IMG/VR virus record: IMGVR_UViG_3300010153_000003
Coordinates: 1,075 to 65,074 of that record
Reading direction: 5' to 3' (one strand)
Length of the DNA: 64,000 nucleotides
Origin: a virus
Lineage: Duplodnaviria > Caudoviricetes
The notes beneath the pieces were generated by a model that did not search any database, was not told where the DNA came from, and saw nothing but the letters and a program-made list of their open reading frames with translations. Positions 1-64,000 of the stretch are shown here, piece by piece. A program made the translations under genes and the position numbers. Position 1 is the stretch's first letter. The number at the start of each line of letters is the position of its first letter.

Positions 1-615
1 GTAGAAAAAGATACTGCAAGAAGATATTGGGGAACAAATAAAGTCACAACAGAAGCAGTTTATACATATACAACTACACAATCAACTAATGAGATATTGT
101 CAGGCACAGCACAGGCATATTCAGCAGAAAGAGCAGGTGTGGAATTGGTATCTTCTACACACGCAGGTAAATATATCAAGGTAGGTAAATGGAATTTAAA
201 AAGAGTTGGAACACTTGGATCTAACGTTTTTATGAAAGTTGAGGATAGTTCTGGAACTATTAAAGGAACAAGTACAGGGGTTGCAGCTTCAGGTATAGGA
301 ACATCTGCTTATGAAGATGTGACATTTACATTACCATCACCAGTAGAATTAGCAAACGGAGATAGAGTTTATGTTGAATATACAGGAACAGATGGTTCAG
401 GCAATTATCTAGCATTTGGAGAAAAACACCCTAGTACAACACCGACAGGTTGGGAATTTACAATTTATAATAAACATAATTCAAGTGGTGGAAGTCCTTC
501 TGGAGCTTGGGGAGATGATGGGTTACCAACTGCTTTAGTTCCTGTTGCCACATTCGATTCAGCACCTGCTTCAAATGTAACTTCCGATAGTATCACTTGG
601 ACTCTGGAGACATAA
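1..615 (+). CDS. Virion fibre/decoration protein, 5'-partial
   Basis: Frame is open from base 1 (VEKDTARRYW...), upstream of the tracked start at 97. Carries the E(T/K)DT..Y...TW module also seen at 1935..2540 and 62976..64000. Confidence 0.6.
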   Translation, partial: VEKDTARRYWGTNKVTTEAVYTYTTTQSTNEILSGTAQAYSAERAGVELVSSTHAGKYIKVGKWNLKRVGTLGSNVFMKVEDSSGTIKGTSTGVAASGIGTSAYEDVTFTLPSPVELANGDRVYVEYTGTDGSGNYLAFGEKHPSTTPTGWEFTIYNKHNSSGGSPSGAWGDDGLPTALVPVATFDSAPASNVTSDSITWTLET

Positions 616-616
616 A

Positions 617-871
617 TTGAGCCAAGAATACTATGACCATCTAAACAGTGGGGAAACATATACCTGTGACAAATGCAAGACAGCAGAATTGGGGGCCTAT
701 GAATATGATCAATATATCAAATATCAATACCATTACTGTGAGCCATGTTGGAATTATATGAGACTAAAGAAAGGCACTTGTACCTGTGGTAATACCATGA
801 CTAACAGAAGCGAAACACCAACAATCTTTATAGACTGTGTATGTGGAAATAAGGTTGAGTTAAAATGGTAG
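617..871 (+). CDS. Small Cys-rich zinc-finger protein
   Basis: CDKC, CEPC, CTC and CVC motifs; abuts both neighbours. Confidence 0.6.
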   Translation: MSQEYYDHLNSGETYTCDKCKTAELGAYEYDQYIKYQYHYCEPCWNYMRLKKGTCTCGNTMTNRSETPTIFIDCVCGNKVELKW

Positions 872-1935
872 AATGGCTAGCAGGAAACCGTATAAGAGGA
901 ACAAGTACAGAACGTAATACTACATGTGGATTTAATTACATATCTGCTATCTCAGGTGGCTGGAAGGAAGTTGGAAGAACAACTTTAGGTTCAGCAGGAG
1001 ATGCTGTTGATATTACAAGTTTACCTGATAAGAGATATTATATGGTCTTGGCAAATATTATCAATTCAGGAAATGCTCAAAATAAATATAGATTAAACGG
1101 AGATACAGGTTCCAATTATGCTAATAGATACTCAACTAATGGTGGTTCAGATTCAACATTTACATGTGAGGCATATTTTTCTTCCAATCCACATCAAGGT
1201 TCATTCAAGTTTAGTCAATTATATATATCTAATGTGGCTTCCAACGAAAAACTTGTCCATCATCATTCAACTTCTAGTTCAGGTTCAGCAGCTTCATCAT
1301 GTCCTGAAAGAATTTTTGGTGTGGCTAAATGGGCAAACACATCAGATGTAATTGATGAGTTTAATATGTTTAATGGTGCAGGTGGAGATTATGCGAGTGG
1401 AACAGAAGTAGTCGTACTTGGCTACGATCCAGATGATACCCATACTGATAACTTTTGGGAACCATTAGCAGATATTACATTAGGTTCAGATGCTTCTGAG
1501 ATTTCAAGTGGAACAATAACTGCAAAGAAATACCTATGGGTTCAGGTATATTTTCAAAATGCTTCAAACTCTGATGATGTTTTGGTCAGATTCAACAATG
1601 ACACAAGTTCTAACTATTCACATAGACACGCTATAAATTATGGTAGTGATACAACACAAACATCAGGCAGTAGCATAAAATTAATTGACAGAAATGCAGG
1701 AGCAGATCAAGGAAGGTTTGCAAACTTCTTTATCGTTAACAATTCAGCAGTTGAAAAGTTACTCATAGCACATGGCGTAGAGGAAGAAACAGCAGGTGCT
1801 TCTAATCCACCTACAAGTAATGAATGTGTAGGAAAGTGGGCAAATACATCATCACAGATAACAGAAATAGATTGCTTTACAAATTCAGGAAATATACGAT
1901 CTGGAGCTAGATTAATAGTGTGGGGTAGCGACTGA
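865..1935 (+). CDS. Virion fibre/decoration protein with two tandem ~160-aa beta-rich repeats
   Basis: N-terminal WLAGNRIRG motif; repeats W....TTLGS...(V/I)(L/W)G(Y/S)D; S/T/G/N-rich. Confidence 0.6.
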   Translation: MVEWLAGNRIRGTSTERNTTCGFNYISAISGGWKEVGRTTLGSAGDAVDITSLPDKRYYMVLANIINSGNAQNKYRLNGDTGSNYANRYSTNGGSDSTFTCEAYFSSNPHQGSFKFSQLYISNVASNEKLVHHHSTSSSGSAASSCPERIFGVAKWANTSDVIDEFNMFNGAGGDYASGTEVVVLGYDPDDTHTDNFWEPLADITLGSDASEISSGTITAKKYLWVQVYFQNASNSDDVLVRFNNDTSSNYSHRHAINYGSDTTQTSGSSIKLIDRNAGADQGRFANFFIVNNSAVEKLLIAHGVEEETAGASNPPTSNECVGKWANTSSQITEIDCFTNSGNIRSGARLIVWGSD

Positions 1936-2540
1936 TGGCATGGGGTAAAGCAGGTTCAACAACCTTGAGTAGTTCAGGAGATGCACTTACAACACCAGAA
2001 TTATCTTCTAACACAAGTTTACAATATTTGTATCATGGATTGCCAACAGGGGGAGAACTTACAGAGTATATGACATTGGGTAGTGGTGGAACAAAAGACA
2101 CAGGAAGCAATTATGCAAATGGTAAATCCTCTAACGGTGGTGGAAAATCTAATTTTTCATCAAGAGCAAATATTGTAAATGCAGCTAAAAGTGGAGCTAC
2201 CACACCTGAATTTGGTGTTGGTTATATTTTTAATCTTGCAGGAGAAGAAAAATTATTAATTTCACATCATGTCAATGCAAGTGCAGATGGTGCAGGAACA
2301 GCTCCAGATAGAGCTGAATCCGTAGCTAAACACGTTCAAACAAGTGCCGTTGATGATATTATTAGTTTTGATAATACAGGTTCAGGAGATTTAGCATCTG
2401 GTTCAAACTTATCAGTATTAGGCTCTGACTTGACACCTGCTGCTGAATCTAATTTAAAAATAAGTGAGGGTGTGATTTTCTATGAAACTGACACTAATAA
2501 AGAATACATTATATACAATAATACCTGGGCTGAAGTCTAG
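1935..2540 (+). CDS. Virion fibre/decoration protein (third repeat plus C-terminal ETDT module)
   Basis: WGKAGSTTLSSSGD...VLGSD repeat, then IFYETDTNKEY...TW; TGATG coupling to the previous gene. Confidence 0.6.
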   Translation: MAWGKAGSTTLSSSGDALTTPELSSNTSLQYLYHGLPTGGELTEYMTLGSGGTKDTGSNYANGKSSNGGGKSNFSSRANIVNAAKSGATTPEFGVGYIFNLAGEEKLLISHHVNASADGAGTAPDRAESVAKHVQTSAVDDIISFDNTGSGDLASGSNLSVLGSDLTPAAESNLKISEGVIFYETDTNKEYIIYNNTWAEV

Positions 2541-2574
2541 GAATCTTTAAATTATACAAAATCACTTATATATC

Positions 2575-3210
2575 ATGGCAACATGTTATGCAACAACTGC
2601 TGATGTAGCAGATTTTCTCAGAATATCAATCACATGTTCTAGTAGTCCTAGTGTAGCACAGGTAGAGAAATTGATCAAAAGAGCAGAGGATAAAATAGAC
2701 CGTAGGACAGGCCATGCATGGAGAACAATATCAACAACAGAAATATTCAGTTTACCATTACTTTATACTTTTGGATGGGGTACATTTATATCATTAAAAC
2801 ATAGAAATATAAAATATAAATCAGGTGCAGATACATGTTTAGATACAGCTCAAGGAGACAAGATAGAAATATGGAATGGGTCAAATGGAACATGGTCAGA
2901 TTACGTATGTACACCAGGATCATATGATATTGAATATATAAAAGGGGAGCTCTATTTAAGAGGATTTATATTCTCAATATTAAGACAAAACAGAGTAAGA
3001 GTAACATACAGATATGGTGATTCATCAGTACCATTAGATATACAAGATGCTACAGTTAAACTAACATGTATAGACTTAATCAGATCCTCAATCAAAATGG
3101 ATGACCTTGAATTTGGCGGTGCTATTAAAAAAGAAGAAGCAATGTCTAAATGGCAAGAAGATACAGACAAAATCATCCGTGATCGTGAAGAGGTGTTTGT
3201 ATTACCTTGA
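2575..3210 (+). CDS. Head-tail adaptor (gp6/gp15-like)
   Basis: YATTADV N-terminus, AEDKID and VRVTYRYG...VPLDIQDA motifs; position before neck/tail genes. Confidence 0.75.
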   Translation: MATCYATTADVADFLRISITCSSSPSVAQVEKLIKRAEDKIDRRTGHAWRTISTTEIFSLPLLYTFGWGTFISLKHRNIKYKSGADTCLDTAQGDKIEIWNGSNGTWSDYVCTPGSYDIEYIKGELYLRGFIFSILRQNRVRVTYRYGDSSVPLDIQDATVKLTCIDLIRSSIKMDDLEFGGAIKKEEAMSKWQEDTDKIIRDREEVFVLP

Positions 3211-3644
3211 CCGGGTTATTTAAAGCAAACTCTAGATCATTAGGCCAGTTAAAAAGAAACCTGAATCACGATATAGGAAATAGAGTAAGAGACGATATGA
3301 AATGGGAATTTGAACAATTACCATCATATTACTATTCATGCAGTAATAAAAAGAAAAGTATAGTGTTTGATGAAACTGCAAAAATTGTAGGCAGTGAGGA
3401 ATGGGCCGTAGCAGCATCAGATACAGGAGGAGACTGGACATGGAGTTCTCCGCCACCATTCAACAAGATATTGGAATGGGTTGTAAAACATTCAGGAATT
3501 ACAAATAAAAGAGACCAGAGAAAAGCAGCCGCAGGTATAAGAAAGAAAATACATCAAGATGGTATAGATTCACATTATTGGGTTGACAGATACTTGGCAG
3601 ATTTCACCCATCAGGCAGGTGCATCAGGGAGTGGTATAGAATGA
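3207..3644 (+). CDS. Putative neck/tail completion protein (HK97 gp10-like)
   Basis: PPPF..I..WV...GI...AA.I..KI...G pattern; synteny. Confidence 0.55.
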   Translation: MTGLFKANSRSLGQLKRNLNHDIGNRVRDDMKWEFEQLPSYYYSCSNKKKSIVFDETAKIVGSEEWAVAASDTGGDWTWSSPPPFNKILEWVVKHSGITNKRDQRKAAAGIRKKIHQDGIDSHYWVDRYLADFTHQAGASGSGIE

Positions 3645-4090
3645 CCATAATTACATATGACGCCATAGACGACCTTAAAACTGCACTATGTGCACAATGG
3701 GATGCAACATGTGCAGGTGGAACTAAGCCAACAATAGACTTTGTTTGGGATAAAAAGGTAGTTGGTTTCGACGGGGACTCTACAGAAAGAATAATGATAG
3801 AGCCGTTATCAGAGCCCATTAAGCCATTCGATCTATATGGAGCTGCATATTGGCATGATTTATTAATAAAAATAGATATTAGATCATATAAATCAGGGGG
3901 AATCACTAGACAAAATCAAATAGTCAAAGAGGTCAGCCGTATCATAAAGAATATAATAAGAAGAAGTTCAGCAGGTTTACTGCAAGTCAGTATAAACAAG
4001 TCAGAAACCAGAAATCAGGACTACAGGAACATGTATAGGCACCTAATTGACCTAAAATACAGTGATGTTGAGAGTCATACCTTCGTATAA
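3641..4090 (+). CDS. Putative tail terminator
   Basis: Size and position immediately before the tail tube gene; IKIDIRS beta motif. Confidence 0.55.
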   Translation: MTIITYDAIDDLKTALCAQWDATCAGGTKPTIDFVWDKKVVGFDGDSTERIMIEPLSEPIKPFDLYGAAYWHDLLIKIDIRSYKSGGITRQNQIVKEVSRIIKNIIRRSSAGLLQVSINKSETRNQDYRNMYRHLIDLKYSDVESHTFV

Positions 4091-4126
4091 ATCTTTATAT
4101 ACAAATTAATGCTAATGTAATATATC

Positions 4127-5140
4127 ATGACAGTACGAACTGGTGCATATGCATATATTCAATGGCGTAAAGAATTAGTATTTGGTACTGAAGCAGCATG
4201 TATAGCAACTGGCAGTACTTTCGGTTTCGAACAAAAAATTACCGGCTGGTCATTTACTCAAAATAAAATTCCATTAACACAATTAAACGATGTAAAAGTT
4301 AAAACATTCGCCTATGGTCAGACCAGAGGATCACTTTCATTGGATTTCATATTATCAAGTCCATGGTTCTTGGGAATAATAGGATTTAAACAAACTCCAA
4401 GTTCAGGATCAGGTCCATATACACATAATTGGGATTTAAGCACATGTTCTGAAGCAATATGCTCATTCAGTGCAGAAATCGGAATTGATCAAAGTAGTAC
4501 AGATGTCGTAAGAACTGTAGTTGGTGGTATTGTTAACAGTGCATCTATCAGCACATCTGTAGGAGAATTGGCAAAAGTTACATTAGATACAAACTATAAA
4601 AATGAAACATTAGGTACTGCATTAGATGCTTCACCAGCAGCATTAACTGTTTGTGAGGCTATTCCATTTACTTTCGCTCACGGTAAATTAGAATTTCCAA
4701 ATTGTACAACAATAGCAGAAGTACAGGATATTAATCTAACAATCACACAAAATGCAGATCATATATTTGGTGTTGGTGATAGTACAGCAAATTCTGCAAT
4801 TAGAAGACTTACAGAAATAACTGGAAGTTTCAAGGCTTCTCATATTAATTCAAATCAATTACGAAAACTATATGCACAACAGAAAGATACTTTGTCTAAC
4901 ACAGATGCTGGAGCAGAGACATTAGCAGTAGAAGAAGTAACATTAAAATTAACATTTGACAACGGTGCAGCAGGTAATGATTCAAGAACAATAATATTCT
5001 CTATTAGCGGTATTGCATTAGACGATCTCAATGTATCTATCGAGCCAAATGAACCAATATACGAAGACATTAACTTCCAAGCAAGAGACTGTACAGTTGC
5101 AGCAGTTAATGAAGTTAGTACACCTCCAGCAAAATCTTAG
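4127..5140 (+). CDS. Major tail tube protein
   Basis: E..FGT, GPYTH, SFSAEIG, PFTFAHG and EITGSF motifs of phage tail tube families; precedes chaperone and tape measure. Confidence 0.75.
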   Translation: MTVRTGAYAYIQWRKELVFGTEAACIATGSTFGFEQKITGWSFTQNKIPLTQLNDVKVKTFAYGQTRGSLSLDFILSSPWFLGIIGFKQTPSSGSGPYTHNWDLSTCSEAICSFSAEIGIDQSSTDVVRTVVGGIVNSASISTSVGELAKVTLDTNYKNETLGTALDASPAALTVCEAIPFTFAHGKLEFPNCTTIAEVQDINLTITQNADHIFGVGDSTANSAIRRLTEITGSFKASHINSNQLRKLYAQQKDTLSNTDAGAETLAVEEVTLKLTFDNGAAGNDSRTIIFSISGIALDDLNVSIEPNEPIYEDINFQARDCTVAAVNEVSTPPAKS

Positions 5141-5175
5141 ATAACACTTATATATATCTTTATGTAATATACATC

Positions 5176-5607
5176 ATGACAATAAAGTCTTTTGAGATAG
5201 ATTATAACGGTAATAAAGAAACTATAGAGTATGAAACTTGTCTTTCATTCGGGGACACAGAAGCTATTATCAATCAATCATTAGATCTATCAGATATTCA
5301 AAAACCTAAAGTAAAACTAGGAAATTTCCGTAAACTAATTCTATTAAAGACTTTAAGAAAGGCACCCTTTTCATTCAAACAAGAGGCAGCAATTAATGGC
5401 GTACCTAACAAAGTAATAAATGACGTATTAGATCACATTATACAAGACTATCCGTTGGTTAATTTTTTAGGGGATTGGATGACGAGCTTCATAGGCTCAC
5501 CGGAGGAGAACGAGCCACAATCGGAGTCTACTCCTTCTGTGCCATCAAGTTCGGATGGACCAAGAGAGAAACCGACGAACATTCAACCGCGTTCCTCAAA
5601 AAAATAA
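5176..5607 (+). CDS. Tail assembly chaperone (gpG-like)
   Basis: Between tail tube and tape measure; contains a slippery heptamer. Confidence 0.7.
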   Translation: MTIKSFEIDYNGNKETIEYETCLSFGDTEAIINQSLDLSDIQKPKVKLGNFRKLILLKTLRKAPFSFKQEAAINGVPNKVINDVLDHIIQDYPLVNFLGDWMTSFIGSPEENEPQSESTPSVPSSSDGPREKPTNIQPRSSKK

Positions 5608-5654
5608 TAGCCTATACTAACGAAAACATGAAAGACGCTATACAATTCAAGTAA
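5176..5654 (+). CDS. Tail assembly chaperone -1 frameshift product (gpGT-like)
   Basis: -1 frame is open from T TTT TTA (5463) to TAA at 5652-5654: RGLDDELHRLTGGERATIGVYSFCAIKFGWTKRETDEHSTAFLKKIIAYTNENMKDAIQFK. Confidence 0.7.
5463..5469 (+). promoter_or_regulatory. Programmed -1 ribosomal frameshift slippery site (T TTT TTA)
   Basis: X XXY YYZ heptamer in the correct phase (AAT TTT TTA GGG); -1 frame has a stop immediately upstream and is open downstream. Confidence 0.7.
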
Positions 5655-5685
5655 TCTTTAAATCTCTTTATGCATTTATAAATAT

Positions 5686-8298
5686 ATGGCAGATTATAAG
5701 CTTAAACTAGAGATAGATGCAGCAGTATTACAGAAACAGCTAGAAACTGCCTTTAAAAAAGGGTTTAAAGGATTTAGTGGCGGTTCAGGCGGATCAGGCG
5801 GAGCAGGTGGAAATGATCAACAATACTATAAACAACAGGAAAAAATAAAAAAACAAACAACTAAACTTAGCCTTCAACAAAGGAAAGAATTAGAAAAACA
5901 CACATATACATTAAAGACTGAATATGCTAAACAAAAATCTCTATTAAGAGCACAAAATATCATGTTAGAAAAATCGGGTGTTCAACAGCAACGAACATTT
6001 AGAATGATAGGAAGCCTATTAGGTGGTAGAATGGGTGGTGCAGGTGGTGCAGGTATGGATCAAATTATTACACTTCTCTCAAGTCAGAGAAAACGTCGTG
6101 GACAAGTAAAAGCTACTCAACAAGCATATGATAATATAGGTCCAGGTCCTATGGCAGGTATTAATAGAGGACCAAGACCAGAACAAGAACCAAATTTATT
6201 CAATGCTATGGCAGACATAGGTGGTAGAATAAAAGATTCACCAATTGGTTCATTTCTTGGAAGCACTAAAAAAACATTTGAAGATAAAGTTCCAGGAGCA
6301 AAAAAAACAGGAGATGTAGCAGGTAAGATAACTTCCAAGATACCACAAGCAGTTAAGATAGCAGGTATTGGAGCAGCATTAGCTGGAGGGGCAGGCCTAG
6401 CAAAAATGATTGTAGACTCATCACCAATGTTAAAACAAATGTTAAAAATATTAAATATAGGTATCATGTTAATACTCAGACCTATAGGAGACTTTATAGG
6501 ATTTATGTTAAGACCATTACTTCTAGAATTTGTCACAAAAGTAGCAGTTCCAGCATATAGAGAAGGAGCTAAAATGGCAAAAGATTTAGGCCCAAAATTT
6601 GGAAAAGCATTACTTTTATTATTTACAGATCTACCTGGATTCTTTGAATTAGCCATAACAAATCCAATAATGGGAAGTTTAGAAAAAACATGGATTAATA
6701 TTGTAACAGCATTAAAAAATCTAGGAAGCATATTTGGAGGAAGTTCAGTTGCAGAGAATGAGGCATGGAAGAATGAACAATATGAATTAATAGATAAAAA
6801 ATATCCAGGACTTTTGGATCAGGGTGCTATAGATGCAAAACTTAAGCCTTTATCTACTGGTTTGGTGAACACTCCAGTCGAAATTGTTGACGATGATTTT
6901 ATGGGACCTCTTGAAGAACATCAAATTTCTCAGACTGAAGCACAAGAAAAGACTACTACTGAAGTAAAAACTGTGGGAGATAAAATAGTAGCATTACCAC
7001 AGCAAATAGCAGATGTGGTAATCGGACCATTAGGAGACATGTTTGCAGGAAGTCTAGAACATATAGTTGCAGGAATGAATTTACCATTTGTAGATGCAAC
7101 AACAAGAAAAGCAGAGGAAGTATTCGATGCAGCAAGAGATCTCGCTAAAGATCTACCAGGTAAGGTATTACCAACTGCTAGTGGGTCTATGGCAATAGAA
7201 GAAGCAGCTAAAGCTAAAGAAAGAGAAGCAATGGACTTACGTCTTGAAAAAGCAAACATAGTAAGGAATGATGATGGTAGTCTTGAAGTGGAAATAACAA
7301 AATTATCACCTGCAGCACAGAGAATATTGGCAGCAGCTAATGAATATAAAGAAGGAAACGTTAATACAGGAGCACAAGCACAAGCAAGTGGAAGATTCGG
7401 AGCAGTTGATCCTCTTGATACTGCTGCAATGGGTGGACTGACTGGTACTGGTGTATTTGAGAAATATGATGCTGGCGGTGGAAACACATGTATGGCATCA
7501 AGAGAAGTTATGGAATATGAAAACTTTGCAGCAGAGAGCAGAGCACAAATGGAAGCTTATTCAAAAGCAATAGAAGAATCAGTAGAAACAGGTGGCACTA
7601 TTAAAGAAGAATATAATAAAATATTGATGGAAACTTCCCAAGCATTGGAAAACCAAGCACAATCAACACAAGTACATGGATTAATGTTGGAGGCTGCGAG
7701 AGAATCTGAAACCAATGTACAATTAATGACTGATGCTACACAAAATATGGCTGATAACTTAAATGCAACCGCAAAATATGTAGCTAATCTTCTTAGAAAA
7801 GCACACAATATAAAAAATAAAGAAGGACAAAGTGAGAATCCAGAAGAAGGTGAACAGGCAGATGGTTTAGAAGATTCATTTAGTATGAACTCAGGAACTA
7901 GACCAATAACGAGAGATAGATATAAAATTACATTAGGTGACGGAAGGATATTCACTCCAGAGTTAAATTCTAGTTCGTTTAGACATCTTAATGAAATACG
8001 TAATTCAGGAGGGCTCTTCAAAGGATCACCTATATTGTCAATAATGAAAATGGCAGCAGGTGGACTTATTACAGAACCAATATTCGGTATAGGTCAAAAT
8101 ACAGGCAAAGGATATTTGATGGGTGAAGCAGGTCCAGAAAGAGTTACACCAGGAACAGGCCCAGCAAGAGAAACATCAGGGGGAAACACTTTCAATATCA
8201 CAATCAATGCGTCAGGTATAGGAGATATAGAAAGACAACTTAAACCGGCAATATTAAAGATGCTTAAGGAATCAACATCAAGGGCAGGTATAGTATAA
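5686..8298 (+). CDS. Tail tape measure protein
   Basis: 870 aa, helical and Ala/Gly-rich with a hydrophobic middle; C-terminal MAAGGLI...MGEAGPE motif. Confidence 0.85.
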   Translation: MADYKLKLEIDAAVLQKQLETAFKKGFKGFSGGSGGSGGAGGNDQQYYKQQEKIKKQTTKLSLQQRKELEKHTYTLKTEYAKQKSLLRAQNIMLEKSGVQQQRTFRMIGSLLGGRMGGAGGAGMDQIITLLSSQRKRRGQVKATQQAYDNIGPGPMAGINRGPRPEQEPNLFNAMADIGGRIKDSPIGSFLGSTKKTFEDKVPGAKKTGDVAGKITSKIPQAVKIAGIGAALAGGAGLAKMIVDSSPMLKQMLKILNIGIMLILRPIGDFIGFMLRPLLLEFVTKVAVPAYREGAKMAKDLGPKFGKALLLLFTDLPGFFELAITNPIMGSLEKTWINIVTALKNLGSIFGGSSVAENEAWKNEQYELIDKKYPGLLDQGAIDAKLKPLSTGLVNTPVEIVDDDFMGPLEEHQISQTEAQEKTTTEVKTVGDKIVALPQQIADVVIGPLGDMFAGSLEHIVAGMNLPFVDATTRKAEEVFDAARDLAKDLPGKVLPTASGSMAIEEAAKAKEREAMDLRLEKANIVRNDDGSLEVEITKLSPAAQRILAAANEYKEGNVNTGAQAQASGRFGAVDPLDTAAMGGLTGTGVFEKYDAGGGNTCMASREVMEYENFAAESRAQMEAYSKAIEESVETGGTIKEEYNKILMETSQALENQAQSTQVHGLMLEAARESETNVQLMTDATQNMADNLNATAKYVANLLRKAHNIKNKEGQSENPEEGEQADGLEDSFSMNSGTRPITRDRYKITLGDGRIFTPELNSSSFRHLNEIRNSGGLFKGSPILSIMKMAAGGLITEPIFGIGQNTGKGYLMGEAGPERVTPGTGPARETSGGNTFNITINASGIGDIERQLKPAILKMLKESTSRAGIV

Positions 8299-8768
8299 TG
8301 GCAGATATAACTCTTAGAAAAGTAAGTGGTCAGTGTGTAGATACAGTGCCAAATGGTACAATTATTACTATAAGAAACTTTCAAACATTGGATTTTGACT
8401 TAAATACACCTATAAGTACAATGGCATTGCCTGAAGAGAATGATAGTAAAGCAATATTGGTGAAAGGTGAAGGAAATACAATGTCAATAAGTATAGCATG
8501 GACACTTAATGATGAATCATCTACAATATCTACTGCTGCAAGTGTGATAACCACTAACGAACAGTTACATTATTGGATTAACAGTTTACAGCCTGACAGT
8601 ATTGAAGATTCATGGGAGATAACAATACCAGGGGACACTACTTCTACAGATATAGTTAGAGGCGGATCTATAAGAAAAATGACATTTAATAAATCTTCAA
8701 ATGCACCTACATTATATGAGGGCAGAATTGAATTTATATCAGGAGATGTAATTGTGGGTGAAGCCTGA
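8298..8768 (+). CDS. Putative distal tail protein
   Basis: Directly after the tape measure gene; beta-rich, 156 aa. Confidence 0.5.
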   Translation: MADITLRKVSGQCVDTVPNGTIITIRNFQTLDFDLNTPISTMALPEENDSKAILVKGEGNTMSISIAWTLNDESSTISTAASVITTNEQLHYWINSLQPDSIEDSWEITIPGDTTSTDIVRGGSIRKMTFNKSSNAPTLYEGRIEFISGDVIVGEA

Positions 8769-11689
8769 TGGCAAGAGTGAAGGCATTAGTAAACAATACT
8801 CCGATTAAATTATTAGAATCAGAGGTAACTCGTGAAGGGGAGAGAGCTATAGATCAAACAAAGATAATAGTGCCTGCATGTTCAGCAGTATGTATAGGAT
8901 GTAATTTAAAAATATTACAGGATGCTGTAGATCTAAGTTGTATGGTTGGAGGATATATGTTCCAAGGAAATGCATTGGATGAATCAGGTCTTGATCATAA
9001 TTCATTTGGGTGTGTTCAGTATCCAAGAATAGATACCAGACTTGTTTATGATGGAGGTTTAAAACAGAATGGATATAGAGACACATCTGCAATAGAAACA
9101 GGTACAATCACAGGAACTTCAGGAAAGGTGAATACTCAAGCATTGTGTTTTGACGGTACTTCTGATTATGTTACATATACATGTGAAAGTATATTTGATT
9201 TAGACTTATCTACACCTTTTTCTCATTCTGTGTGGTTAAAAACCAGTGATGTATCTGTACCAATAATATCTAAAAAAGCAACAGGTGCTGGAAGTACAGG
9301 ATATGAAGTGTCATTAAATTGTACTGGTCAAGTTGCTTTGTTAATCACAAACACCACAACTACTAACGAATTACATATAAGGGGAGATACTGCAGTAAAC
9401 ACATGTGTGTGGACTCATGTTGCAGTTACATATAGTGGTGTTCCTACTGATGGAGCAGCAGCAGTAAAGATATACATTAACGGCATAGAGGATACATATG
9501 GAATAATAGCAACAACATTGACATCAACTACATTGAACTGCTCAGATCTAACATACGGTGCATACTGTAACGGATCATCAAAATACGCAGGAGCAATGGA
9601 TGATGCGGCTTTATTTATCTCAAAGGTATTAAGTGAAGCACAGGTAAGATCTATGTTCCAGCAAGGAACTATTAAGTCAACTACAGGTAAATACGGTGAT
9701 GCAGTTTTATTCAATGGTATTGATTCTTATTATGAAGTACCATATTCTACAGATTATGATTTTACCGGCACATTTGACATACAATTATGGGCAAAATGGT
9801 CTAGTACAACTTTAGGTTATATATTTACAAGACGTACTCTATCAGGTAATGGACTTGCTCTATCTGTTAACAGATTGACCACTGGTGATATTGTTGCAGA
9901 AGTAGATGGTAATAACATAAAAACATGTGGCACAGCATATAATGATAATGCATGGCATTTTATTAGAATATATAGAGGAACTGATAACGTGGTTCATTTG
10001 GAAGTAGATAATGTTGCACAATCAACAACTACCGTAGGATCAAATTTGACGTTAGCATCTCCAGGACTTATGATAGGTACAAATCATAACAGAACAGCAT
10101 ATTTTGACGGAGCAATAAATATGGTGAGATTATATACCAGGGTTTTATCTACTGTTCAAGTAACTAGATTATATAGTGAAGTAGAAGCAACATCAATAAT
10201 GAAATTTGGAGGGACAACTACCAAACTTTCAAAAGAGATAATTATAAAAGAAGTAATAGCACAATCAAAAGGAGAGAAATTAGGAATTACTGAGGTAAGA
10301 GCACAACAGTACAATAATAGAACTCCAGAATTCATAATAGATGACCTTGTAAGAAATAATACAGATTTAATTCCTCATATGCATGGATCAAGCAGTGGTA
10401 TAGTATTATCAAGATTTAATGCTGACGGTAAACTAATAGACATAATAAGAGATTTGACACAATTAACCGGCAGAACATTCAATACAGATCCATTGGGAAG
10501 ATTTCACATGCATGACAATGCATTTAATCCTACTTGTTTTGTGTTTACTCATGGCAACTGTTCTCTTAATTTTGAATGTGTTCAAGATGATACTGAGATA
10601 ATCAACGATCTTGTTGTTATAGGTGAGACTAAGAGATATGATACTGTAGAAACATTCAGTGGTGATGCATGTAGAACACAGTTTTGTTTGACATTTGGTG
10701 CAACGACATCACGTGTTCTTATATCATGTGTGGAGAAGACCGCAGAAGAAGATTACAATACATGTGTACTCAACAAAACCATTACGTTTGTTTCTGCTCC
10801 TGCATCTGCATCATGTAATATAAGAGTTGAATATCAGTATGAGATTCCTCTGTTGATAAGAGGTGAGAAACAGTCAAGTATAGATATAAACGGCAGACAC
10901 AGTAAGAGAATGGTAATGCCTTGGATCAGAACAAGGAATGACGGTATACGGTTCATAAATGGTTATCTTAACAGGTATAAAGAAATAAGAACATCTTTGA
11001 AATTGACATTAGGTGTAATAAAAAACTCTGTTAATGAGGGAGATGTGGTTCGCGTAATTAATAATGTGAAGAATATAGATGGTTCATTTGTTGTGAAATC
11101 ATTGACATGGAGATATCCAGAAATGAAGACTGTTATGCTTGTAGGTGAGTTCAAATTTGATGACCTTGAATATGAAAAACAGATCATTGAAAAACTTCAC
11201 GATCTGGAATCTGCACTCACAGAGATTAAGGATATTAGATGTTCTGAACAGTTAGAGGAAGTCATGTGTATATCTGATAATGTGAATATTGTAACTGGTC
11301 TATCTGAAGGATTGATAATGGCTGAATCCATGTCATTGAATGATGTTATAAGTCTTACAATAGTCGTACCTGCTGTATATGATCAGTCTTACGTGTATTG
11401 TGGAGATGATGGAGTATATGGAACTGAGATAATCTCTGCAGGATTCACAGAATCTGGATTCACGAGTAGTGGATTTACTGCTGCATTAACTGCTACTGCA
11501 TTAGAATATAATCTATTATTAGAAACAGGGGATTTCCTATTAAAAGAGGATAGTGACAAGGTATTAGGAGAAGGTTCTACGCCTGAAATAGTAGTAGCAG
11601 ATACGAGTTTCACCATATTATTAGAGAACGGAAGCGTAATACTTATAGAGAACGGTGACAATCTATTATTAGATACGCAGGATAATTGA
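8768..11689 (+). CDS. Tail tip/hub protein with two inserted LamG (concanavalin A-like) domains
   Basis: FDGTSDYV...WTHVAVTY...IYING...GAMDD and FNGIDSY...WHFI...FDGAI repeats; hub-like INDLVVIG and SI...GR..K segments. Confidence 0.7.
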   Translation: MARVKALVNNTPIKLLESEVTREGERAIDQTKIIVPACSAVCIGCNLKILQDAVDLSCMVGGYMFQGNALDESGLDHNSFGCVQYPRIDTRLVYDGGLKQNGYRDTSAIETGTITGTSGKVNTQALCFDGTSDYVTYTCESIFDLDLSTPFSHSVWLKTSDVSVPIISKKATGAGSTGYEVSLNCTGQVALLITNTTTTNELHIRGDTAVNTCVWTHVAVTYSGVPTDGAAAVKIYINGIEDTYGIIATTLTSTTLNCSDLTYGAYCNGSSKYAGAMDDAALFISKVLSEAQVRSMFQQGTIKSTTGKYGDAVLFNGIDSYYEVPYSTDYDFTGTFDIQLWAKWSSTTLGYIFTRRTLSGNGLALSVNRLTTGDIVAEVDGNNIKTCGTAYNDNAWHFIRIYRGTDNVVHLEVDNVAQSTTTVGSNLTLASPGLMIGTNHNRTAYFDGAINMVRLYTRVLSTVQVTRLYSEVEATSIMKFGGTTTKLSKEIIIKEVIAQSKGEKLGITEVRAQQYNNRTPEFIIDDLVRNNTDLIPHMHGSSSGIVLSRFNADGKLIDIIRDLTQLTGRTFNTDPLGRFHMHDNAFNPTCFVFTHGNCSLNFECVQDDTEIINDLVVIGETKRYDTVETFSGDACRTQFCLTFGATTSRVLISCVEKTAEEDYNTCVLNKTITFVSAPASASCNIRVEYQYEIPLLIRGEKQSSIDINGRHSKRMVMPWIRTRNDGIRFINGYLNRYKEIRTSLKLTLGVIKNSVNEGDVVRVINNVKNIDGSFVVKSLTWRYPEMKTVMLVGEFKFDDLEYEKQIIEKLHDLESALTEIKDIRCSEQLEEVMCISDNVNIVTGLSEGLIMAESMSLNDVISLTIVVPAVYDQSYVYCGDDGVYGTEIISAGFTESGFTSSGFTAALTATALEYNLLLETGDFLLKEDSDKVLGEGSTPEIVVADTSFTILLENGSVILIENGDNLLLDTQDN

Positions 11690-11695
11690 TGAAAT

Positions 11696-12349
11696 ATGGC
11701 TGATACAAAAATAACAAATTTGGGAACATTGACCACTGCATGTACTTGTGATGTCATACCAATAGTAGATGTTACATGTCCAGCAACTACATTAAAGATA
11801 ACATATGATAATTTTATAGGTGGAAATAAAGTAATAGGAACTCAGGATTTCTGGATTCCAGCAGGAGCTTGGGTTGTAGATCCCACAGCATGTACAGGTG
11901 CTGATATCACAGATACAAAGGTAGGATCTGTTTATACAAGTACTATTAATTTTGATGCATCTACTTCAGAAGATGCTCAATTCACATGGCATCCACCAGC
12001 AAATTGGGATAATTCAACTGTTCTATGGCAGTTAGTTTGGACTAATACAGGTGGGTCTGCAGCAGAAACTATAGATTTTGATTTAGCAGGAGTAGCTATA
12101 TCAGATGACGATCCTATAGCATCAGCAGCATTTGGTACAGCAAAATCTGTAACTGATACTTTTACAGCACAGAATGATCACAATGTGACTGCATTTAGTA
12201 CAGTATTAACGATAGGCGGATCACCTGCAACGGGCGATTCAATAGTATTCAAACTATCAAGAGACACAGCATCTGATGACTTAACAGGTGATTGTAAAGT
12301 GTTGGGTGTAAATATAAGAGCAACAGTAAACGCAGGTACATCGACGTAG
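11696..12349 (+). CDS. Minor tail/fibre protein
   Basis: MADTKITNL...DVIPIVDV N-terminus; FDASTSEDAQF...P.NWD domain typical of virion proteins. Confidence 0.6.
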   Translation: MADTKITNLGTLTTACTCDVIPIVDVTCPATTLKITYDNFIGGNKVIGTQDFWIPAGAWVVDPTACTGADITDTKVGSVYTSTINFDASTSEDAQFTWHPPANWDNSTVLWQLVWTNTGGSAAETIDFDLAGVAISDDDPIASAAFGTAKSVTDTFTAQNDHNVTAFSTVLTIGGSPATGDSIVFKLSRDTASDDLTGDCKVLGVNIRATVNAGTST

Positions 12350-12351
12350 AA

Positions 12352-13260
12352 ATGTCCTTTATAGGCATGGTCGGAAGTACCGCAGCTTCTGCATCAGCAA
12401 AAAGAAGATATTATTCAGACACATCAAGCCGTTTGACAGATGTAGGTTCAGGTATTTTAGATGAATGTGGTGGTGTACCATGTAGAACAATGTATACTTA
12501 TTTATCTTCTAGTTCAATAACAGTTTCAAGAGCCGTTCAAGTTGAAGTATTATTAGTTGGTGGAGGTGGAAGTGGTTCAGGCGGACCTGGATATAACGGT
12601 GGAGGTGGAGGAGGAGGTGTAGTCCAAACCACTGCATTTTGTCTCCCACCAGGAACATATCCAATCACAGTTGGTGGCGCTCAACAAGATACTGTTTTTA
12701 ACGGTATAACAGCAAGACGTGGTGGAGCAGGAAACAGTCCGGCTGGAAAGGATAATAACGGATCTAATGGCGGTGGAGGAGGTGCAACAACACCTGGTGC
12801 TACAGGTATTGGTAACTGTGTACCAGGATGTTTTACAGCTACAGTTAATGGAGGTGGATATTCAGGCGGAGGCGGATCATGGGCTCCTAATTATAATACT
12901 GGAGGTGGTGCAGGAGCTGGTGGTAACGGAAGTGGTGGAGCAGGACCTGGTGGCAATGGTGTTCAAATTACATGTTTTGAAGCTGTTGATTATTGGTATG
13001 GCGGAGGTGGAGGAGGAGCATCTGGAGCACCAGGACCTAGTGGTTCAGGTGGTAACGGAGGTCAAGGTGGAGGTGGAGCAGGAAATCATAACAACTCTCC
13101 GAATAATGGTTCAGGCGGAACTGGCGGAAGAGCTGTGCCAGGTCCAGGAACATCTGGTGGTGGAGCTAATACTGGTGGAGGAGGAGGAGGTAACCAACAA
13201 TCTGGTGGTGCAGGTGGCGGATCAGGTATAGTAGTTATACGTATCTTACCTCCAGCGTAG
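12352..13260 (+). CDS. Glycine-rich tail fibre domain protein
   Basis: VEVLLVGGGG...GGGGGGG...ANTGGGGGG...GGSGIVVIR. Confidence 0.75.
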   Translation: MSFIGMVGSTAASASAKRRYYSDTSSRLTDVGSGILDECGGVPCRTMYTYLSSSSITVSRAVQVEVLLVGGGGSGSGGPGYNGGGGGGGVVQTTAFCLPPGTYPITVGGAQQDTVFNGITARRGGAGNSPAGKDNNGSNGGGGGATTPGATGIGNCVPGCFTATVNGGGYSGGGGSWAPNYNTGGGAGAGGNGSGGAGPGGNGVQITCFEAVDYWYGGGGGGASGAPGPSGSGGNGGQGGGGAGNHNNSPNNGSGGTGGRAVPGPGTSGGGANTGGGGGGNQQSGGAGGGSGIVVIRILPPA

Positions 13261-13294
13261 AATTCTTTATATATCTATAGAACAATATATTATT

Positions 13295-14092
13295 ATGGCA
13301 AATTGGCCGGAAAAAACTGATACTTGTGTAGGAACATGTGTTCAATATGGAGCACCTGATGTAAGACGGTTTGCCAGATTGTATAATAATCAGAACGTAA
13401 ACATATCATGTTATTCTTGTAGTACTGTAGAGATACATGAATCTAATGTATTTGAATTCCAATCAGATGTATCTGGAAACACATCATTGTATTTACAGGA
13501 ACCTAATGCAGGTTGTCAGTCAGTTCGCATTAAAACAACTATTTTGGCAGCATGTGCCGTAGCGACCATTCCAGCTATAGGAGCAGCAGATACTTTTACA
13601 TTTAATTGTGCTACTGCGACATTAACTAATAAAACCATTGATCTAAATTCATCTAATGTAATAAAACATACAGGTGCAGCGGCTGGGGACCAATTAATAT
13701 ATAACCTAACATGTACAAAATATGAATCACAAGCTGTAAGAGAGACATTCAAAACTCATTTTGGTAATCAATGTACAGCAGTAGCAGTTGGATGTGGCCA
13801 GATGGAATTCCAGATGCCTTATAATTTCACACTGACAGATATATTCGCCACAGTTAAAACAGCTTCTTCATCCGGGCTCCCTAGTATACAAGTTCAACAG
13901 AGTGGATTAGATATTCTATCAACAGCTATAACAATAGATGTGGGAGAAAAGACATCTAGAACTGCAGCAGCACCAGTAGTAATAGCAGATAATACGTTGG
14001 ATATAAATGGTGTTATAACATTTGATATCGATGCGATAGGCACTGGTGTGACCGGATTAGTTATATACCTAGTAGGATATCAACGCTTCTAA
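13295..14092 (+). CDS. Tail fibre protein
   Basis: ATLTNKTI repeat; C-terminal FQMPYNFTLT...ILST.ITID.GEKTS.TAA...ITFDID.IGTG..GL domain. Confidence 0.65.
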   Translation: MANWPEKTDTCVGTCVQYGAPDVRRFARLYNNQNVNISCYSCSTVEIHESNVFEFQSDVSGNTSLYLQEPNAGCQSVRIKTTILAACAVATIPAIGAADTFTFNCATATLTNKTIDLNSSNVIKHTGAAAGDQLIYNLTCTKYESQAVRETFKTHFGNQCTAVAVGCGQMEFQMPYNFTLTDIFATVKTASSSGLPSIQVQQSGLDILSTAITIDVGEKTSRTAAAPVVIADNTLDINGVITFDIDAIGTGVTGLVIYLVGYQRF

Positions 14093-14127
14093 AACCTTAT
14101 ATATTTCTTTAGTTAACATATATATAT

Positions 14128-14619
14128 ATGACATCTGAGAGATTAAAAGCATTAAAGGGCCGTGTACATATAAAGGCATGGCAGAAACAACCAGATGGTA
14201 CGGAAAAAATAATTAAAGATACAACATTTGATAATCTTATAGTTAATACAGGTAAAGACAGTATATTAAGACGGATAGGCGGATTGACTTGTGGTGGACA
14301 GGCAGGAGGAATCGGAGTGGGGGACTCTACTACAGCAGCAGCATTATCAGATACAGACCTAGTAGCAGCATCCAATAAATACTGGAAAGATACATCAGTA
14401 TGTGATTCAACATATGTAAGACCAACATTGTTTGTTACAGCAGATTTCGGATTTGCAGAGGCAAATTTTACATGGAATGAGATAGGATTATGTGATAATC
14501 AAGGTACACCAAATAGTCCTGTAGGTGGTTCTAAAATGTGGGCTCGTCAGATAGATGCAAGTCCACTAGTAAAAGATGTCTCTAAGAGAGCTATTGTGGA
14601 GTGGCAATTGTCACTATGA
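14128..14619 (+). CDS. Tail fibre attachment/baseplate-like protein
   Basis: NLIVNTG...IGVGD.TTA....DT.L...EANFTWNEIGL motif common in phage tail proteins. Confidence 0.6.
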   Translation: MTSERLKALKGRVHIKAWQKQPDGTEKIIKDTTFDNLIVNTGKDSILRRIGGLTCGGQAGGIGVGDSTTAAALSDTDLVAASNKYWKDTSVCDSTYVRPTLFVTADFGFAEANFTWNEIGLCDNQGTPNSPVGGSKMWARQIDASPLVKDVSKRAIVEWQLSL

Positions 14620-16037
14620 CTCGTGTTCTTATTCCTCGTTCAGATAATAGAAACGCAAAAAAAATACAAACTTCTGATTTTGAAAAATATTTTGATTTCG
14701 TTGGAGATCATATTGCTTCTGGTTTTTGTATGTCAGCAGGAACAGGGTTAGCAGTTAATGTATCAGCAGGAACTGGAAGATTAAATGGTTTATATGTAGA
14801 AGGTACCACAACTGATGAAGTGACAGATCTTTTACCATGTGATGGTAATTACGTATATGTAACTATGTGTAATGATCCTAATGGAGAACCACAAGCATGG
14901 AAGTTCACAAGTAATATTACAGGAGTAACACCTGCATGTAGTACACCTTTAGGAATTGCCACAACAAATTGTTCAGGAGTAACAGCAGTAGATAATATAA
15001 CAGGAAGAAGAACAACAAGTGGATTAGGAGGTCCCCAATATAATCAATTTTGTTCAACAGGTACTTTTACACCGAGTAAACAGACAGGTTTTACAACAGT
15101 AACAGTAGATACTAGTTGTACAACTGCTGGAACAATAGATGTTAAAATAGATGGTTCAACAACTGCCTCTTATGAATCTGGTGTTAATACAAGTATAATA
15201 AATCCTAGTTGTAGTTTAACAATTTGTGCAAATGATAAAGGCCATGATTTATCTGTTGCTTCTTACGATTCAAAAAATAAAACCTTTTGTGGTTATTTTC
15301 GAGGTATGTATTTCAGATCTGATGGAGCAAAATACTATTTAGCTGGATATACTGGATTAAGAGAAATTGATATGTCAACTCCATGGGATGTAACAACAGC
15401 TTCTGATAATGATACTTGGACTGGAGTAAGACCTACAATAGAATTTGGAACCACCGTTTTTTTCAAACCTGATGGTACTAAAGCATGGGTATCTGGTACT
15501 CCACCAAGTGGGACCTGTTATTCAATAAGAGAAGTTGAATTCACCACGGCATGGGATGTAACAACAGCTAGTTATAGCGGAACGACTTTCCAACCTGCTG
15601 CATATGTTACGGAATCAGTGTATTTTAAATCCGATGGAACAAAAGGTTATGCATTAACAGGTAATGATTGTGTAAATGAATTTTCCATGTCAACTCCATG
15701 GGATATTTCCACAGCTTCTGTAGTTAATACTTATTGTACATCAGCTCAAGATGGATCGCCAAAGGGAATTGATTTTAACGATACAGGAACCTACTATTAT
15801 ATTTCGGGCGATTCCAATAACAAGATTTTTGAATATTCAATGAGTACACCTTGGGATATTTCTACTTCATCTTATACAGGAAATTCTTTTTCAGTATCTA
15901 GTCAAACTACTGCACCTAGTTCAGTACGATTTGGAAATTCAGGTGCTAAAATGTACATTATGAAACAAGATCAAAGAGTTTATCAGTATTCAACAGTTAC
16001 TGCTTTCGCAGGAACAGCAAGAGCTAGTGTAATATAA
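14616..16037 (+). CDS. Receptor-binding tail fibre with STPWD(V/I)(T/S)TAS beta-propeller-like repeats
   Basis: Four (S/T)T(P/A)WD repeats with F(K/R/N).(D/S)G.K motifs; ATG at 14616 overlaps the previous stop. Confidence 0.65.
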   Translation: MTRVLIPRSDNRNAKKIQTSDFEKYFDFVGDHIASGFCMSAGTGLAVNVSAGTGRLNGLYVEGTTTDEVTDLLPCDGNYVYVTMCNDPNGEPQAWKFTSNITGVTPACSTPLGIATTNCSGVTAVDNITGRRTTSGLGGPQYNQFCSTGTFTPSKQTGFTTVTVDTSCTTAGTIDVKIDGSTTASYESGVNTSIINPSCSLTICANDKGHDLSVASYDSKNKTFCGYFRGMYFRSDGAKYYLAGYTGLREIDMSTPWDVTTASDNDTWTGVRPTIEFGTTVFFKPDGTKAWVSGTPPSGTCYSIREVEFTTAWDVTTASYSGTTFQPAAYVTESVYFKSDGTKGYALTGNDCVNEFSMSTPWDISTASVVNTYCTSAQDGSPKGIDFNDTGTYYYISGDSNNKIFEYSMSTPWDISTSSYTGNSFSVSSQTTAPSSVRFGNSGAKMYIMKQDQRVYQYSTVTAFAGTARASVI

Positions 16038-16073
16038 CAAAGATTAATATATAGTAACATACTTTAATATTAT

Positions 16074-16715
16074 ATGAAATTTGAATTTTTATGGGACCCA
16101 TTTATTATTATAATTAGAGATGTGTTTACAGAAAAAGAAAACAAAGAAATATTAGCAGAAGCAGTGAACAACAAAAAGAAATTTGAAGAATCTGTAATTG
16201 GAGCAGGTAAAGACAAAAAATTCAGAAATAACACTGTAGCATATTATGACTTGATATATCAACAAGACAGAAGTAAATCTAAACTATTAAAAAAGATAGA
16301 TGACCTATTTAATACTCCTATATTTAAAGAAGTTTTATCAAGTTCACCATCACCAATAAGCAAATTCAGTAGTTCTAACTACCATGAAACACAAGTTAGT
16401 AGATATGGAGATGAAGGACAGAAATATAATTACCATGTAGATGCATTTTCAAATGATAATAGGCAGTTAACTATGGTGTATTACTTTAATGAAGAGCCAA
16501 AAAAATACAAAGGAGGGGAAATTTCATTAACAGACTCTCCAATATTTAGAGGAAAAAAAATGGATAAATCAAGAGAAGAGGTAACAATAATCCCAGAGAA
16601 TAATATGGCAGTGGTATTTGGAGGTAGATTGCCACACTTTGTACATCCTACTAAATCACCAAAAACATTCAGTAAAGGTAGATTCTCTGTTAATTGTTGG
16701 ATAGGTATAAAATGA
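16074..16715 (+). CDS. 2OG-Fe(II) oxygenase (prolyl 4-hydroxylase-like)
   Basis: Y.YHVD...LTMVYY...KGGE...H.V.P...RFSVNCW. Confidence 0.85.
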   Translation: MKFEFLWDPFIIIIRDVFTEKENKEILAEAVNNKKKFEESVIGAGKDKKFRNNTVAYYDLIYQQDRSKSKLLKKIDDLFNTPIFKEVLSSSPSPISKFSSSNYHETQVSRYGDEGQKYNYHVDAFSNDNRQLTMVYYFNEEPKKYKGGEISLTDSPIFRGKKMDKSREEVTIIPENNMAVVFGGRLPHFVHPTKSPKTFSKGRFSVNCWIGIK

Positions 16716-17239
16716 CATTTTATAAAAAAGGTTACCATGTAATTAGGAATTTAATATCAGAAAAACATGCACATGAATTACATGATCATTTAAATAGTCG
16801 TGAAGATGGTAATCTTACATGTGTTCAGGCTGAAGGATCACCTTCATTTTACGGAGATGAGTTAATGGAAAAACTACAATTAGAACTACTTCCTAAAATA
16901 GAAAAAGCAACACAATTAGAATTATATAAAACATATACATATGCCAGGGTTTACAAACGAGGGGATATATTAAAAATACATAGAGATAGACCAGCATGTG
17001 AAATATCAATAACATTAGATCTAGGAGGAGATCCATGGGATATATGGGTATTAGACAGAGATGAGAATCCAGTTAAAGTAAAATTAAATCCAGGAGATGC
17101 GTTAATATATAGAGGATGTGAGATATGGCATTGGCGTTCAAAATTTGATGGTGATAATCACGCACAAGTGTTTGTACATTTTGTAGATAAATTTGGTCCG
17201 TGTTCATGGGCTAAGGATGACATGAAAAAACAACCATAG
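16712..17239 (+). CDS. 2OG-Fe(II) oxygenase-like protein (marine virus family)
   Basis: TYTYARVY..GD.L..HRDRPACEISITL...GDALIYRGC...HWR...QVFVHFVD; ATG at 16712. Confidence 0.85.
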   Translation: MTFYKKGYHVIRNLISEKHAHELHDHLNSREDGNLTCVQAEGSPSFYGDELMEKLQLELLPKIEKATQLELYKTYTYARVYKRGDILKIHRDRPACEISITLDLGGDPWDIWVLDRDENPVKVKLNPGDALIYRGCEIWHWRSKFDGDNHAQVFVHFVDKFGPCSWAKDDMKKQP

Positions 17240-17269
17240 ATTTATATCATGGATTATACTAATAAATAT

Positions 17270-17410
17270 ATGAACTATAATTTTAGATGTAAGCAATGTA
17301 ATTGGGGATGTTTCATTGACCCCAATTTAGCAAAAGATGATTTCAAATATCAATGTACTAAATGCAGTAGTGTATATATGATAAGTGGTGGCGAGATTGG
17401 TTCTCAATAG
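17270..17410 (+). CDS. 46-aa zinc-ribbon microprotein (not in ORF track)
   Basis: MNYNFRCKQC...YQCTKC...; TTTATAT box about 25 nt upstream. Confidence 0.55.
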   Translation: MNYNFRCKQCNWGCFIDPNLAKDDFKYQCTKCSSVYMISGGEIGSQ

Positions 17411-18152
17411 CGACGTAAATAAAGAAGCATATTTTGCTTATAGAAAAGCCCAGATGGAAGCAATGGGCACAGAAAGACTAGGTGTTATACACGTATCAGA
17501 TTTAATCAAACCTTGTATGAGAAATGTAATGTATAATAAATTTGTACCACATGAGTATAAACAAATGACAACAGAAGATATGAAGTCTATGTTCTATGGT
17601 CAAGCAGTACATAAGGTTACTAATCTATCAACAAACAGAGAAGACAATGAGTTATTCTTTGGGTATAATTATGAGGAAGATAAACCAGTAACATATGAGG
17701 AAGCAAAGGCAATGAAACCAGACGATCCCAAACACTTGGATATAATATATGGAAGTGCTGACGATCTAATAGAAGTAGATGGCGAACTTGTCATTGTGGA
17801 TAAAAAAACTACAGGCAGTATAGATTATTTTTCAAGAGCAACCTCAAAGGCAAGCGAATCTCATATTATACAGATTAACTGTTATAGAGTATTGCTTAAT
17901 AAATGTTATGGAAGAGACGCTAAACGGGGCTGCAATATTTATATCAGTAATAGTATTAGCAAAGAAAAGAGAGATATACCAGTACCTATCACATATAAAC
18001 TAGGTAAACCAGAGGAATATCTAAACATGATGATTACTAATGCTAGAACAATAAAAGAATCTTTGGCATCAAAGGAACTACCAGAAAGAACGAGATGTTT
18101 TCTGTGTGATGGTATGTGTCCCTGGATAAACCAATGTTTCGGAGATGAATAA
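17385..18152 (+). CDS. Solo Cas4-like PD-(D/E)XK exonuclease with Fe-S cysteines
   Basis: HVSDL..PC, GSADD...IVDKKT, QINCY, C-terminal C..C...CPW...C. Confidence 0.8.
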   Translation: MVARLVLNSDVNKEAYFAYRKAQMEAMGTERLGVIHVSDLIKPCMRNVMYNKFVPHEYKQMTTEDMKSMFYGQAVHKVTNLSTNREDNELFFGYNYEEDKPVTYEEAKAMKPDDPKHLDIIYGSADDLIEVDGELVIVDKKTTGSIDYFSRATSKASESHIIQINCYRVLLNKCYGRDAKRGCNIYISNSISKEKRDIPVPITYKLGKPEEYLNMMITNARTIKESLASKELPERTRCFLCDGMCPWINQCFGDE

Positions 18153-18456
18153 ATGATCAGAATAATGCAAAAAATATTGGCAGAATTACAGACAACCAAC
18201 GAACTACTAACCAAAATGGAGGAACACCTAAAAGCATTAACACTACCACCAGATCTCACACAGTATAAAAGAAAAAAACTTCCAGGAGAAGAAGATGGAG
18301 AGGCCTGAATGGGATTGGTTAACAGGAGACGAAGACGAAGATGAGTGATAATCTCTGCGATATGTGTTGGGCATTAGGTAATACATTCCCTTTTAGAGAT
18401 GACTCTACAGTATGTGCTAAATGTCTAGTAAAACTTGCATTCATGAGGATAAATAA

Positions 18457-19209
18457 ATGAGATTTTATTTTAACGCTAATACAAAATCCCAGGTTTCAGC
18501 ATTGAGAAGAATAGGAGCAAAGAATATCATGCTTACTCATAAATTCGTAGGAGAAAGAGCAACTAAATATGCGAATGGTTTTGATAATATTATGATAGGT
18601 CCAGGGTTCGGTGCTGACAAAGACAAATACCATAACTTTATAGGAGATTGGGAATTTGAGGCATTACAATATGATGATCCTAAAAATGTTATAAATAACT
18701 ATAAAAATTGGAAGGAAGGAACAGAGTATAAAGAAGATATAATCCCCATACTTCATCAGAATTATCCACAAGCATTATCAGTTTTCAAACCAAACAACCC
18801 AGGCAAGAGATATGCTTTGGGTAAACTAGAAAACAGAGCAGCGGAAGACATACAATTAAGACAATTACCAACAAGTTATTCATTCCATGGACTAGCAAAA
18901 GGAAGATGGACCAAGAATAGAAATGAGGCAGTTGACAGTATAGACAGTTCCACATGGACAAGTGGTGTAAGAGGAAGAAAGACAGATGTATGGAAAGGAC
19001 AACAGATATTATTTGGAGAGAAAGGCAAATCAAATTCATCAATGATACAACTTGCATGTCAAAAGAATCTTATACATTTAAGTAGAGCAGGATTAGATCC
19101 AAAAGACCTGGTTAACGGGGAACCTACAGCATTATTACTAGCACCATTAGTGTTATATTATATGCCAATGTTCGAAAGTTTAGGCTGTTATCTAGAAAAC
19201 TTTAAGTAA
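18457..19209 (+). CDS. tRNA-guanine transglycosylase (TGT/DpdA)-like TIM-barrel protein, degenerate DSG motif
   Basis: IIPILH, YALG, FHGL and DSIDSSTW..G.R.R motifs; GPG in place of DSG. Confidence 0.6.
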   Translation: MRFYFNANTKSQVSALRRIGAKNIMLTHKFVGERATKYANGFDNIMIGPGFGADKDKYHNFIGDWEFEALQYDDPKNVINNYKNWKEGTEYKEDIIPILHQNYPQALSVFKPNNPGKRYALGKLENRAAEDIQLRQLPTSYSFHGLAKGRWTKNRNEAVDSIDSSTWTSGVRGRKTDVWKGQQILFGEKGKSNSSMIQLACQKNLIHLSRAGLDPKDLVNGEPTALLLAPLVLYYMPMFESLGCYLENFK

Positions 19210-19241
19210 CTCTTTTATAATAGTTTCGTTCCATATATTGT

Positions 19242-19751
19242 ATGGCCAAGAAGGAGGGCTCTATTAGAATTACTAAAGATAATAAAGTAGAGATAAACAA
19301 ACATAAGACAGTAAGCCCGTATAACAGTGCTAAACATTTAAAATATGCTAAACTACCTGCCGAATGCGATAAATGCATTTACAGATCTGAAGAAGAAGGA
19401 GGTAACGGAAGGTGTCCCAAGTACGAAAAGGGTGCTGCTTGCGCTGTACGAAAGGACATTAAGAATTTCTTGGACCAGATCAACACTAGGAATCCAGAGG
19501 ATTTAAAGATGTTGTTAGATACAATGGCAAAAGAGATGGGTGAAAATGTATTTCTTGCACTGGTACAGGCCCAGATGGATGGTAATATACCAGACAGAAA
19601 TGCAATCAGTCAGCAGAATGCATTCCTTAATATTGCAAAATTGTTGGTAGAATTGGGTAATAAGATAACAGTTACAGAAAAGAAATCATTTGACGATGAA
19701 GGAAATCTTGAAGAATTATTCAGACAATTAGAATTACAAGGAGACGGATAA
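19242..19751 (+). CDS. Putative terminase small subunit with Cys4 site
   Basis: Overlaps the TerL start; helical C-terminus; C..C...C...C. Confidence 0.5.
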   Translation: MAKKEGSIRITKDNKVEINKHKTVSPYNSAKHLKYAKLPAECDKCIYRSEEEGGNGRCPKYEKGAACAVRKDIKNFLDQINTRNPEDLKMLLDTMAKEMGENVFLALVQAQMDGNIPDRNAISQQNAFLNIAKLLVELGNKITVTEKKSFDDEGNLEELFRQLELQGDG

Positions 19752-21148
19752 TGCCCAAACCAGCAAAAGACGTCACAGATAAACGTGCAAAACTAATGAC
19801 AATGGTGGCAGATATGGCTAAGAGTCCATCAAAATTTAGTGAAGTAATGTTAGGCCATAAACTGTTCAAATATAATCAAGAATATGCAGACAGTAAGGAA
19901 AGATTCATAGTATACAGATCAGGACGTCAGGCAGGTAAGACAATGACAACTGCTGTAAAAGCAATACATTGGAGTTATTTTGCCCCGTTATTAAGTAAGG
20001 ATGCAAAAGATAAGAAAGAGGCAACCATCATTATAGCAGCACCTACACAAAACCAGGCAAGTATTATGTTCGATAGAATAAGAACCCTGGTAAAGAACAG
20101 TGAGTTTCTGTCAAAATATGTTGTAAGAAGTACGCAGACAGAGATGTGGATACAGTGGCTAAACAAACAAGGTGTAACAAAAATATATGTCAGAGCAACA
20201 GGTGAAACTGGTGTGACGTTGAGAGGTTATTCTCCACATGTTATTATTGCGGACGAATGTGCTTTCATTAAACGTAGCATCATGGTGGCATTCCTGCCAT
20301 CCGGTATGGCAACAGAGGCAAATGTATGGCTGACGTCAACACCGTTTGGCAAACAAGGTTATTTTTATGAATCCAGTCAGCAGTCCAGGCCAAAGAATCC
20401 AGACGGGTTATGGAAAGAATTTCATGTCAGATCTGTAGACAATCCAAAGATTGCAAACGATCCGTTGTTCCTTGAACAAGTTAAATCATTGTCACAGGAA
20501 GAATACACACAAGAGGTAGAGGGTGAGTTCTTAGACATAGGTGATTCGCTTATACCATTCGATTTATTGATGGCTGCACATAACAGACCATGGAAACCAT
20601 CAGGACATACAAGATTCTTTATGGGACTTGATGTTGCAAGAAGTGGTAGAGACGAAACTGTGTTCATGATTATAGAAGTAGACGAGGATAGTAAGATTAG
20701 AGTAGTTGAATACCACAAGGAATCACAGTCAAACATGGTAGATATAGTTGGAAGGGTTGGTGAATTAATGCAAAAATATCCATTCGAGACAGTGTATATA
20801 GACGAGACAGGACTTGGTGGTGGTGTGGTAGATCTTGCAAGAAGAAGAGAATATCCTGTGAGGGGAATCACTTTCTCTCTATCAGAAAAATCAAAAATGT
20901 ATAGTAATATACGTATGATATTCGAGAATAAAAAAATAGTAGTACCACAGGATGACAAGAGAGTATTATATCAATTATCATATCTAAAAAGAGCATATAC
21001 AGAAGAAGGTAAATTAAAAGTAAAGGTAGAAGAAGGTACAAAAGACGACCATGCAGACGCTCTAGCCCTGGCATGTAATGCAGTATCATTCGGTGAAGGA
21101 TGGTATTATATTGACCATGGTGACGGTTGGAAGTCAATAATGGGATGA
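19751..21148 (+). CDS. terL: Terminase large subunit
   Basis: Walker A GRQAGKT, Walker B IIADE, STPFG, nuclease GLDVA..G.D and DDHADALALA. Confidence 0.95.
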   Translation: MPKPAKDVTDKRAKLMTMVADMAKSPSKFSEVMLGHKLFKYNQEYADSKERFIVYRSGRQAGKTMTTAVKAIHWSYFAPLLSKDAKDKKEATIIIAAPTQNQASIMFDRIRTLVKNSEFLSKYVVRSTQTEMWIQWLNKQGVTKIYVRATGETGVTLRGYSPHVIIADECAFIKRSIMVAFLPSGMATEANVWLTSTPFGKQGYFYESSQQSRPKNPDGLWKEFHVRSVDNPKIANDPLFLEQVKSLSQEEYTQEVEGEFLDIGDSLIPFDLLMAAHNRPWKPSGHTRFFMGLDVARSGRDETVFMIIEVDEDSKIRVVEYHKESQSNMVDIVGRVGELMQKYPFETVYIDETGLGGGVVDLARRREYPVRGITFSLSEKSKMYSNIRMIFENKKIVVPQDDKRVLYQLSYLKRAYTEEGKLKVKVEEGTKDDHADALALACNAVSFGEGWYYIDHGDGWKSIMG

Positions 21149-21318
21149 TTTATATTTAGTATTAGCCTTATATTTAATATCTAAATGTATTTTTTATCAA
21201 TCATTTAGTAAGAAAGTCGCCTTGATCGTCGACTGGAAACCAGGTACAGTACCACGCAGATCGTACCTCCTTTCCCTCTTTTATAAAACTTTATATAGAC
21301 TGTACACTAATTATTATT

Positions 21319-23415
21319 ATGCCTTACGGAACAGGTCTAGACACATCCTTTAACCAAGATGAACCTCAACAGAACATCAATACTCACCCTAAGAAAGTGA
21401 AAACACCAGAAGGTTTAAAGAATGTTAAACAATCCGTAGATTATGATAAAATTCAACACCTCAAAGTAGGAGAAATGGTCGCTTACAGTAAAGGACAAGG
21501 TACTATTATTAGAAAAGATGGTGCATATGTCACAATTTTTAATGAAGATGCAAATGCACATGATCAAGTCCACGCAGGAGAAACTTATATTCCAGGGGAC
21601 ACTATCAGCATGGGTATTATGAACCAATTATGGGACCAAATGAACTATGAAACTAGAATGGCATCACTACATAAAGCAGAAGTACAAGAACCATTACACT
21701 TTGTAGACAGAAAATGGAATGAATTACCACTTAACCTTAAAGACGTTATCAAATTAAGCCCTACTTCTGTATCAACAGGATCAAAATATCGAGGTGGAAA
21801 AAGACCAACAACAGTGGGTAATGATAAACAACAGGAACGTAGTGCATATAACCCAGGTGAAGGATATGGAGGTGGAAGTGGACAAAGTAGAACATTTACT
21901 CCAGGTGGAAAGAAACCAGGTAAAAAAGAAACCAAACCAGCAAGTGAAGAAGGTCAGAGAAGAGCACATTCAACTGGTGTTCAAAATGAACGTAAAAGAG
22001 GACAAGAAGTTATGAGTCGTGCAGCACAATCTGGATTGGATATAATGACAGCTAAACCTAAAGATGGTAAAGGCGTAACATTTGCAGATATTAAACAATC
22101 ATTAAATCAAGTAGATAAATTATCACCATCATCAGTATCAGTAGGATACGGAGTAAAAGACGTACCGGCAGGAGCAAGACAAGATAAAAACCCTACAGGA
22201 AGTAAAGGAAGTAAAGGAAGTAAAGAAAAACAACCAGCAGCCAATTCTTTACTAGGACAACACGAAGCAGGAAAACAGGAACAACATGTAAGAAATCATA
22301 TTGCAGTAGCAAATGCACCAAAAGCTGGATTGGATATAATGACAGCTAAAAAACCAAAGAAAGAGGATCCAGGTGCAGGTACATTCGCACAAGGTTTGGA
22401 TAAGGCAACCAGTTATGGTGAACTTGCAACAGAAATTTACAAAATTAGAAATCAACTTAATAAAGTAACAGGTGGAAAAATCCCAGGAGAAAAACTTGGT
22501 GACTTGCCACAAGGTAAAAACAGATTAAAACCAGTTGTACCTGGACAAACTAAAATTGAAACTAGTGAAGGTGAAAGAACACTAACATCACCAGCAGATA
22601 GATATGGTACTAGTAGCAGTGAACGAAATTGGAAAACTGGAACAGGTCCAAGTGAGGGTGATAATGGAACTAAAAATCTCGAAAGACATTATGCTAATAC
22701 TAAAGCAGGTAAAGTAGACGGTAAAACTGATTTTTCTGGTTTAGGTGGTAAAGAAGATCCTTTTGATAAAAAATTAATTGGTGGTGTAGAAAAAGTAAAA
22801 CCATTGTCAGAACCAGGTGACGTGGAAGAACAAAATAATGTTAGTAGTAGACATAGTTCACATAATTCAGATAGTGACGGACAAATAGGATCAGCAAACC
22901 CATTTAAGAAATCTGACGTAGAACACGGAGCATATGGTGGAGTAGTAACTGACACACAATTCGATGCAACCGAAGACTATGAAGAGAAAAGACCAGAAGT
23001 ATGTGGAAAAGAATTTGATCACAATCATCAACAAAAAACACCAAGAGATCCTAAAGAAGATGGTAAAGAAGTATTAGTAGGATACCATTCTAAAGAAGGA
23101 GACGGTGGCTCAATGTCAACTGGAACCGAAGGTGCAAACAACCCAAGATATAATGCAAAGTATGATCCAGATGAAGACGGATATAAAGAAAAAGCAATTT
23201 CATTTAGAAATAAAAATAATACAAGATATGGTCCAAGGACAGTATCGAGAGAAGAAGCAATGGAAATTTGGAAAAAGTCAGGAATAAAACCAAGTAAACC
23301 TAAAACTAGGGCAGATTTTACAGGTATGGGTGAGGGTGGCGACTATGTACAGGATACATCTGATTGGGATACACAATATACACCTGATGGCTATGAGAAC
23401 CACAGTAAAGATTAG
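21319..23415 (+). CDS. Large, mostly disordered protein with internal repeats; putative internal head/scaffold-like polyprotein
   Basis: SH3/KOW-like N-terminal segment (LKVGEMV...GTIIRKDG); G/K/S/E-rich remainder; KLSP.SVS.G x2 and GLDIMTAK x2. Confidence 0.5.
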   Translation: MPYGTGLDTSFNQDEPQQNINTHPKKVKTPEGLKNVKQSVDYDKIQHLKVGEMVAYSKGQGTIIRKDGAYVTIFNEDANAHDQVHAGETYIPGDTISMGIMNQLWDQMNYETRMASLHKAEVQEPLHFVDRKWNELPLNLKDVIKLSPTSVSTGSKYRGGKRPTTVGNDKQQERSAYNPGEGYGGGSGQSRTFTPGGKKPGKKETKPASEEGQRRAHSTGVQNERKRGQEVMSRAAQSGLDIMTAKPKDGKGVTFADIKQSLNQVDKLSPSSVSVGYGVKDVPAGARQDKNPTGSKGSKGSKEKQPAANSLLGQHEAGKQEQHVRNHIAVANAPKAGLDIMTAKKPKKEDPGAGTFAQGLDKATSYGELATEIYKIRNQLNKVTGGKIPGEKLGDLPQGKNRLKPVVPGQTKIETSEGERTLTSPADRYGTSSSERNWKTGTGPSEGDNGTKNLERHYANTKAGKVDGKTDFSGLGGKEDPFDKKLIGGVEKVKPLSEPGDVEEQNNVSSRHSSHNSDSDGQIGSANPFKKSDVEHGAYGGVVTDTQFDATEDYEEKRPEVCGKEFDHNHQQKTPRDPKEDGKEVLVGYHSKEGDGGSMSTGTEGANNPRYNAKYDPDEDGYKEKAISFRNKNNTRYGPRTVSREEAMEIWKKSGIKPSKPKTRADFTGMGEGGDYVQDTSDWDTQYTPDGYENHSKD
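22031..22350 (+). repeat. Exact 26-bp direct repeat (22031-22056, 22325-22350) and a (GGAAGTAAA)x3 tandem
   Basis: CTGGATTGGATATAATGACAGCTAAA occurs twice; GSK x3 near 22198. Confidence 0.85.
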
Positions 23416-23460
23416 TAATAGATACTCTTATATATCAAGCCATATTAGTAATAGTTAAAT

Positions 23461-23604
23461 ATGGGCAGAAAAACTGAAATAAAATATTGTATTAATTGTG
23501 GTACTACGTTACCTGATAGATATAAAGGAAGACAAAGAATCTACTGTGGAATTTTATGTAGAAAGGCTTATACAGCCGAACATCCTAAGAAAGATAGTGA
23601 TTAA
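23461..23604 (+). CDS. 47-aa zinc-finger microprotein (not in ORF track)
   Basis: MGRKTEIKYCINCG...RIYCGILCRK; TATA box upstream. Confidence 0.6.
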   Translation: MGRKTEIKYCINCGTTLPDRYKGRQRIYCGILCRKAYTAEHPKKDSD

Positions 23605-23995
23605 ACTATACGTAGACGGAGGAACGAGAGGCATGGTAATATGTCTTCATGATCCACAACGTCAGAAATATATTATTAAAAGAAGAAGAGGGGCCACTAC
23701 TAATAACGATTTGGAATACCTAGCAATAATATATGGAATAGAATATGCAAATAAATATTATCCTAGAGACAGAGTAACAATACTAAGTGACAGCAAACTA
23801 GCAGTCAGTCAGATCAATGGAGACTACAAAGTAAACGGGGACAACCTAATATCATTACATAAGAAGGTATTAAGAAAGATAGATTGGCGTAGAATAGATA
23901 TAAAGTGGATAAGAAGAGATGTTAATCTTGCTGGGATTCACTTGGAGAGTCTTCGGGCTTACTTACGTTCTTCACCGGATACGTCACGGTTGTAG
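23597..23995 (+). CDS. rnhA: Ribonuclease HI-like protein
   Basis: LYVDGG, TNNDLEYLA, SDSKL..SQING.YKV, WIRR..N.A; probable GTG start at 23597. Confidence 0.85.
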   Translation: MIKLYVDGGTRGMVICLHDPQRQKYIIKRRRGATTNNDLEYLAIIYGIEYANKYYPRDRVTILSDSKLAVSQINGDYKVNGDNLISLHKKVLRKIDWRRIDIKWIRRDVNLAGIHLESLRAYLRSSPDTSRL

Positions 23996-24188
23996 AAGAC
24001 TTAATCTCTGAAGGATTATGATTCATATAAAATCTTAAAATTCTATTAAATATAACACTGTCTGATTCATAAACTTCACCATTTTTTGTTGTTTTTCTAA
24101 GCTTTGCCAGTCGTCTCATCTTATTTTTATCTCCCCAACTGACTGATATTGTAGTATTAACTGTACCTTCTTTACGTTTCTTTGGCAT
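23922..24188 (-). CDS. Ribbon-helix-helix-like DNA-binding protein
   Basis: TTISVS...K..M..LAK...ES...I..RIL; upstream TATA. Confidence 0.55.
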   Translation of the reverse strand: MPKKRKEGTVNTTISVSWGDKNKMRRLAKLRKTTKNGEVYESDSVIFNRILRFYMNHNPSEIKSSTTVTYPVKNVSKPEDSPSESQQD

Positions 24189-24219
24189 ATATATAATATA
24201 ATACTGATATATATAAATC

Positions 24220-24705
24220 TTATCTCAGTTTATCTAATATTGGCCTTATGTCTATACATCTTACTGTAATCTTTCTCCACCAGAATCTATCTCTATACCA
24301 GAATGATATTGGGAACGTATTATTAACATTGTCGTGTACGCCCACAACAAAATGACGTGTTTTGTATAACAATGCATGTGCTATCTCATGTTGTACAACA
24401 GTACTGTTCTGCATTGCATGTCTGTGGCCTTTTTTATCATCAAGATACAAATCAATCTTATACTTGCCTGTCATGCCCCATGCCATGCCAAAGTTTATTT
24501 TGTGTGTCTTTGCTGTTTCATAACCATCAAAGTAATCAGGTCTGAAATCTTTTAATGGGTGTATATTTATTTCCCAAAATGTTACAAAGTCATAAACATT
24601 TTTGCCATAGTTTGTAACTATATTCCATATCATGCTTTTATACAATTGTTTGTTTAGATTTTCTGTATAGAAGTTTATTCCCATAGGTTTATATTGGACA
24701 AACAA
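24220..24705 (-). CDS. HExxH (zincin-like) protein
   Basis: VVQHEIAHALL...H. Confidence 0.5.
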   Translation of the reverse strand: MFVQYKPMGINFYTENLNKQLYKSMIWNIVTNYGKNVYDFVTFWEINIHPLKDFRPDYFDGYETAKTHKINFGMAWGMTGKYKIDLYLDDKKGHRHAMQNSTVVQHEIAHALLYKTRHFVVGVHDNVNNTFPISFWYRDRFWWRKITVRCIDIRPILDKLR

Positions 24706-24769
24706 CTATATTAATCTTAATGACAAAAGAGATTCATAAGAAATCCGCAGGCATTGGAGTTCAAGCATA

Positions 24770-25189
24770 ATGGGTACTAAACTTGTAGCAAAACGCGCAG
24801 GTACATGTCCAGAATGTAAAAAACCTTGGGCAGTAGGACAGGAAGCAAATTGGGACAGCGCTGTAAAAAATTCAGCAGGTTTCAGCGTCATGTGTATTGA
24901 CGAAGACTGTTTTAAAGAACAAGGTGGAAAAATTACCCCTAAAGCATCTGGTGGTTTTAACAAACCATTCAGCAAAAGCTTTAGCGCACCAAGAGCAGAT
25001 GTGACTCTCAAAGTACCGGATGTTGAAATTCCTAAAAAGATTACATCAACAGCAGAAACTTTGAAACAATATATCAAACAGGCAGATGTCCTGGTTGAGG
25101 AGTTATATAGTCTACCAGCAGGTGATCAAACACGCGGACAAATCAGATCAAAGTTCGTTGACCAACTTATCCTTCTGGATAGAGGTTAA
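24770..25189 (+). CDS. Zinc-finger protein
   Basis: AKRAGTCPEC...C....C N-terminal domain. Confidence 0.6.
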   Translation: MGTKLVAKRAGTCPECKKPWAVGQEANWDSAVKNSAGFSVMCIDEDCFKEQGGKITPKASGGFNKPFSKSFSAPRADVTLKVPDVEIPKKITSTAETLKQYIKQADVLVEELYSLPAGDQTRGQIRSKFVDQLILLDRG

Positions 25190-25241
25190 CAACTCCTCCT
25201 TTTTTATTACGTTTATATTAGGTATTAGCCTATAGTTTATT

Positions 25242-25583
25242 ATGTATAAACCAATCACAACGGGTAGTAAGAAATTAAAACTTGGAAGGATGGAAGGCCA
25301 TGTTCCAGGTATTAGATACTGTAAGGGAATATGTTCTGCATTAGCAGATCATCCTCCAATAGGAAATCAGCCAGGATCTGGAAGAAGATATGATACACAT
25401 GTTTTTTGCAGCAAATGTGGATCAGGACATGGCGTATGGATGAAGAAAGAATCAATGAAGGCAAATCTAAGGTGTCCTTGTTGTAACTTTTTACCAAGGA
25501 TGAAAACAAAACACAACAGAGTATTGAAGACAGGATACGAACATTCATCAGAGAGAGTAAACTTAAATCAGAGGAATGTCTAA
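25242..25583 (+). CDS. Cys-rich zinc-binding protein
   Basis: CKGIC, CSKC and CPCC motifs; paralogue-like to 26413..26673. Confidence 0.6.
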   Translation: MYKPITTGSKKLKLGRMEGHVPGIRYCKGICSALADHPPIGNQPGSGRRYDTHVFCSKCGSGHGVWMKKESMKANLRCPCCNFLPRMKTKHNRVLKTGYEHSSERVNLNQRNV

Positions 25584-26033
25584 TATAGATATGGAATGTG
25601 ACAGATGTCAATTTGAGATGGATAAGATGACTGTTTGCCACCAGATTTGTCCAAACTGTGGTGCCGTGGTAGACTGTTCAGATGGAGTATTTGCATGATA
25701 TATCCAGCATGTAAGAGCGGTGAACATGGAAGATGTCCAATTGTTTATGCAGGACTTGTTAAATGCAGATGTGCATGTCATGTGGTGGTAGGATCAGGAT
25801 GAGATACCAATGCAGAAAATGTGACTGGTCCATAGAAGGACAGACTCAGATTATGAAAGAGATTTTAAAGCATGAAAAAGAACACGAAGACAGTGTGTGA
25901 TAAGTGCGGACATGGTTTTATTTTACATGGTAATGAACATGGCAGAGGTTATTGCATGGAAGGCAATGGTGAATGGTGTGACTGTACTGAAAAGGGCCTC
26001 TCTTATGATGAAGAAATAGAAAGGATTAAATAA
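25576..26033 (+). CDS. Four overlapping Cys/His-rich microproteins: 25576-25698 (40 aa), 25695-25802 (35 aa), 25799-25900 (33 aa), 25872-26033 (53 aa)
   Basis: Manual translation: CDRC..CPNC; C...H..C...CRCACH; CRKC...H...H; CDKC.H...C...CDC; ATGA stop/start overlaps. Confidence 0.6.
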
Positions 26034-26053
26034 AGTATAAGACAATAATAATC

Positions 26054-26389
26054 ATGGCAGTATCACAATGTCCAATATGTAAAGAATTCCTAGTAGGATA
26101 TAACTGGTCAAAGACACCGAAAGGAAAGAACTGGTTACAACATAAAGAGAAAGGCTGGCACAATTGTCCTAAGAATAAATTTGTAAAAAAGACAGCATCT
26201 TCACATAAGAAGAAAGGCAAGAACGGTGAACAAGGACTAGATCTGTTCCCAAAATGGGACAGTGAAGAAGCAGGTTATTATTGTTCACGAGGTCATTTCA
26301 ATTCACCAACACAACCAAAAGAAAATTATTGTGTAGTGTGTGACACATCATTGACTTGTATGTTTATTGAAAGAGAGAAACATTTATAA
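26054..26389 (+). CDS. Zinc-finger protein
   Basis: CPIC...HNC and C..GH...CVVC. Confidence 0.55.
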   Translation: MAVSQCPICKEFLVGYNWSKTPKGKNWLQHKEKGWHNCPKNKFVKKTASSHKKKGKNGEQGLDLFPKWDSEEAGYYCSRGHFNSPTQPKENYCVVCDTSLTCMFIEREKHL

Positions 26390-26412
26390 AAAGTATAATA
26401 CAAATAATATAT

Positions 26413-26673
26413 ATGTGTAACGGAATTTGTAAAAGATTATATAAAGCACATAGATATGCTCCAGGAGTTTCTATGTACATAGGTAATAAGAGATGCACAC
26501 ATTGTGAGAGATTTATTTCAATGGATGGTGTATACAAAAAAACAACATCAATGAATTGTAAGTGTTGTGGTTCACCAGTGAGACATACACCATATTCTGG
26601 AAGAAAAAGTATTATGCAGAAAATACCAGCCACCACATCTACAATGCATTTATATGTAGGTAATAACATATAA
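26413..26673 (+). CDS. Cys-rich zinc-binding protein
   Basis: CNGIC, CTHC, CKCC. Confidence 0.6.
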   Translation: MCNGICKRLYKAHRYAPGVSMYIGNKRCTHCERFISMDGVYKKTTSMNCKCCGSPVRHTPYSGRKSIMQKIPATTSTMHLYVGNNI

Positions 26674-26679
26674 TAAATA

Positions 26680-27489
26680 ATGTTTAGTAAAAACGTAGTG
26701 GTTGAACTAGATAAGATTGACACGATTGTAAAGTGGGAAAACATATCAGATTTCCATATGGGTAACAATAATTTTGTAGACTCATTGGCAGAGAGAAGAA
26801 GAGATTCAATATTAGATGACCCATTTAGATTCACATCATTTGGTGGTGATCAATTGGATTTGATACTTCCAGGTGATCCTAGATTCAAATATGAATCAGT
26901 CAGGATGCAAACCAAATCCGAACAGATGGATCGATTCGATGAATTTTGGAAGGACCTCTTTGAAGAACATCAGAGATATAAATCCAAATTTGGAATAGAT
27001 AAGATATGGTATGAACAATGGGGTAACCACGAATATAATTCAAGAGTAATGGAAGAAGGAGAGATGAAACGTTGGACCAAACAACATGGCACTACATTCC
27101 TGGGTTCTAAGGGATTCGTAGGCCTTGATATAAGGTTCCACGGTAAGTCACTCATGAAAAAAACATTATTTGTCAACCACGGTACAGGTGGTGGAGATGC
27201 AAAGAAAGCATTGGAAAACCTCACGGTGAACGTTGAGGCTGATGTATATCAGATGGGACACCTACACCAACCTATGGGGTTCAGATCAGATTGCCTATAT
27301 TTCGATAATAAAAAGAAGAAATGGGCAACAAAAGACCAAATCTTAGTTAATTCTGGTTGTTTCACCACAGGCATTAGAGATGGTGTAGACCAATGGTTTG
27401 ACAGAAGAAACAAGTTAAAGACTTCTAAACCAGGTACATGGACAGTGACATTCGATGCATATAAGCAACACATAAACCAACACGGATGA
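26680..27489 (+). CDS. Calcineurin-like metallophosphoesterase
   Basis: SDFHMG, GGDQLD, GNHE, NHG, GHLH motifs. Confidence 0.85.
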   Translation: MFSKNVVVELDKIDTIVKWENISDFHMGNNNFVDSLAERRRDSILDDPFRFTSFGGDQLDLILPGDPRFKYESVRMQTKSEQMDRFDEFWKDLFEEHQRYKSKFGIDKIWYEQWGNHEYNSRVMEEGEMKRWTKQHGTTFLGSKGFVGLDIRFHGKSLMKKTLFVNHGTGGGDAKKALENLTVNVEADVYQMGHLHQPMGFRSDCLYFDNKKKKWATKDQILVNSGCFTTGIRDGVDQWFDRRNKLKTSKPGTWTVTFDAYKQHINQHG

Positions 27490-27753
27490 TTTTTTATAAA
27501 TCCATTTATAATTTTTTTATGAAACAGTTAAATATAGTTATGACGTATTAAAGTAATCTATGGAAATGATGATTAATATTCACATTGAAGGCGCAGATCA
27601 ACCTGTAGTCCTATCTATTGCTAAAGCAACTGTTTTTGTACGAGAATTAGATAGAAGCGGTAAGAAATGGCATATGGGTAAAACCTGTTAGGTTAACACC
27701 TTTCACTTATTTTTTTTTAAACGTTTATATTTAGTATAGACATAATATACTCT

Positions 27754-29748
27754 ATGAGTTCTGCAACGAAATCAATTTTAGACACTGCTTATCCGGAAAG
27801 ACTATGGTCAAAAAACCTAGCCGTTATTTTAAGATGGATAGATGGTGATAAGTTACTTAAAATGAAAGACAAGGAGATATATTTTCTTGATATCGATCAT
27901 CCATACATCAAACCATTTTATGACAAGTTTAATTTAGATATACTTGGCTTAGCATCACAGGCATTGATGATAGCATTGGACACAGTTCACGGTGGAAAAA
28001 AGATAGCAGTATTTCATTTTGCCAATGTTAAAATCAAATTAAAACAAGAGAGCAATATCAAATTACATAGTCTTACTACAGAACATGAAAACAAACCATT
28101 CACATTCAATGCTGTAATATTGGCAGTTGCTAAGAGACAGGCATATCCTTTGACAGGTATGTTTAAATGTCTCATATGTGATCAAGAGGAGAGAGCAGAT
28201 GCAGATAGCAGAAGAGTGTTAAAGGCACCTATGTGTATGAAACCTTCATGCAAAAGAGCAAAGATGGAATTAAAAGAGGGCACTACAACATCACAATTAG
28301 TACAAGATATAGTATTACAAGAACCTATAGAAGAAATTATAGAGAATCAACCAGTAGATGTAGATGCAAAACTAGTAGATATAGATGTAGGCCATACATA
28401 TATGGGACAAAAGAAAAAAATTACAGGCATATTCAGAGTAGATTATGATACAAAAGGCAAACAAAAAGACATCTATATGGATATATTGACAGTTAAGGAC
28501 CTAGAGGATGTGGAAATGATTATGCCAAAGCAACAAGATCTACATGAGTGGATGAACAGAGAAGATGAAGGACTTATAGATGATATCATAGGTTCATTTG
28601 CACCACATATATTTGGTTATAGAAATATTAAATTGGCATTGTTATTGGCCATTGTAAGTAAACGAGGTAGAATTCACGAAAGAAGACGAGGATGGATTAA
28701 TGCATTGCTTGTAGGTGACCCAGGAATGGCAAAATCAATGTTACTTGAAGAAGTTCAAAAGGTCACACAGAAAAGCACGTTTACCACCGGAAAAGGAAGT
28801 ACTGCAGCAGGACTTACTGCAGGAATGGTGAAGAGAGATAATGGAACCAGTGTGTTGCAGGCTGGTACATATCCTCTTTCCCACCGTGGTGTAGCAGTTG
28901 TAGACGAATTTGATAAAATGAATAAAGAAGACATGGGTATCATGCACGAAGTTATGGAACAAGGAAAGGTATCACGTTCCGTTGCTGGAAAAAATGTCAG
29001 TTTGCCAGCAGTTGCCGTAACACTTGCAGCAGCAAACCCCCGATTCGGTAATTATGATGACTCTTTGACATTGATGGAGAACATAGATCTACCTACACCT
29101 ATTCTAACAAGATTTGATTTGATATTTCTTATCAAAGACAAGGTAGACTCTATAATGGACTCAAAGAAATCAGATAAAGTATTGCAGGACTTTGGAGATA
29201 TTACAGAAGAAAAAGATACATATATGTCAACAAAACAACTTACGTCATACCTTAACTATGTCCAGTCTCTGGATGTAGAATTGACAGTTGAAGCACAGCA
29301 AAAATTGAAAAAAATATACGAGAAACTTAGAAATATATCAAAAGAGAATAACAGCGTGCCAGTTACACCAAGAACTTTGGAATCATTGGCCCGACTTTCC
29401 ATATCACACGCAAAGTTATTGTTCAAAAACAAGGCTGATGAGTCAGATGTATTGGCAGTATATGAGTTGTTTAAAGAGAGTTACCATTCATTTGGTAAGA
29501 ACCTGGAAGACAGTGGTTCACAAATTACTTTAGCAAAATCTGAAAAATTAAACAAAGAACAACAATTCACAAAGGCATGGAAGAAATGTGAGAATGATAA
29601 AAAATATGTTGACGAAAAAGATTTGTATGAACTGTTAGAATTGGAATACTCTTGGGAAAGAAAACAAAGTATGAACAAATTCAACCAGATGTATGGCGGT
29701 GGTATTATTAGAAAATGTGCCAACGGAAGATACAGGATGAATGAATAG
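27754..29748 (+). CDS. mcm: MCM replicative helicase
   Basis: Zn finger, GDPGMAKS, GLTA, VDEFDKM, AAANP, TRFDL, TPRTLESL. Confidence 0.95.
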   Translation: MSSATKSILDTAYPERLWSKNLAVILRWIDGDKLLKMKDKEIYFLDIDHPYIKPFYDKFNLDILGLASQALMIALDTVHGGKKIAVFHFANVKIKLKQESNIKLHSLTTEHENKPFTFNAVILAVAKRQAYPLTGMFKCLICDQEERADADSRRVLKAPMCMKPSCKRAKMELKEGTTTSQLVQDIVLQEPIEEIIENQPVDVDAKLVDIDVGHTYMGQKKKITGIFRVDYDTKGKQKDIYMDILTVKDLEDVEMIMPKQQDLHEWMNREDEGLIDDIIGSFAPHIFGYRNIKLALLLAIVSKRGRIHERRRGWINALLVGDPGMAKSMLLEEVQKVTQKSTFTTGKGSTAAGLTAGMVKRDNGTSVLQAGTYPLSHRGVAVVDEFDKMNKEDMGIMHEVMEQGKVSRSVAGKNVSLPAVAVTLAAANPRFGNYDDSLTLMENIDLPTPILTRFDLIFLIKDKVDSIMDSKKSDKVLQDFGDITEEKDTYMSTKQLTSYLNYVQSLDVELTVEAQQKLKKIYEKLRNISKENNSVPVTPRTLESLARLSISHAKLLFKNKADESDVLAVYELFKESYHSFGKNLEDSGSQITLAKSEKLNKEQQFTKAWKKCENDKKYVDEKDLYELLELEYSWERKQSMNKFNQMYGGGIIRKCANGRYRMNE

Positions 29749-29754
29749 GTTTAT

Positions 29755-30843
29755 ATGTCGAACAGGTGTAATAGTACCATGAGTGAAGAAGAAAATATAA
29801 CAACTGAAGTTTTGGAGATACCAAAAACTAAAGCAAAAAAAGTTAAACAGGATAAAGAAAATCCAACATCAATTTATTTAAAAGACTATGTTGGTTCCGG
29901 TGCAGGTCTAGGTGAACTGTCATACAAAAAGCTTTCAGCAGTAGGAATTACTACCGTGTATGACGTGCTTATTAGAGGCAGCAATGAGATCAGAGCATAT
30001 ACCGAGATGGAAGACGCAAGACTTCACAACTTGTTAGTTATATGCAAAAAAGTATTGGAGACCAACAAAAGAACACGCAGTCCAAAACTAAAAATTTCTG
30101 AGCTTAGAAAATACAGAGCAAATATGACAAAAGTACCATGTGGCAATAAAGAACTGGATGAGATGTTAGGTGGTGGTATTGAGCTAGAAGCACTTACAGA
30201 GGTGTACGGTGCATTTGCTTCAGGCAAAACACAGTTCTGTTACTCTACTCTAGTAGAGGCCATGTTTAAACATAAATGGAAGGCTGTATGGATTGACTGT
30301 GAAGACACTTTCGATCCTGAAAGATTACATCAGATTATAAAGGCAAGAGGATATGCAGATGACATGTCAGAAGATGAAATAGATGAATTCATAGATCAGA
30401 ACTTGCAATATACACACACTCCAAACACCGATACAGTTGTAGAGGAAGTACAAAATCTCAGCGCAAAATTAGTAGAAGATGAGTCAATAAAACTTATCAT
30501 TATAGACGGTGCAACAGGCCAGTTTAGGGAAGAATATCTTGGCAGGGGAACTCTAGCTTCAAGACAACAAAATCTAGCAAAGTTTATGGGAGTACTAAAA
30601 AATAGTGCATACTTCTTCAATGTAGCAGTACTAATGACCAACCAAGTATTGACAAACCCAGCACAACAGTACGGAGATCCTATTGTGCCAGTAGGTGGAC
30701 ACATAGTAGGCCATGCAAGTACATATCGTCTATACTTTAAGAAAGCAGGGAAAAAACGTTACGCCACTGCAATAGACAGTCCAAAACAAGCAGTGTTTGA
30801 CTGTGAGTTTGTATTAACTGACAAAGGTATCGACAACCCTTAA
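29755..30843 (+). CDS. radA: RadA recombinase
   Basis: LDEMLGGGIE, GAFASGKTQ, EYLGRGTLASRQQ, TNQV, GGHIVGHAST; true start may be ATG at 29779. Confidence 0.95.
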   Translation: MSNRCNSTMSEEENITTEVLEIPKTKAKKVKQDKENPTSIYLKDYVGSGAGLGELSYKKLSAVGITTVYDVLIRGSNEIRAYTEMEDARLHNLLVICKKVLETNKRTRSPKLKISELRKYRANMTKVPCGNKELDEMLGGGIELEALTEVYGAFASGKTQFCYSTLVEAMFKHKWKAVWIDCEDTFDPERLHQIIKARGYADDMSEDEIDEFIDQNLQYTHTPNTDTVVEEVQNLSAKLVEDESIKLIIIDGATGQFREEYLGRGTLASRQQNLAKFMGVLKNSAYFFNVAVLMTNQVLTNPAQQYGDPIVPVGGHIVGHASTYRLYFKKAGKKRYATAIDSPKQAVFDCEFVLTDKGIDNP

Positions 30844-30868
30844 TTAGGAGGAACACCCTCCCTTATAT

Positions 30869-31258
30869 ATGGGAGCAGTTACTGCAAAAAAACCTAGGAC
30901 CAAATCTAATAACAGAGCAAAGATGCGATCAAGCAACAAGGTCGCGATTGAATACTTAATAAAAATGGGCTATACTGATATCACTTTAAGGACTCATTGT
31001 AGACATAAAGATATGGTGTACAACAAGGATAAAATATACAGAGCCACAGACTACTGGAACCTGTTTGACGGTATGGGTTTTAACTCAAAGGGGAAACTAA
31101 TATTTCTACAATTCAAAACAAATGCATTTCCACCTAGCGCACCTATAATATCATTCTGTAAGCAGTATAAACAAAAGGCCCTATCTGTAAATGTAAAAAC
31201 TAAAATAAGAGGAAAACCAACTATACTTGTAAGGGAATATGACGAAAAAACAACATGA
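30869..31258 (+). CDS. PD-(D/E)XK nuclease, Holliday junction resolvase-like
   Basis: YL..MGY, D.WNLFDG...IFLQFKTN. Confidence 0.6.
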   Translation: MGAVTAKKPRTKSNNRAKMRSSNKVAIEYLIKMGYTDITLRTHCRHKDMVYNKDKIYRATDYWNLFDGMGFNSKGKLIFLQFKTNAFPPSAPIISFCKQYKQKALSVNVKTKIRGKPTILVREYDEKTT

Positions 31259-31704
31259 CTGCTGCACCTGCAAAAAAAAGGCTAAAGAATATGAAAAATA
31301 TATGGACCTGTTATCAGATGGATGAGATTATTGGGCAGGGGGAACGCCTAGCATTAAAAATATTATCAGAAATATATCCAAAGGCAATACTAGCCAAACA
31401 AGTACCTTTAAGAGAGTTATTATTTGAAGAATATAGAGATGATATGGGTGAAAGAGCAAAAAAAGAAACAATAGACATAGTAATATTTGACGAGTATGAC
31501 ACAATAGCAGTGAGAGTACAAGATGACAGGCATAAAACAAAAAATTTTGGCATCATAGATCAAAGACAAAAATACGACTTAGAAAATAGTGGAGTAATTG
31601 TCATAGATATATGGAAATCTGATGCACCATATCTATTTAAAGAAAAAAATATAGAAAAATCTACTGAAGAAATAAAAAAAATATTTTCTGATTATTTAGA
31701 ATAA
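31255..31704 (+). CDS. Vsr/DUF559-like endonuclease
   Basis: GE....IL, IDIVI...AVRVQ..RH...D......L..SG..VIDIW. Confidence 0.6.
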   Translation: MTAAPAKKRLKNMKNIWTCYQMDEIIGQGERLALKILSEIYPKAILAKQVPLRELLFEEYRDDMGERAKKETIDIVIFDEYDTIAVRVQDDRHKTKNFGIIDQRQKYDLENSGVIVIDIWKSDAPYLFKEKNIEKSTEEIKKIFSDYLE

Positions 31705-31717
31705 AAAAAATGCCTTC

Positions 31718-31975
31718 CTATTTATACATATTAGGATCGGCTTCTTTGTGTTCTTCCTCGCCATGAGGAGATAGAGCTGCGACTATGCCTATATGATCCA
31801 CTTTTTTGCGTAACATCATAAGCAGGATCTCCATCTCAAATATGGTTAAATGATCTGATTCGTCGTATTTTGCCAACATCTCATCAACGTCGTCAAACAT
31901 CTTACTAACTAGGTCAAATCTTGGAGGTGGTAGTTCATTTTCGACTACTTCTGCTTTAAGTTCTTCTTCTGCCAT
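31718..31975 (-). CDS. Hypothetical acidic protein
   Basis: ORF with TATA upstream and a T-run downstream. Confidence 0.55.
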   Translation of the reverse strand: MAEEELKAEVVENELPPPRFDLVSKMFDDVDEMLAKYDESDHLTIFEMEILLMMLRKKVDHIGIVAALSPHGEEEHKEADPNMYK

Positions 31976-32108
31976 GACTTATATAATAACAGAAGTCTAA
32001 TTTAAATGTTTAGAAAAAATCAGTAGTCAGGCTCATAATCCACATCTGCCTCAGTTTCAAACTCCTCATCACAATGAGGACATTGAACTAGAACACGTGC
32101 TGTGAACT

Positions 32109-32528
32109 CTAAACCCAACTTTCTGTCTCCATGACTTTTAACATAGTAGTTGCCCCACTACGTTTGGCTTGTCCTTCGGAATTGTTGAATTCCACTTCAA
32201 TCCTTACAGGATATCCATGTTCGTCAAACAAATCCATATGCCATTTCTTTACATTCTTTGCTCTGCCTTTAGAATCAGTAACCACTACGGGTTTGCCTGA
32301 TTTCTTATCGGCTTTACAATAATGTATTGTTTTTGTACATTTCATATCGAAACCTCTCATTACTAAATCCTTATCCACATTCAGCATATTAATTTTGGTG
32401 TGATCAATATTGTCAATTAAATCATATGATTTTTGACAAACGCATGGTCTACATATATTTCTCCTTGTATGTAACTGTGGTATAAATACTTCACAATATT
32501 TACATTTATTATTTCTTATTTTTATCAT
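32109..32528 (-). CDS. Hypothetical protein with N-terminal CxxC pairs
   Basis: CKYC...CRPC; in the minus-strand gene run. Confidence 0.5.
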   Translation of the reverse strand: MIKIRNNKCKYCEVFIPQLHTRRNICRPCVCQKSYDLIDNIDHTKINMLNVDKDLVMRGFDMKCTKTIHYCKADKKSGKPVVVTDSKGRAKNVKKWHMDLFDEHGYPVRIEVEFNNSEGQAKRSGATTMLKVMETESWV

Positions 32529-32797
32529 TCTAAATCATCATTAGGAACTTGTATATCATCTAAAACACTATCATAACACTCTATATCATGCGACCTAAGT
32601 TCTCTACATGGTCTACATGTATCTTCTCTTTGAACATTCATATGCATACTTTGTGGCATAATTGCATAACAATCCCTACATTTCATTTGTTTCTATCGGT
32701 GTGCATATGTGTCCGTCACTCCAGCTAATTCCACTAGGTGTTCCATGATCGCTGTAATATTCTTGACCACATTCACACTTGTAATATTTTAATTCAT

Positions 32798-32998
32798 TCA
32801 TGGTATTATTACATCTCCATGTTTATCACAGAAACCTACCCATGTGAATTTATTACATTCACAATCTATGCACTCCCCATGACCTTTTTGAAAATTAGGC
32901 TTGTGGGAATTGACTATATCCATGCTACTGCCACCAAAATGACCACATGAACACATCTCAAACGTTGCTTTGTCCATATCTATTTTATATTCGTTCAT
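32798..32998 (-). CDS. Small Cys/His-rich protein
   Basis: CSCGH...H...C..C.C..F. Confidence 0.5.
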   Translation of the reverse strand: MNEYKIDMDKATFEMCSCGHFGGSSMDIVNSHKPNFQKGHGECIDCECNKFTWVGFCDKHGDVIIP

Positions 32999-33117
32999 TT
33001 ATATTTCATCTCTATTCCTTCTCATCTTGTAAAGTTGATGACATGGCATACATTGGCTTATACCACCATGACTTATGACTATAAGGCTAGGCACAAATGT
33101 TTTACAATCTCTACATA

Positions 33118-33378
33118 TCATTTCTTATATTTCTTTTTAAGCAGGGAATACATTATCATTCCTACATTAACAATACTAACAATCTCTATAAGGTCAACGC
33201 CATAAAGAAGCCAATCCAATACAGGATGGACACGACTAATAATACCTGCTTCAAGCATAATATCAGCGTTCCATACCATATGAGGTATCTGTATGAATTG
33301 TATTATGGCTATTAATATGACAGATCCTAGTATCTTGTTTTCATACCAATTCCAAAATTTATTCCACATATTCATCAT
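33118..33378 (-). CDS. Small two-helix membrane protein
   Basis: Two hydrophobic segments and a basic C-terminus. Confidence 0.55.
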   Translation of the reverse strand: MMNMWNKFWNWYENKILGSVILIAIIQFIQIPHMVWNADIMLEAGIISRVHPVLDWLLYGVDLIEIVSIVNVGMIMYSLLKKKYKK

Positions 33379-33411
33379 AATCTTTAAAGGTTAAATAACT
33401 AATATAAGTAT

Positions 33412-33681
33412 ATGTACATGGACTTTAGGCTACACGACGACCGTGACTCCAAAGAACACGGTGTTACACTATTTGAAGGCAAGGGTAGAATATTGGTGTA
33501 TTTAAACCACCATGAAAACATAGAGGATATATATTCAACTATTCAGCACGAATGTATTCATTGGTGTCTAGGCAAATATAACCATGTTGAGATTGACGAC
33601 TACCAAGAACATGACCTAATTTTCAGGACTATGTGGGCTAATGACTATATTCCAGATGAATATGATACCCATACCTATTAA
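33412..33681 (+). CDS. Minimal HExxH (zincin-like) protein
   Basis: STIQHECIH...EH. Confidence 0.5.
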   Translation: MYMDFRLHDDRDSKEHGVTLFEGKGRILVYLNHHENIEDIYSTIQHECIHWCLGKYNHVEIDDYQEHDLIFRTMWANDYIPDEYDTHTY

Positions 33682-33731
33682 GAAAGCAAAAGGATAGATA
33701 AGTATGGATAAGGAACGACTAAGTAATCCCC

Positions 33732-34058
33732 TTAAACTCGCCATTCTTGTGTCGCCTCCATAACTTGATCTATCGTTTCATTGACCATTCTACTAGATAC
33801 CACATCATTCATGTCTATATAACCATGAAGTAAATGTTCGTGATCTCTTATTGCACGTTTTATTTCTATTTTAGCTTCCATGAATCTTTCTTGTAGATTA
33901 ATATCTTTTGGATCTTTTTTTAATCTTGTTTGCAATTCTGTGGCTAGATCACATATACATAATAAGATTGATCTTCTCTCATACAAGTTTTCTCGTAACT
34001 CGAAGTTTTTTACATCATCTTGTGCTTTCTTGTGTATGTCATCAAATGGATTATTCAA
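33732..34058 (-). CDS. Hypothetical protein
   Basis: ORF in the minus-strand run. Confidence 0.45.
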   Translation of the reverse strand: MNNPFDDIHKKAQDDVKNFELRENLYERRSILLCICDLATELQTRLKKDPKDINLQERFMEAKIEIKRAIRDHEHLLHGYIDMNDVVSSRMVNETIDQVMEATQEWRV

Positions 34059-34208
34059 TGTCTTTCTCCATTTTTCTACGAATTTCGTGCAACTCGTCTA
34101 TTGGAAAGGTTGAAGATCTTTCTTTACCCAAAGAACGTGGGGTAAATAGAGTGAACAACCTATCCCTTAATCTTGTAATTGTTTTAAAACTGTTCATTAA
34201 AAAAGGGG

Positions 34209-34484
34209 TTAAATGGGTTTAGCCAATATTGGCACTCCCATTATGTTGAGAATAGATTCAGCGTCTACTCTAAATTTATTCTCGATTCTCCCATTGTTGT
34301 CAATGGTAAAAGTAAATCCATTACCAACTACATCATAGGCAATTTGTAGTAACGGTTTGCCTTGTTTGTAGTGAGTAGATTTTCTACTTCTATTTGACTT
34401 TCTTGTAGTGGTTGATCCTACAAGTTTGGCAGATTTAACTGCCTTTTTCTTGCTAGATTTACTAGCGATTTTTGTCTTTGACAT
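34209..34484 (-). CDS. Basic hypothetical protein
   Basis: Lys/Ser-rich N-terminus; overlaps the upstream gene. Confidence 0.45.
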   Translation of the reverse strand: MSKTKIASKSSKKKAVKSAKLVGSTTTRKSNRSRKSTHYKQGKPLLQIAYDVVGNGFTFTIDNNGRIENKFRVDAESILNIMGVPILAKPI

Positions 34485-34719
34485 TATCTAAATCCAACTT
34501 TAATACATTTTGTGCATTATATCTAAGTTGGTCGAACTTTTTATCGTTCTCGAATCCTGTCCACCAATTTTGTTTGCAATCCAATGATTTTTCTTTCTCT
34601 TGGTGGTCTATAAGTTCTTGGTCGCCATAAGAACCATAGTATTCAAAGTTGTTTTCACATTCACTTTTTCCGTGAACTGACCATCTGCCTTTACATCTGA
34701 TTAGATGTTTGGGTTTCAT
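34462..34719 (-). CDS. Hypothetical protein
   Basis: ORF in the minus-strand run. Confidence 0.45.
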   Translation of the reverse strand: MKPKHLIRCKGRWSVHGKSECENNFEYYGSYGDQELIDHQEKEKSLDCKQNWWTGFENDKKFDQLRYNAQNVLKLDLDNVKDKNR

Positions 34720-34891
34720 TGTCTATTTTTCAACTCCACTAGCATCCATAGCCAACGTGCCAATTTGTCATCATGCCATGATTCTAACTCATCTTGAGTT
34801 TCTCTATGCATTGGAATGAATCTGACATCTTTCTCCAGATTCATTATGTCTTTGATGATTTTGTTTCTTGTGTTGTTATTTGTGTTCATTA

Positions 34892-36793
34892 TTAATTCCT
34901 CATCTGTCTAATAACTACATCTCGGAATTTCTTAATAACTGTTTTCTCAGTATCTTCCATGTCCATTGTGGTTATGTAACCTGATTTGCCAAACATTGTT
35001 TCCATTGAATCATCTCGACCTTCTTGTCTTCTACTAGACCTCATACCTATACCGATACCGAACACATTAACGTTCTTCTTTCTAGCCTGATTAACGTGTT
35101 TCCTGACTTGCTGTTCAGGTGTCAAGTTGGGTTCACTACTACTATTTGGATAACCATCAGTACATACAATGAGTAGTTTCTTCTTACCTTTCATACCTGC
35201 TAGTTTCTCAAGGGAGAAATTAACACCATTAGGAGTAGGAGTGCCACCACCAAATATACCATTTGTTTGAATTGCACTTAGGTCTTTACGATCAGCAACT
35301 TCACATGCAGAAGTATAAGTTTCTGTGCCTGACCAAACTACACCTTTAAGTTTGACATTATTTATTCCCTCTATTGACTTGAATAATACTGCCATCATGT
35401 TTCTTGCTATACTTATTGGTTTGCCTGACATTGATCCAGAGGCGTCTATTGACACTACAACTGCCAAACTGTCATTAGGAACTGACTTGATATGTATATC
35501 GCCATAACCTCTTGACTTTCTTCTGATTACAGCAGGTATTGATATATTATCTCCTGTATCTGCTATTTTTGGTTTGCTTCTAGCCTGAAGTAATTTGAAT
35601 ATTTTGTTGAGTTGCCTAGCAATCCTCATGTTTTTATATTCTTCGTTATAATCATAGTTAGGGAATCTTTCAGTTCCCTTATACTCTCTTATTCTATCGT
35701 CGCTGTTATCAGAATTGCCTCTACTTTGTCTTGCATCTTCTTCAATTTTCTTTCTGATCGCTTTGATTTTCTCTTGAGCAGAATGTTTTGATTGATCTAG
35801 TTGCTTCTCAATGTCTTTCTTGTTTTTACTGTTGAAATCCTTCATCTTTTCTCTCATATCTTGTTCTGTTTCTTCTTCGAGTTCTTTCTTATTGGTTAGT
35901 TCTCTATGATCACATTTACGATTCTCTTTGAATTGCTTCTTGAATAATGCATCAAGTTTAGGTTTTGATGTTATTGGCTTTTTTGGATCACTAGCTCCAC
36001 CTTGTGGATTCATTCCATTGAACTGCTTCTTTAACCAAGGATTTACAGTAGTCTTTATGTAGTGTTTTGCTAATAATATACTAGCGTCATTATCTCGTTT
36101 TTGTATCTTGTCAATCACATATTTAGCGTCGCCAAACGTTCTTGTTACACAATCATTTCTAAACTCTCTAGCACAATGTAACGCTTCGATAGGATTCTTT
36201 GCCTTGTGGGATTCTGGTTTGAGTTTGCCCATACGCTTTCTTGCCTGAACAAATCGTTTGCCCGTTCCAAGATAGATAGCTCCCATTAGTGATTCTACTC
36301 TATGGTCTTCAATTATATTGAATACTGACCTATATATTTCAAGTGCTTTGTCTTGGTGTCCTTTAGGTATTTCTGATAGTTCTTCGTTAATATGTAAGTT
36401 AAACATATTATTGAAACTGTCAAACGCATAATGACCTAATTCATGGTTAAATGCAGTATATCTATTTAAACCTGCAACGGGTTTCTTAGGTATATTTATG
36501 ATAAACTTGGGTTTGCTTCCACCCTCGTTTGCCTGAAAGATGTAATTCTCGCCATCTTGTTCCGTTACTTGTATATCTACACCTTTAACAGCACTAAATA
36601 TGGATTTGGTTTTATCACATAGAGAGGAAAAGGATAAGACGGGTTTTCCATCTACCCAATCTACTTGTCCTATCTTTTCTGGGTTTTCAGAATAATCGAC
36701 ATCTGATTGACTATAATCGACTTCTGGTATATAATCCCAGATTTCTTCATCTCCATACAACTCGCCATCTGTATTTGTCTTATCTATTTCCAT
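34892..36793 (-). CDS. vWA-domain protein with N-terminal HExxH domain (CobT/NorD-like MoxR partner)
   Basis: NHELGH...FNIIEDHRVE; MIDAS DASGSM, GGTPT, TDGYP. Confidence 0.85.
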   Translation of the reverse strand: MEIDKTNTDGELYGDEEIWDYIPEVDYSQSDVDYSENPEKIGQVDWVDGKPVLSFSSLCDKTKSIFSAVKGVDIQVTEQDGENYIFQANEGGSKPKFIINIPKKPVAGLNRYTAFNHELGHYAFDSFNNMFNLHINEELSEIPKGHQDKALEIYRSVFNIIEDHRVESLMGAIYLGTGKRFVQARKRMGKLKPESHKAKNPIEALHCAREFRNDCVTRTFGDAKYVIDKIQKRDNDASILLAKHYIKTTVNPWLKKQFNGMNPQGGASDPKKPITSKPKLDALFKKQFKENRKCDHRELTNKKELEEETEQDMREKMKDFNSKNKKDIEKQLDQSKHSAQEKIKAIRKKIEEDARQSRGNSDNSDDRIREYKGTERFPNYDYNEEYKNMRIARQLNKIFKLLQARSKPKIADTGDNISIPAVIRRKSRGYGDIHIKSVPNDSLAVVVSIDASGSMSGKPISIARNMMAVLFKSIEGINNVKLKGVVWSGTETYTSACEVADRKDLSAIQTNGIFGGGTPTPNGVNFSLEKLAGMKGKKKLLIVCTDGYPNSSSEPNLTPEQQVRKHVNQARKKNVNVFGIGIGMRSSRRQEGRDDSMETMFGKSGYITTMDMEDTEKTVIKKFRDVVIRQMRN

Positions 36794-36816
36794 ATCTATG
36801 TTCCTCTTTCCTAGTG

Positions 36817-37713
36817 TTATACGTTCACTCCAAACGTGTCTTGAGCTCTTGATCTCACTACTTCTCGTTCTTCAGCGTCAGCATATTTGATTAACAAACC
36901 ACATTCAATGGCATTAATCAAACATTCATCTGGAGATAGTTTCATTGTTAGGAACGATCTGTATAGTTTCGTAAACAATGCTATATCTCTTACAGATATA
37001 ACGTAATCAATCTTGGATTCTTTCTTCATAGACAACGTATCAACTGCCAATGACAACAAAGGTTGTTGTATGTTATCTTCGTCAATATCTGTCCAATCGA
37101 TTACTTGTGCTATCTGGTCGCTTGTAGGGTATTCAATTACCTTTCCAACGAATCTTGATCTCAAATCCTCGTTCAATGGATTGACACCTGAATAATAGCT
37201 TGGATTTTGTGTTGCAATAATGGTAAACTTCACACCATCATCTAAAGCATATCTCTCGTTATTGACATATATGCAACGTCTATCATCTATTACAGGATTC
37301 AACATTTTCTGTATCTCTGGATCTAATGCGTTCAATTCGTCAAGATACAAAACTCCTCGCTTGTTCTTTGACTTGTTAGCACATAATATCGCAGTAGGCA
37401 ACACGCCTAGTTGAAATACCGAATCCCCGTTATAGAGATGTTCACGACCTAATATGTCGCCCATTGTAGTTCCTGAACTACAACTGAATGTAACTAACGA
37501 TGTATCGGTTTTTGCACAGGCTTCTGTAACTGCCATAGTTTTACCGACACCTTTCTCTCCTTCCATGAGAAAAGGTAACCCGTTCTCTATTGCATTTTCC
37601 AGCATAGAGAGTTCGTTACTCATCTCAATGTATTTGCCAAATCTAATTGGCTTGTAGAGGTCGAAATTTACGGGAACAGTAGGAATCTGTCCTTCGATTT
37701 CTTTTCTACTCAT
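36817..37713 (-). CDS. MoxR-family AAA+ ATPase (CbbQ/NorQ/CobS-like)
   Basis: GEKGVGKT, LYLDELN, ATQNP.Y.G...LNEDLRSRF. Confidence 0.9.
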   Translation of the reverse strand: MSRKEIEGQIPTVPVNFDLYKPIRFGKYIEMSNELSMLENAIENGLPFLMEGEKGVGKTMAVTEACAKTDTSLVTFSCSSGTTMGDILGREHLYNGDSVFQLGVLPTAILCANKSKNKRGVLYLDELNALDPEIQKMLNPVIDDRRCIYVNNERYALDDGVKFTIIATQNPSYYSGVNPLNEDLRSRFVGKVIEYPTSDQIAQVIDWTDIDEDNIQQPLLSLAVDTLSMKKESKIDYVISVRDIALFTKLYRSFLTMKLSPDECLINAIECGLLIKYADAEEREVVRSRAQDTFGVNV

Positions 37714-37788
37714 AACAACTCTCCGAATATCATGGTTTGTATAGCAAAAAATGCCATGACGAGTGTTGTCGTATTGAATGTATTTACG

Positions 37789-38391
37789 CTATTCATTATA
37801 AGTTTTGTAAAGTAATTCTCTCATACCCTTATCTTTTAGTTTAAATAGAGAACTTCTATCAATATAATTCCTAGAATGTCCAACATGATGACTATGATTC
37901 TCATCTGTCTTATCGCTTCCAAAGTCAGAATCTGTCCAATTATTGTGCATATCAGCACAAGTTTCTGGACTATAATTGAAGTTACATGTACTTTCTGAAC
38001 ATGTCCACATATAGCTGTCTTTATTCCATATTACAGAATTACGACATAATGGACAAGTATAGTCTTGAGGTTCGAAGTTAGATTGATATATACGTCTACT
38101 AGAAACTATGTTGTTTTTAGTGCCTAATTTGTTTATTTTTACTGTGAACAAGTCATGAGCAAATGAACTTTCCAAATCAATCGCTTCTTCTCGACCACCA
38201 AATGTGATCTCATACTCATATTTTTTAGTCCACCCATGTGGTCTTAGCCTAATTGATATAGGCACGTTGTTATTGTCATCTCCTGTTTGTCGATACCAAT
38301 AACCTTTCTCATTCCAACCAACGCCTCTACCTCTAACTAACACATCTGGTCGATAGGAGCTGGTAAAGTTATTATGTTTTATTTTTTGCAT
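37789..38391 (-). CDS. Hypothetical protein with zinc ribbon
   Basis: CPLC...C....C. Confidence 0.5.
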   Translation of the reverse strand: MQKIKHNNFTSSYRPDVLVRGRGVGWNEKGYWYRQTGDDNNNVPISIRLRPHGWTKKYEYEITFGGREEAIDLESSFAHDLFTVKINKLGTKNNIVSSRRIYQSNFEPQDYTCPLCRNSVIWNKDSYMWTCSESTCNFNYSPETCADMHNNWTDSDFGSDKTDENHSHHVGHSRNYIDRSSLFKLKDKGMRELLYKTYNE

Positions 38392-38937
38392 AATCGTAAT
38401 AAAAAGTACAGGTGGTTAGCCTGTGAAACTAAATTCGTCAGCTTGTTCTTTGGACAAACCGAACTTCTTAGCGAATAATTTGACACGCTTCATGAATCGT
38501 AGATTATTTCTCTCTCTACTATTAGTTGCGTCTTTCCATCTTCGCCATGTTCTTTTCTTGTCAGATCTAGGTAACTTAACACCTGTTTCTAAATCTATTC
38601 TTCTTGACATAATCATAAATTGTTAGATGACGTATCTACGTTCTTTCTAACAGTAATGAAGCACTTTGGTTGTAGTTGCTCATCTACCATAGTCTTTCCA
38701 TCTCAGAACAAAACAAATCAGTTTGTATCTGTTCGTCATCAATATCTTTTTGGAATCTTTCAATCATCTCGTAATCTTCGTGTATTTGAGGGGATTCTAT
38801 TACATCTAGACTTGTACTATTTAGAGCCTCATAGGTTTTTGTATCACAAGTATTACAAAAGTAGATATTGAATCTGTCGTCGTTATCGGTCGATATATAT
38901 CTAATCCTATGATCCTTCCCATTTGGACATTCGATCG

Positions 38938-39336
38938 TCAATGTCTTTTACCCTCTAGGAAGTCAACTGCACTACCATAGCCGTGTTTTTCGAGTATGAC
39001 TTTCATTCCTCTGTCCTGCATAGCTCCTAATGTATCAATGAATGTCATATTTATCTCTCTTGAAAAGTCTTTATGAACATCTTCAAGATTCTTACAATTT
39101 GTGAAAGGCTTGACCATTTTATTGTAACTATTTATACCTGCCTTTATTAATTCCTCATTCATTTTGTGGACAGATAGACCTGTTTTCTTACCATACCAAT
39201 CATAGAATTTATTATATGAATCTTTACGAACTTGTGATACGTCTTTCATTACAGCTTCATATCCCTCGCCCTCAATTATCTTTTTGATGGATTCTATCTC
39301 GTCATCATCTAAATCTCTGCCATATATGTCGGTCAT
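38938..39336 (-). CDS. Hypothetical protein
   Basis: ATGA-coupled ORF in the early run. Confidence 0.55.
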   Translation of the reverse strand: MTDIYGRDLDDDEIESIKKIIEGEGYEAVMKDVSQVRKDSYNKFYDWYGKKTGLSVHKMNEELIKAGINSYNKMVKPFTNCKNLEDVHKDFSREINMTFIDTLGAMQDRGMKVILEKHGYGSAVDFLEGKRH

Positions 39337-40052
39337 GGTAACTTCTCACTCTCCATATTTTCGCCTTTATAATCTTCCATGAGTTTTAACTCTATATTAC
39401 CATCTTGCTCGAATATCATGTCATACATGGCATTATAATTGGCATCTCCTTTCTTAGTGTTACCTTGAACGATAACTATATCCTTAGATGACGGATCATT
39501 AAGAATATCTCCATAACTGTATTGTTTCAATGGCTTTTGAGTTGTTTTCATACTAGCCTCTCCACAAAAACAATATGCGTCAGGATTCTCATGGTAAACT
39601 ATGCTCTTTAAGTAGTCCATTGGAGATACATCTTGTCCTTCTACTTCAATAGGCACGACACCGAGTTTCTTAAGACCTTTTACCCATAGGAATACGAGGG
39701 GGGTTGCTCTAGCTTCAGTATTAGTAAGATTTTTATAAACATCAGTACATATACCATAGAACTTGTCAGTAGTGAAACTGTCTTTTGACACCTCATCAGT
39801 ACGTTCATGTGAAATACTAGCCATACTTCTCTCAATACACCTTGCTATCTCGTTGTCCTCACTCTTATTATGATGGACAGCTTGTTCAAGCAAAGCCAAA
39901 GAGGCATGGATAACATCTTTATCATAGCCGAGTTTTATGAGTTCCTTGAAGCTATCTTGAGGATCAACATTCCTAAACATTAGGCTTTGTAGCTTTTGAG
40001 CACATTTTAGTATTTGCTCTTTTTGTTCATCTGTAAATTCATTCATCATCAT
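39333..40052 (-). CDS. Hypothetical protein
   Basis: 239-aa ORF with GGAG upstream. Confidence 0.6.
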   Translation of the reverse strand: MMMNEFTDEQKEQILKCAQKLQSLMFRNVDPQDSFKELIKLGYDKDVIHASLALLEQAVHHNKSEDNEIARCIERSMASISHERTDEVSKDSFTTDKFYGICTDVYKNLTNTEARATPLVFLWVKGLKKLGVVPIEVEGQDVSPMDYLKSIVYHENPDAYCFCGEASMKTTQKPLKQYSYGDILNDPSSKDIVIVQGNTKKGDANYNAMYDMIFEQDGNIELKLMEDYKGENMESEKLP

Positions 40053-40448
40053 TCTCCTTATTCAATAGATGTTTTATTTTGTCTAATGTATTACACATTA
40101 TCATATAATCACACATGACTTATCTCCTTATCATTCAAGATGTAACTAACAGGGTGGTCAGTTTTCCATGTTTCAACTGCATCTCTGTCGGGGTGTACTG
40201 CATTAGCTAAATATCCTCTATTTTCACAATGCCAATGTGTCATACTTGACCACTCTCACTAGGATTTACAGGTATTTCCTTATCTGTATTCTTATCATCT
40301 CCCCATTCGGAAACATGTGATTCTTGTAGATGACAATAGTAACAATTAACAACACCAATAGAGTCAGAATGAGTTTCACAATGGTTATCATTCATCTCTC
40401 TACTGCATGTATTACAGGTTTTGACGTTACCTTCTTGGTCTTTGGTTT

Positions 40449-40805
40449 TCATTTCCACTCCTCTAACACATCATCACTAAATTCTTTTCTGTTGTTCATT
40501 TTGTGCATGTGATCTACCTCGTCAATCATATCACGAAGATTATTTGATTTTATGTCGTGGTTTTTAGACACATATTCCAAGTCTTGACAAGTAGGTGGAC
40601 ATTTTGAATGGTCGCCATTTCTATGACTCACAAATGCACTTAAACATTTGGCAACACCAACTCTTTCTTTTTCAGAAAGTCCCATTCTACCTAGTTCTTC
40701 CCATTGTTCGTCTAATGGTTTGCCTTCTTTTGCCCATTTCATCATTTCAATACTAGCATTAACCTGTCTTTCCATTTTATCTTTCATTTTGTCATTCATT
40801 TTCAT
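40449..40805 (-). CDS. Hypothetical protein
   Basis: GAGGT upstream; H...H..C...C cluster. Confidence 0.5.
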   Translation of the reverse strand: MKMNDKMKDKMERQVNASIEMMKWAKEGKPLDEQWEELGRMGLSEKERVGVAKCLSAFVSHRNGDHSKCPPTCQDLEYVSKNHDIKSNNLRDMIDEVDHMHKMNNRKEFSDDVLEEWK

Positions 40806-41054
40806 CTACCTCATCAGCATATTCAATGAACATACTAGAATAATCAGTATCAGATAATCTACTGATTATTTTCATACTAAACTCCTAGCAAATGCCAAAC
40901 TGATACTCCTAATAAATCCCTGTTGGTCTTGTTTTGCTGTTATATATGTTGTGTTATATTTCATAACTGTAATATTTGATATAATCTGTCGAACTGCTCG
41001 ACGACGGTTTTATTTTGCGTTCGGGGTATTTAAACCCACCGAACACCAATTCGT

Positions 41055-41540
41055 TTAATTTAACTTTATCCATGTTGGTGTATCACGTGACTTCCATTTT
41101 AATAGATGTTGCTTTTCATTGTTATAATATTTACGATATGAAGCAACAGGACATGTAGCTATCTTACACTCATCAGGCATAGCAAGTGCAAACGGTGTCA
41201 TATCTATATCTGGTAAATCTGGGTATGGCAAATCTACTATTGCGTCCCATGATTTATGATTAACATTTTTATCATATCTATACACATATTCTTTATTAAG
41301 AGCAAATGTCATATTGTATAGCCATTGATAGTTTTGTTTGCTTTCACGAACCCATTTAGCACATGGGTGGTTTACATGAGTAGCCTTGTATGGTATCTCA
41401 TAGTCTACAAGTGTATTAGGTTGTAGATGATGTGCAGTACACATGAGCTGGGCATGTTCTAGTATCATTTTTACAACATGTTTATCAGCATGATATTCAG
41501 CACATTTTTCTGGTTGTTCATCTAGTATAAATATGTTCAT
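41055..41540 (-). CDS. Pyrimidine-dimer DNA glycosylase/endonuclease V-like family protein
   Basis: MNIFILD..P...A..H.DKHVVKMILE.AQL..TAH...YK.TH.NHPC..W.RES..NY.WL. Confidence 0.7.
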   Translation of the reverse strand: MNIFILDEQPEKCAEYHADKHVVKMILEHAQLMCTAHHLQPNTLVDYEIPYKATHVNHPCAKWVRESKQNYQWLYNMTFALNKEYVYRYDKNVNHKSWDAIVDLPYPDLPDIDMTPFALAMPDECKIATCPVASYRKYYNNEKQHLLKWKSRDTPTWIKLN

Positions 41541-41551
41541 TGATATAACTA

Positions 41552-41845
41552 CTAAAAATATTCATGGGTTTTACTATCATCTCTAAATACTGTAACAAAC
41601 GTATTATTCATTTCATCATCTGAAATCCATATATCATGTAATTTTTCACATAAATTACACCTAAGGTAAAGACAATAATTGCCTTCTTCTTCACTATATT
41701 CAATATCAACCACCAATAATCTTTGACCTGCTAGATCAATATTAGAGTTATCTTTGAAAAGATCATCTTCTCGTGAAGCATGTGTGCCTCTAAAAATAAT
41801 AGTATCGCCAACGTCTATTTTGTATGGTTTTATATGTTTAAGCAT
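41552..41845 (-). CDS. Hypothetical SH3-like protein
   Basis: IDVGDTIIF...LVVDIE; CNLC. Confidence 0.45.
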   Translation of the reverse strand: MLKHIKPYKIDVGDTIIFRGTHASREDDLFKDNSNIDLAGQRLLVVDIEYSEEEGNYCLYLRCNLCEKLHDIWISDDEMNNTFVTVFRDDSKTHEYF

Positions 41846-42159
41846 GTTAATTTAAATTGTATGGTTTTGATGTTGCTACACATGAAAGCAGGACATATGT
41901 CAACTGTTACTCTAGGAAAGAGTGTGTTAAGAAAACAACATTGGGCTGGAAAAAGTAAAAATCATGAAAACTATGTTTCCATCTTTTGCGATTAGTTGCC
42001 CTATGACACCAAAACACTATTCTCGGAATCTCCGACAATGATAGTGGGCATGGATATCGTATGAAACAACAATACCAAACCTGAACCTATTAAAAACGAT
42101 TCCATACCCACCATTATCATCTATGTATCAAATTATTTGATTACTAAAAAGAGAGGATA

Positions 42160-42831
42160 TTATTCCTCTTTGATTCTGTGATCCTTTTGTGGTATGTGTA
42201 CACCAAGACCTTTCAAGAACTCAACTGTTTCTGGTTCTGAAGCCTGTTTGATGTAGGTTGTGAATACCAATCCTTCACTTTTTGAGTAATACTTTCCTGT
42301 GAATAGGAAGGTATTGAAGGCTACGCTTTTCCACAATGCTTTAGATTGCTTGAGTTGCTCTGCCTCACTTTTGGTTTTATCAACCAATTCAAAACTGCTA
42401 TCTATTCGTGGCATATTTAAGATGTACGCATTACCAACCGTGCCATCTTTCTTAACGTGTGGAGCTGATACGCTAAGACCATTTTTGCCTGTTCCAAACT
42501 GTTTTACTATTGCTTTTAGTATATCGAAGCAACCAATAGGCTGTGTTTCAACTGCTTCAACTACTGTATTGGACACTCTACTTGTTTGGTAATTGTAGAA
42601 TGCTGGTTGTGGTTTTACTTCTTGTGCAGGTGCAACATTAGAAGGGGATTTTTGTTCGCCAGATATGAAAGAGTCTACTTTCTCTAACATATTATCAAGG
42701 GCAACTTGTGATTGCTTTCTTGATTCTGACAATCGATCCAATGAACTTTTTTGGTGTTCTAACATGGATTCAATTTGGGATTCCAACTGATTCATACGAG
42801 ATGTAAGAGTTGGTTTTTTGTTATTTGACAT
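42160..42831 (-). CDS. Early protein with N-terminal coiled coil
   Basis: Downstream of a promoter copy; likely start MSNNKK at 42831. Confidence 0.6.
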   Translation of the reverse strand: MSNNKKPTLTSRMNQLESQIESMLEHQKSSLDRLSESRKQSQVALDNMLEKVDSFISGEQKSPSNVAPAQEVKPQPAFYNYQTSRVSNTVVEAVETQPIGCFDILKAIVKQFGTGKNGLSVSAPHVKKDGTVGNAYILNMPRIDSSFELVDKTKSEAEQLKQSKALWKSVAFNTFLFTGKYYSKSEGLVFTTYIKQASEPETVEFLKGLGVHIPQKDHRIKEE

Positions 42832-43693
42832 AACTGTAATATTCAATGAATTTGTAATAAATAATAAATATATTTAAATTCCGAAATCGATTTTTCGACG
42901 ACGAGTATTTGCGACTGACGTATTTAAACCCGACGGTTGCCCATTGTTAATATTATACATATTTATATTTCCATTTAATAATACCATGTACTGTATTAAC
43001 ATAGATTCTATTTGTAACAGATCTAGGATTATGCCATTGTTCATGTTGGGAAGCCCTATTTTCCCATAAATCATCACAAGGCAGTTCAGCACTACATAGG
43101 TTACAAACTGCTATCTTATCTGTCATGGTTATATATTCCTGCTATTCTATTTAAATCAATAGAATCGGGGTGTTCTAATACCAATCTCTCATACTGACAG
43201 GATATACATTTGCAGTTCAAGAAGAATCTCCCTCTATCTCATGTATTGTGTCGTATTCTTCCTCAAAAGAGAAACAATCGGGACATCTATTCATTCTAGG
43301 AGCTCCAACCCAAACATAGTCAGTATCTATCCAATTTGTATTACAATCAGTACACAATACAAAAGATGAGAAATCACTATGAAATTCCCTAATAAGAGAT
43401 GTGTCACTCATTATCTAAATCCCTCATTGATCCACCACACCCACATTGGCATGATCTATGTCCTGAACAGCACTCACATACACCTACAAAACAATTAGTG
43501 CACTCTTGTTCATGTTCCCAATCTATTGCTTCAATACCATCTAATGTAGCTGGTAGGGTTTTACTCATTATCCAATTCCCTCATCTGATTTTCATTTATA
43601 ATTAGTTCGGGATTAGCCGTGTTTTGCCATGATATTAAGCCCTTATCATGTCTTAACTTATATAAACGATCGGCACTACGATAGAAAGGAGAA

Positions 43694-43864
43694 TTAGTCA
43701 AAATACTCCTCACTATCATTAACATATTCCTCAGCGTCTACAAAGGCTATCTCATTATCTTGAGAATAAACGTCTAAAAGTGCGTTTTCAATACTCTCAA
43801 AATGAATGTCGGCATTGTTAGTGGTTAGGTCACTACCCATTGGCTTACTGTTGTCAGTATCCAT
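43694..43864 (-). CDS. Small acidic early protein
   Basis: MDTDNSKPMGSDLTTNN...; follows promoter copy 43935. Confidence 0.5.
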   Translation of the reverse strand: MDTDNSKPMGSDLTTNNADIHFESIENALLDVYSQDNEIAFVDAEEYVNDSEEYFD

Positions 43865-44495
43865 CTCGACGTTGTAATAAATTAATATACACAACTGTCG
43901 TGGATTTCGAGAACGTGCTGATTTTGTGACTGTGGTATTTAAACCCAGCGACTGCCCATTGTTATTGTATATTTGATTTTTTAATACAAAAACACTCTAG
44001 GCATACGGGGACACTATTACATTTAAAGAACCTAACACTATTAGGGCTCAAATATTTGCTACAATCCCCACAAAAGAGGAAAATACAGGTGTTACTCATA
44101 CTACCTCTCCACAGGCAGTACACACATCTACCCTATTTTCTTCCTCGCCATCAAAATGCCAATCCTCTACTGTATCTCTATGTGGGCATGGCACGGCACT
44201 CTCTAATTCCTCTACTCTATCATTCAAATTGTCTATCTTACTAGCCAAATGATTTAATATAGTAGATAAGGATCTATCTGTCCATTCAGGTGTGTCGGTC
44301 ATGGTAAATCCCCTAATTCTATGTGTTTTCTCATATACTGTCTAGCAGTATGATTAGGGCAAAATTGTTCGTATTCCCCATTACATCTACCACCATTAGC
44401 ATCAGTTGTGTGTGATGTGGCACAACCTTCACATTTATATTTATTATCACAGATTTGACACAAATGAATGCCACTACAAAAGGGTGGAATGTTAC

Positions 44496-44873
44496 TCATT
44501 GAGTAACAGCTTCCCCGACATATGTAACATTTATGCCAGATTTTGTGAGAATCTGTTTAAATGCTGGAACATTCTCTTTTCGAACGTATCTGATATAATA
44601 GCCACGTTTTGGAATTGCTCTGATATAGGAAGCAACGTGTTTATAAAGTGCTTCTGGGAGGCGACTATCCTTTAAGAAAGATATGTTACCATTATCCTTC
44701 TGTCTAAATGTTACTGATACACCAGCACATTGTTCTTTAAGGTCAGCGATTGTTGATTTGACCTCAAAAGTAGAAGCAACGCTACTATCCTTTTTTATAG
44801 TTGCTTGTTTTGGTTTTTCGGTATTGTTAGTGGTGTGGTCACTACCCATTAAATTACTAGCAAAAGTAATCAT
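44496..44873 (-). CDS. Early protein
   Basis: MITFASNLMGSDHTTNN...; follows promoter copy 44947. Confidence 0.55.
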   Translation of the reverse strand: MITFASNLMGSDHTTNNTEKPKQATIKKDSSVASTFEVKSTIADLKEQCAGVSVTFRQKDNGNISFLKDSRLPEALYKHVASYIRAIPKRGYYIRYVRKENVPAFKQILTKSGINVTYVGEAVTQ

Positions 44874-45178
44874 TTCCCGATTGTAGTAATCTAATACACA
44901 CAATTCGAGTGATTGTTTTCGCATTTGGTCAGCATTTGTGCCTGTGGTATTTAAATCCAGCGATCCCCTATATGTTAAAACATAAGGAGCTATCTATTAT
45001 CTTTTTTAATACCTTATACACAATACTGTACTCTAGCTACTAATACATTGTATTATATATCTCTTTTATAGAGTGCTTCTCTATCCTACAATCTATCTTT
45101 TACATTGTAACACGCTACGTATTACTACCATGCTACCATTACAATGCTCGATTGCGATTCAGTTCGAATCTGCTGACC

Positions 45179-45657
45179 ATTCGTGCCTACGGTATTTAAA
45201 CCCATCGGTCGCCCTAATGTTATTGTTATAATGAGTATATGTATGTATAACATATAGGGCAGATAGGTTTTTATTGCTCAGGCACATGCCACGCCTGATT
45301 CGTGACTAGCCATGCCTACCTCACGCCTGTGGGCAGGGCTTCCTATATACACCCCCCCTATATACACCACTCCCACATACACACCCACATACACACCCCC
45401 ATATACACCACGCCTACCTCATGCCTAGCCCATGCCTAGTCATGCCTACCACATGCCTACCACATACCTAGTAGGCAGGGGGTTTCTATTATTAGCATTA
45501 CCTATACACATAGCATGATGTATTGTTCGTGTTATTGTACGTGGTGTGATACCATTCGTTCCTAATGATATAGGCATTTATCCCCATATTACCTGCCACG
45601 TACTCCCCCTATATATACCTACGTTTTTTAGCGTAGCGAGGCACGGTAGGCACGAAT
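45179..45657. repeat. Iteron-like repeat cluster at the transcription divergence point (candidate origin or genome terminus)
   Basis: Multiple CA(T/C)GCCTA and (T/C)ATACAC(A)CC units; C-rich skew; exact 12-bp inverted repeat ATTCGTGCCTAC at 45179 and 45646. Confidence 0.7.
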
Positions 45658-45834
45658 CCCTAATAGGAACATTTTCACACTATACAGTTAGGTTTATATA
45701 GTGTCGCAAGTGCACATGGAAAATATTAGAAATTTAAACGTTTATAAGAGAATTATAAATCTTTGTTAAAATTTAGAGAGGAGAGAGAAAAAATACAGGA
45801 GGGTTTATATTATCATTAGCCGTATAATACATGT

Positions 45835-46000
45835 GTACCGTACAACTGTCAGAAGTTATTTGTAACATTCGTCCTATTTCGTTACACTGTACGGTCCACG
45901 CGTTCGTACGTCCTTGGCAGGACTACACTTCGTTTTGAGGCCGGAAGCCTCATTACTCCCGGTGTCCCGTGGTTGGTTACCTTTAACAATCGGGGCACCA
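45835..46000 (+). ncRNA. Candidate structured non-coding RNA of unknown family
   Basis: GC-rich island with five consecutive hairpins and G-U pairs favouring the + strand; TATA box at 45804. Confidence 0.5.
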
Positions 46001-46041
46001 CTTGATTTATATTGCCTATCAACCATATTACAGTAGGTAAC

Positions 46042-46419
46042 ATGAATTACGATTGTCAAATTTGCGGATATCCGTCTGCACACCAGATATGTACTCCGTG
46101 TACAAATGCCTACGAAAGGGGGATGCAATCACGTCAAGTGAAGTTAAATATCAATAAAAAGAAAAAAGTAGATATATATAGCATAAAATACAATATGGGT
46201 AAATATTTCACAAGTATGCGTTCACTGCCTGACGTAATCGAGATGAACACTCCTACGTATACGGATTACTGTGCAATCAACAACAAGTTACCCACACGCC
46301 CCCCTTACGAACAAGGTGATTCCCTGACTACTGTTAAAGGTGTCCCTATAGTGTTAGTAAATGATCGTGCTTATGGTTATGTTTTTAGAGATTCGTCCTT
46401 CGGACGATATGTGCCCTGA
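46042..46419 (+). CDS. Hypothetical protein with N-terminal CxxC pairs
   Basis: CQIC...CTPC; TATA at about 46006. Confidence 0.5.
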   Translation: MNYDCQICGYPSAHQICTPCTNAYERGMQSRQVKLNINKKKKVDIYSIKYNMGKYFTSMRSLPDVIEMNTPTYTDYCAINNKLPTRPPYEQGDSLTTVKGVPIVLVNDRAYGYVFRDSSFGRYVP

Positions 46420-46478
46420 TTTTAGTTTTATAATACTATATATACCATCTATATATACTCTGACCTTGTAGTATAAAC

Positions 46479-46757
46479 ATGCCAATGGATTTGAAAGACA
46501 TAGTAAAAGAGTTAGAGATGGACGGTGAGTCTAAGGAAGTATTGTCGTTTGACACAGTGATAAAGATAATATCTGACGAAGATGAGGATATCATAGAGAC
46601 AATGTCTGACATGCCTGCCTTGCCAAAATTATTAAGACAGGTACACAAGGCCGGTTTTTGGCATGGTGCAGAGTTCGGCAGACAGGTATTCCTAGAGATA
46701 ATGGAAAATGATAGAAAGGTAGAAGTTCTTAAAAAATCAGAATCGATGGATTTTTGA
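46479..46757 (+). CDS. Hypothetical protein
   Basis: ORF with TATA upstream. Confidence 0.55.
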   Translation: MPMDLKDIVKELEMDGESKEVLSFDTVIKIISDEDEDIIETMSDMPALPKLLRQVHKAGFWHGAEFGRQVFLEIMENDRKVEVLKKSESMDF

Positions 46758-46797
46758 TAACCGCAAAGCTATTATAATGCGCAAACGTATTTAAAGC

Positions 46798-47028
46798 ATG
46801 TTGATTAAGCTTAACCCTGGATTAAAATGTAAGGGATGTGACAAGAGAATGTCTATTGCCAGTGACAGAGCTGGTTCTGTTAACCTGGTATTGGTTGAAG
46901 ACAAGCCTATACCAAAGGGTGACTTTGACTGTTATATAAACTGTGAACATTGTACTAAGGAACATGTAGGTTTTGGATTCATACGCAGTGGTGAATTCAA
47001 GGGTATACATGAATATAGAGAATTATAA
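46798..47028 (+). CDS. Zinc-ribbon protein
   Basis: CKGC...CEHC. Confidence 0.5.
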   Translation: MLIKLNPGLKCKGCDKRMSIASDRAGSVNLVLVEDKPIPKGDFDCYINCEHCTKEHVGFGFIRSGEFKGIHEYREL

Positions 47029-47030
47029 TC

Positions 47031-47291
47031 ATGGAACCAAAAAAATTCCGTGGCTCCGCCACGAAGAAACCTGACGGAACATGGCATGTTGAATTAGATG
47101 ATAATTTTAAACGACAACTTGACGACCTGTGCCCTGCTGACAAAGCAGAGATAGAATTGATTATGCAAGGCCTGCGAGACGGTAGTATAGACGTAAACGA
47201 GTTAGGTACACGTATGTGCAGTTACTGTGGTGAGCCTAATAACAATAAAGAAAGTGTAATGTGCGACAAATGCGCTAATGAGTTAAAATGA
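47031..47291 (+). CDS. Protein with C-terminal zinc finger
   Basis: CSYC...CDKC. Confidence 0.5.
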   Translation: MEPKKFRGSATKKPDGTWHVELDDNFKRQLDDLCPADKAEIELIMQGLRDGSIDVNELGTRMCSYCGEPNNNKESVMCDKCANELK

Positions 47292-48038
47292 ACTTAGACG
47301 GCCAAAGGATTTTGATTCATCAGATAGTGTTCTTGACCTTTGGTATTCTGTACTTTTCACAAAACGGTCATCCTCTCGACGAATAAACTTTCTTTCATAC
47401 AAATTCCTGCATGGACCGCATAGTTCCTTGGTCCCCCTTAAAGTCACCTTACAGTAGTTACAAATAAAAGGTCGGCTGATGCCGACTAACACGGTTTTGG
47501 ACGTATCCAGCCATGTGGCATGGTTACTACCCTCTTCCTGAGTTATTATATGATTTGCTATGTGCATTTCTATCCTCCAATGGCTTTACGTCTGATGGAT
47601 TTAATTCCCAAGTGTCTACTGTGCATTTTATATTTCCGCATATGCCCCATGTGCCTCCACGTAGAGTCTTATTCGTTTGCAAACCACACTCAGGACATTT
47701 TATCATCTAGATGGCAACCCCACTTGTACGTCTTTTGCAAAGCAGTTGATACAAGTCTTGCTTTTTGTAAGTGGCATCTCTGCCTCGCATATCCAGCATC
47801 TTGTCATTTTCAATTTCCTTTTACCTCCTCTAACAATGCCTTGATTTTTAGAATATCATCAGGTAAGCCAATCAGGTATATTGGTGCTATCTGACCTGAT
47901 ATTTCAGTATTAGGTATTCTTAATGTTACGTTGTCTGATACATCAATTTTCATTTTCTACACCTCTCGCATTCTGGTTTTGATTTATCATCAAAATGAAT
48001 TTCTACATTGCTTGCAAAGCAAACATGACATAAACCCA

Positions 48039-48257
48039 TCATCTATATACCTCTCCCTGTTTGGCAGGTTTTTGAGCCATTTCTGACTCAGCCTGTTCGA
48101 TAAGACTATCTAAAACTTTTAGCCTGTATTCTTTCATTTCTTTTGTGGTACCTATTTGACCTGGTAAACCACTTTGTAATTTTTCGCTCGATACTCTCGC
48201 TCTAACTTTTAACAAATCTGCGTGGTGATCGGCTGCTAATTTTTCATCATTCCACAT
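48039..48257 (-). CDS. Hypothetical protein
   Basis: TTTATA upstream on the minus strand. Confidence 0.5.
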   Translation of the reverse strand: MWNDEKLAADHHADLLKVRARVSSEKLQSGLPGQIGTTKEMKEYRLKVLDSLIEQAESEMAQKPAKQGEVYR

Positions 48258-48289
48258 ACTTAATATACGTCAATCACAAATATAAACGT

Positions 48290-48469
48290 ATGGACATAGG
48301 CTCGCCTAATTTAGACAGATCCATTCCGTGCAAACTTTGTAGAAAAACAGCAGTGGGTGCTGGAGGTGGATGTTGTGCAGACTGTATGATTTCCATATTG
48401 CTTGAAACGCAAAGGAATAAATATCCGATAAGCATAAAGGAATTGGAGAAAAAATGGAAAATAAGTTAG
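48290..48469 (+). CDS. 59-aa zinc-finger microprotein (not in ORF track)
   Basis: CKLC...GGCCADC. Confidence 0.45.
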   Translation: MDIGSPNLDRSIPCKLCRKTAVGAGGGCCADCMISILLETQRNKYPISIKELEKKWKIS

Positions 48470-48792
48470 ACATGTTAGTCGAAGAAATAGAATTACTTTC
48501 CAACGTAATTACAAAACTTAATTTCGATATGGAAGGTTTGAAAGAAGACAACGACAAACTGGTTGAAGACAGGCCATTCATGGTAAGGCAGATCCAGGCA
48601 AATGAGAAGAAACTCTTCAAATATGCAAAAGAGATAGGCAAGAAAATGGAAGTAAAACATGGATTGGATGCAAAACTAAATGTTGCGCGAATGGAAGAAG
48701 AAGCAAAGAAGCCAAAAACAGGAAAAAAGAAGACAGTTACGGCAAAGAAAGGTAAAAAAGACGAAAACTTAAAAAAGACGAAAACAAACTAA
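48454..48792 (+). CDS. Coiled-coil protein with Lys-rich tail
   Basis: Heptad pattern; K-rich C-terminus. Confidence 0.55.
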   Translation: MENKLDMLVEEIELLSNVITKLNFDMEGLKEDNDKLVEDRPFMVRQIQANEKKLFKYAKEIGKKMEVKHGLDAKLNVARMEEEAKKPKTGKKKTVTAKKGKKDENLKKTKTN

Positions 48793-48793
48793 A

Positions 48794-49579
48794 TTGTTGC
48801 GCAACAAACTCTTATTTTCTTTAATTACTATTGTTATATTAATCGGTGGTGTTAATATTATACCTGCTGATGGTGATAGATTAGAGACTCTTAAACTTAG
48901 GCATAGTGAGGCCCCCGAGGTCTGTATGTTTGAACCTAATCCAGAGTTAGAAGCGGATAGAAAGTATAATTTTGAAGTAATAACCAGGGTATCGGTTGAT
49001 ATGTGGGTAGACGCATTGTCATACAAGTACCCTCAAGGCAATTGGGAGATAAAGATACATCCTACCGTGCCATGGGAAGAACATGTAAATGCAGATCGTT
49101 ATGATTATCCTCATTGTAATATCATGATTTTATTTGAACCGATATCAGACGGCAACAGACTAGGCTATGCAGTCCCTGACTTTTCAAAGTCTTCACACAA
49201 ACATATGATTGTAGTCGTTCACACATATGAGACAGTTCCTAACAGTATAACTTTCAATCAAGACGGAACTACAACAAGGGACCTAAAACCAATGTCATTA
49301 ACTGTTATACAGGCAATATTGCAACATGAATTAGGCCATGCGTTCGGACTATTACATTACAACATATCAAATCCGTTAAGTCAAAATGAATTTGGAACAG
49401 ATCGTTCAATGATGTATCCTGCTTTGAACAGTGAATCTGGTCTTATTCATATACAAGAACCTGAACTAATAATGATGGCAAAGATATATGGTGAAGACGG
49501 ATGGGGTGGCCAAACACCTGTCTTGATGCCAAAACAATGTGACTTTATACATAACATACTCGTAAAATGTGATTGGTAG
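48794..49579 (+). CDS. Secreted or membrane-anchored matrixin-like metzincin protease
   Basis: N-terminal hydrophobic signal; HELGHAFGLLH (HExxHxxGxxH); Met-turn SMMYP. Confidence 0.85.
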   Translation: MLRNKLLFSLITIVILIGGVNIIPADGDRLETLKLRHSEAPEVCMFEPNPELEADRKYNFEVITRVSVDMWVDALSYKYPQGNWEIKIHPTVPWEEHVNADRYDYPHCNIMILFEPISDGNRLGYAVPDFSKSSHKHMIVVVHTYETVPNSITFNQDGTTTRDLKPMSLTVIQAILQHELGHAFGLLHYNISNPLSQNEFGTDRSMMYPALNSESGLIHIQEPELIMMAKIYGEDGWGGQTPVLMPKQCDFIHNILVKCDW

Positions 49580-49614
49580 TCATATTTAAATACCTGGAAC
49601 ATACTATTGATACT

Positions 49615-49716
49615 ATGGGTTGCGGATGCGGAGATTCATGCGAACTAAACACTGACGGTTTGTTTACTGTGAAGAAGACCAAAAAGAAAGAAGAAAAACT
49701 TAAAGACACGATATAA
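49615..49716 (+). CDS. 33-aa MGCGCG microprotein (not in ORF track)
   Basis: MGCGCGDSCELNTDGLFTVKKTKKKEEKLKDTI; TTTAAATA box at about 49585. Confidence 0.5.
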   Translation: MGCGCGDSCELNTDGLFTVKKTKKKEEKLKDTI

Positions 49717-49916
49717 TATCACACATTCTCTATACTACATTTTTTACAAAGCTATAGCTTAGGTGATTATCACCTATCACACTATCCGCTCTATACGAAT
49801 ATTAGTATAGTGTAGATAGAGTGATTAGTGATAGTTAGTAAGTTTAGGGAACAAACGATTTTGTAGTATAGTGAAAGTAAGATAGCTATATATTACCTGT
49901 TAACCATATATAATAT

Positions 49917-50378
49917 ATGATAAGATATAATCTAAATAAAAATGATCTGGCTAGAAGATCAGAATTGAAAAGACTAGACAATATCCTTGTAAAATTAATT
50001 TCCAATGAAATGGGTTTAAAGAAAGAGGATATAGCTGAATTTTTCTACGATACTAAAACCAGAAGGGATAATATCATAAGCGAATATAATGAATTTATTG
50101 TACGAGATATGTTCGTCTGTATGTACAAGTTTGCAATGGAGCCTATCCTAAAAGAAAAAAGAAGAATAGCACATAACAAGGCATCATCAAAATACAGAAA
50201 GGACAAGTTGGGAATGAATCCAAGAGATCCAGACTTTGTACCTCTAACAAAAGCACAACAGAATAAAAGGTATGCAGAAACTGAAAAAGGAAAGGTCGCT
50301 ATCAGAAAAGCAAAAGAAAAATACTATACAAAGAAAGTAAAAAGGAAAAGACAAGCAGTTAAATCCAGATGGTGTTAA
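49917..50378 (+). CDS. Basic, probably DNA-binding protein
   Basis: KRYAETEKGK...KAKEKY basic helices; TATA upstream. Confidence 0.55.
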   Translation: MIRYNLNKNDLARRSELKRLDNILVKLISNEMGLKKEDIAEFFYDTKTRRDNIISEYNEFIVRDMFVCMYKFAMEPILKEKRRIAHNKASSKYRKDKLGMNPRDPDFVPLTKAQQNKRYAETEKGKVAIRKAKEKYYTKKVKRKRQAVKSRWC

Positions 50379-50424
50379 TAACATTTAACATTATCTTTAT
50401 ATATCATTTATTAATATATAGTAT

Positions 50425-50535
50425 ATGCAAAATGATCAATGTGTAACTAAAGAAATTAATTCTTGTGATTGTGATAACTGTGATTGTACAGATCACAAAA
50501 ATTGTGAATGTGACGACTGTCAATGTTGTTGCTAA
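50425..50535 (+). CDS. Metallothionein-like 36-aa peptide (not in ORF track)
   Basis: MQNDQCVTKEINSCDCDNCDCTDHKNCECDDCQCCC, 11 Cys, no aromatic residues; TTTATATA box about 25 nt upstream. Confidence 0.7.
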   Translation: MQNDQCVTKEINSCDCDNCDCTDHKNCECDDCQCCC

Positions 50536-50570
50536 TCAGATAAGTTTATATTAGATGTTAGCCTATATAG

Positions 50571-50678
50571 GGGTGGCTGTCAGGGAATACCACCATGAGC
50601 GCGCAACGGGTATGGGTTGACGGTAACCCTCTTAAGCCACAAGACTAGAAAGAACGTCGATACGTCATCTAGTCAACC
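50571..50678 (+). ncRNA. Candidate structured non-coding RNA of unknown family
   Basis: GTGGCT/AGCCAC closing stem, internal ATACC/GGTAT and GGGTT/AACCC stems, 3' GACTAGA/TCTAGTC hairpin; starts about 25 nt after the TATA at 50545. Confidence 0.5.
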
Positions 50679-50730
50679 AAAAATTTTCCAAAAAAAACAA
50701 AAATTTTCGCAAAAATAAAAAAATTTTCCG
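50679..50730. repeat. Phased A-tract repeat (AAAAATTTTC x3, 20-bp period)
   Basis: Copies at 50679, 50699 and 50719 with further A-runs between them. Confidence 0.8.
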
Positions 50731-50764
50731 CATACTTTAAATAAGCGAACAGACACTAATATAT

Positions 50765-52933
50765 ATGGGCTTTAAAGATAGGTTTACCAATGCATATAAA
50801 GCTTTAACGTCAGTTGACAAGGGATATACAGAAACTACGTCTAGACCAGCCATCATGCAGCCATATATGGCAACCGATACAGGAGCAAAACTACCAATTT
50901 TCCCTTTCCCACTTATAATGATCTACGAATTATCTGATAACGTGGATGCTTTGAGGATTTCTATTGAAACAATCAACAGAGAGATGTTTAAAAACGGTTT
51001 CGAGGTAGTTGAAAAGTACAAATACAAGTGTAATAACTGTGGAAAAGAGTTTGACGGCAAACCATCAGCAACTGATGCCTTTGATCGAAAGGAAGGTGCT
51101 CCATCAGACCCTGATACAGACAAGGCACCTGCTAGTCATGCTTCAAAAATACTAAAAAAAGCCTCAGTACCAGGCCCAAAAGAAGATGATTCACCACCAC
51201 AATGTGATGAATGTTTTTCTGAAGATATTTCTCGTCCAAAACCAGAAAATCGTAAAATTTTACAGAAACTTTTTACAGATTTTGTCAATAATAACGACCA
51301 AACCATGGAAGATGTCGGCAGAATGATCGAAAGAGACCTGGAAGTCGCTGATAATGCCTATTTATTACTATTAAAGAACTATTACATTAATGATACTACT
51401 GGTAAGATTGATCCAATGAAGACTAAGATTAAAGAATTGATAAGAATAGATCCTCCCCAAGTTGCAATCATCGCAGATTCAGACGGCAGAGTAGGTTTTG
51501 ACGATAAAAGAAACGCTGTGTATGTTTGTCCACGATTTGAACATAGAGATAAAAGGCTCTCCAAACCACACTGTGATAGGTGCGGTGCGGAAGCATTAAA
51601 AGCACTGTTAGAAGTTTCATCAGTGTATTCTGTAGGAGTACCTCAACCAAAAAGAGTAATTTATGCACAAGGAGAGGTTATTTGGGTTGCAGGAAAATAT
51701 AAACCAGGATTAATTTACGGATTTTCACCAATTTATGCTTTATGGAGTAAAGTAATGTCATTATCTCATATGGATGAGTATATTAGAAAATACTTTGACA
51801 AAATGCGACCACCAAGAGGACTTTTGGTCATCGCATCAAGAAACTATGAGACTTTTAGAAAATCATGGAGTACTTTGGAGCAAAGAGCAACTGAAGATCC
51901 TTATATGGTACATCCTTTGTTGGTAGAATCAGATAAAGGCGGAAGACAGATGGCACAGTGGATTGATTTCACGGGGTCACTAAAAGAATTACAATTTATA
52001 GATATTAGAAGAGAGTTAAGACAGATTATAGGTGCAGCATATGGAGTATTGCCATTATACTTTGGAGAACTTCCATCAGGATGGGCTAACGAAGGCATGC
52101 AAGTAACTATTACTAACAGACATATCAAATGGTCACAAGATTTCTTAAAAACACATATATTTGACAGGTTGGCAAAAGAATTACAAGTAACTGATTGGAG
52201 TTTAAAACTTAGAGAAGGTGAAGAAGCAGATCAACTCAGAGATCTCGAAATAGAAGCACAAGAGATTCAGAACAACGCAACATTACAACAAATGGGATTC
52301 GATGTTAAGAGAACACACACAGGAGAATGGGTTGTTGGAAAAGAACCAACGTTTGAACAAGTCATGTTGCCTGAAATGGTTGCACAAGAACAAGCAGCAG
52401 AACTTGGAATGTTACCACAACAAGCAGAGCCTGGTGGACAGAAGCAAGGAAGAGGAAACTCTACAACAGGTAACGGTGAACGAACTGCAGGTTCCAAACA
52501 AGGAGGTCCTATGAACAAGCGCCCAAGTGATCCTGGCGGTCAAGGACAAGGCAGTCCAACAGCAGGAGGAAAGCAAAGATCCGGAGCATTCAACGCATCA
52601 CAGAAATCCATAGGACACACAGAAGATTTTTGGGTTAGGAAAATAACAAAAGAGACTGACCTATCAGTAGATGAAGCTAGAAATATCGTAAAGACATGGG
52701 AGAAGGAATACAAAAAATCCGGAACCATTTATTTCCCAACAACAGTTGAAGAGGATGAATTATCACCAGGATTAGCAGAAACAGTACAAAGAAAAAAGAA
52801 ATCAGGCAAAACAAAATACATAATGAGACAGGAAGGAATGCCAGATATGAGTCCTAGAATAGAAGAAGAAGTGAAAAAAACATTTGATGATGAATTAGGG
52901 GACGAAGAAGAGACATCAGATACTGATGTATGA
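50765..52933 (+). CDS. Portal protein with zinc-ribbon insertions
   Basis: DLEVADNAY, RIDP, YGFSPI, YF....PPRGLL, LQF...R...I..AYGV.P; CNNC/CDEC and CP..EH/CDRC insertions. Confidence 0.9.
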   Translation: MGFKDRFTNAYKALTSVDKGYTETTSRPAIMQPYMATDTGAKLPIFPFPLIMIYELSDNVDALRISIETINREMFKNGFEVVEKYKYKCNNCGKEFDGKPSATDAFDRKEGAPSDPDTDKAPASHASKILKKASVPGPKEDDSPPQCDECFSEDISRPKPENRKILQKLFTDFVNNNDQTMEDVGRMIERDLEVADNAYLLLLKNYYINDTTGKIDPMKTKIKELIRIDPPQVAIIADSDGRVGFDDKRNAVYVCPRFEHRDKRLSKPHCDRCGAEALKALLEVSSVYSVGVPQPKRVIYAQGEVIWVAGKYKPGLIYGFSPIYALWSKVMSLSHMDEYIRKYFDKMRPPRGLLVIASRNYETFRKSWSTLEQRATEDPYMVHPLLVESDKGGRQMAQWIDFTGSLKELQFIDIRRELRQIIGAAYGVLPLYFGELPSGWANEGMQVTITNRHIKWSQDFLKTHIFDRLAKELQVTDWSLKLREGEEADQLRDLEIEAQEIQNNATLQQMGFDVKRTHTGEWVVGKEPTFEQVMLPEMVAQEQAAELGMLPQQAEPGGQKQGRGNSTTGNGERTAGSKQGGPMNKRPSDPGGQGQGSPTAGGKQRSGAFNASQKSIGHTEDFWVRKITKETDLSVDEARNIVKTWEKEYKKSGTIYFPTTVEEDELSPGLAETVQRKKKSGKTKYIMRQEGMPDMSPRIEEEVKKTFDDELGDEEETSDTDV

Positions 52934-53258
52934 ATATAATGCAGAAATAATTGACGTCTACGACGGAGATACTATGACATTTTTAGTTGATCTTGGTTTT
53001 TCAATCACAGTCAAAGAAAAGTTAAGATTGGCAGGAATAAATACACCAGAGGTAAGAGGACCAGAAAAAGAAAATGGCTATAAAGTTAGGGATTATGTAA
53101 AAAAATTAATACTTGGAAAAAAGGTAAAAATTAGAGTTTACAAAAAAGGAAAATTTGGCAGATATATTGCAGAAGTAATTCTACCAGACGGAAAAAATCT
53201 TACCAAACATTTGATTGAAAAGAATATGGGTAAAGAGTTCATGAAAGATGAATACTAG
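52926..53258 (+). CDS. Thermonuclease (SNase-like)
   Basis: VYDGDT...DLGF...RLAGINTPE...GKFGRYIA. Confidence 0.9.
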   Translation: MYEYNAEIIDVYDGDTMTFLVDLGFSITVKEKLRLAGINTPEVRGPEKENGYKVRDYVKKLILGKKVKIRVYKKGKFGRYIAEVILPDGKNLTKHLIEKNMGKEFMKDEY

Positions 53259-53315
53259 TGCTAATATATATAAAGATAATAACAATTATATATAGGATGA
53301 ACGTATATATTATGT

Positions 53316-54206
53316 ATGGCCAAGAGTAGAAACACTAAAAAATCTAAACAAACAACTGCATCTCAGAAACCACCAGGACCAAACGATGACGTGTATCGTT
53401 CAATTAGATTTAAATCAGATATAAAAACACTAGTGGTAAGAACCGAACTTGGATATGATATGGTGTTTGAACTTAATCCACAAATCAGAGTCAATCCATA
53501 TGAAGGTTCAGAAAACGGGACACCTAAATTTCAATCATCAATTATATGGAATCTTAAAGGCGTAAGGCCAAGAGGAAGCACTCTTAAACAGAATGAGATT
53601 GAAAAATTAATAACAGAAAGATCAGTACTACCAATGGAAATGGATTGGGATGTATGTCAATTAGGTTTTGTATATTCAAACGCAAGAGATCCTAACAATC
53701 ATAGATGGTGGTTAGAGACATTAAAATCTGGACAAAAGATGGGAGAATTCACAAGTCAACTTTCAGAATATCCATTAGATATTACATCAACCGCACCTAT
53801 CGGATCTAGATCATGGTTTGACGGAATCCATCACGGACGGTTTACATTTGCAAAGGACAGTATAAAGGATGCGAAAGAAATAAACAAAGGTCATGTATTT
53901 ATTGAAGGTAACGGCAAAGGTAGAATAGGTGACATTAAAGGAAATGTAGAAATACCTGAAAATACTTACAAAGTAAGATTACGATTTGATATCAGAAAAG
54001 ATCATTGGTATATAGAATTTGTAGATCATACAGGCAATCAGATTGGGGAATCTATCACAAGCACAAATATCAAAGCAGATGCAAAATTCAAGGGACATAT
54101 ACTAGCAGATCCAAACAGACCAAAGGTATCAGGTATGATATTAGCAGAAGATATAATAGCAATCAAATCAGATCCGCAATTGACTATGATTAAAGGTAAC
54201 ATTTAA
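53316..54206 (+). CDS. Hypothetical protein
   Basis: 296-aa ORF with TATA upstream. Confidence 0.7.
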   Translation: MAKSRNTKKSKQTTASQKPPGPNDDVYRSIRFKSDIKTLVVRTELGYDMVFELNPQIRVNPYEGSENGTPKFQSSIIWNLKGVRPRGSTLKQNEIEKLITERSVLPMEMDWDVCQLGFVYSNARDPNNHRWWLETLKSGQKMGEFTSQLSEYPLDITSTAPIGSRSWFDGIHHGRFTFAKDSIKDAKEINKGHVFIEGNGKGRIGDIKGNVEIPENTYKVRLRFDIRKDHWYIEFVDHTGNQIGESITSTNIKADAKFKGHILADPNRPKVSGMILAEDIIAIKSDPQLTMIKGNI

Positions 54207-54231
54207 ACGTAACTAACACATTAGATATATT

Positions 54232-54405
54232 ATGATCTGGGATAATTTTATCAAAGGATTGAAAAAATCATTCAGTGGAGATGATCACTTGAGAGAACTA
54301 AATACATGTTCTATGTGTGGTAAGAAAAGTTTCTTCGAAAAATGTTTAAAATGTGAAGTGGATGAGGCATACAGAGGCTGGGAGAAGAAACAGAATGAAA
54401 AATAA
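54232..54405 (+). CDS. 57-aa zinc-finger microprotein (not in ORF track)
   Basis: CSMC...CLKC. Confidence 0.5.
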   Translation: MIWDNFIKGLKKSFSGDDHLRELNTCSMCGKKSFFEKCLKCEVDEAYRGWEKKQNEK

Positions 54406-54610
54406 GAAGAAAGATCCTTATGAATATATAACACCAGATAATTTTGATATGGTTAGGCAATGTCTAATGCAGGGGCTACACTCTAAAGATCCAAAATCAA
54501 TAGTAGAAAGCATGAAGAAAGTAACAGATATACCTGCTGATGCTATAGAAGCAATAGTTAGTCAGGAAATAGGAGGCGCATTCGACGCATGGCAGGAACA
54601 GAATGGCTGA
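54395..54610 (+). CDS. Small helical protein
   Basis: Likely start MKNKKK at 54395; coupled to neighbours. Confidence 0.5.
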   Translation: MKNKKKDPYEYITPDNFDMVRQCLMQGLHSKDPKSIVESMKKVTDIPADAIEAIVSQEIGGAFDAWQEQNG

Positions 54611-55046
54611 TAAGTTAGACGTAAATACAGGTGGAACTGCCGCAGGTAACAAAATATGGGATATGCATCAGAAAGATGAACAGAAACATGTTAATAATCA
54701 TAAAGAAGGATTCTGTTGGAATTGTGAGAAGAAAAAAGCAGTTTCAGCAACAATGTTTAACGTCTGTGCCCACTGTAGAAGAAATAGAGGTCCAGAATTC
54801 ACACTTGTAACGTTAGCAGACAAAGGATGGGACTTGTGTATGTTCTGTGGAAAGTATTCATGGGATATAAAACAAATTAATGCTAGATTGTGTTATAGTT
54901 GTCACGGCAGAATCAGAGAGAAGTTACGTGATTTCAGAAGAGCAGGAGGCACTACTAAGGTAGATCCGTTTTGGAAGAGTATGCGTAGAAACCTAGGTAA
55001 AGATTATTTGTTTAAAGAAGGTTATACCAGAAACTTTAGAAAGTAA
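54603..55046 (+). CDS. Double zinc-finger protein in the head module
   Basis: CWNC, CAHC, CMFC, CYSC. Confidence 0.65.
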   Translation: MADKLDVNTGGTAAGNKIWDMHQKDEQKHVNNHKEGFCWNCEKKKAVSATMFNVCAHCRRNRGPEFTLVTLADKGWDLCMFCGKYSWDIKQINARLCYSCHGRIREKLRDFRRAGGTTKVDPFWKSMRRNLGKDYLFKEGYTRNFRK

Positions 55047-55481
55047 TTATTTTATAGGATTTATTATAAGATTTAACCTGGTTGTTATATTATCATATAG
55101 GATATATCCATTAACATTGAATTTTCTTTTATTTTTAAATCCCCTTTGTAATTTTCTTGCTATTGCAAATGAATTTTCCACTTCTTGACCTGAAAATATA
55201 ACTGAATTTGTTTTTGGATCAACTTCAACTGAAACAACTGGTTCGAATTGATCTTCATATTTCTTAAATGCCTTCTCACCTTGATCAAAATATACCAAAG
55301 ATTTGGAGAAATCCGGCTTATATCCGGCTGCATTATCTTTATTATCAGCAACTAAAACTATACTTTTCTTATTAATCCATAAAGCACATAAATGATTCTC
55401 TGTAACTGTATCTTGTCCTTTAGGATATATTAACATGTAATCTTCAAGCGTATCATATAAATATACCGATGCGTTGGTCAT
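55047..55481 (-). CDS. Hypothetical protein
   Basis: 144-aa ORF with a divergent TATA. Confidence 0.55.
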   Translation of the reverse strand: MTNASVYLYDTLEDYMLIYPKGQDTVTENHLCALWINKKSIVLVADNKDNAAGYKPDFSKSLVYFDQGEKAFKKYEDQFEPVVSVEVDPKTNSVIFSGQEVENSFAIARKLQRGFKNKRKFNVNGYILYDNITTRLNLIINPIK

Positions 55482-55499
55482 AAAGATAATATATGGGAC

Positions 55500-55742
55500 T
55501 TGATATATAAGAGTATGGGATATAATGACTGTAAGAAATGTGGAAAATTAATCTCTAGATACTCAATGGATAGAGAGACAGATCATGAAGTAGTAAGACA
55601 TTACGAGTTCAAACTGTGTTGGGGTTGTGGATACTTTACAATATATCCTAATATTCATGACGATTTCACTGTTTCCGTGATGAGAGATAAATCATTGATA
55701 CTCACACTCATTGAAGATAAATTACTGAAACCAATTCTTTAA
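55500..55742 (+). CDS. Zinc-ribbon protein
   Basis: CKKC...CWGC; start may be the ATG of MGYND. Confidence 0.5.
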   Translation: MIYKSMGYNDCKKCGKLISRYSMDRETDHEVVRHYEFKLCWGCGYFTIYPNIHDDFTVSVMRDKSLILTLIEDKLLKPIL

Positions 55743-55767
55743 ATATAAATCACTGATAATATATCAT

Positions 55768-56076
55768 ATGGAAGGAGTAATAGGAGACATAGCAGCAGGA
55801 ATAGGATTGTTCGTAGTGTCAGGTGTCTCAGCATATATTTTAAATTATTTTAAGAATAAGAAAAAGGCTATACAGGATAATGAAAAACGTATAGATGAAT
55901 TGAATGATAGATTAGAAGAAATAGATAGAAAATGCAGGCATGACTCAATGAGAGTGCGCAAGGCAATTATAATATTATCTAAGAGATTAGACAGCAGTTC
56001 AGAAAAATTACATCCAAAAGCAGGAAAAACTGCATTTGAGGAAATTACAAGAGATATATTGACTGAGGACTACTGA
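55768..56076 (+). CDS. Membrane protein with one TM helix and a coiled coil (holin-like architecture)
   Basis: IAAGIGLFVVSGVSAYIL followed by a charged heptad region. Confidence 0.55.
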   Translation: MEGVIGDIAAGIGLFVVSGVSAYILNYFKNKKKAIQDNEKRIDELNDRLEEIDRKCRHDSMRVRKAIIILSKRLDSSSEKLHPKAGKTAFEEITRDILTEDY

Positions 56077-56109
56077 AAAACTTAAATACGCCATCCACGT
56101 GAACTGAGT

Positions 56110-56301
56110 ATGGTATTCGAACAAGCAGGTCGTCTAAGATATCACGCCTTATGGGCATATGTGGGTATCGTTGCTCCAGCATTCCTATTGGATAAACTGC
56201 CATTGACAGATATTCAAGGATTAGCAGCACTTCTAGCACCAATAGCATTGGTATTAGCAGCAGACGTAGCAAAAAATAGAAACGCAGTAACCTCTCCTTA
56301 G
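56110..56301 (+). CDS. Small two-TM membrane protein (holin-like)
   Basis: Two hydrophobic helices in 63 aa. Confidence 0.5.
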   Translation: MVFEQAGRLRYHALWAYVGIVAPAFLLDKLPLTDIQGLAALLAPIALVLAADVAKNRNAVTSP

Positions 56302-56382
56302 ACAAATTTTTCACTTATACTAAGGTAGGCTCTCGTCTTTTTTATAGATATTATTATATAGGATGAACACATTCTAATTATT

Positions 56383-59139
56383 ATGGTAGAACGATTGTTT
56401 TTCTCCAAACTGGTCACCAAAGACTTAACTGCCGTCGAGAGCAATAGAAGATTATTTGAAGGGGTGCTAACAGTTGAAATGAAAGATAGACAAGGTGAAA
56501 TCACAATACGTGATGAATTACTGAAAGTACTACCTATTTGGTTAGCAAGGGGAGGACCTATAACAGACACACACTCTAACAGAGTAGTAGGACAAGGAAT
56601 TAATTTCGGTTCGACTAGCATAGTAGGTGAGTGTGGTAAATCATATCCAGCAATTACAATACAGGGTGAGATTTATAAAGACTATGAATTAGACAATGAA
56701 ATCTGGGGTGCCATAAAATCAGGCAAATATAAGGGACTTTCTTTTGGCGGAGCCACTAAATCAAACAGAACACCTATAATGCAAAAAGACGGATCAATGG
56801 CATATTCTCTAAAAGACTTAGAACAATATGAAGTAGCCGTATGTGAAGAACCAGCAGTACCACTTGCATTAATTACCCAACATAATGAGGTAGCAAAAGC
56901 AATGGCAGGAGATGTAAAAGAAAGAGGTGACGGAACAATGTGTATAAGATGTGATAAATTTAAATGTTATATTGAAAAAGATTCATTAGTTAAAATAGAG
57001 GATGACGAGGATGACAATACTCAAGTAACCGTATTAGATGAATGGAAGAACGAGACTCATCCGGATAAAAATGGCAAGACTGAGGGTATTAGAACAACCA
57101 AAGGAGATGACACTTATTCAGATACCAGAGGTCCAAACACACCAAACAAAGACGAAGATGCAGAAGCATTGGAGAACAACAGAGGAGAACCACAGGAAAA
57201 CGGGGCTACCTATCACGGAACATCAAAAGGAAGAACACATACATGTGACTCAGAAGTAGCAGAAATTAACAATGTAGACGTAGGAGATAAGCCAACAGGT
57301 ATACCTAAAGTTCAAGCAATGGACAAAGACGATGATGAAATGTTAGAAGAAGCAGACTTGAAAGAAATTGAGAAGGAAGATAACATAGAACCAAAATATG
57401 GAGAAGACAATAAAGATAGATATGGTAATCCAATGCCTAAAGTAATGAGAAAGAAGCCTTCTGCAGTAGATACAGCACAAGACAAACAAGGAACCAGACA
57501 TAGTACAAGTCAGTCACCACAAGGTCAAATACAACCAAGATCATCACCTAATATGTCACCAGGACAACTAAAAAGAAGACAGGATGAATTAGCTGGAACA
57601 ACGGGAGGAGACAAAGTAGGAGGTAAAAAGATTAAACCACGTGCAACCGTAACACATGACCGTGAGACCGGGCAGACTACTATTGACAGTTCTAAATTAA
57701 GAAGAGGATCAATGGGTATAACAACAGTACCAACAGAGAGATATATTTCAAATATAACTCAAAGTGTTACTAGAACATTAGATGTATTAAACTCAATATT
57801 GAAAATTAAATTACAAACTACTAAACCAATAACATCAAGAGAAGGAGGTAAACATGGTGTGAAGCAACCAATTGTAGGAAATAGAAAACTAGGTAGAACA
57901 ACTGAATCAGAGACACCAGGAAATGTCAATCCTACAAAAGAAAACATGGAACATGGCAGTGTAGGAGATGCTTCAGTCAGTCATTATCAGGCAACTCATT
58001 TAGATCCAGATTTGGCAGAAAAATTAGCATATAACAAAGATTACAATACTGATGAAGTTGTAAGAGAATACGACGATTCAAAAAAAAAGCTAGAAAATAA
58101 AGCAACAGGAGAAGCACCGTATACAGAACCAGGTAGAGGTGGTTTTGCAGGCAGAGAGCCAGGCGAGACTTGTGATACTAACGAATCAACATCAATTCAT
58201 AATGTAAATCAGCCTAAACATGTAAATGAACCGTATGATGACGAAGAAGCAGAAGGAGTAAAGAAAGATCATATAACCAACACTCCTAGTGATGGAAAAT
58301 TAGGATCTAAAAATCCATTTAGAGTACCAGGTGTAAGTCCAGGTGCTTCAACAGAATTTTCACGTATGGGTGGTAACGATGAAGATGATCAATCATGGCA
58401 ACGAGAGTTCCCAGCTAGTAATAACCATGGACGAGGTTATATGAAAGAAAGTGATCAAGGATTAGATGATACTAAACATGAATATAGACATATAAAAAAC
58501 CCAACTAAAAATCCACGTTCAGATGGATCAGACGTTCATAATACTAAGAGACAAGGAGGGAAAGTACTTGGCCAAAATAAAAATCCTTTTGCACGAATGG
58601 AATGTTCCGAACAGTCATATCTTAATGCAGGTCATGGTAATGTAGGAGATAGTTCAATTAGAGGTGTAGTACCTAAGTTGAGACGTAAAAATGACAGAGC
58701 CATGACGGCAAACAACGCAGAAGACGGAGTTAACGGCAAGATGAGACTAGATAACGATCCACCAGCAGAGGCACTAGAAGTAGAAAAGAAGGTACAGACT
58801 GGAGACTATGGAAATAACTCAATAGATGTGGAAGGTAAGAATATAGACGCAGAGATAAATCCAGGTGCAAGTCTAAAAAAAGATACGGCTATAATGGATC
58901 CAGGAAGCGGCTCAGGAGGCATCAGAACCGGGGCATCCTATGATAATGCTCAACAAGATACAGGTCAAAAAGACAACCCACGTAAGGTAGAAGAAGAGGA
59001 ATACTCAGGCGAGGAAGACAGAGGTAGTTTGAATCCAAAATATGCAGGAGAAGAAGATACTGTTACTGGAGCAAGCAGAGGGAATTATAATAAAGCAACC
59101 TTGATTTTGAATGATTTGCTTCTACAATTAAAGAAATAG
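56383..59139 (+). CDS. Prohead protease with ~700-aa disordered C-terminal extension
   Basis: DRQGE.....L...H....VG...W..IKSG.Y.GLSFGG...EVAVC..PA.P.A.I protease motifs in the first ~180 aa. Confidence 0.85.
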   Translation: MVERLFFSKLVTKDLTAVESNRRLFEGVLTVEMKDRQGEITIRDELLKVLPIWLARGGPITDTHSNRVVGQGINFGSTSIVGECGKSYPAITIQGEIYKDYELDNEIWGAIKSGKYKGLSFGGATKSNRTPIMQKDGSMAYSLKDLEQYEVAVCEEPAVPLALITQHNEVAKAMAGDVKERGDGTMCIRCDKFKCYIEKDSLVKIEDDEDDNTQVTVLDEWKNETHPDKNGKTEGIRTTKGDDTYSDTRGPNTPNKDEDAEALENNRGEPQENGATYHGTSKGRTHTCDSEVAEINNVDVGDKPTGIPKVQAMDKDDDEMLEEADLKEIEKEDNIEPKYGEDNKDRYGNPMPKVMRKKPSAVDTAQDKQGTRHSTSQSPQGQIQPRSSPNMSPGQLKRRQDELAGTTGGDKVGGKKIKPRATVTHDRETGQTTIDSSKLRRGSMGITTVPTERYISNITQSVTRTLDVLNSILKIKLQTTKPITSREGGKHGVKQPIVGNRKLGRTTESETPGNVNPTKENMEHGSVGDASVSHYQATHLDPDLAEKLAYNKDYNTDEVVREYDDSKKKLENKATGEAPYTEPGRGGFAGREPGETCDTNESTSIHNVNQPKHVNEPYDDEEAEGVKKDHITNTPSDGKLGSKNPFRVPGVSPGASTEFSRMGGNDEDDQSWQREFPASNNHGRGYMKESDQGLDDTKHEYRHIKNPTKNPRSDGSDVHNTKRQGGKVLGQNKNPFARMECSEQSYLNAGHGNVGDSSIRGVVPKLRRKNDRAMTANNAEDGVNGKMRLDNDPPAEALEVEKKVQTGDYGNNSIDVEGKNIDAEINPGASLKKDTAIMDPGSGSGGIRTGASYDNAQQDTGQKDNPRKVEEEEYSGEEDRGSLNPKYAGEEDTVTGASRGNYNKATLILNDLLLQLKK

Positions 59140-59189
59140 AAATAATCGTTATACTTATATATATCAAATTCAGTATATAAAGTAACAAC

Positions 59190-59765
59190 ATGACTGACGA
59201 AAAAGAATATAAAGACGATGAAAAAGTTGAAGAAAGCAAAGAAGAATCAAAAACAGAGAAATCTGCATTTGACTCATCATTGCAAGCATTGACTGAAACC
59301 ATCAAAGGATTCGACATCAATGGTCTTAAAGACGAAATCCAAGGTATTAGCAAAAAAGTTGATACTTTTGATTCCAGAATTAAAGCCATGGAAGAACCAA
59401 CCGACTTACCGCTAAAACCAAAGGTTTCAGCAGAAGAAGATATTGGTGCTAAAGTCAAAGTCCCAGATGATTATCAAAGCAATTCCAACCAAGCCGGTGT
59501 CAAAGATTCCGACGAGGAAAACGCAAAAGAGAGTGATAAAAACAATCTCTCTATGCAAGAGAAAAGCTTAGACAGTGCAACCTTCACTACAGAAACACCA
59601 AGACCAGGTGCTGCACTTGAAACCGTAGAGAAATCTTCTGGTATCCAAGTAAATGAGGTGCTCAAAGCAGCTCGTCAAGCAGGACATGATGATCTAGGTG
59701 CAGTCGGAAGACGTATTCTGAAAGGAGAATTCGGTAGTCCAGAACAAGGTGACTCACAATGGTAA
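59190..59765 (+). CDS. Capsid scaffolding protein
   Basis: Acidic/coiled-coil ORF between protease and major capsid genes. Confidence 0.65.
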   Translation: MTDEKEYKDDEKVEESKEESKTEKSAFDSSLQALTETIKGFDINGLKDEIQGISKKVDTFDSRIKAMEEPTDLPLKPKVSAEEDIGAKVKVPDDYQSNSNQAGVKDSDEENAKESDKNNLSMQEKSLDSATFTTETPRPGAALETVEKSSGIQVNEVLKAARQAGHDDLGAVGRRILKGEFGSPEQGDSQW

Positions 59766-60994
59766 AAATACAAACAATTGATGAGCTAGAAGCACTTTAC
59801 TATGGTTACAATCGTAATTCTTTGAGAAAGGCAGACGCACCTGTAACAACCAGTACAACTGGTACTTTCAACGCAGTATTCGGGGCATACGCATGGGCTC
59901 AACTAAACCTTGAAGCAAATGCATTTGGTATTTTACCAAAGTATCCTTGGGATAAATCTGGTTGGAGGGTTATAACAGCTAAAGCAGACGCACTTGCAGA
60001 CGCAGGTACGAACAACAATACCGCCCTAGGTGGTACAGCTGAAGGTGGCCTTATCGCAGACACCATAAAACCAACACTTGCAGAAATTGATGTAAGACCA
60101 AAAACCGCTCAATTACCATTCAGTGCCTCAGAGGTAATGGAATGGCTTGCAACACACAGTAAAGATGATATTTGGGGTGGTCTAGGTTCACTTAGACTAT
60201 TCATGGCAGTTCAACACAAAGAATTGTTAAACAGAATGTTATTAACTGATGTTGAAAAAGGAGCAGCCGCAGCTTGTGCTGTCCACACTGGTTCACTTAA
60301 TTGGGAATCTTTAGACAGAATCATCTCAAGCCAAGCAGAAGCAAACTTACAAGGAGCTTGTTCAACAGACAACTACGATCCTTGGAAAGGAAGTTCTGGC
60401 GCTGTAATTGACAGAGATAGTTCCTCAACATATGACTCAACAGTCGTATCTCCATCCGGTACTTTAGGTACTAATGGAATCATGACTGATGATACATTGA
60501 GAACTTTCTTACGAACAATACGCAAGAAAGCTGGTAAAGATCCAAATGTATTCCTCGGTTCCCACGAAGTTTATTCCGAAATACAAGGCTTATTCATGCC
60601 TTCAGTCCGTATTGCAAATCCATACGGTGAAGCATTAGTTCAAGTCGATGTAAACGGTATCCAAACATTCAAAGGTACTGGTGTAGGTATACATGTAGAC
60701 TCTATCTATGGAGTTCCATTCATTCCAACCAAAGATGCTCCAAGCAATGCTTGTGACTCTGACGAAGTTGGTAGACTATTTGCATTAGATACATCTGATG
60801 CAGAAGGATATGGTTACCCAAGATTAGGAATTATGGTTTCTATCCCAACAGAATATTACGAAGCAACCCGTAGAAGTCCAGGATATCCATTCATCAACAA
60901 CGCATTTGTTGAGAAAGGTGTATTCAGAACTATGGGTGAGACCGTATGTAGAAGTTTCATCGCTCAAGGTAAGATTAGAGATATTAAACTTTAA
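59759..60994 (+). CDS. Major capsid protein (HK97 fold)
   Basis: 411 aa after the scaffold; LPKYPW..SGWRV, AEGG, ESLDRII, YGVPFIP, GETVC...AQGKIRD. Confidence 0.85.
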   Translation: MVKIQTIDELEALYYGYNRNSLRKADAPVTTSTTGTFNAVFGAYAWAQLNLEANAFGILPKYPWDKSGWRVITAKADALADAGTNNNTALGGTAEGGLIADTIKPTLAEIDVRPKTAQLPFSASEVMEWLATHSKDDIWGGLGSLRLFMAVQHKELLNRMLLTDVEKGAAAACAVHTGSLNWESLDRIISSQAEANLQGACSTDNYDPWKGSSGAVIDRDSSSTYDSTVVSPSGTLGTNGIMTDDTLRTFLRTIRKKAGKDPNVFLGSHEVYSEIQGLFMPSVRIANPYGEALVQVDVNGIQTFKGTGVGIHVDSIYGVPFIPTKDAPSNACDSDEVGRLFALDTSDAEGYGYPRLGIMVSIPTEYYEATRRSPGYPFINNAFVEKGVFRTMGETVCRSFIAQGKIRDIKL

Positions 60995-61123
60995 TAGAAC
61001 TATCTTATCACACTCGAAAACCCTATACCGAAAAACTAACGTTTTAGGTAATTTTTTTATTCTTATTATCTCAAGCAGGGCCCTCTACAATATCCTTATA
61101 TATAACCAAAACTACATTTATAT

Positions 61124-61525
61124 ATGGCAAATACAGTCGCAGTGAATTCAGATTGGGAAAATCTAACAGGGAAAACTCTTTCAGTCCAATCAGAACTAAC
61201 ATCAAAACTAAAAACAACAGTAGTAGATGTTACTTTTGCAGGATCTGACACATACGCAACAAATGGCGTGACAGTTGACCTTTCATTGGGCGGTAGAATT
61301 AGTACAATAATTGAAGCATCAATTATATCAAATGACAAAGGACTTCTACTTGAATATGTTCCAGCAACAGCAGGAGCAGCAGCCACAGGTAAGATCAAGG
61401 CTTTTGGATATATTAATGACGATGCAGCAGGTGTTAATGCTACCCCAGAGGCCTTTTCTGAATTGGCAAACGCATCAGCTATTGTTAACTCATTAGCAAT
61501 CAAAATTCGAGTAGTTGGGTTCTAA
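61124..61525 (+). CDS. Putative capsid decoration protein
   Basis: Follows the major capsid gene; DTYATNG...ELAN...IRVVG. Confidence 0.55.
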   Translation: MANTVAVNSDWENLTGKTLSVQSELTSKLKTTVVDVTFAGSDTYATNGVTVDLSLGGRISTIIEASIISNDKGLLLEYVPATAGAAATGKIKAFGYINDDAAGVNATPEAFSELANASAIVNSLAIKIRVVGF

Positions 61526-61586
61526 TAAGACCTATACTTCCTTTTTTTATGATAAACCTTATATATGTTTCTGACCATATTTAAAC

Positions 61587-61991
61587 ATGGCACAAGTAGA
61601 TACACCAAGAGAGAAAGTATCAAATGACGGAGGCTCTCTAGTAGGCCAATATAATGAAAATGAAGAAGTAGCAACTACAGCAGCATTTGTAACAGCATTA
61701 GATATTGACAGCAGATCAATTAGAGAATCAGTTTTTATTATTCATAATAATGCAGGTGGAGATTTAGATTATCAGATTCTTGCAAACGCAAAACCGTTAT
61801 CATCAATAGTAGATCCAGCAGGTTCAAATGATGATGACAAAGGCTGGGTCACATTAGCAACAGGCTCTGTAGCAACTACAGCAGCACCATCAATACAAAC
61901 ATTATCAAATCCTTATACAAGAGTAATAGTTCAGATTAAACATACAACATCAACAACAAACGTAGATATTTGGCATCGCGGTGAGAATTAA
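61587..61991 (+). CDS. Putative virion structural protein
   Basis: Beta-rich, 134 aa, in the head operon. Confidence 0.5.
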   Translation: MAQVDTPREKVSNDGGSLVGQYNENEEVATTAAFVTALDIDSRSIRESVFIIHNNAGGDLDYQILANAKPLSSIVDPAGSNDDDKGWVTLATGSVATTAAPSIQTLSNPYTRVIVQIKHTTSTTNVDIWHRGEN

Positions 61992-62959
61992 TGGTCGGTT
62001 CGGCTGACGCGGGCTCTGGCAGCGGAACTCTAGACACAGCAAAATCAACATCAGTTGCTGGAAGTGTAACTTTTAAAGGAGATTATAATGCAAATTCAAA
62101 TTCACCTAATTTAGATACTTCACCATCATGTGTCAAAAAAGGTGATCAATATGTCGTATCCGTAGGAGGTGCAGCATTTTTTACAGAGTCATTACAAGCC
62201 GGGGACTCTATTATAGCAAAACAAGACGATCCAACAACTTTAGCACATTGGATAAGAATTAACAGTAATTTAGTAACACCAATAGTAGCAACAACATGTC
62301 TGTCAGCAACTGGAACTAAGGACGCAACAACATTCCTTAGAGGTGACGATACATGGGTAGTTGCAGATACAAGTTTCACAGCTTCATCTACAGACACTCT
62401 CACTAACAAGACTTTTGATCAAGATGGCGCAGGTAACTCTATAACTAACATTGCAAACGCAAGTATCAAGGCAGCCGCAGCAATAGCATATTGTAAATTA
62501 GACTTAGCAGGTAATGTAGTAGCAACTACTGATCTATCAGCAACCGGAACTAAGGACGCAACAACATTCTTGCGTGGAGATGATACATGGGCAGTTGTAG
62601 ATGCAAGCCCACTAACCACTAAAGGAGACGTTTATACGTTTGATACAGGAAATGCAAGACTAGGAGTTGGATCAGATGGAGAAGTTCTAAAGGCATGTTC
62701 CTCAGCTGCAACAGGTTTAGTATGGGGAACAGGTGGCGGTGGAGCAACAGCAACACATGCATATACTAATCAAAGCAGCACGTCATATAGAGGAACTGGA
62801 ACATCAGGAACAGGTATAGATGTAGGAGTAGTAGTAGGAACAGAAGCAAGTGGAGTAGGAGAAAGAGAAATTTACATTAGAAAAATTGATGCTAATAACG
62901 AAGGAGTATTTACAGTGATTCATAAGAATGGAGCCGCAGTAGAGGTTCAGATTGCATAG
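61991..62959 (+). CDS. Head/tail fibre protein with internal repeats
   Basis: FKGDYNA..NSPNL; VATT(C/D)LSATGTKDATTFLRGDDTW x2; TLTNKT; LTTKGD...RLGVGSDGEVL. Confidence 0.7.
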   Translation: MVGSADAGSGSGTLDTAKSTSVAGSVTFKGDYNANSNSPNLDTSPSCVKKGDQYVVSVGGAAFFTESLQAGDSIIAKQDDPTTLAHWIRINSNLVTPIVATTCLSATGTKDATTFLRGDDTWVVADTSFTASSTDTLTNKTFDQDGAGNSITNIANASIKAAAAIAYCKLDLAGNVVATTDLSATGTKDATTFLRGDDTWAVVDASPLTTKGDVYTFDTGNARLGVGSDGEVLKACSSAATGLVWGTGGGGATATHAYTNQSSTSYRGTGTSGTGIDVGVVVGTEASGVGEREIYIRKIDANNEGVFTVIHKNGAAVEVQIA

Positions 62960-62975
62960 GTGGAATGATTGACCA

Positions 62976-64000
62976 ATGGCAATAACATATCACGCAGGTA
63001 GAAGGATTCAAGGAATATCAATTACACCTAGACAAGCAGGTTCAGGTTTAACACTTTGTGATAATTTCTCAACTGACAAGGGTTGGGCTACAAGCTGTTC
63101 AACATATATGGATTATGATTCTGGAAATTCAAGATTAAAAACAGTGTGGAATGGTTGTGCTACGAATAAAACCGTTGTTTATGATTTAGGAGAAGGAATG
63201 GTGTCAGATACAAAATGGGTGTTAAGAATGAAAATTAATATGGGTTCAACTAATGGAGCAGATAACGAGGGCTTTATCGGATTATCAGATTCAGATGAAA
63301 CAGCAGGAAAATGTACGGCACAAGACTTTGCAGGTGTTAGTTTCTTAGCAGGGTATTCAACAACAGCATGGAATGGACTTTACGAAGCTGAAGCTGATGG
63401 TGTAACATTACCGCCAACAGCAGGTAATCTTTTGGTATATAATTTTTCAGATAGTACAGATTATTGGTTAGAAATTAAACGAACAAGTGCAACAGCATTG
63501 ACATATACGTTATATTCAGATGCATTTAGTACATCGCTAGGTACACAATCTGTCACAATTGCAAGTGGTGTATCAGGGTTAAGATATATTAAACTTGCAA
63601 ATTATCCAGCTGCTTCTACAAATCAACCAGGTGCTTATGTAGATGATATTCAGTTTTATAATGATGTTACATCAACAGGAACAACCCCAGTAGCAGAAGT
63701 ACCTGCAAGTGGGGATACCAAACCAACAAATGTCCAAGCAGGAAGCAGATTTGAGGAAACCGATACCAGGAAGGTATATGATTTCATTGATCCAGATGTA
63801 ACAAATCAAGACATTGAATGGCAATGTAGTAGTAAAGAAAATGCAACAATATGTGGCAATACACTTACAGCAACAGCAGGTGGCTGGACAGTTATTGCAC
63901 GTTCTGTTCAAACAATATCCCCTAGTCGTGGTGGTGGAACTGTAATCGGTAAACATTCAAAGAATTATGGTATGTTTGGATTTTCCAAAGATCCTTATTG
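62976..64000 (+). CDS. Virion fibre/decoration protein, 3'-partial (absent from ORF track)
   Basis: MAITYHAGRRIQG...DTKPTNVQAGSRFEETDTRKVY...; open to the end of the window. Confidence 0.7.
   Translation, partial: MAITYHAGRRIQGISITPRQAGSGLTLCDNFSTDKGWATSCSTYMDYDSGNSRLKTVWNGCATNKTVVYDLGEGMVSDTKWVLRMKINMGSTNGADNEGFIGLSDSDETAGKCTAQDFAGVSFLAGYSTTAWNGLYEAEADGVTLPPTAGNLLVYNFSDSTDYWLEIKRTSATALTYTLYSDAFSTSLGTQSVTIASGVSGLRYIKLANYPAASTNQPGAYVDDIQFYNDVTSTGTTPVAEVPASGDTKPTNVQAGSRFEETDTRKVYDFIDPDVTNQDIEWQCSSKENATICGNTLTATAGGWTVIARSVQTISPSRGGGTVIGKHSKNYGMFGFSKDPY

Follow-up and report, generated by a model that had tools for sequence, protein, structure and literature searches.

Metallothioneins are delimited operationally by a low mass (under about 10 kDa), a Cys content of roughly 15-33%, few or no aromatic residues and the arrangement of their Cys as CxC, CxxC or CC. 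In the mammalian alpha domain, four divalent ions are bound by 11 Cys. The cyanobacterial SmtA opens with a CxCxxCxC block, holds its Zn4 cluster by His as well as Cys and has a zinc-finger-like fold with aromatic residues; both SmtA and the plant Ec proteins have His ligands and favour Zn. Plant metallothioneins comprise two Cys domains with a long spacer between them that contains aromatic residues. The Zn3Cys9-type (CXC or pre-SET) domains of eukaryotic chromatin proteins hold a fixed multinuclear Zn cluster that serves for macromolecular contacts. At the level of motifs, CXCXXCXC is given as a building block of the Tetrahymena Cd-metallothioneins in the excerpted text of PMC1808422 and of plant type-2 metallothioneins in Table 1 of PMC3677015, and the papers that contain the literal string CXCXXCXC deal for the most part, according to their titles, with metallothioneins or metal-binding proteins. 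As for viruses, metallothioneins are named in a passage of one paper among the candidate auxiliary metabolic genes of fumarole viruses, and archaeal tailed viruses are treated in PMC8651126. A preliminary description of the DNA studied here had proposed a virus-encoded, metallothionein-like peptide and had stated that no characterised example from an archaeal virus was known; our search of the literature turned up none either. Neither the peptide family nor the structured RNA presented below was found described in the literature outside subscription-only papers (for instance, one of 2019 on marine Thaumarchaeota Caudovirales).

The window, that is, the whole stretch of 64,000 nucleotides that was analysed, corresponds to bases 1075-65074 of a 65,074-bp IMG/VR record rated 100% complete by CheckV. 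It has a G+C content of 36% and encodes, among others, a large terminase, a tail tube protein, an MCM helicase, RadA, CobS/CobT-like proteins and a 2OG-Fe(II) oxygenase. This is a marine tailed virus of the archaeal type; among named viruses, its closest relatives are tailed viruses of haloarchaea, with 22-24% identity in the portal protein. The protein-coding features of the locus and their promoter elements are:

48794..49579, plus strand: M10-like Zn protease (261 aa); its N-terminus is hydrophobic and it carries an HExxHxxGxxH-type motif (Peptidase_M10, E 7e-4, below the Pfam cut-off)
49615..49716, plus strand: second conserved mini-ORF, of 33 aa, with MGCxC...C, DG-[LMV]-F and a Lys-rich tail; a TTTAAATA box lies 22 nt upstream
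50396..50403, plus strand: TATA box TTTATATA of the peptide gene in leaderless geometry, conserved in relatives
50425..50535, plus strand: Cys-rich peptide gene, 36 aa plus stop, with orthologues at the equivalent site upstream of the portal gene in related viruses
50464..50532, plus strand: core domain of the peptide as defined by the family alignment, residues 14-36, CxCxxCxCxxHxxCxCxxCxCCC (10 Cys and one His)
50736..50743, plus strand: portal-gene TATA box TTTAAATA, 21 nt upstream of the start codon (ATG)
50765..52933, plus strand: portal protein gene (phrog_18178, E 2.2e-36; Phage_portal, E 8.3e-09, below the Pfam cut-off)

The product of 50425..50535, MQNDQCVTKEINSCDCDNCDCTDHKNCECDDCQCCC, contains 11 Cys among its 36 residues (30.6%), in CxC, CxxC and CCC arrangements, together with 7 Asp, 2 Glu, 1 His and no Phe, Trp or Tyr, in exact agreement with the Asp-rich, aromatic-free peptide first described. 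It is the most Cys-rich of the 714 six-frame ORFs of at least 25 aa in the window, and a span of 23 of its codons encodes 10 Cys versus a maximum of 6-8 in 100 Markov-1 simulations. Composition alone is nevertheless not decisive as to whether the ORF is a gene, because another real, out-of-frame stretch of the window reaches 9. The DNA is also rich in TGTGAT, and low-complexity DNA yields many false matches to the codon pattern of the core, as might be expected if the ORF were no gene but a by-product of a TGT/GAT-rich repeat or of a protein-binding array. That the frame is open in all relatives speaks against such a by-product only weakly: stops number 5-10 in one forward frame of the core and usually 1 in one antisense frame, but the other three alternative frames have zero stops in most rows of the alignment, so that openness of the frame is not discriminating by itself.

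The decisive evidence comes from conservation. Loci were collected by means of the portal gene (the best 80 of 410 relatives), and 24 of them (L001-L024), with a portal identity of at least 72%, make up a close group, in which L014, L019 and L023 have no upstream sequence. A small Cys-rich ORF is found upstream of the portal gene and on the same strand in all 21 informative loci of this group, at a distance of mostly 250-450 nt, and the synteny around it is preserved in the group. The canonical core CxCxxCxCxxHxxCxCxxCxC is present in 20 of the 21, the exception being L016 with a core variant that lacks the His. It is present as well in three of 56 more distant loci (L025, L027 and L037, from a group with 56-63% portal identity); three others (L058, L060 and L061) have a doubtful 7-Cys variant, and the filters used rendered no core candidate in the remainder of these 56. 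Among 18 distinct core DNAs, the codons of 8 Cys and one His vary only synonymously (TGT/TGC, CAT/CAC), an invariance that is partly circular since the alignment rows were picked by a regular expression requiring those residues, although a looser pattern without the His requirement recovered the same loci. The pN/pS ratio of the same DNAs is 0.24 over all 21 codons and 0.46 over the twelve spacer codons. The ORF is thus a genuine gene under purifying selection, and the conservation among relatives on which the proposal had been made to depend does exist. With synonymous-only change in the ligand codons, this pN/pS ratio and a conserved leaderless promoter, a spurious ORF is largely refuted, and we regard its origin from a repeat or a protein-binding array as very improbable.

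Regarding the promoter, TTTATATA ends 21 nt before the ATG, so that the claim of a separate promoter, with a canonical box at leaderless spacing, holds and extends to the relatives: the box and its flanks, a[ta]cTTTATATAt[ca]att, are kept at approximately equal distance in L001, L003, L005, L010, L011 and L037. Of the 62 window ORFs examined, 9 have a TTTAWAWA box whose end lies 17-26 nt from the start codon on its upstream side, with a background density in the window of 0.45 TTTAWAWA sites per kb and strand. The portal (21 nt) and tail tube (25 nt) genes belong to this spacing class, and the promoter geometry of the peptide gene is therefore that of undoubted genes. The peptide gene was also correctly placed upstream of the head genes, as it lies directly 5' of the portal gene, from which it is separated by 229 nt, in an order kept in the close relatives. 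On its other side, the M10-like protease gene is found upstream of the peptide gene in most close relatives and downstream of the portal gene in L012-L014. The mini-ORF at 49615..49716 has relatives in L015 (3040), L017 (744), L020 (2710) and L024 (2675), as well as in L021 and L022; by resemblance, it looks like the N-terminal module of a long-form paralogue of the peptide.

The 26 aligned members of the family range from 26 to 97 aa, with 13-34% Cys, and can be divided into two types. The short forms (26-36 aa), which include the window peptide, consist of barely more than the core. In the long forms (54-97 aa), a C-x-C-x(3-5)-C-x-x-H knuckle at the N-terminus and a linker rich in Lys are added to the core. 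The core has 10 Cys and one His in 23 members, 9 Cys and one His in two, and 10 Cys and two His in one, and this number of ligands is held constant even with an altered C-terminal spacing (23 of 26 members). It contains 5-11 Asp or Glu versus 0-5 Lys or Arg. In size and Cys content, the window peptide and its relatives thus have the properties by which metallothioneins are delimited, and so they do in motifs, since the core is accompanied by a terminal CxC or CC. Aromatic residues are absent from the window peptide and from the other 8 short forms, and number 1-6 in the long forms, mostly within the N-terminal extension.

Composition and motifs therefore justify the term metallothionein-like that had been applied to the peptide, but membership of a described family does not follow from them. 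The window peptide matched no Pfam family at E<=10, and none of Metallothio, Metallothio_Pro, Metallothio_2, Metallothio_5 and Metallothio_Euk was matched at its gathering threshold; the best lead to a metallothionein was Metallothio_Euk, with E 0.98 in 2 of 19 members, below that threshold. No PHROG matched the peptide, and a profile of 19 sequences gave no match to PDB sequences at E<=10. In the ESM Atlas, the leads were all below threshold, with unnamed clusters at the top (score 0.85) and a metallothionein cluster at rank 17 (0.78). As far as its sequence allows us to judge, the peptide belongs to no known metallothionein family.

The reading that we prefer, and to which we would give about an even chance, is that the peptide is of the thionein type and, within infected cells, holds metal or passes it on. 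Its mRNA would be leaderless and transcribed from the peptide's own archaeal TATA promoter. Since 11 ligands are crowded into 23-26 residues and a hydrophobic core is lacking, folding would hardly be possible except around metal, and the tiny acidic peptide may accordingly fold only around a metal-thiolate cluster, in which 10 Cys and one His would hold about four divalent ions. The invariant His makes Zn the most likely metal, several Cu(I) ions being the alternative; the His and the total of 11 ligands would be no less compatible with Zn than with Cu. The peptide would have the chemistry of a metallothionein domain, and metal holding or handover would be its most likely role. Models obtained with AlphaFold2 and the family alignment were of low confidence and uninformative, with a pLDDT of 59.9 (window peptide) and 57.3 (a long form); their virtual lack of secondary structure would fit an apo-thionein and constitutes weak evidence.

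Two more specific roles had been suggested, one linked to copper and the other consisting in the supply of Zn fingers or the protection of Cys-rich virion proteins. Among the 59 other proteins of the window, Pfam searches (E<=0.001 or 0.01) identified no cupredoxin, metal transporter or radical-SAM enzyme. Paired CxxC...CxxC motifs occur in 6 of the 60 larger window ORFs and the portal protein has three CxxC, which lends modest support to the existence of many Zn fingers; the mean Cys content of those 60 ORFs is 1.5%, which does not fit Cys-rich virion proteins. A copper-specific role and a supply of Zn fingers are speculation, and so is the protection of virion proteins. The same searches bear on the possibility that the short, Cys-rich peptide is the precursor of a ribosomally synthesised and modified peptide (RiPP), for instance of the radical-SAM thioether type: no radical-SAM or other maturase was found among those 59 proteins and a leader/core architecture is not evident, so that we attach hardly any weight to it.

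Two other uses of so many Cys may be considered. In the first, Cys, and possibly Asp and Glu, would be the ligands of an iron-sulfur or other redox-active centre, as might be suggested by the high Cys content, by the conserved carboxylates and by the presence of other metal enzymes in the virus (the 2OG-Fe(II) oxygenase and the CobS/CobT-like proteins). However, no Fe-S family of Pfam was matched at E<=10, CxC and CxxC blocks spaced this tightly are not known as Fe-S motifs, and we hold such a centre to be improbable. In the second, the peptide would bind no metal and would be a disulfide-rich extracellular or virion peptide (a toxin, a halocin-like peptide or a decoration peptide). Small Cys-rich peptides can indeed be disulfide knots, and in P0007, a relative from a metagenome, the N-terminal stretch is by eye hydrophobic and might be a signal or an anchor. 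The window peptide and most of its relatives have no signal sequence, however, and ten Cys in 23 residues with CxC blocks and an invariant His are atypical of disulfide folds, so that this alternative is equally unlikely.

The distribution of the family is narrow. Among 1.84 billion representative proteins, the family profile had 12 matches (E<=0.001) of 32-97 aa, all with the family signature and none of them a longer fused protein carrying the core, and a word-indexed search of 5.8 billion clusters (E<=0.01) rendered 15 proteins without any Pfam domain and whose sole source name was 'hypothetical protein'. When one genome for each of 185,579 prokaryote species was scanned with the exact codon pattern of the core, 66 stretches matched, and none of the 66 was family-like, all being, by eye, low-complexity poly-Cys/His/Arg frames. 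In IMG/VR, the pattern matched 30 stretches, corresponding to 23 family members and 7 low-complexity stretches; 22 of the members lie on contigs already known through the portal gene and one (L173) is new. Among the matches listed in a pattern scan of metagenomes, at least 3 were family-like versus 142 that were of low complexity or otherwise different. The forms of 26-36 aa are largely absent from protein databases, in which a single match of 32 aa was found, because they are too short for standard gene callers. In the data searched, therefore, the family is tiny, unannotated and seen only in virus and metagenome DNA.

The preliminary description had assumed an ammonia-oxidising archaeon as the host. 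The best matches of RadA point in that direction: in the class containing the Nitrososphaeraceae, the top match had 222 bits, identities were 38-41% and a match was present in 80 of 81 genomes, compared with a top match of 172 bits and 37% identity in the class containing the Poseidoniales. A portal homologue with 42% identity was found in one of 151 genomes of the former class and in none of 151 of the latter. This homologue (L296, in genome G072, contig C3:55146-59831; E 1.6e-123) adjoins a RadA-like gene, and the region represents a provirus or else a viral contig that was binned wrongly; the ORF upstream of the portal homologue encodes a Zn-ribbon-like protein of 37 aa and not a Cys-core peptide. 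On the other hand, the family profile matched none of 401 genomes of the Nitrososphaeria, the class containing the Nitrososphaeraceae record, at E<=0.01, under conditions in which the virus's own gene was recovered at E 3.6e-6. A thaumarchaeal host is thus plausible and weakly supported. The search for the pattern in viruses and hosts that had been recommended was, in turn, positive for related viruses and negative for those 401 genomes, from which it follows that the peptide gene is not a host-derived metabolic gene. A host-derived auxiliary metabolic gene was rejected on these grounds, with no homologue in the 401 genomes of the presumed host class and no family-like sequence among the 66 cellular matches to the pattern.

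Some of these observations do not sit easily with a thionein. There is no host homologue, and the gene was thus not borrowed from host metal homeostasis. The core is acidic and has conserved non-ligand positions (Asn5 in 15 of 18 core sequences, Asp7 in 15, Asp10 in 14, Asp18 in 14 and Glu20 in 17), which would set it apart from classical metallothioneins, as these are rich in Lys and Ser and more variable than the viral core. It is moreover fused to the CCCH knuckle and Lys-rich linker in L009, L010, L011, L016, P0002-P0006 and P0008, and in three loci the N-terminal module has an ORF of its own, which shares 8-14 nt with the beginning of the core ORF (L015:3521-3667, L017:1187-1354 and L024:3157-3342), an arrangement that could reflect gene fission, translational coupling or a frameshift. 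Such fusion or coupling, together with the hydrophobic N-terminus of one relative, is rare in plain buffers, and it argues for a modular domain more than for a buffer alone. Tandem Cys-core paralogues of 63 and 87 aa occur in L010 (919-1373) and L011 (3342-3796), the second beginning a few bases past the stop of the first.

It is possible therefore, if distinctly less probable than metal holding or handover, that the core is a structural module with a fixed Zn cluster, belonging to a small adaptor or regulator that contacts protein or nucleic acid and neither stores nor donates metal. The strict conservation of the spacing and of several non-ligand residues, the fusion or coupling to the knuckle and linker, the tandem paralogues and the restriction to viruses in the data searched would all be in keeping with such a module, as would its position beside the portal gene and a structured RNA (see below), which is fixed in the 21 informative close relatives. 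It should be noted, however, that no cluster domain of Pfam, the Tesmin/TSO1 CXC and pre-SET Zn-cluster domains included, was matched at E<=10, that the form present in the window is the acidic core alone, devoid of a basic part that could bind nucleic acid, and that the peptide is found without the RNA in L025, L027 and L037, so that a partnership with the RNA is not obligatory.

The RNA in question was missed in the preliminary description, as was the modular fusion of the core in relatives. It lies in the space between the peptide and portal genes, where, with a partial copy elsewhere in the window, the following features were recognised:

50542..50553, plus strand: putative BRE/TATA element AAGTTTATATTA for the structured RNA, conserved about 20-25 nt before it
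50572..50680, plus strand: candidate conserved structured RNA with two hairpins, with strong covariation in the aligned relatives and no Rfam family
50680..50729, plus strand: three AAAATTTTC(C/G) repeats with an exact period of 20 nt; A/T-run repeats are present in relatives as well
38615..38691, minus strand: second copy of the RNA's hairpin 2 (33.4 bits, E about 1e-5), with a 22-nt motif at 38626-38647

In an alignment of 15 loci, 18 of the 22 predicted pairs of the RNA show compensatory change, and 95.4% of the cells are paired versus 75.5% in shuffles, none of 500 of which reached the observed value, and versus 27-51% in controls with slid partners. A covariance model detected the RNA in 22 of the 24 loci of the close group, the other two having no upstream sequence. 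Rfam gave no match at the gathering score, and none at E<=10 for 50530-50770, and ARAGORN predicted no tRNA. The AAAATTTTC(C/G) repeats could be T-runs of an RNA terminator or a protein-binding array. The 22-nt motif of hairpin 2 occurs twice in the window versus not at all in 100 shuffles; its copy on the minus strand, identical apart from one free position, lies between two minus-strand ORFs that are a short distance apart. Hairpin 1 is found alone near the portal gene, on the opposite strand to it, in L028 (3350-3477) and L029 (1846-1961). No match to the RNA was found between the peptide and portal genes of L025, L027 and L037, and the positional link between peptide and RNA is therefore a property of the close group only. 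The corresponding space holds no RNA match in L025 (2373-2758), and in L037 (2306-2541) it appears by eye to encode a small, probably coiled-coil, ORF.

Wider scenarios can be drawn by analogy, and we consider them doubtful. The peptide, the structured RNA and the portal gene might constitute a cassette, in which the RNA would act in packaging in the manner of the phi29 pRNA, or in the control of head genes, with the peptide as its metal-dependent partner; alternatively, the peptide might seize the Zn/Cu economy of ammonia-oxidising archaea and in this way affect nitrification. In any case, a covarying RNA without an Rfam family directly before the portal gene represents an independent lead on the non-coding RNAs of archaeal tailed viruses.

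The peptides described here constitute a new, narrow, virus-only family that lies outside the known ones and whose sequences suggest a metallothionein-like chemistry. If they bind a metal cluster, this would be the first defined metallothionein-like family specific to archaeal viruses, and one that arose in viruses instead of being borrowed from a host. Zn and Cu are the metals that limit the presumed marine archaeal hosts, and the family would then make it possible to test how the viruses of such abundant archaea deal with Zn or Cu.

A comparison with the systems considered at the outset shows resemblance in chemistry and motifs without a match in sequence. The Tetrahymena Cd-metallothioneins are, like the viral core, small and very rich in Cys, and the C-terminal CXCXXCXCCK of subfamily 7a shares with it the CxCxxCxC block ending in a further Cys (PMC1808422, in the excerpted text). 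Their modules are, however, juxtaposed to Lys and repeated many times, whereas the viral core is acidic, single and provided with an invariant central His, and a Pfam search detected no sequence homology between the two. With the C-terminal Cys domain of plant type-2 metallothioneins, which reads CXCXXXCXCXXCXC or a variant of it, the viral peptide has in common an architecture of CxC and CxxC blocks and a comparable number of Cys per domain (PMC3677015, Table 1), and it matched none of the plant metallothionein families of Pfam. Nor did it match the cyanobacterial and bacterial SmtA/BmtA (Metallothio_Pro), in Pfam at E<=10 or among PDB sequences. The Zn3Cys9-type domains resemble it in their dense, CxC-containing Cys arrays and differ from it in spacing, in their larger size and in being eukaryotic, with no Pfam match to the viral peptide. 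In number of ligands, finally, the viral core, with its 10 Cys and one His, equals the 11 Cys of the mammalian alpha domain.
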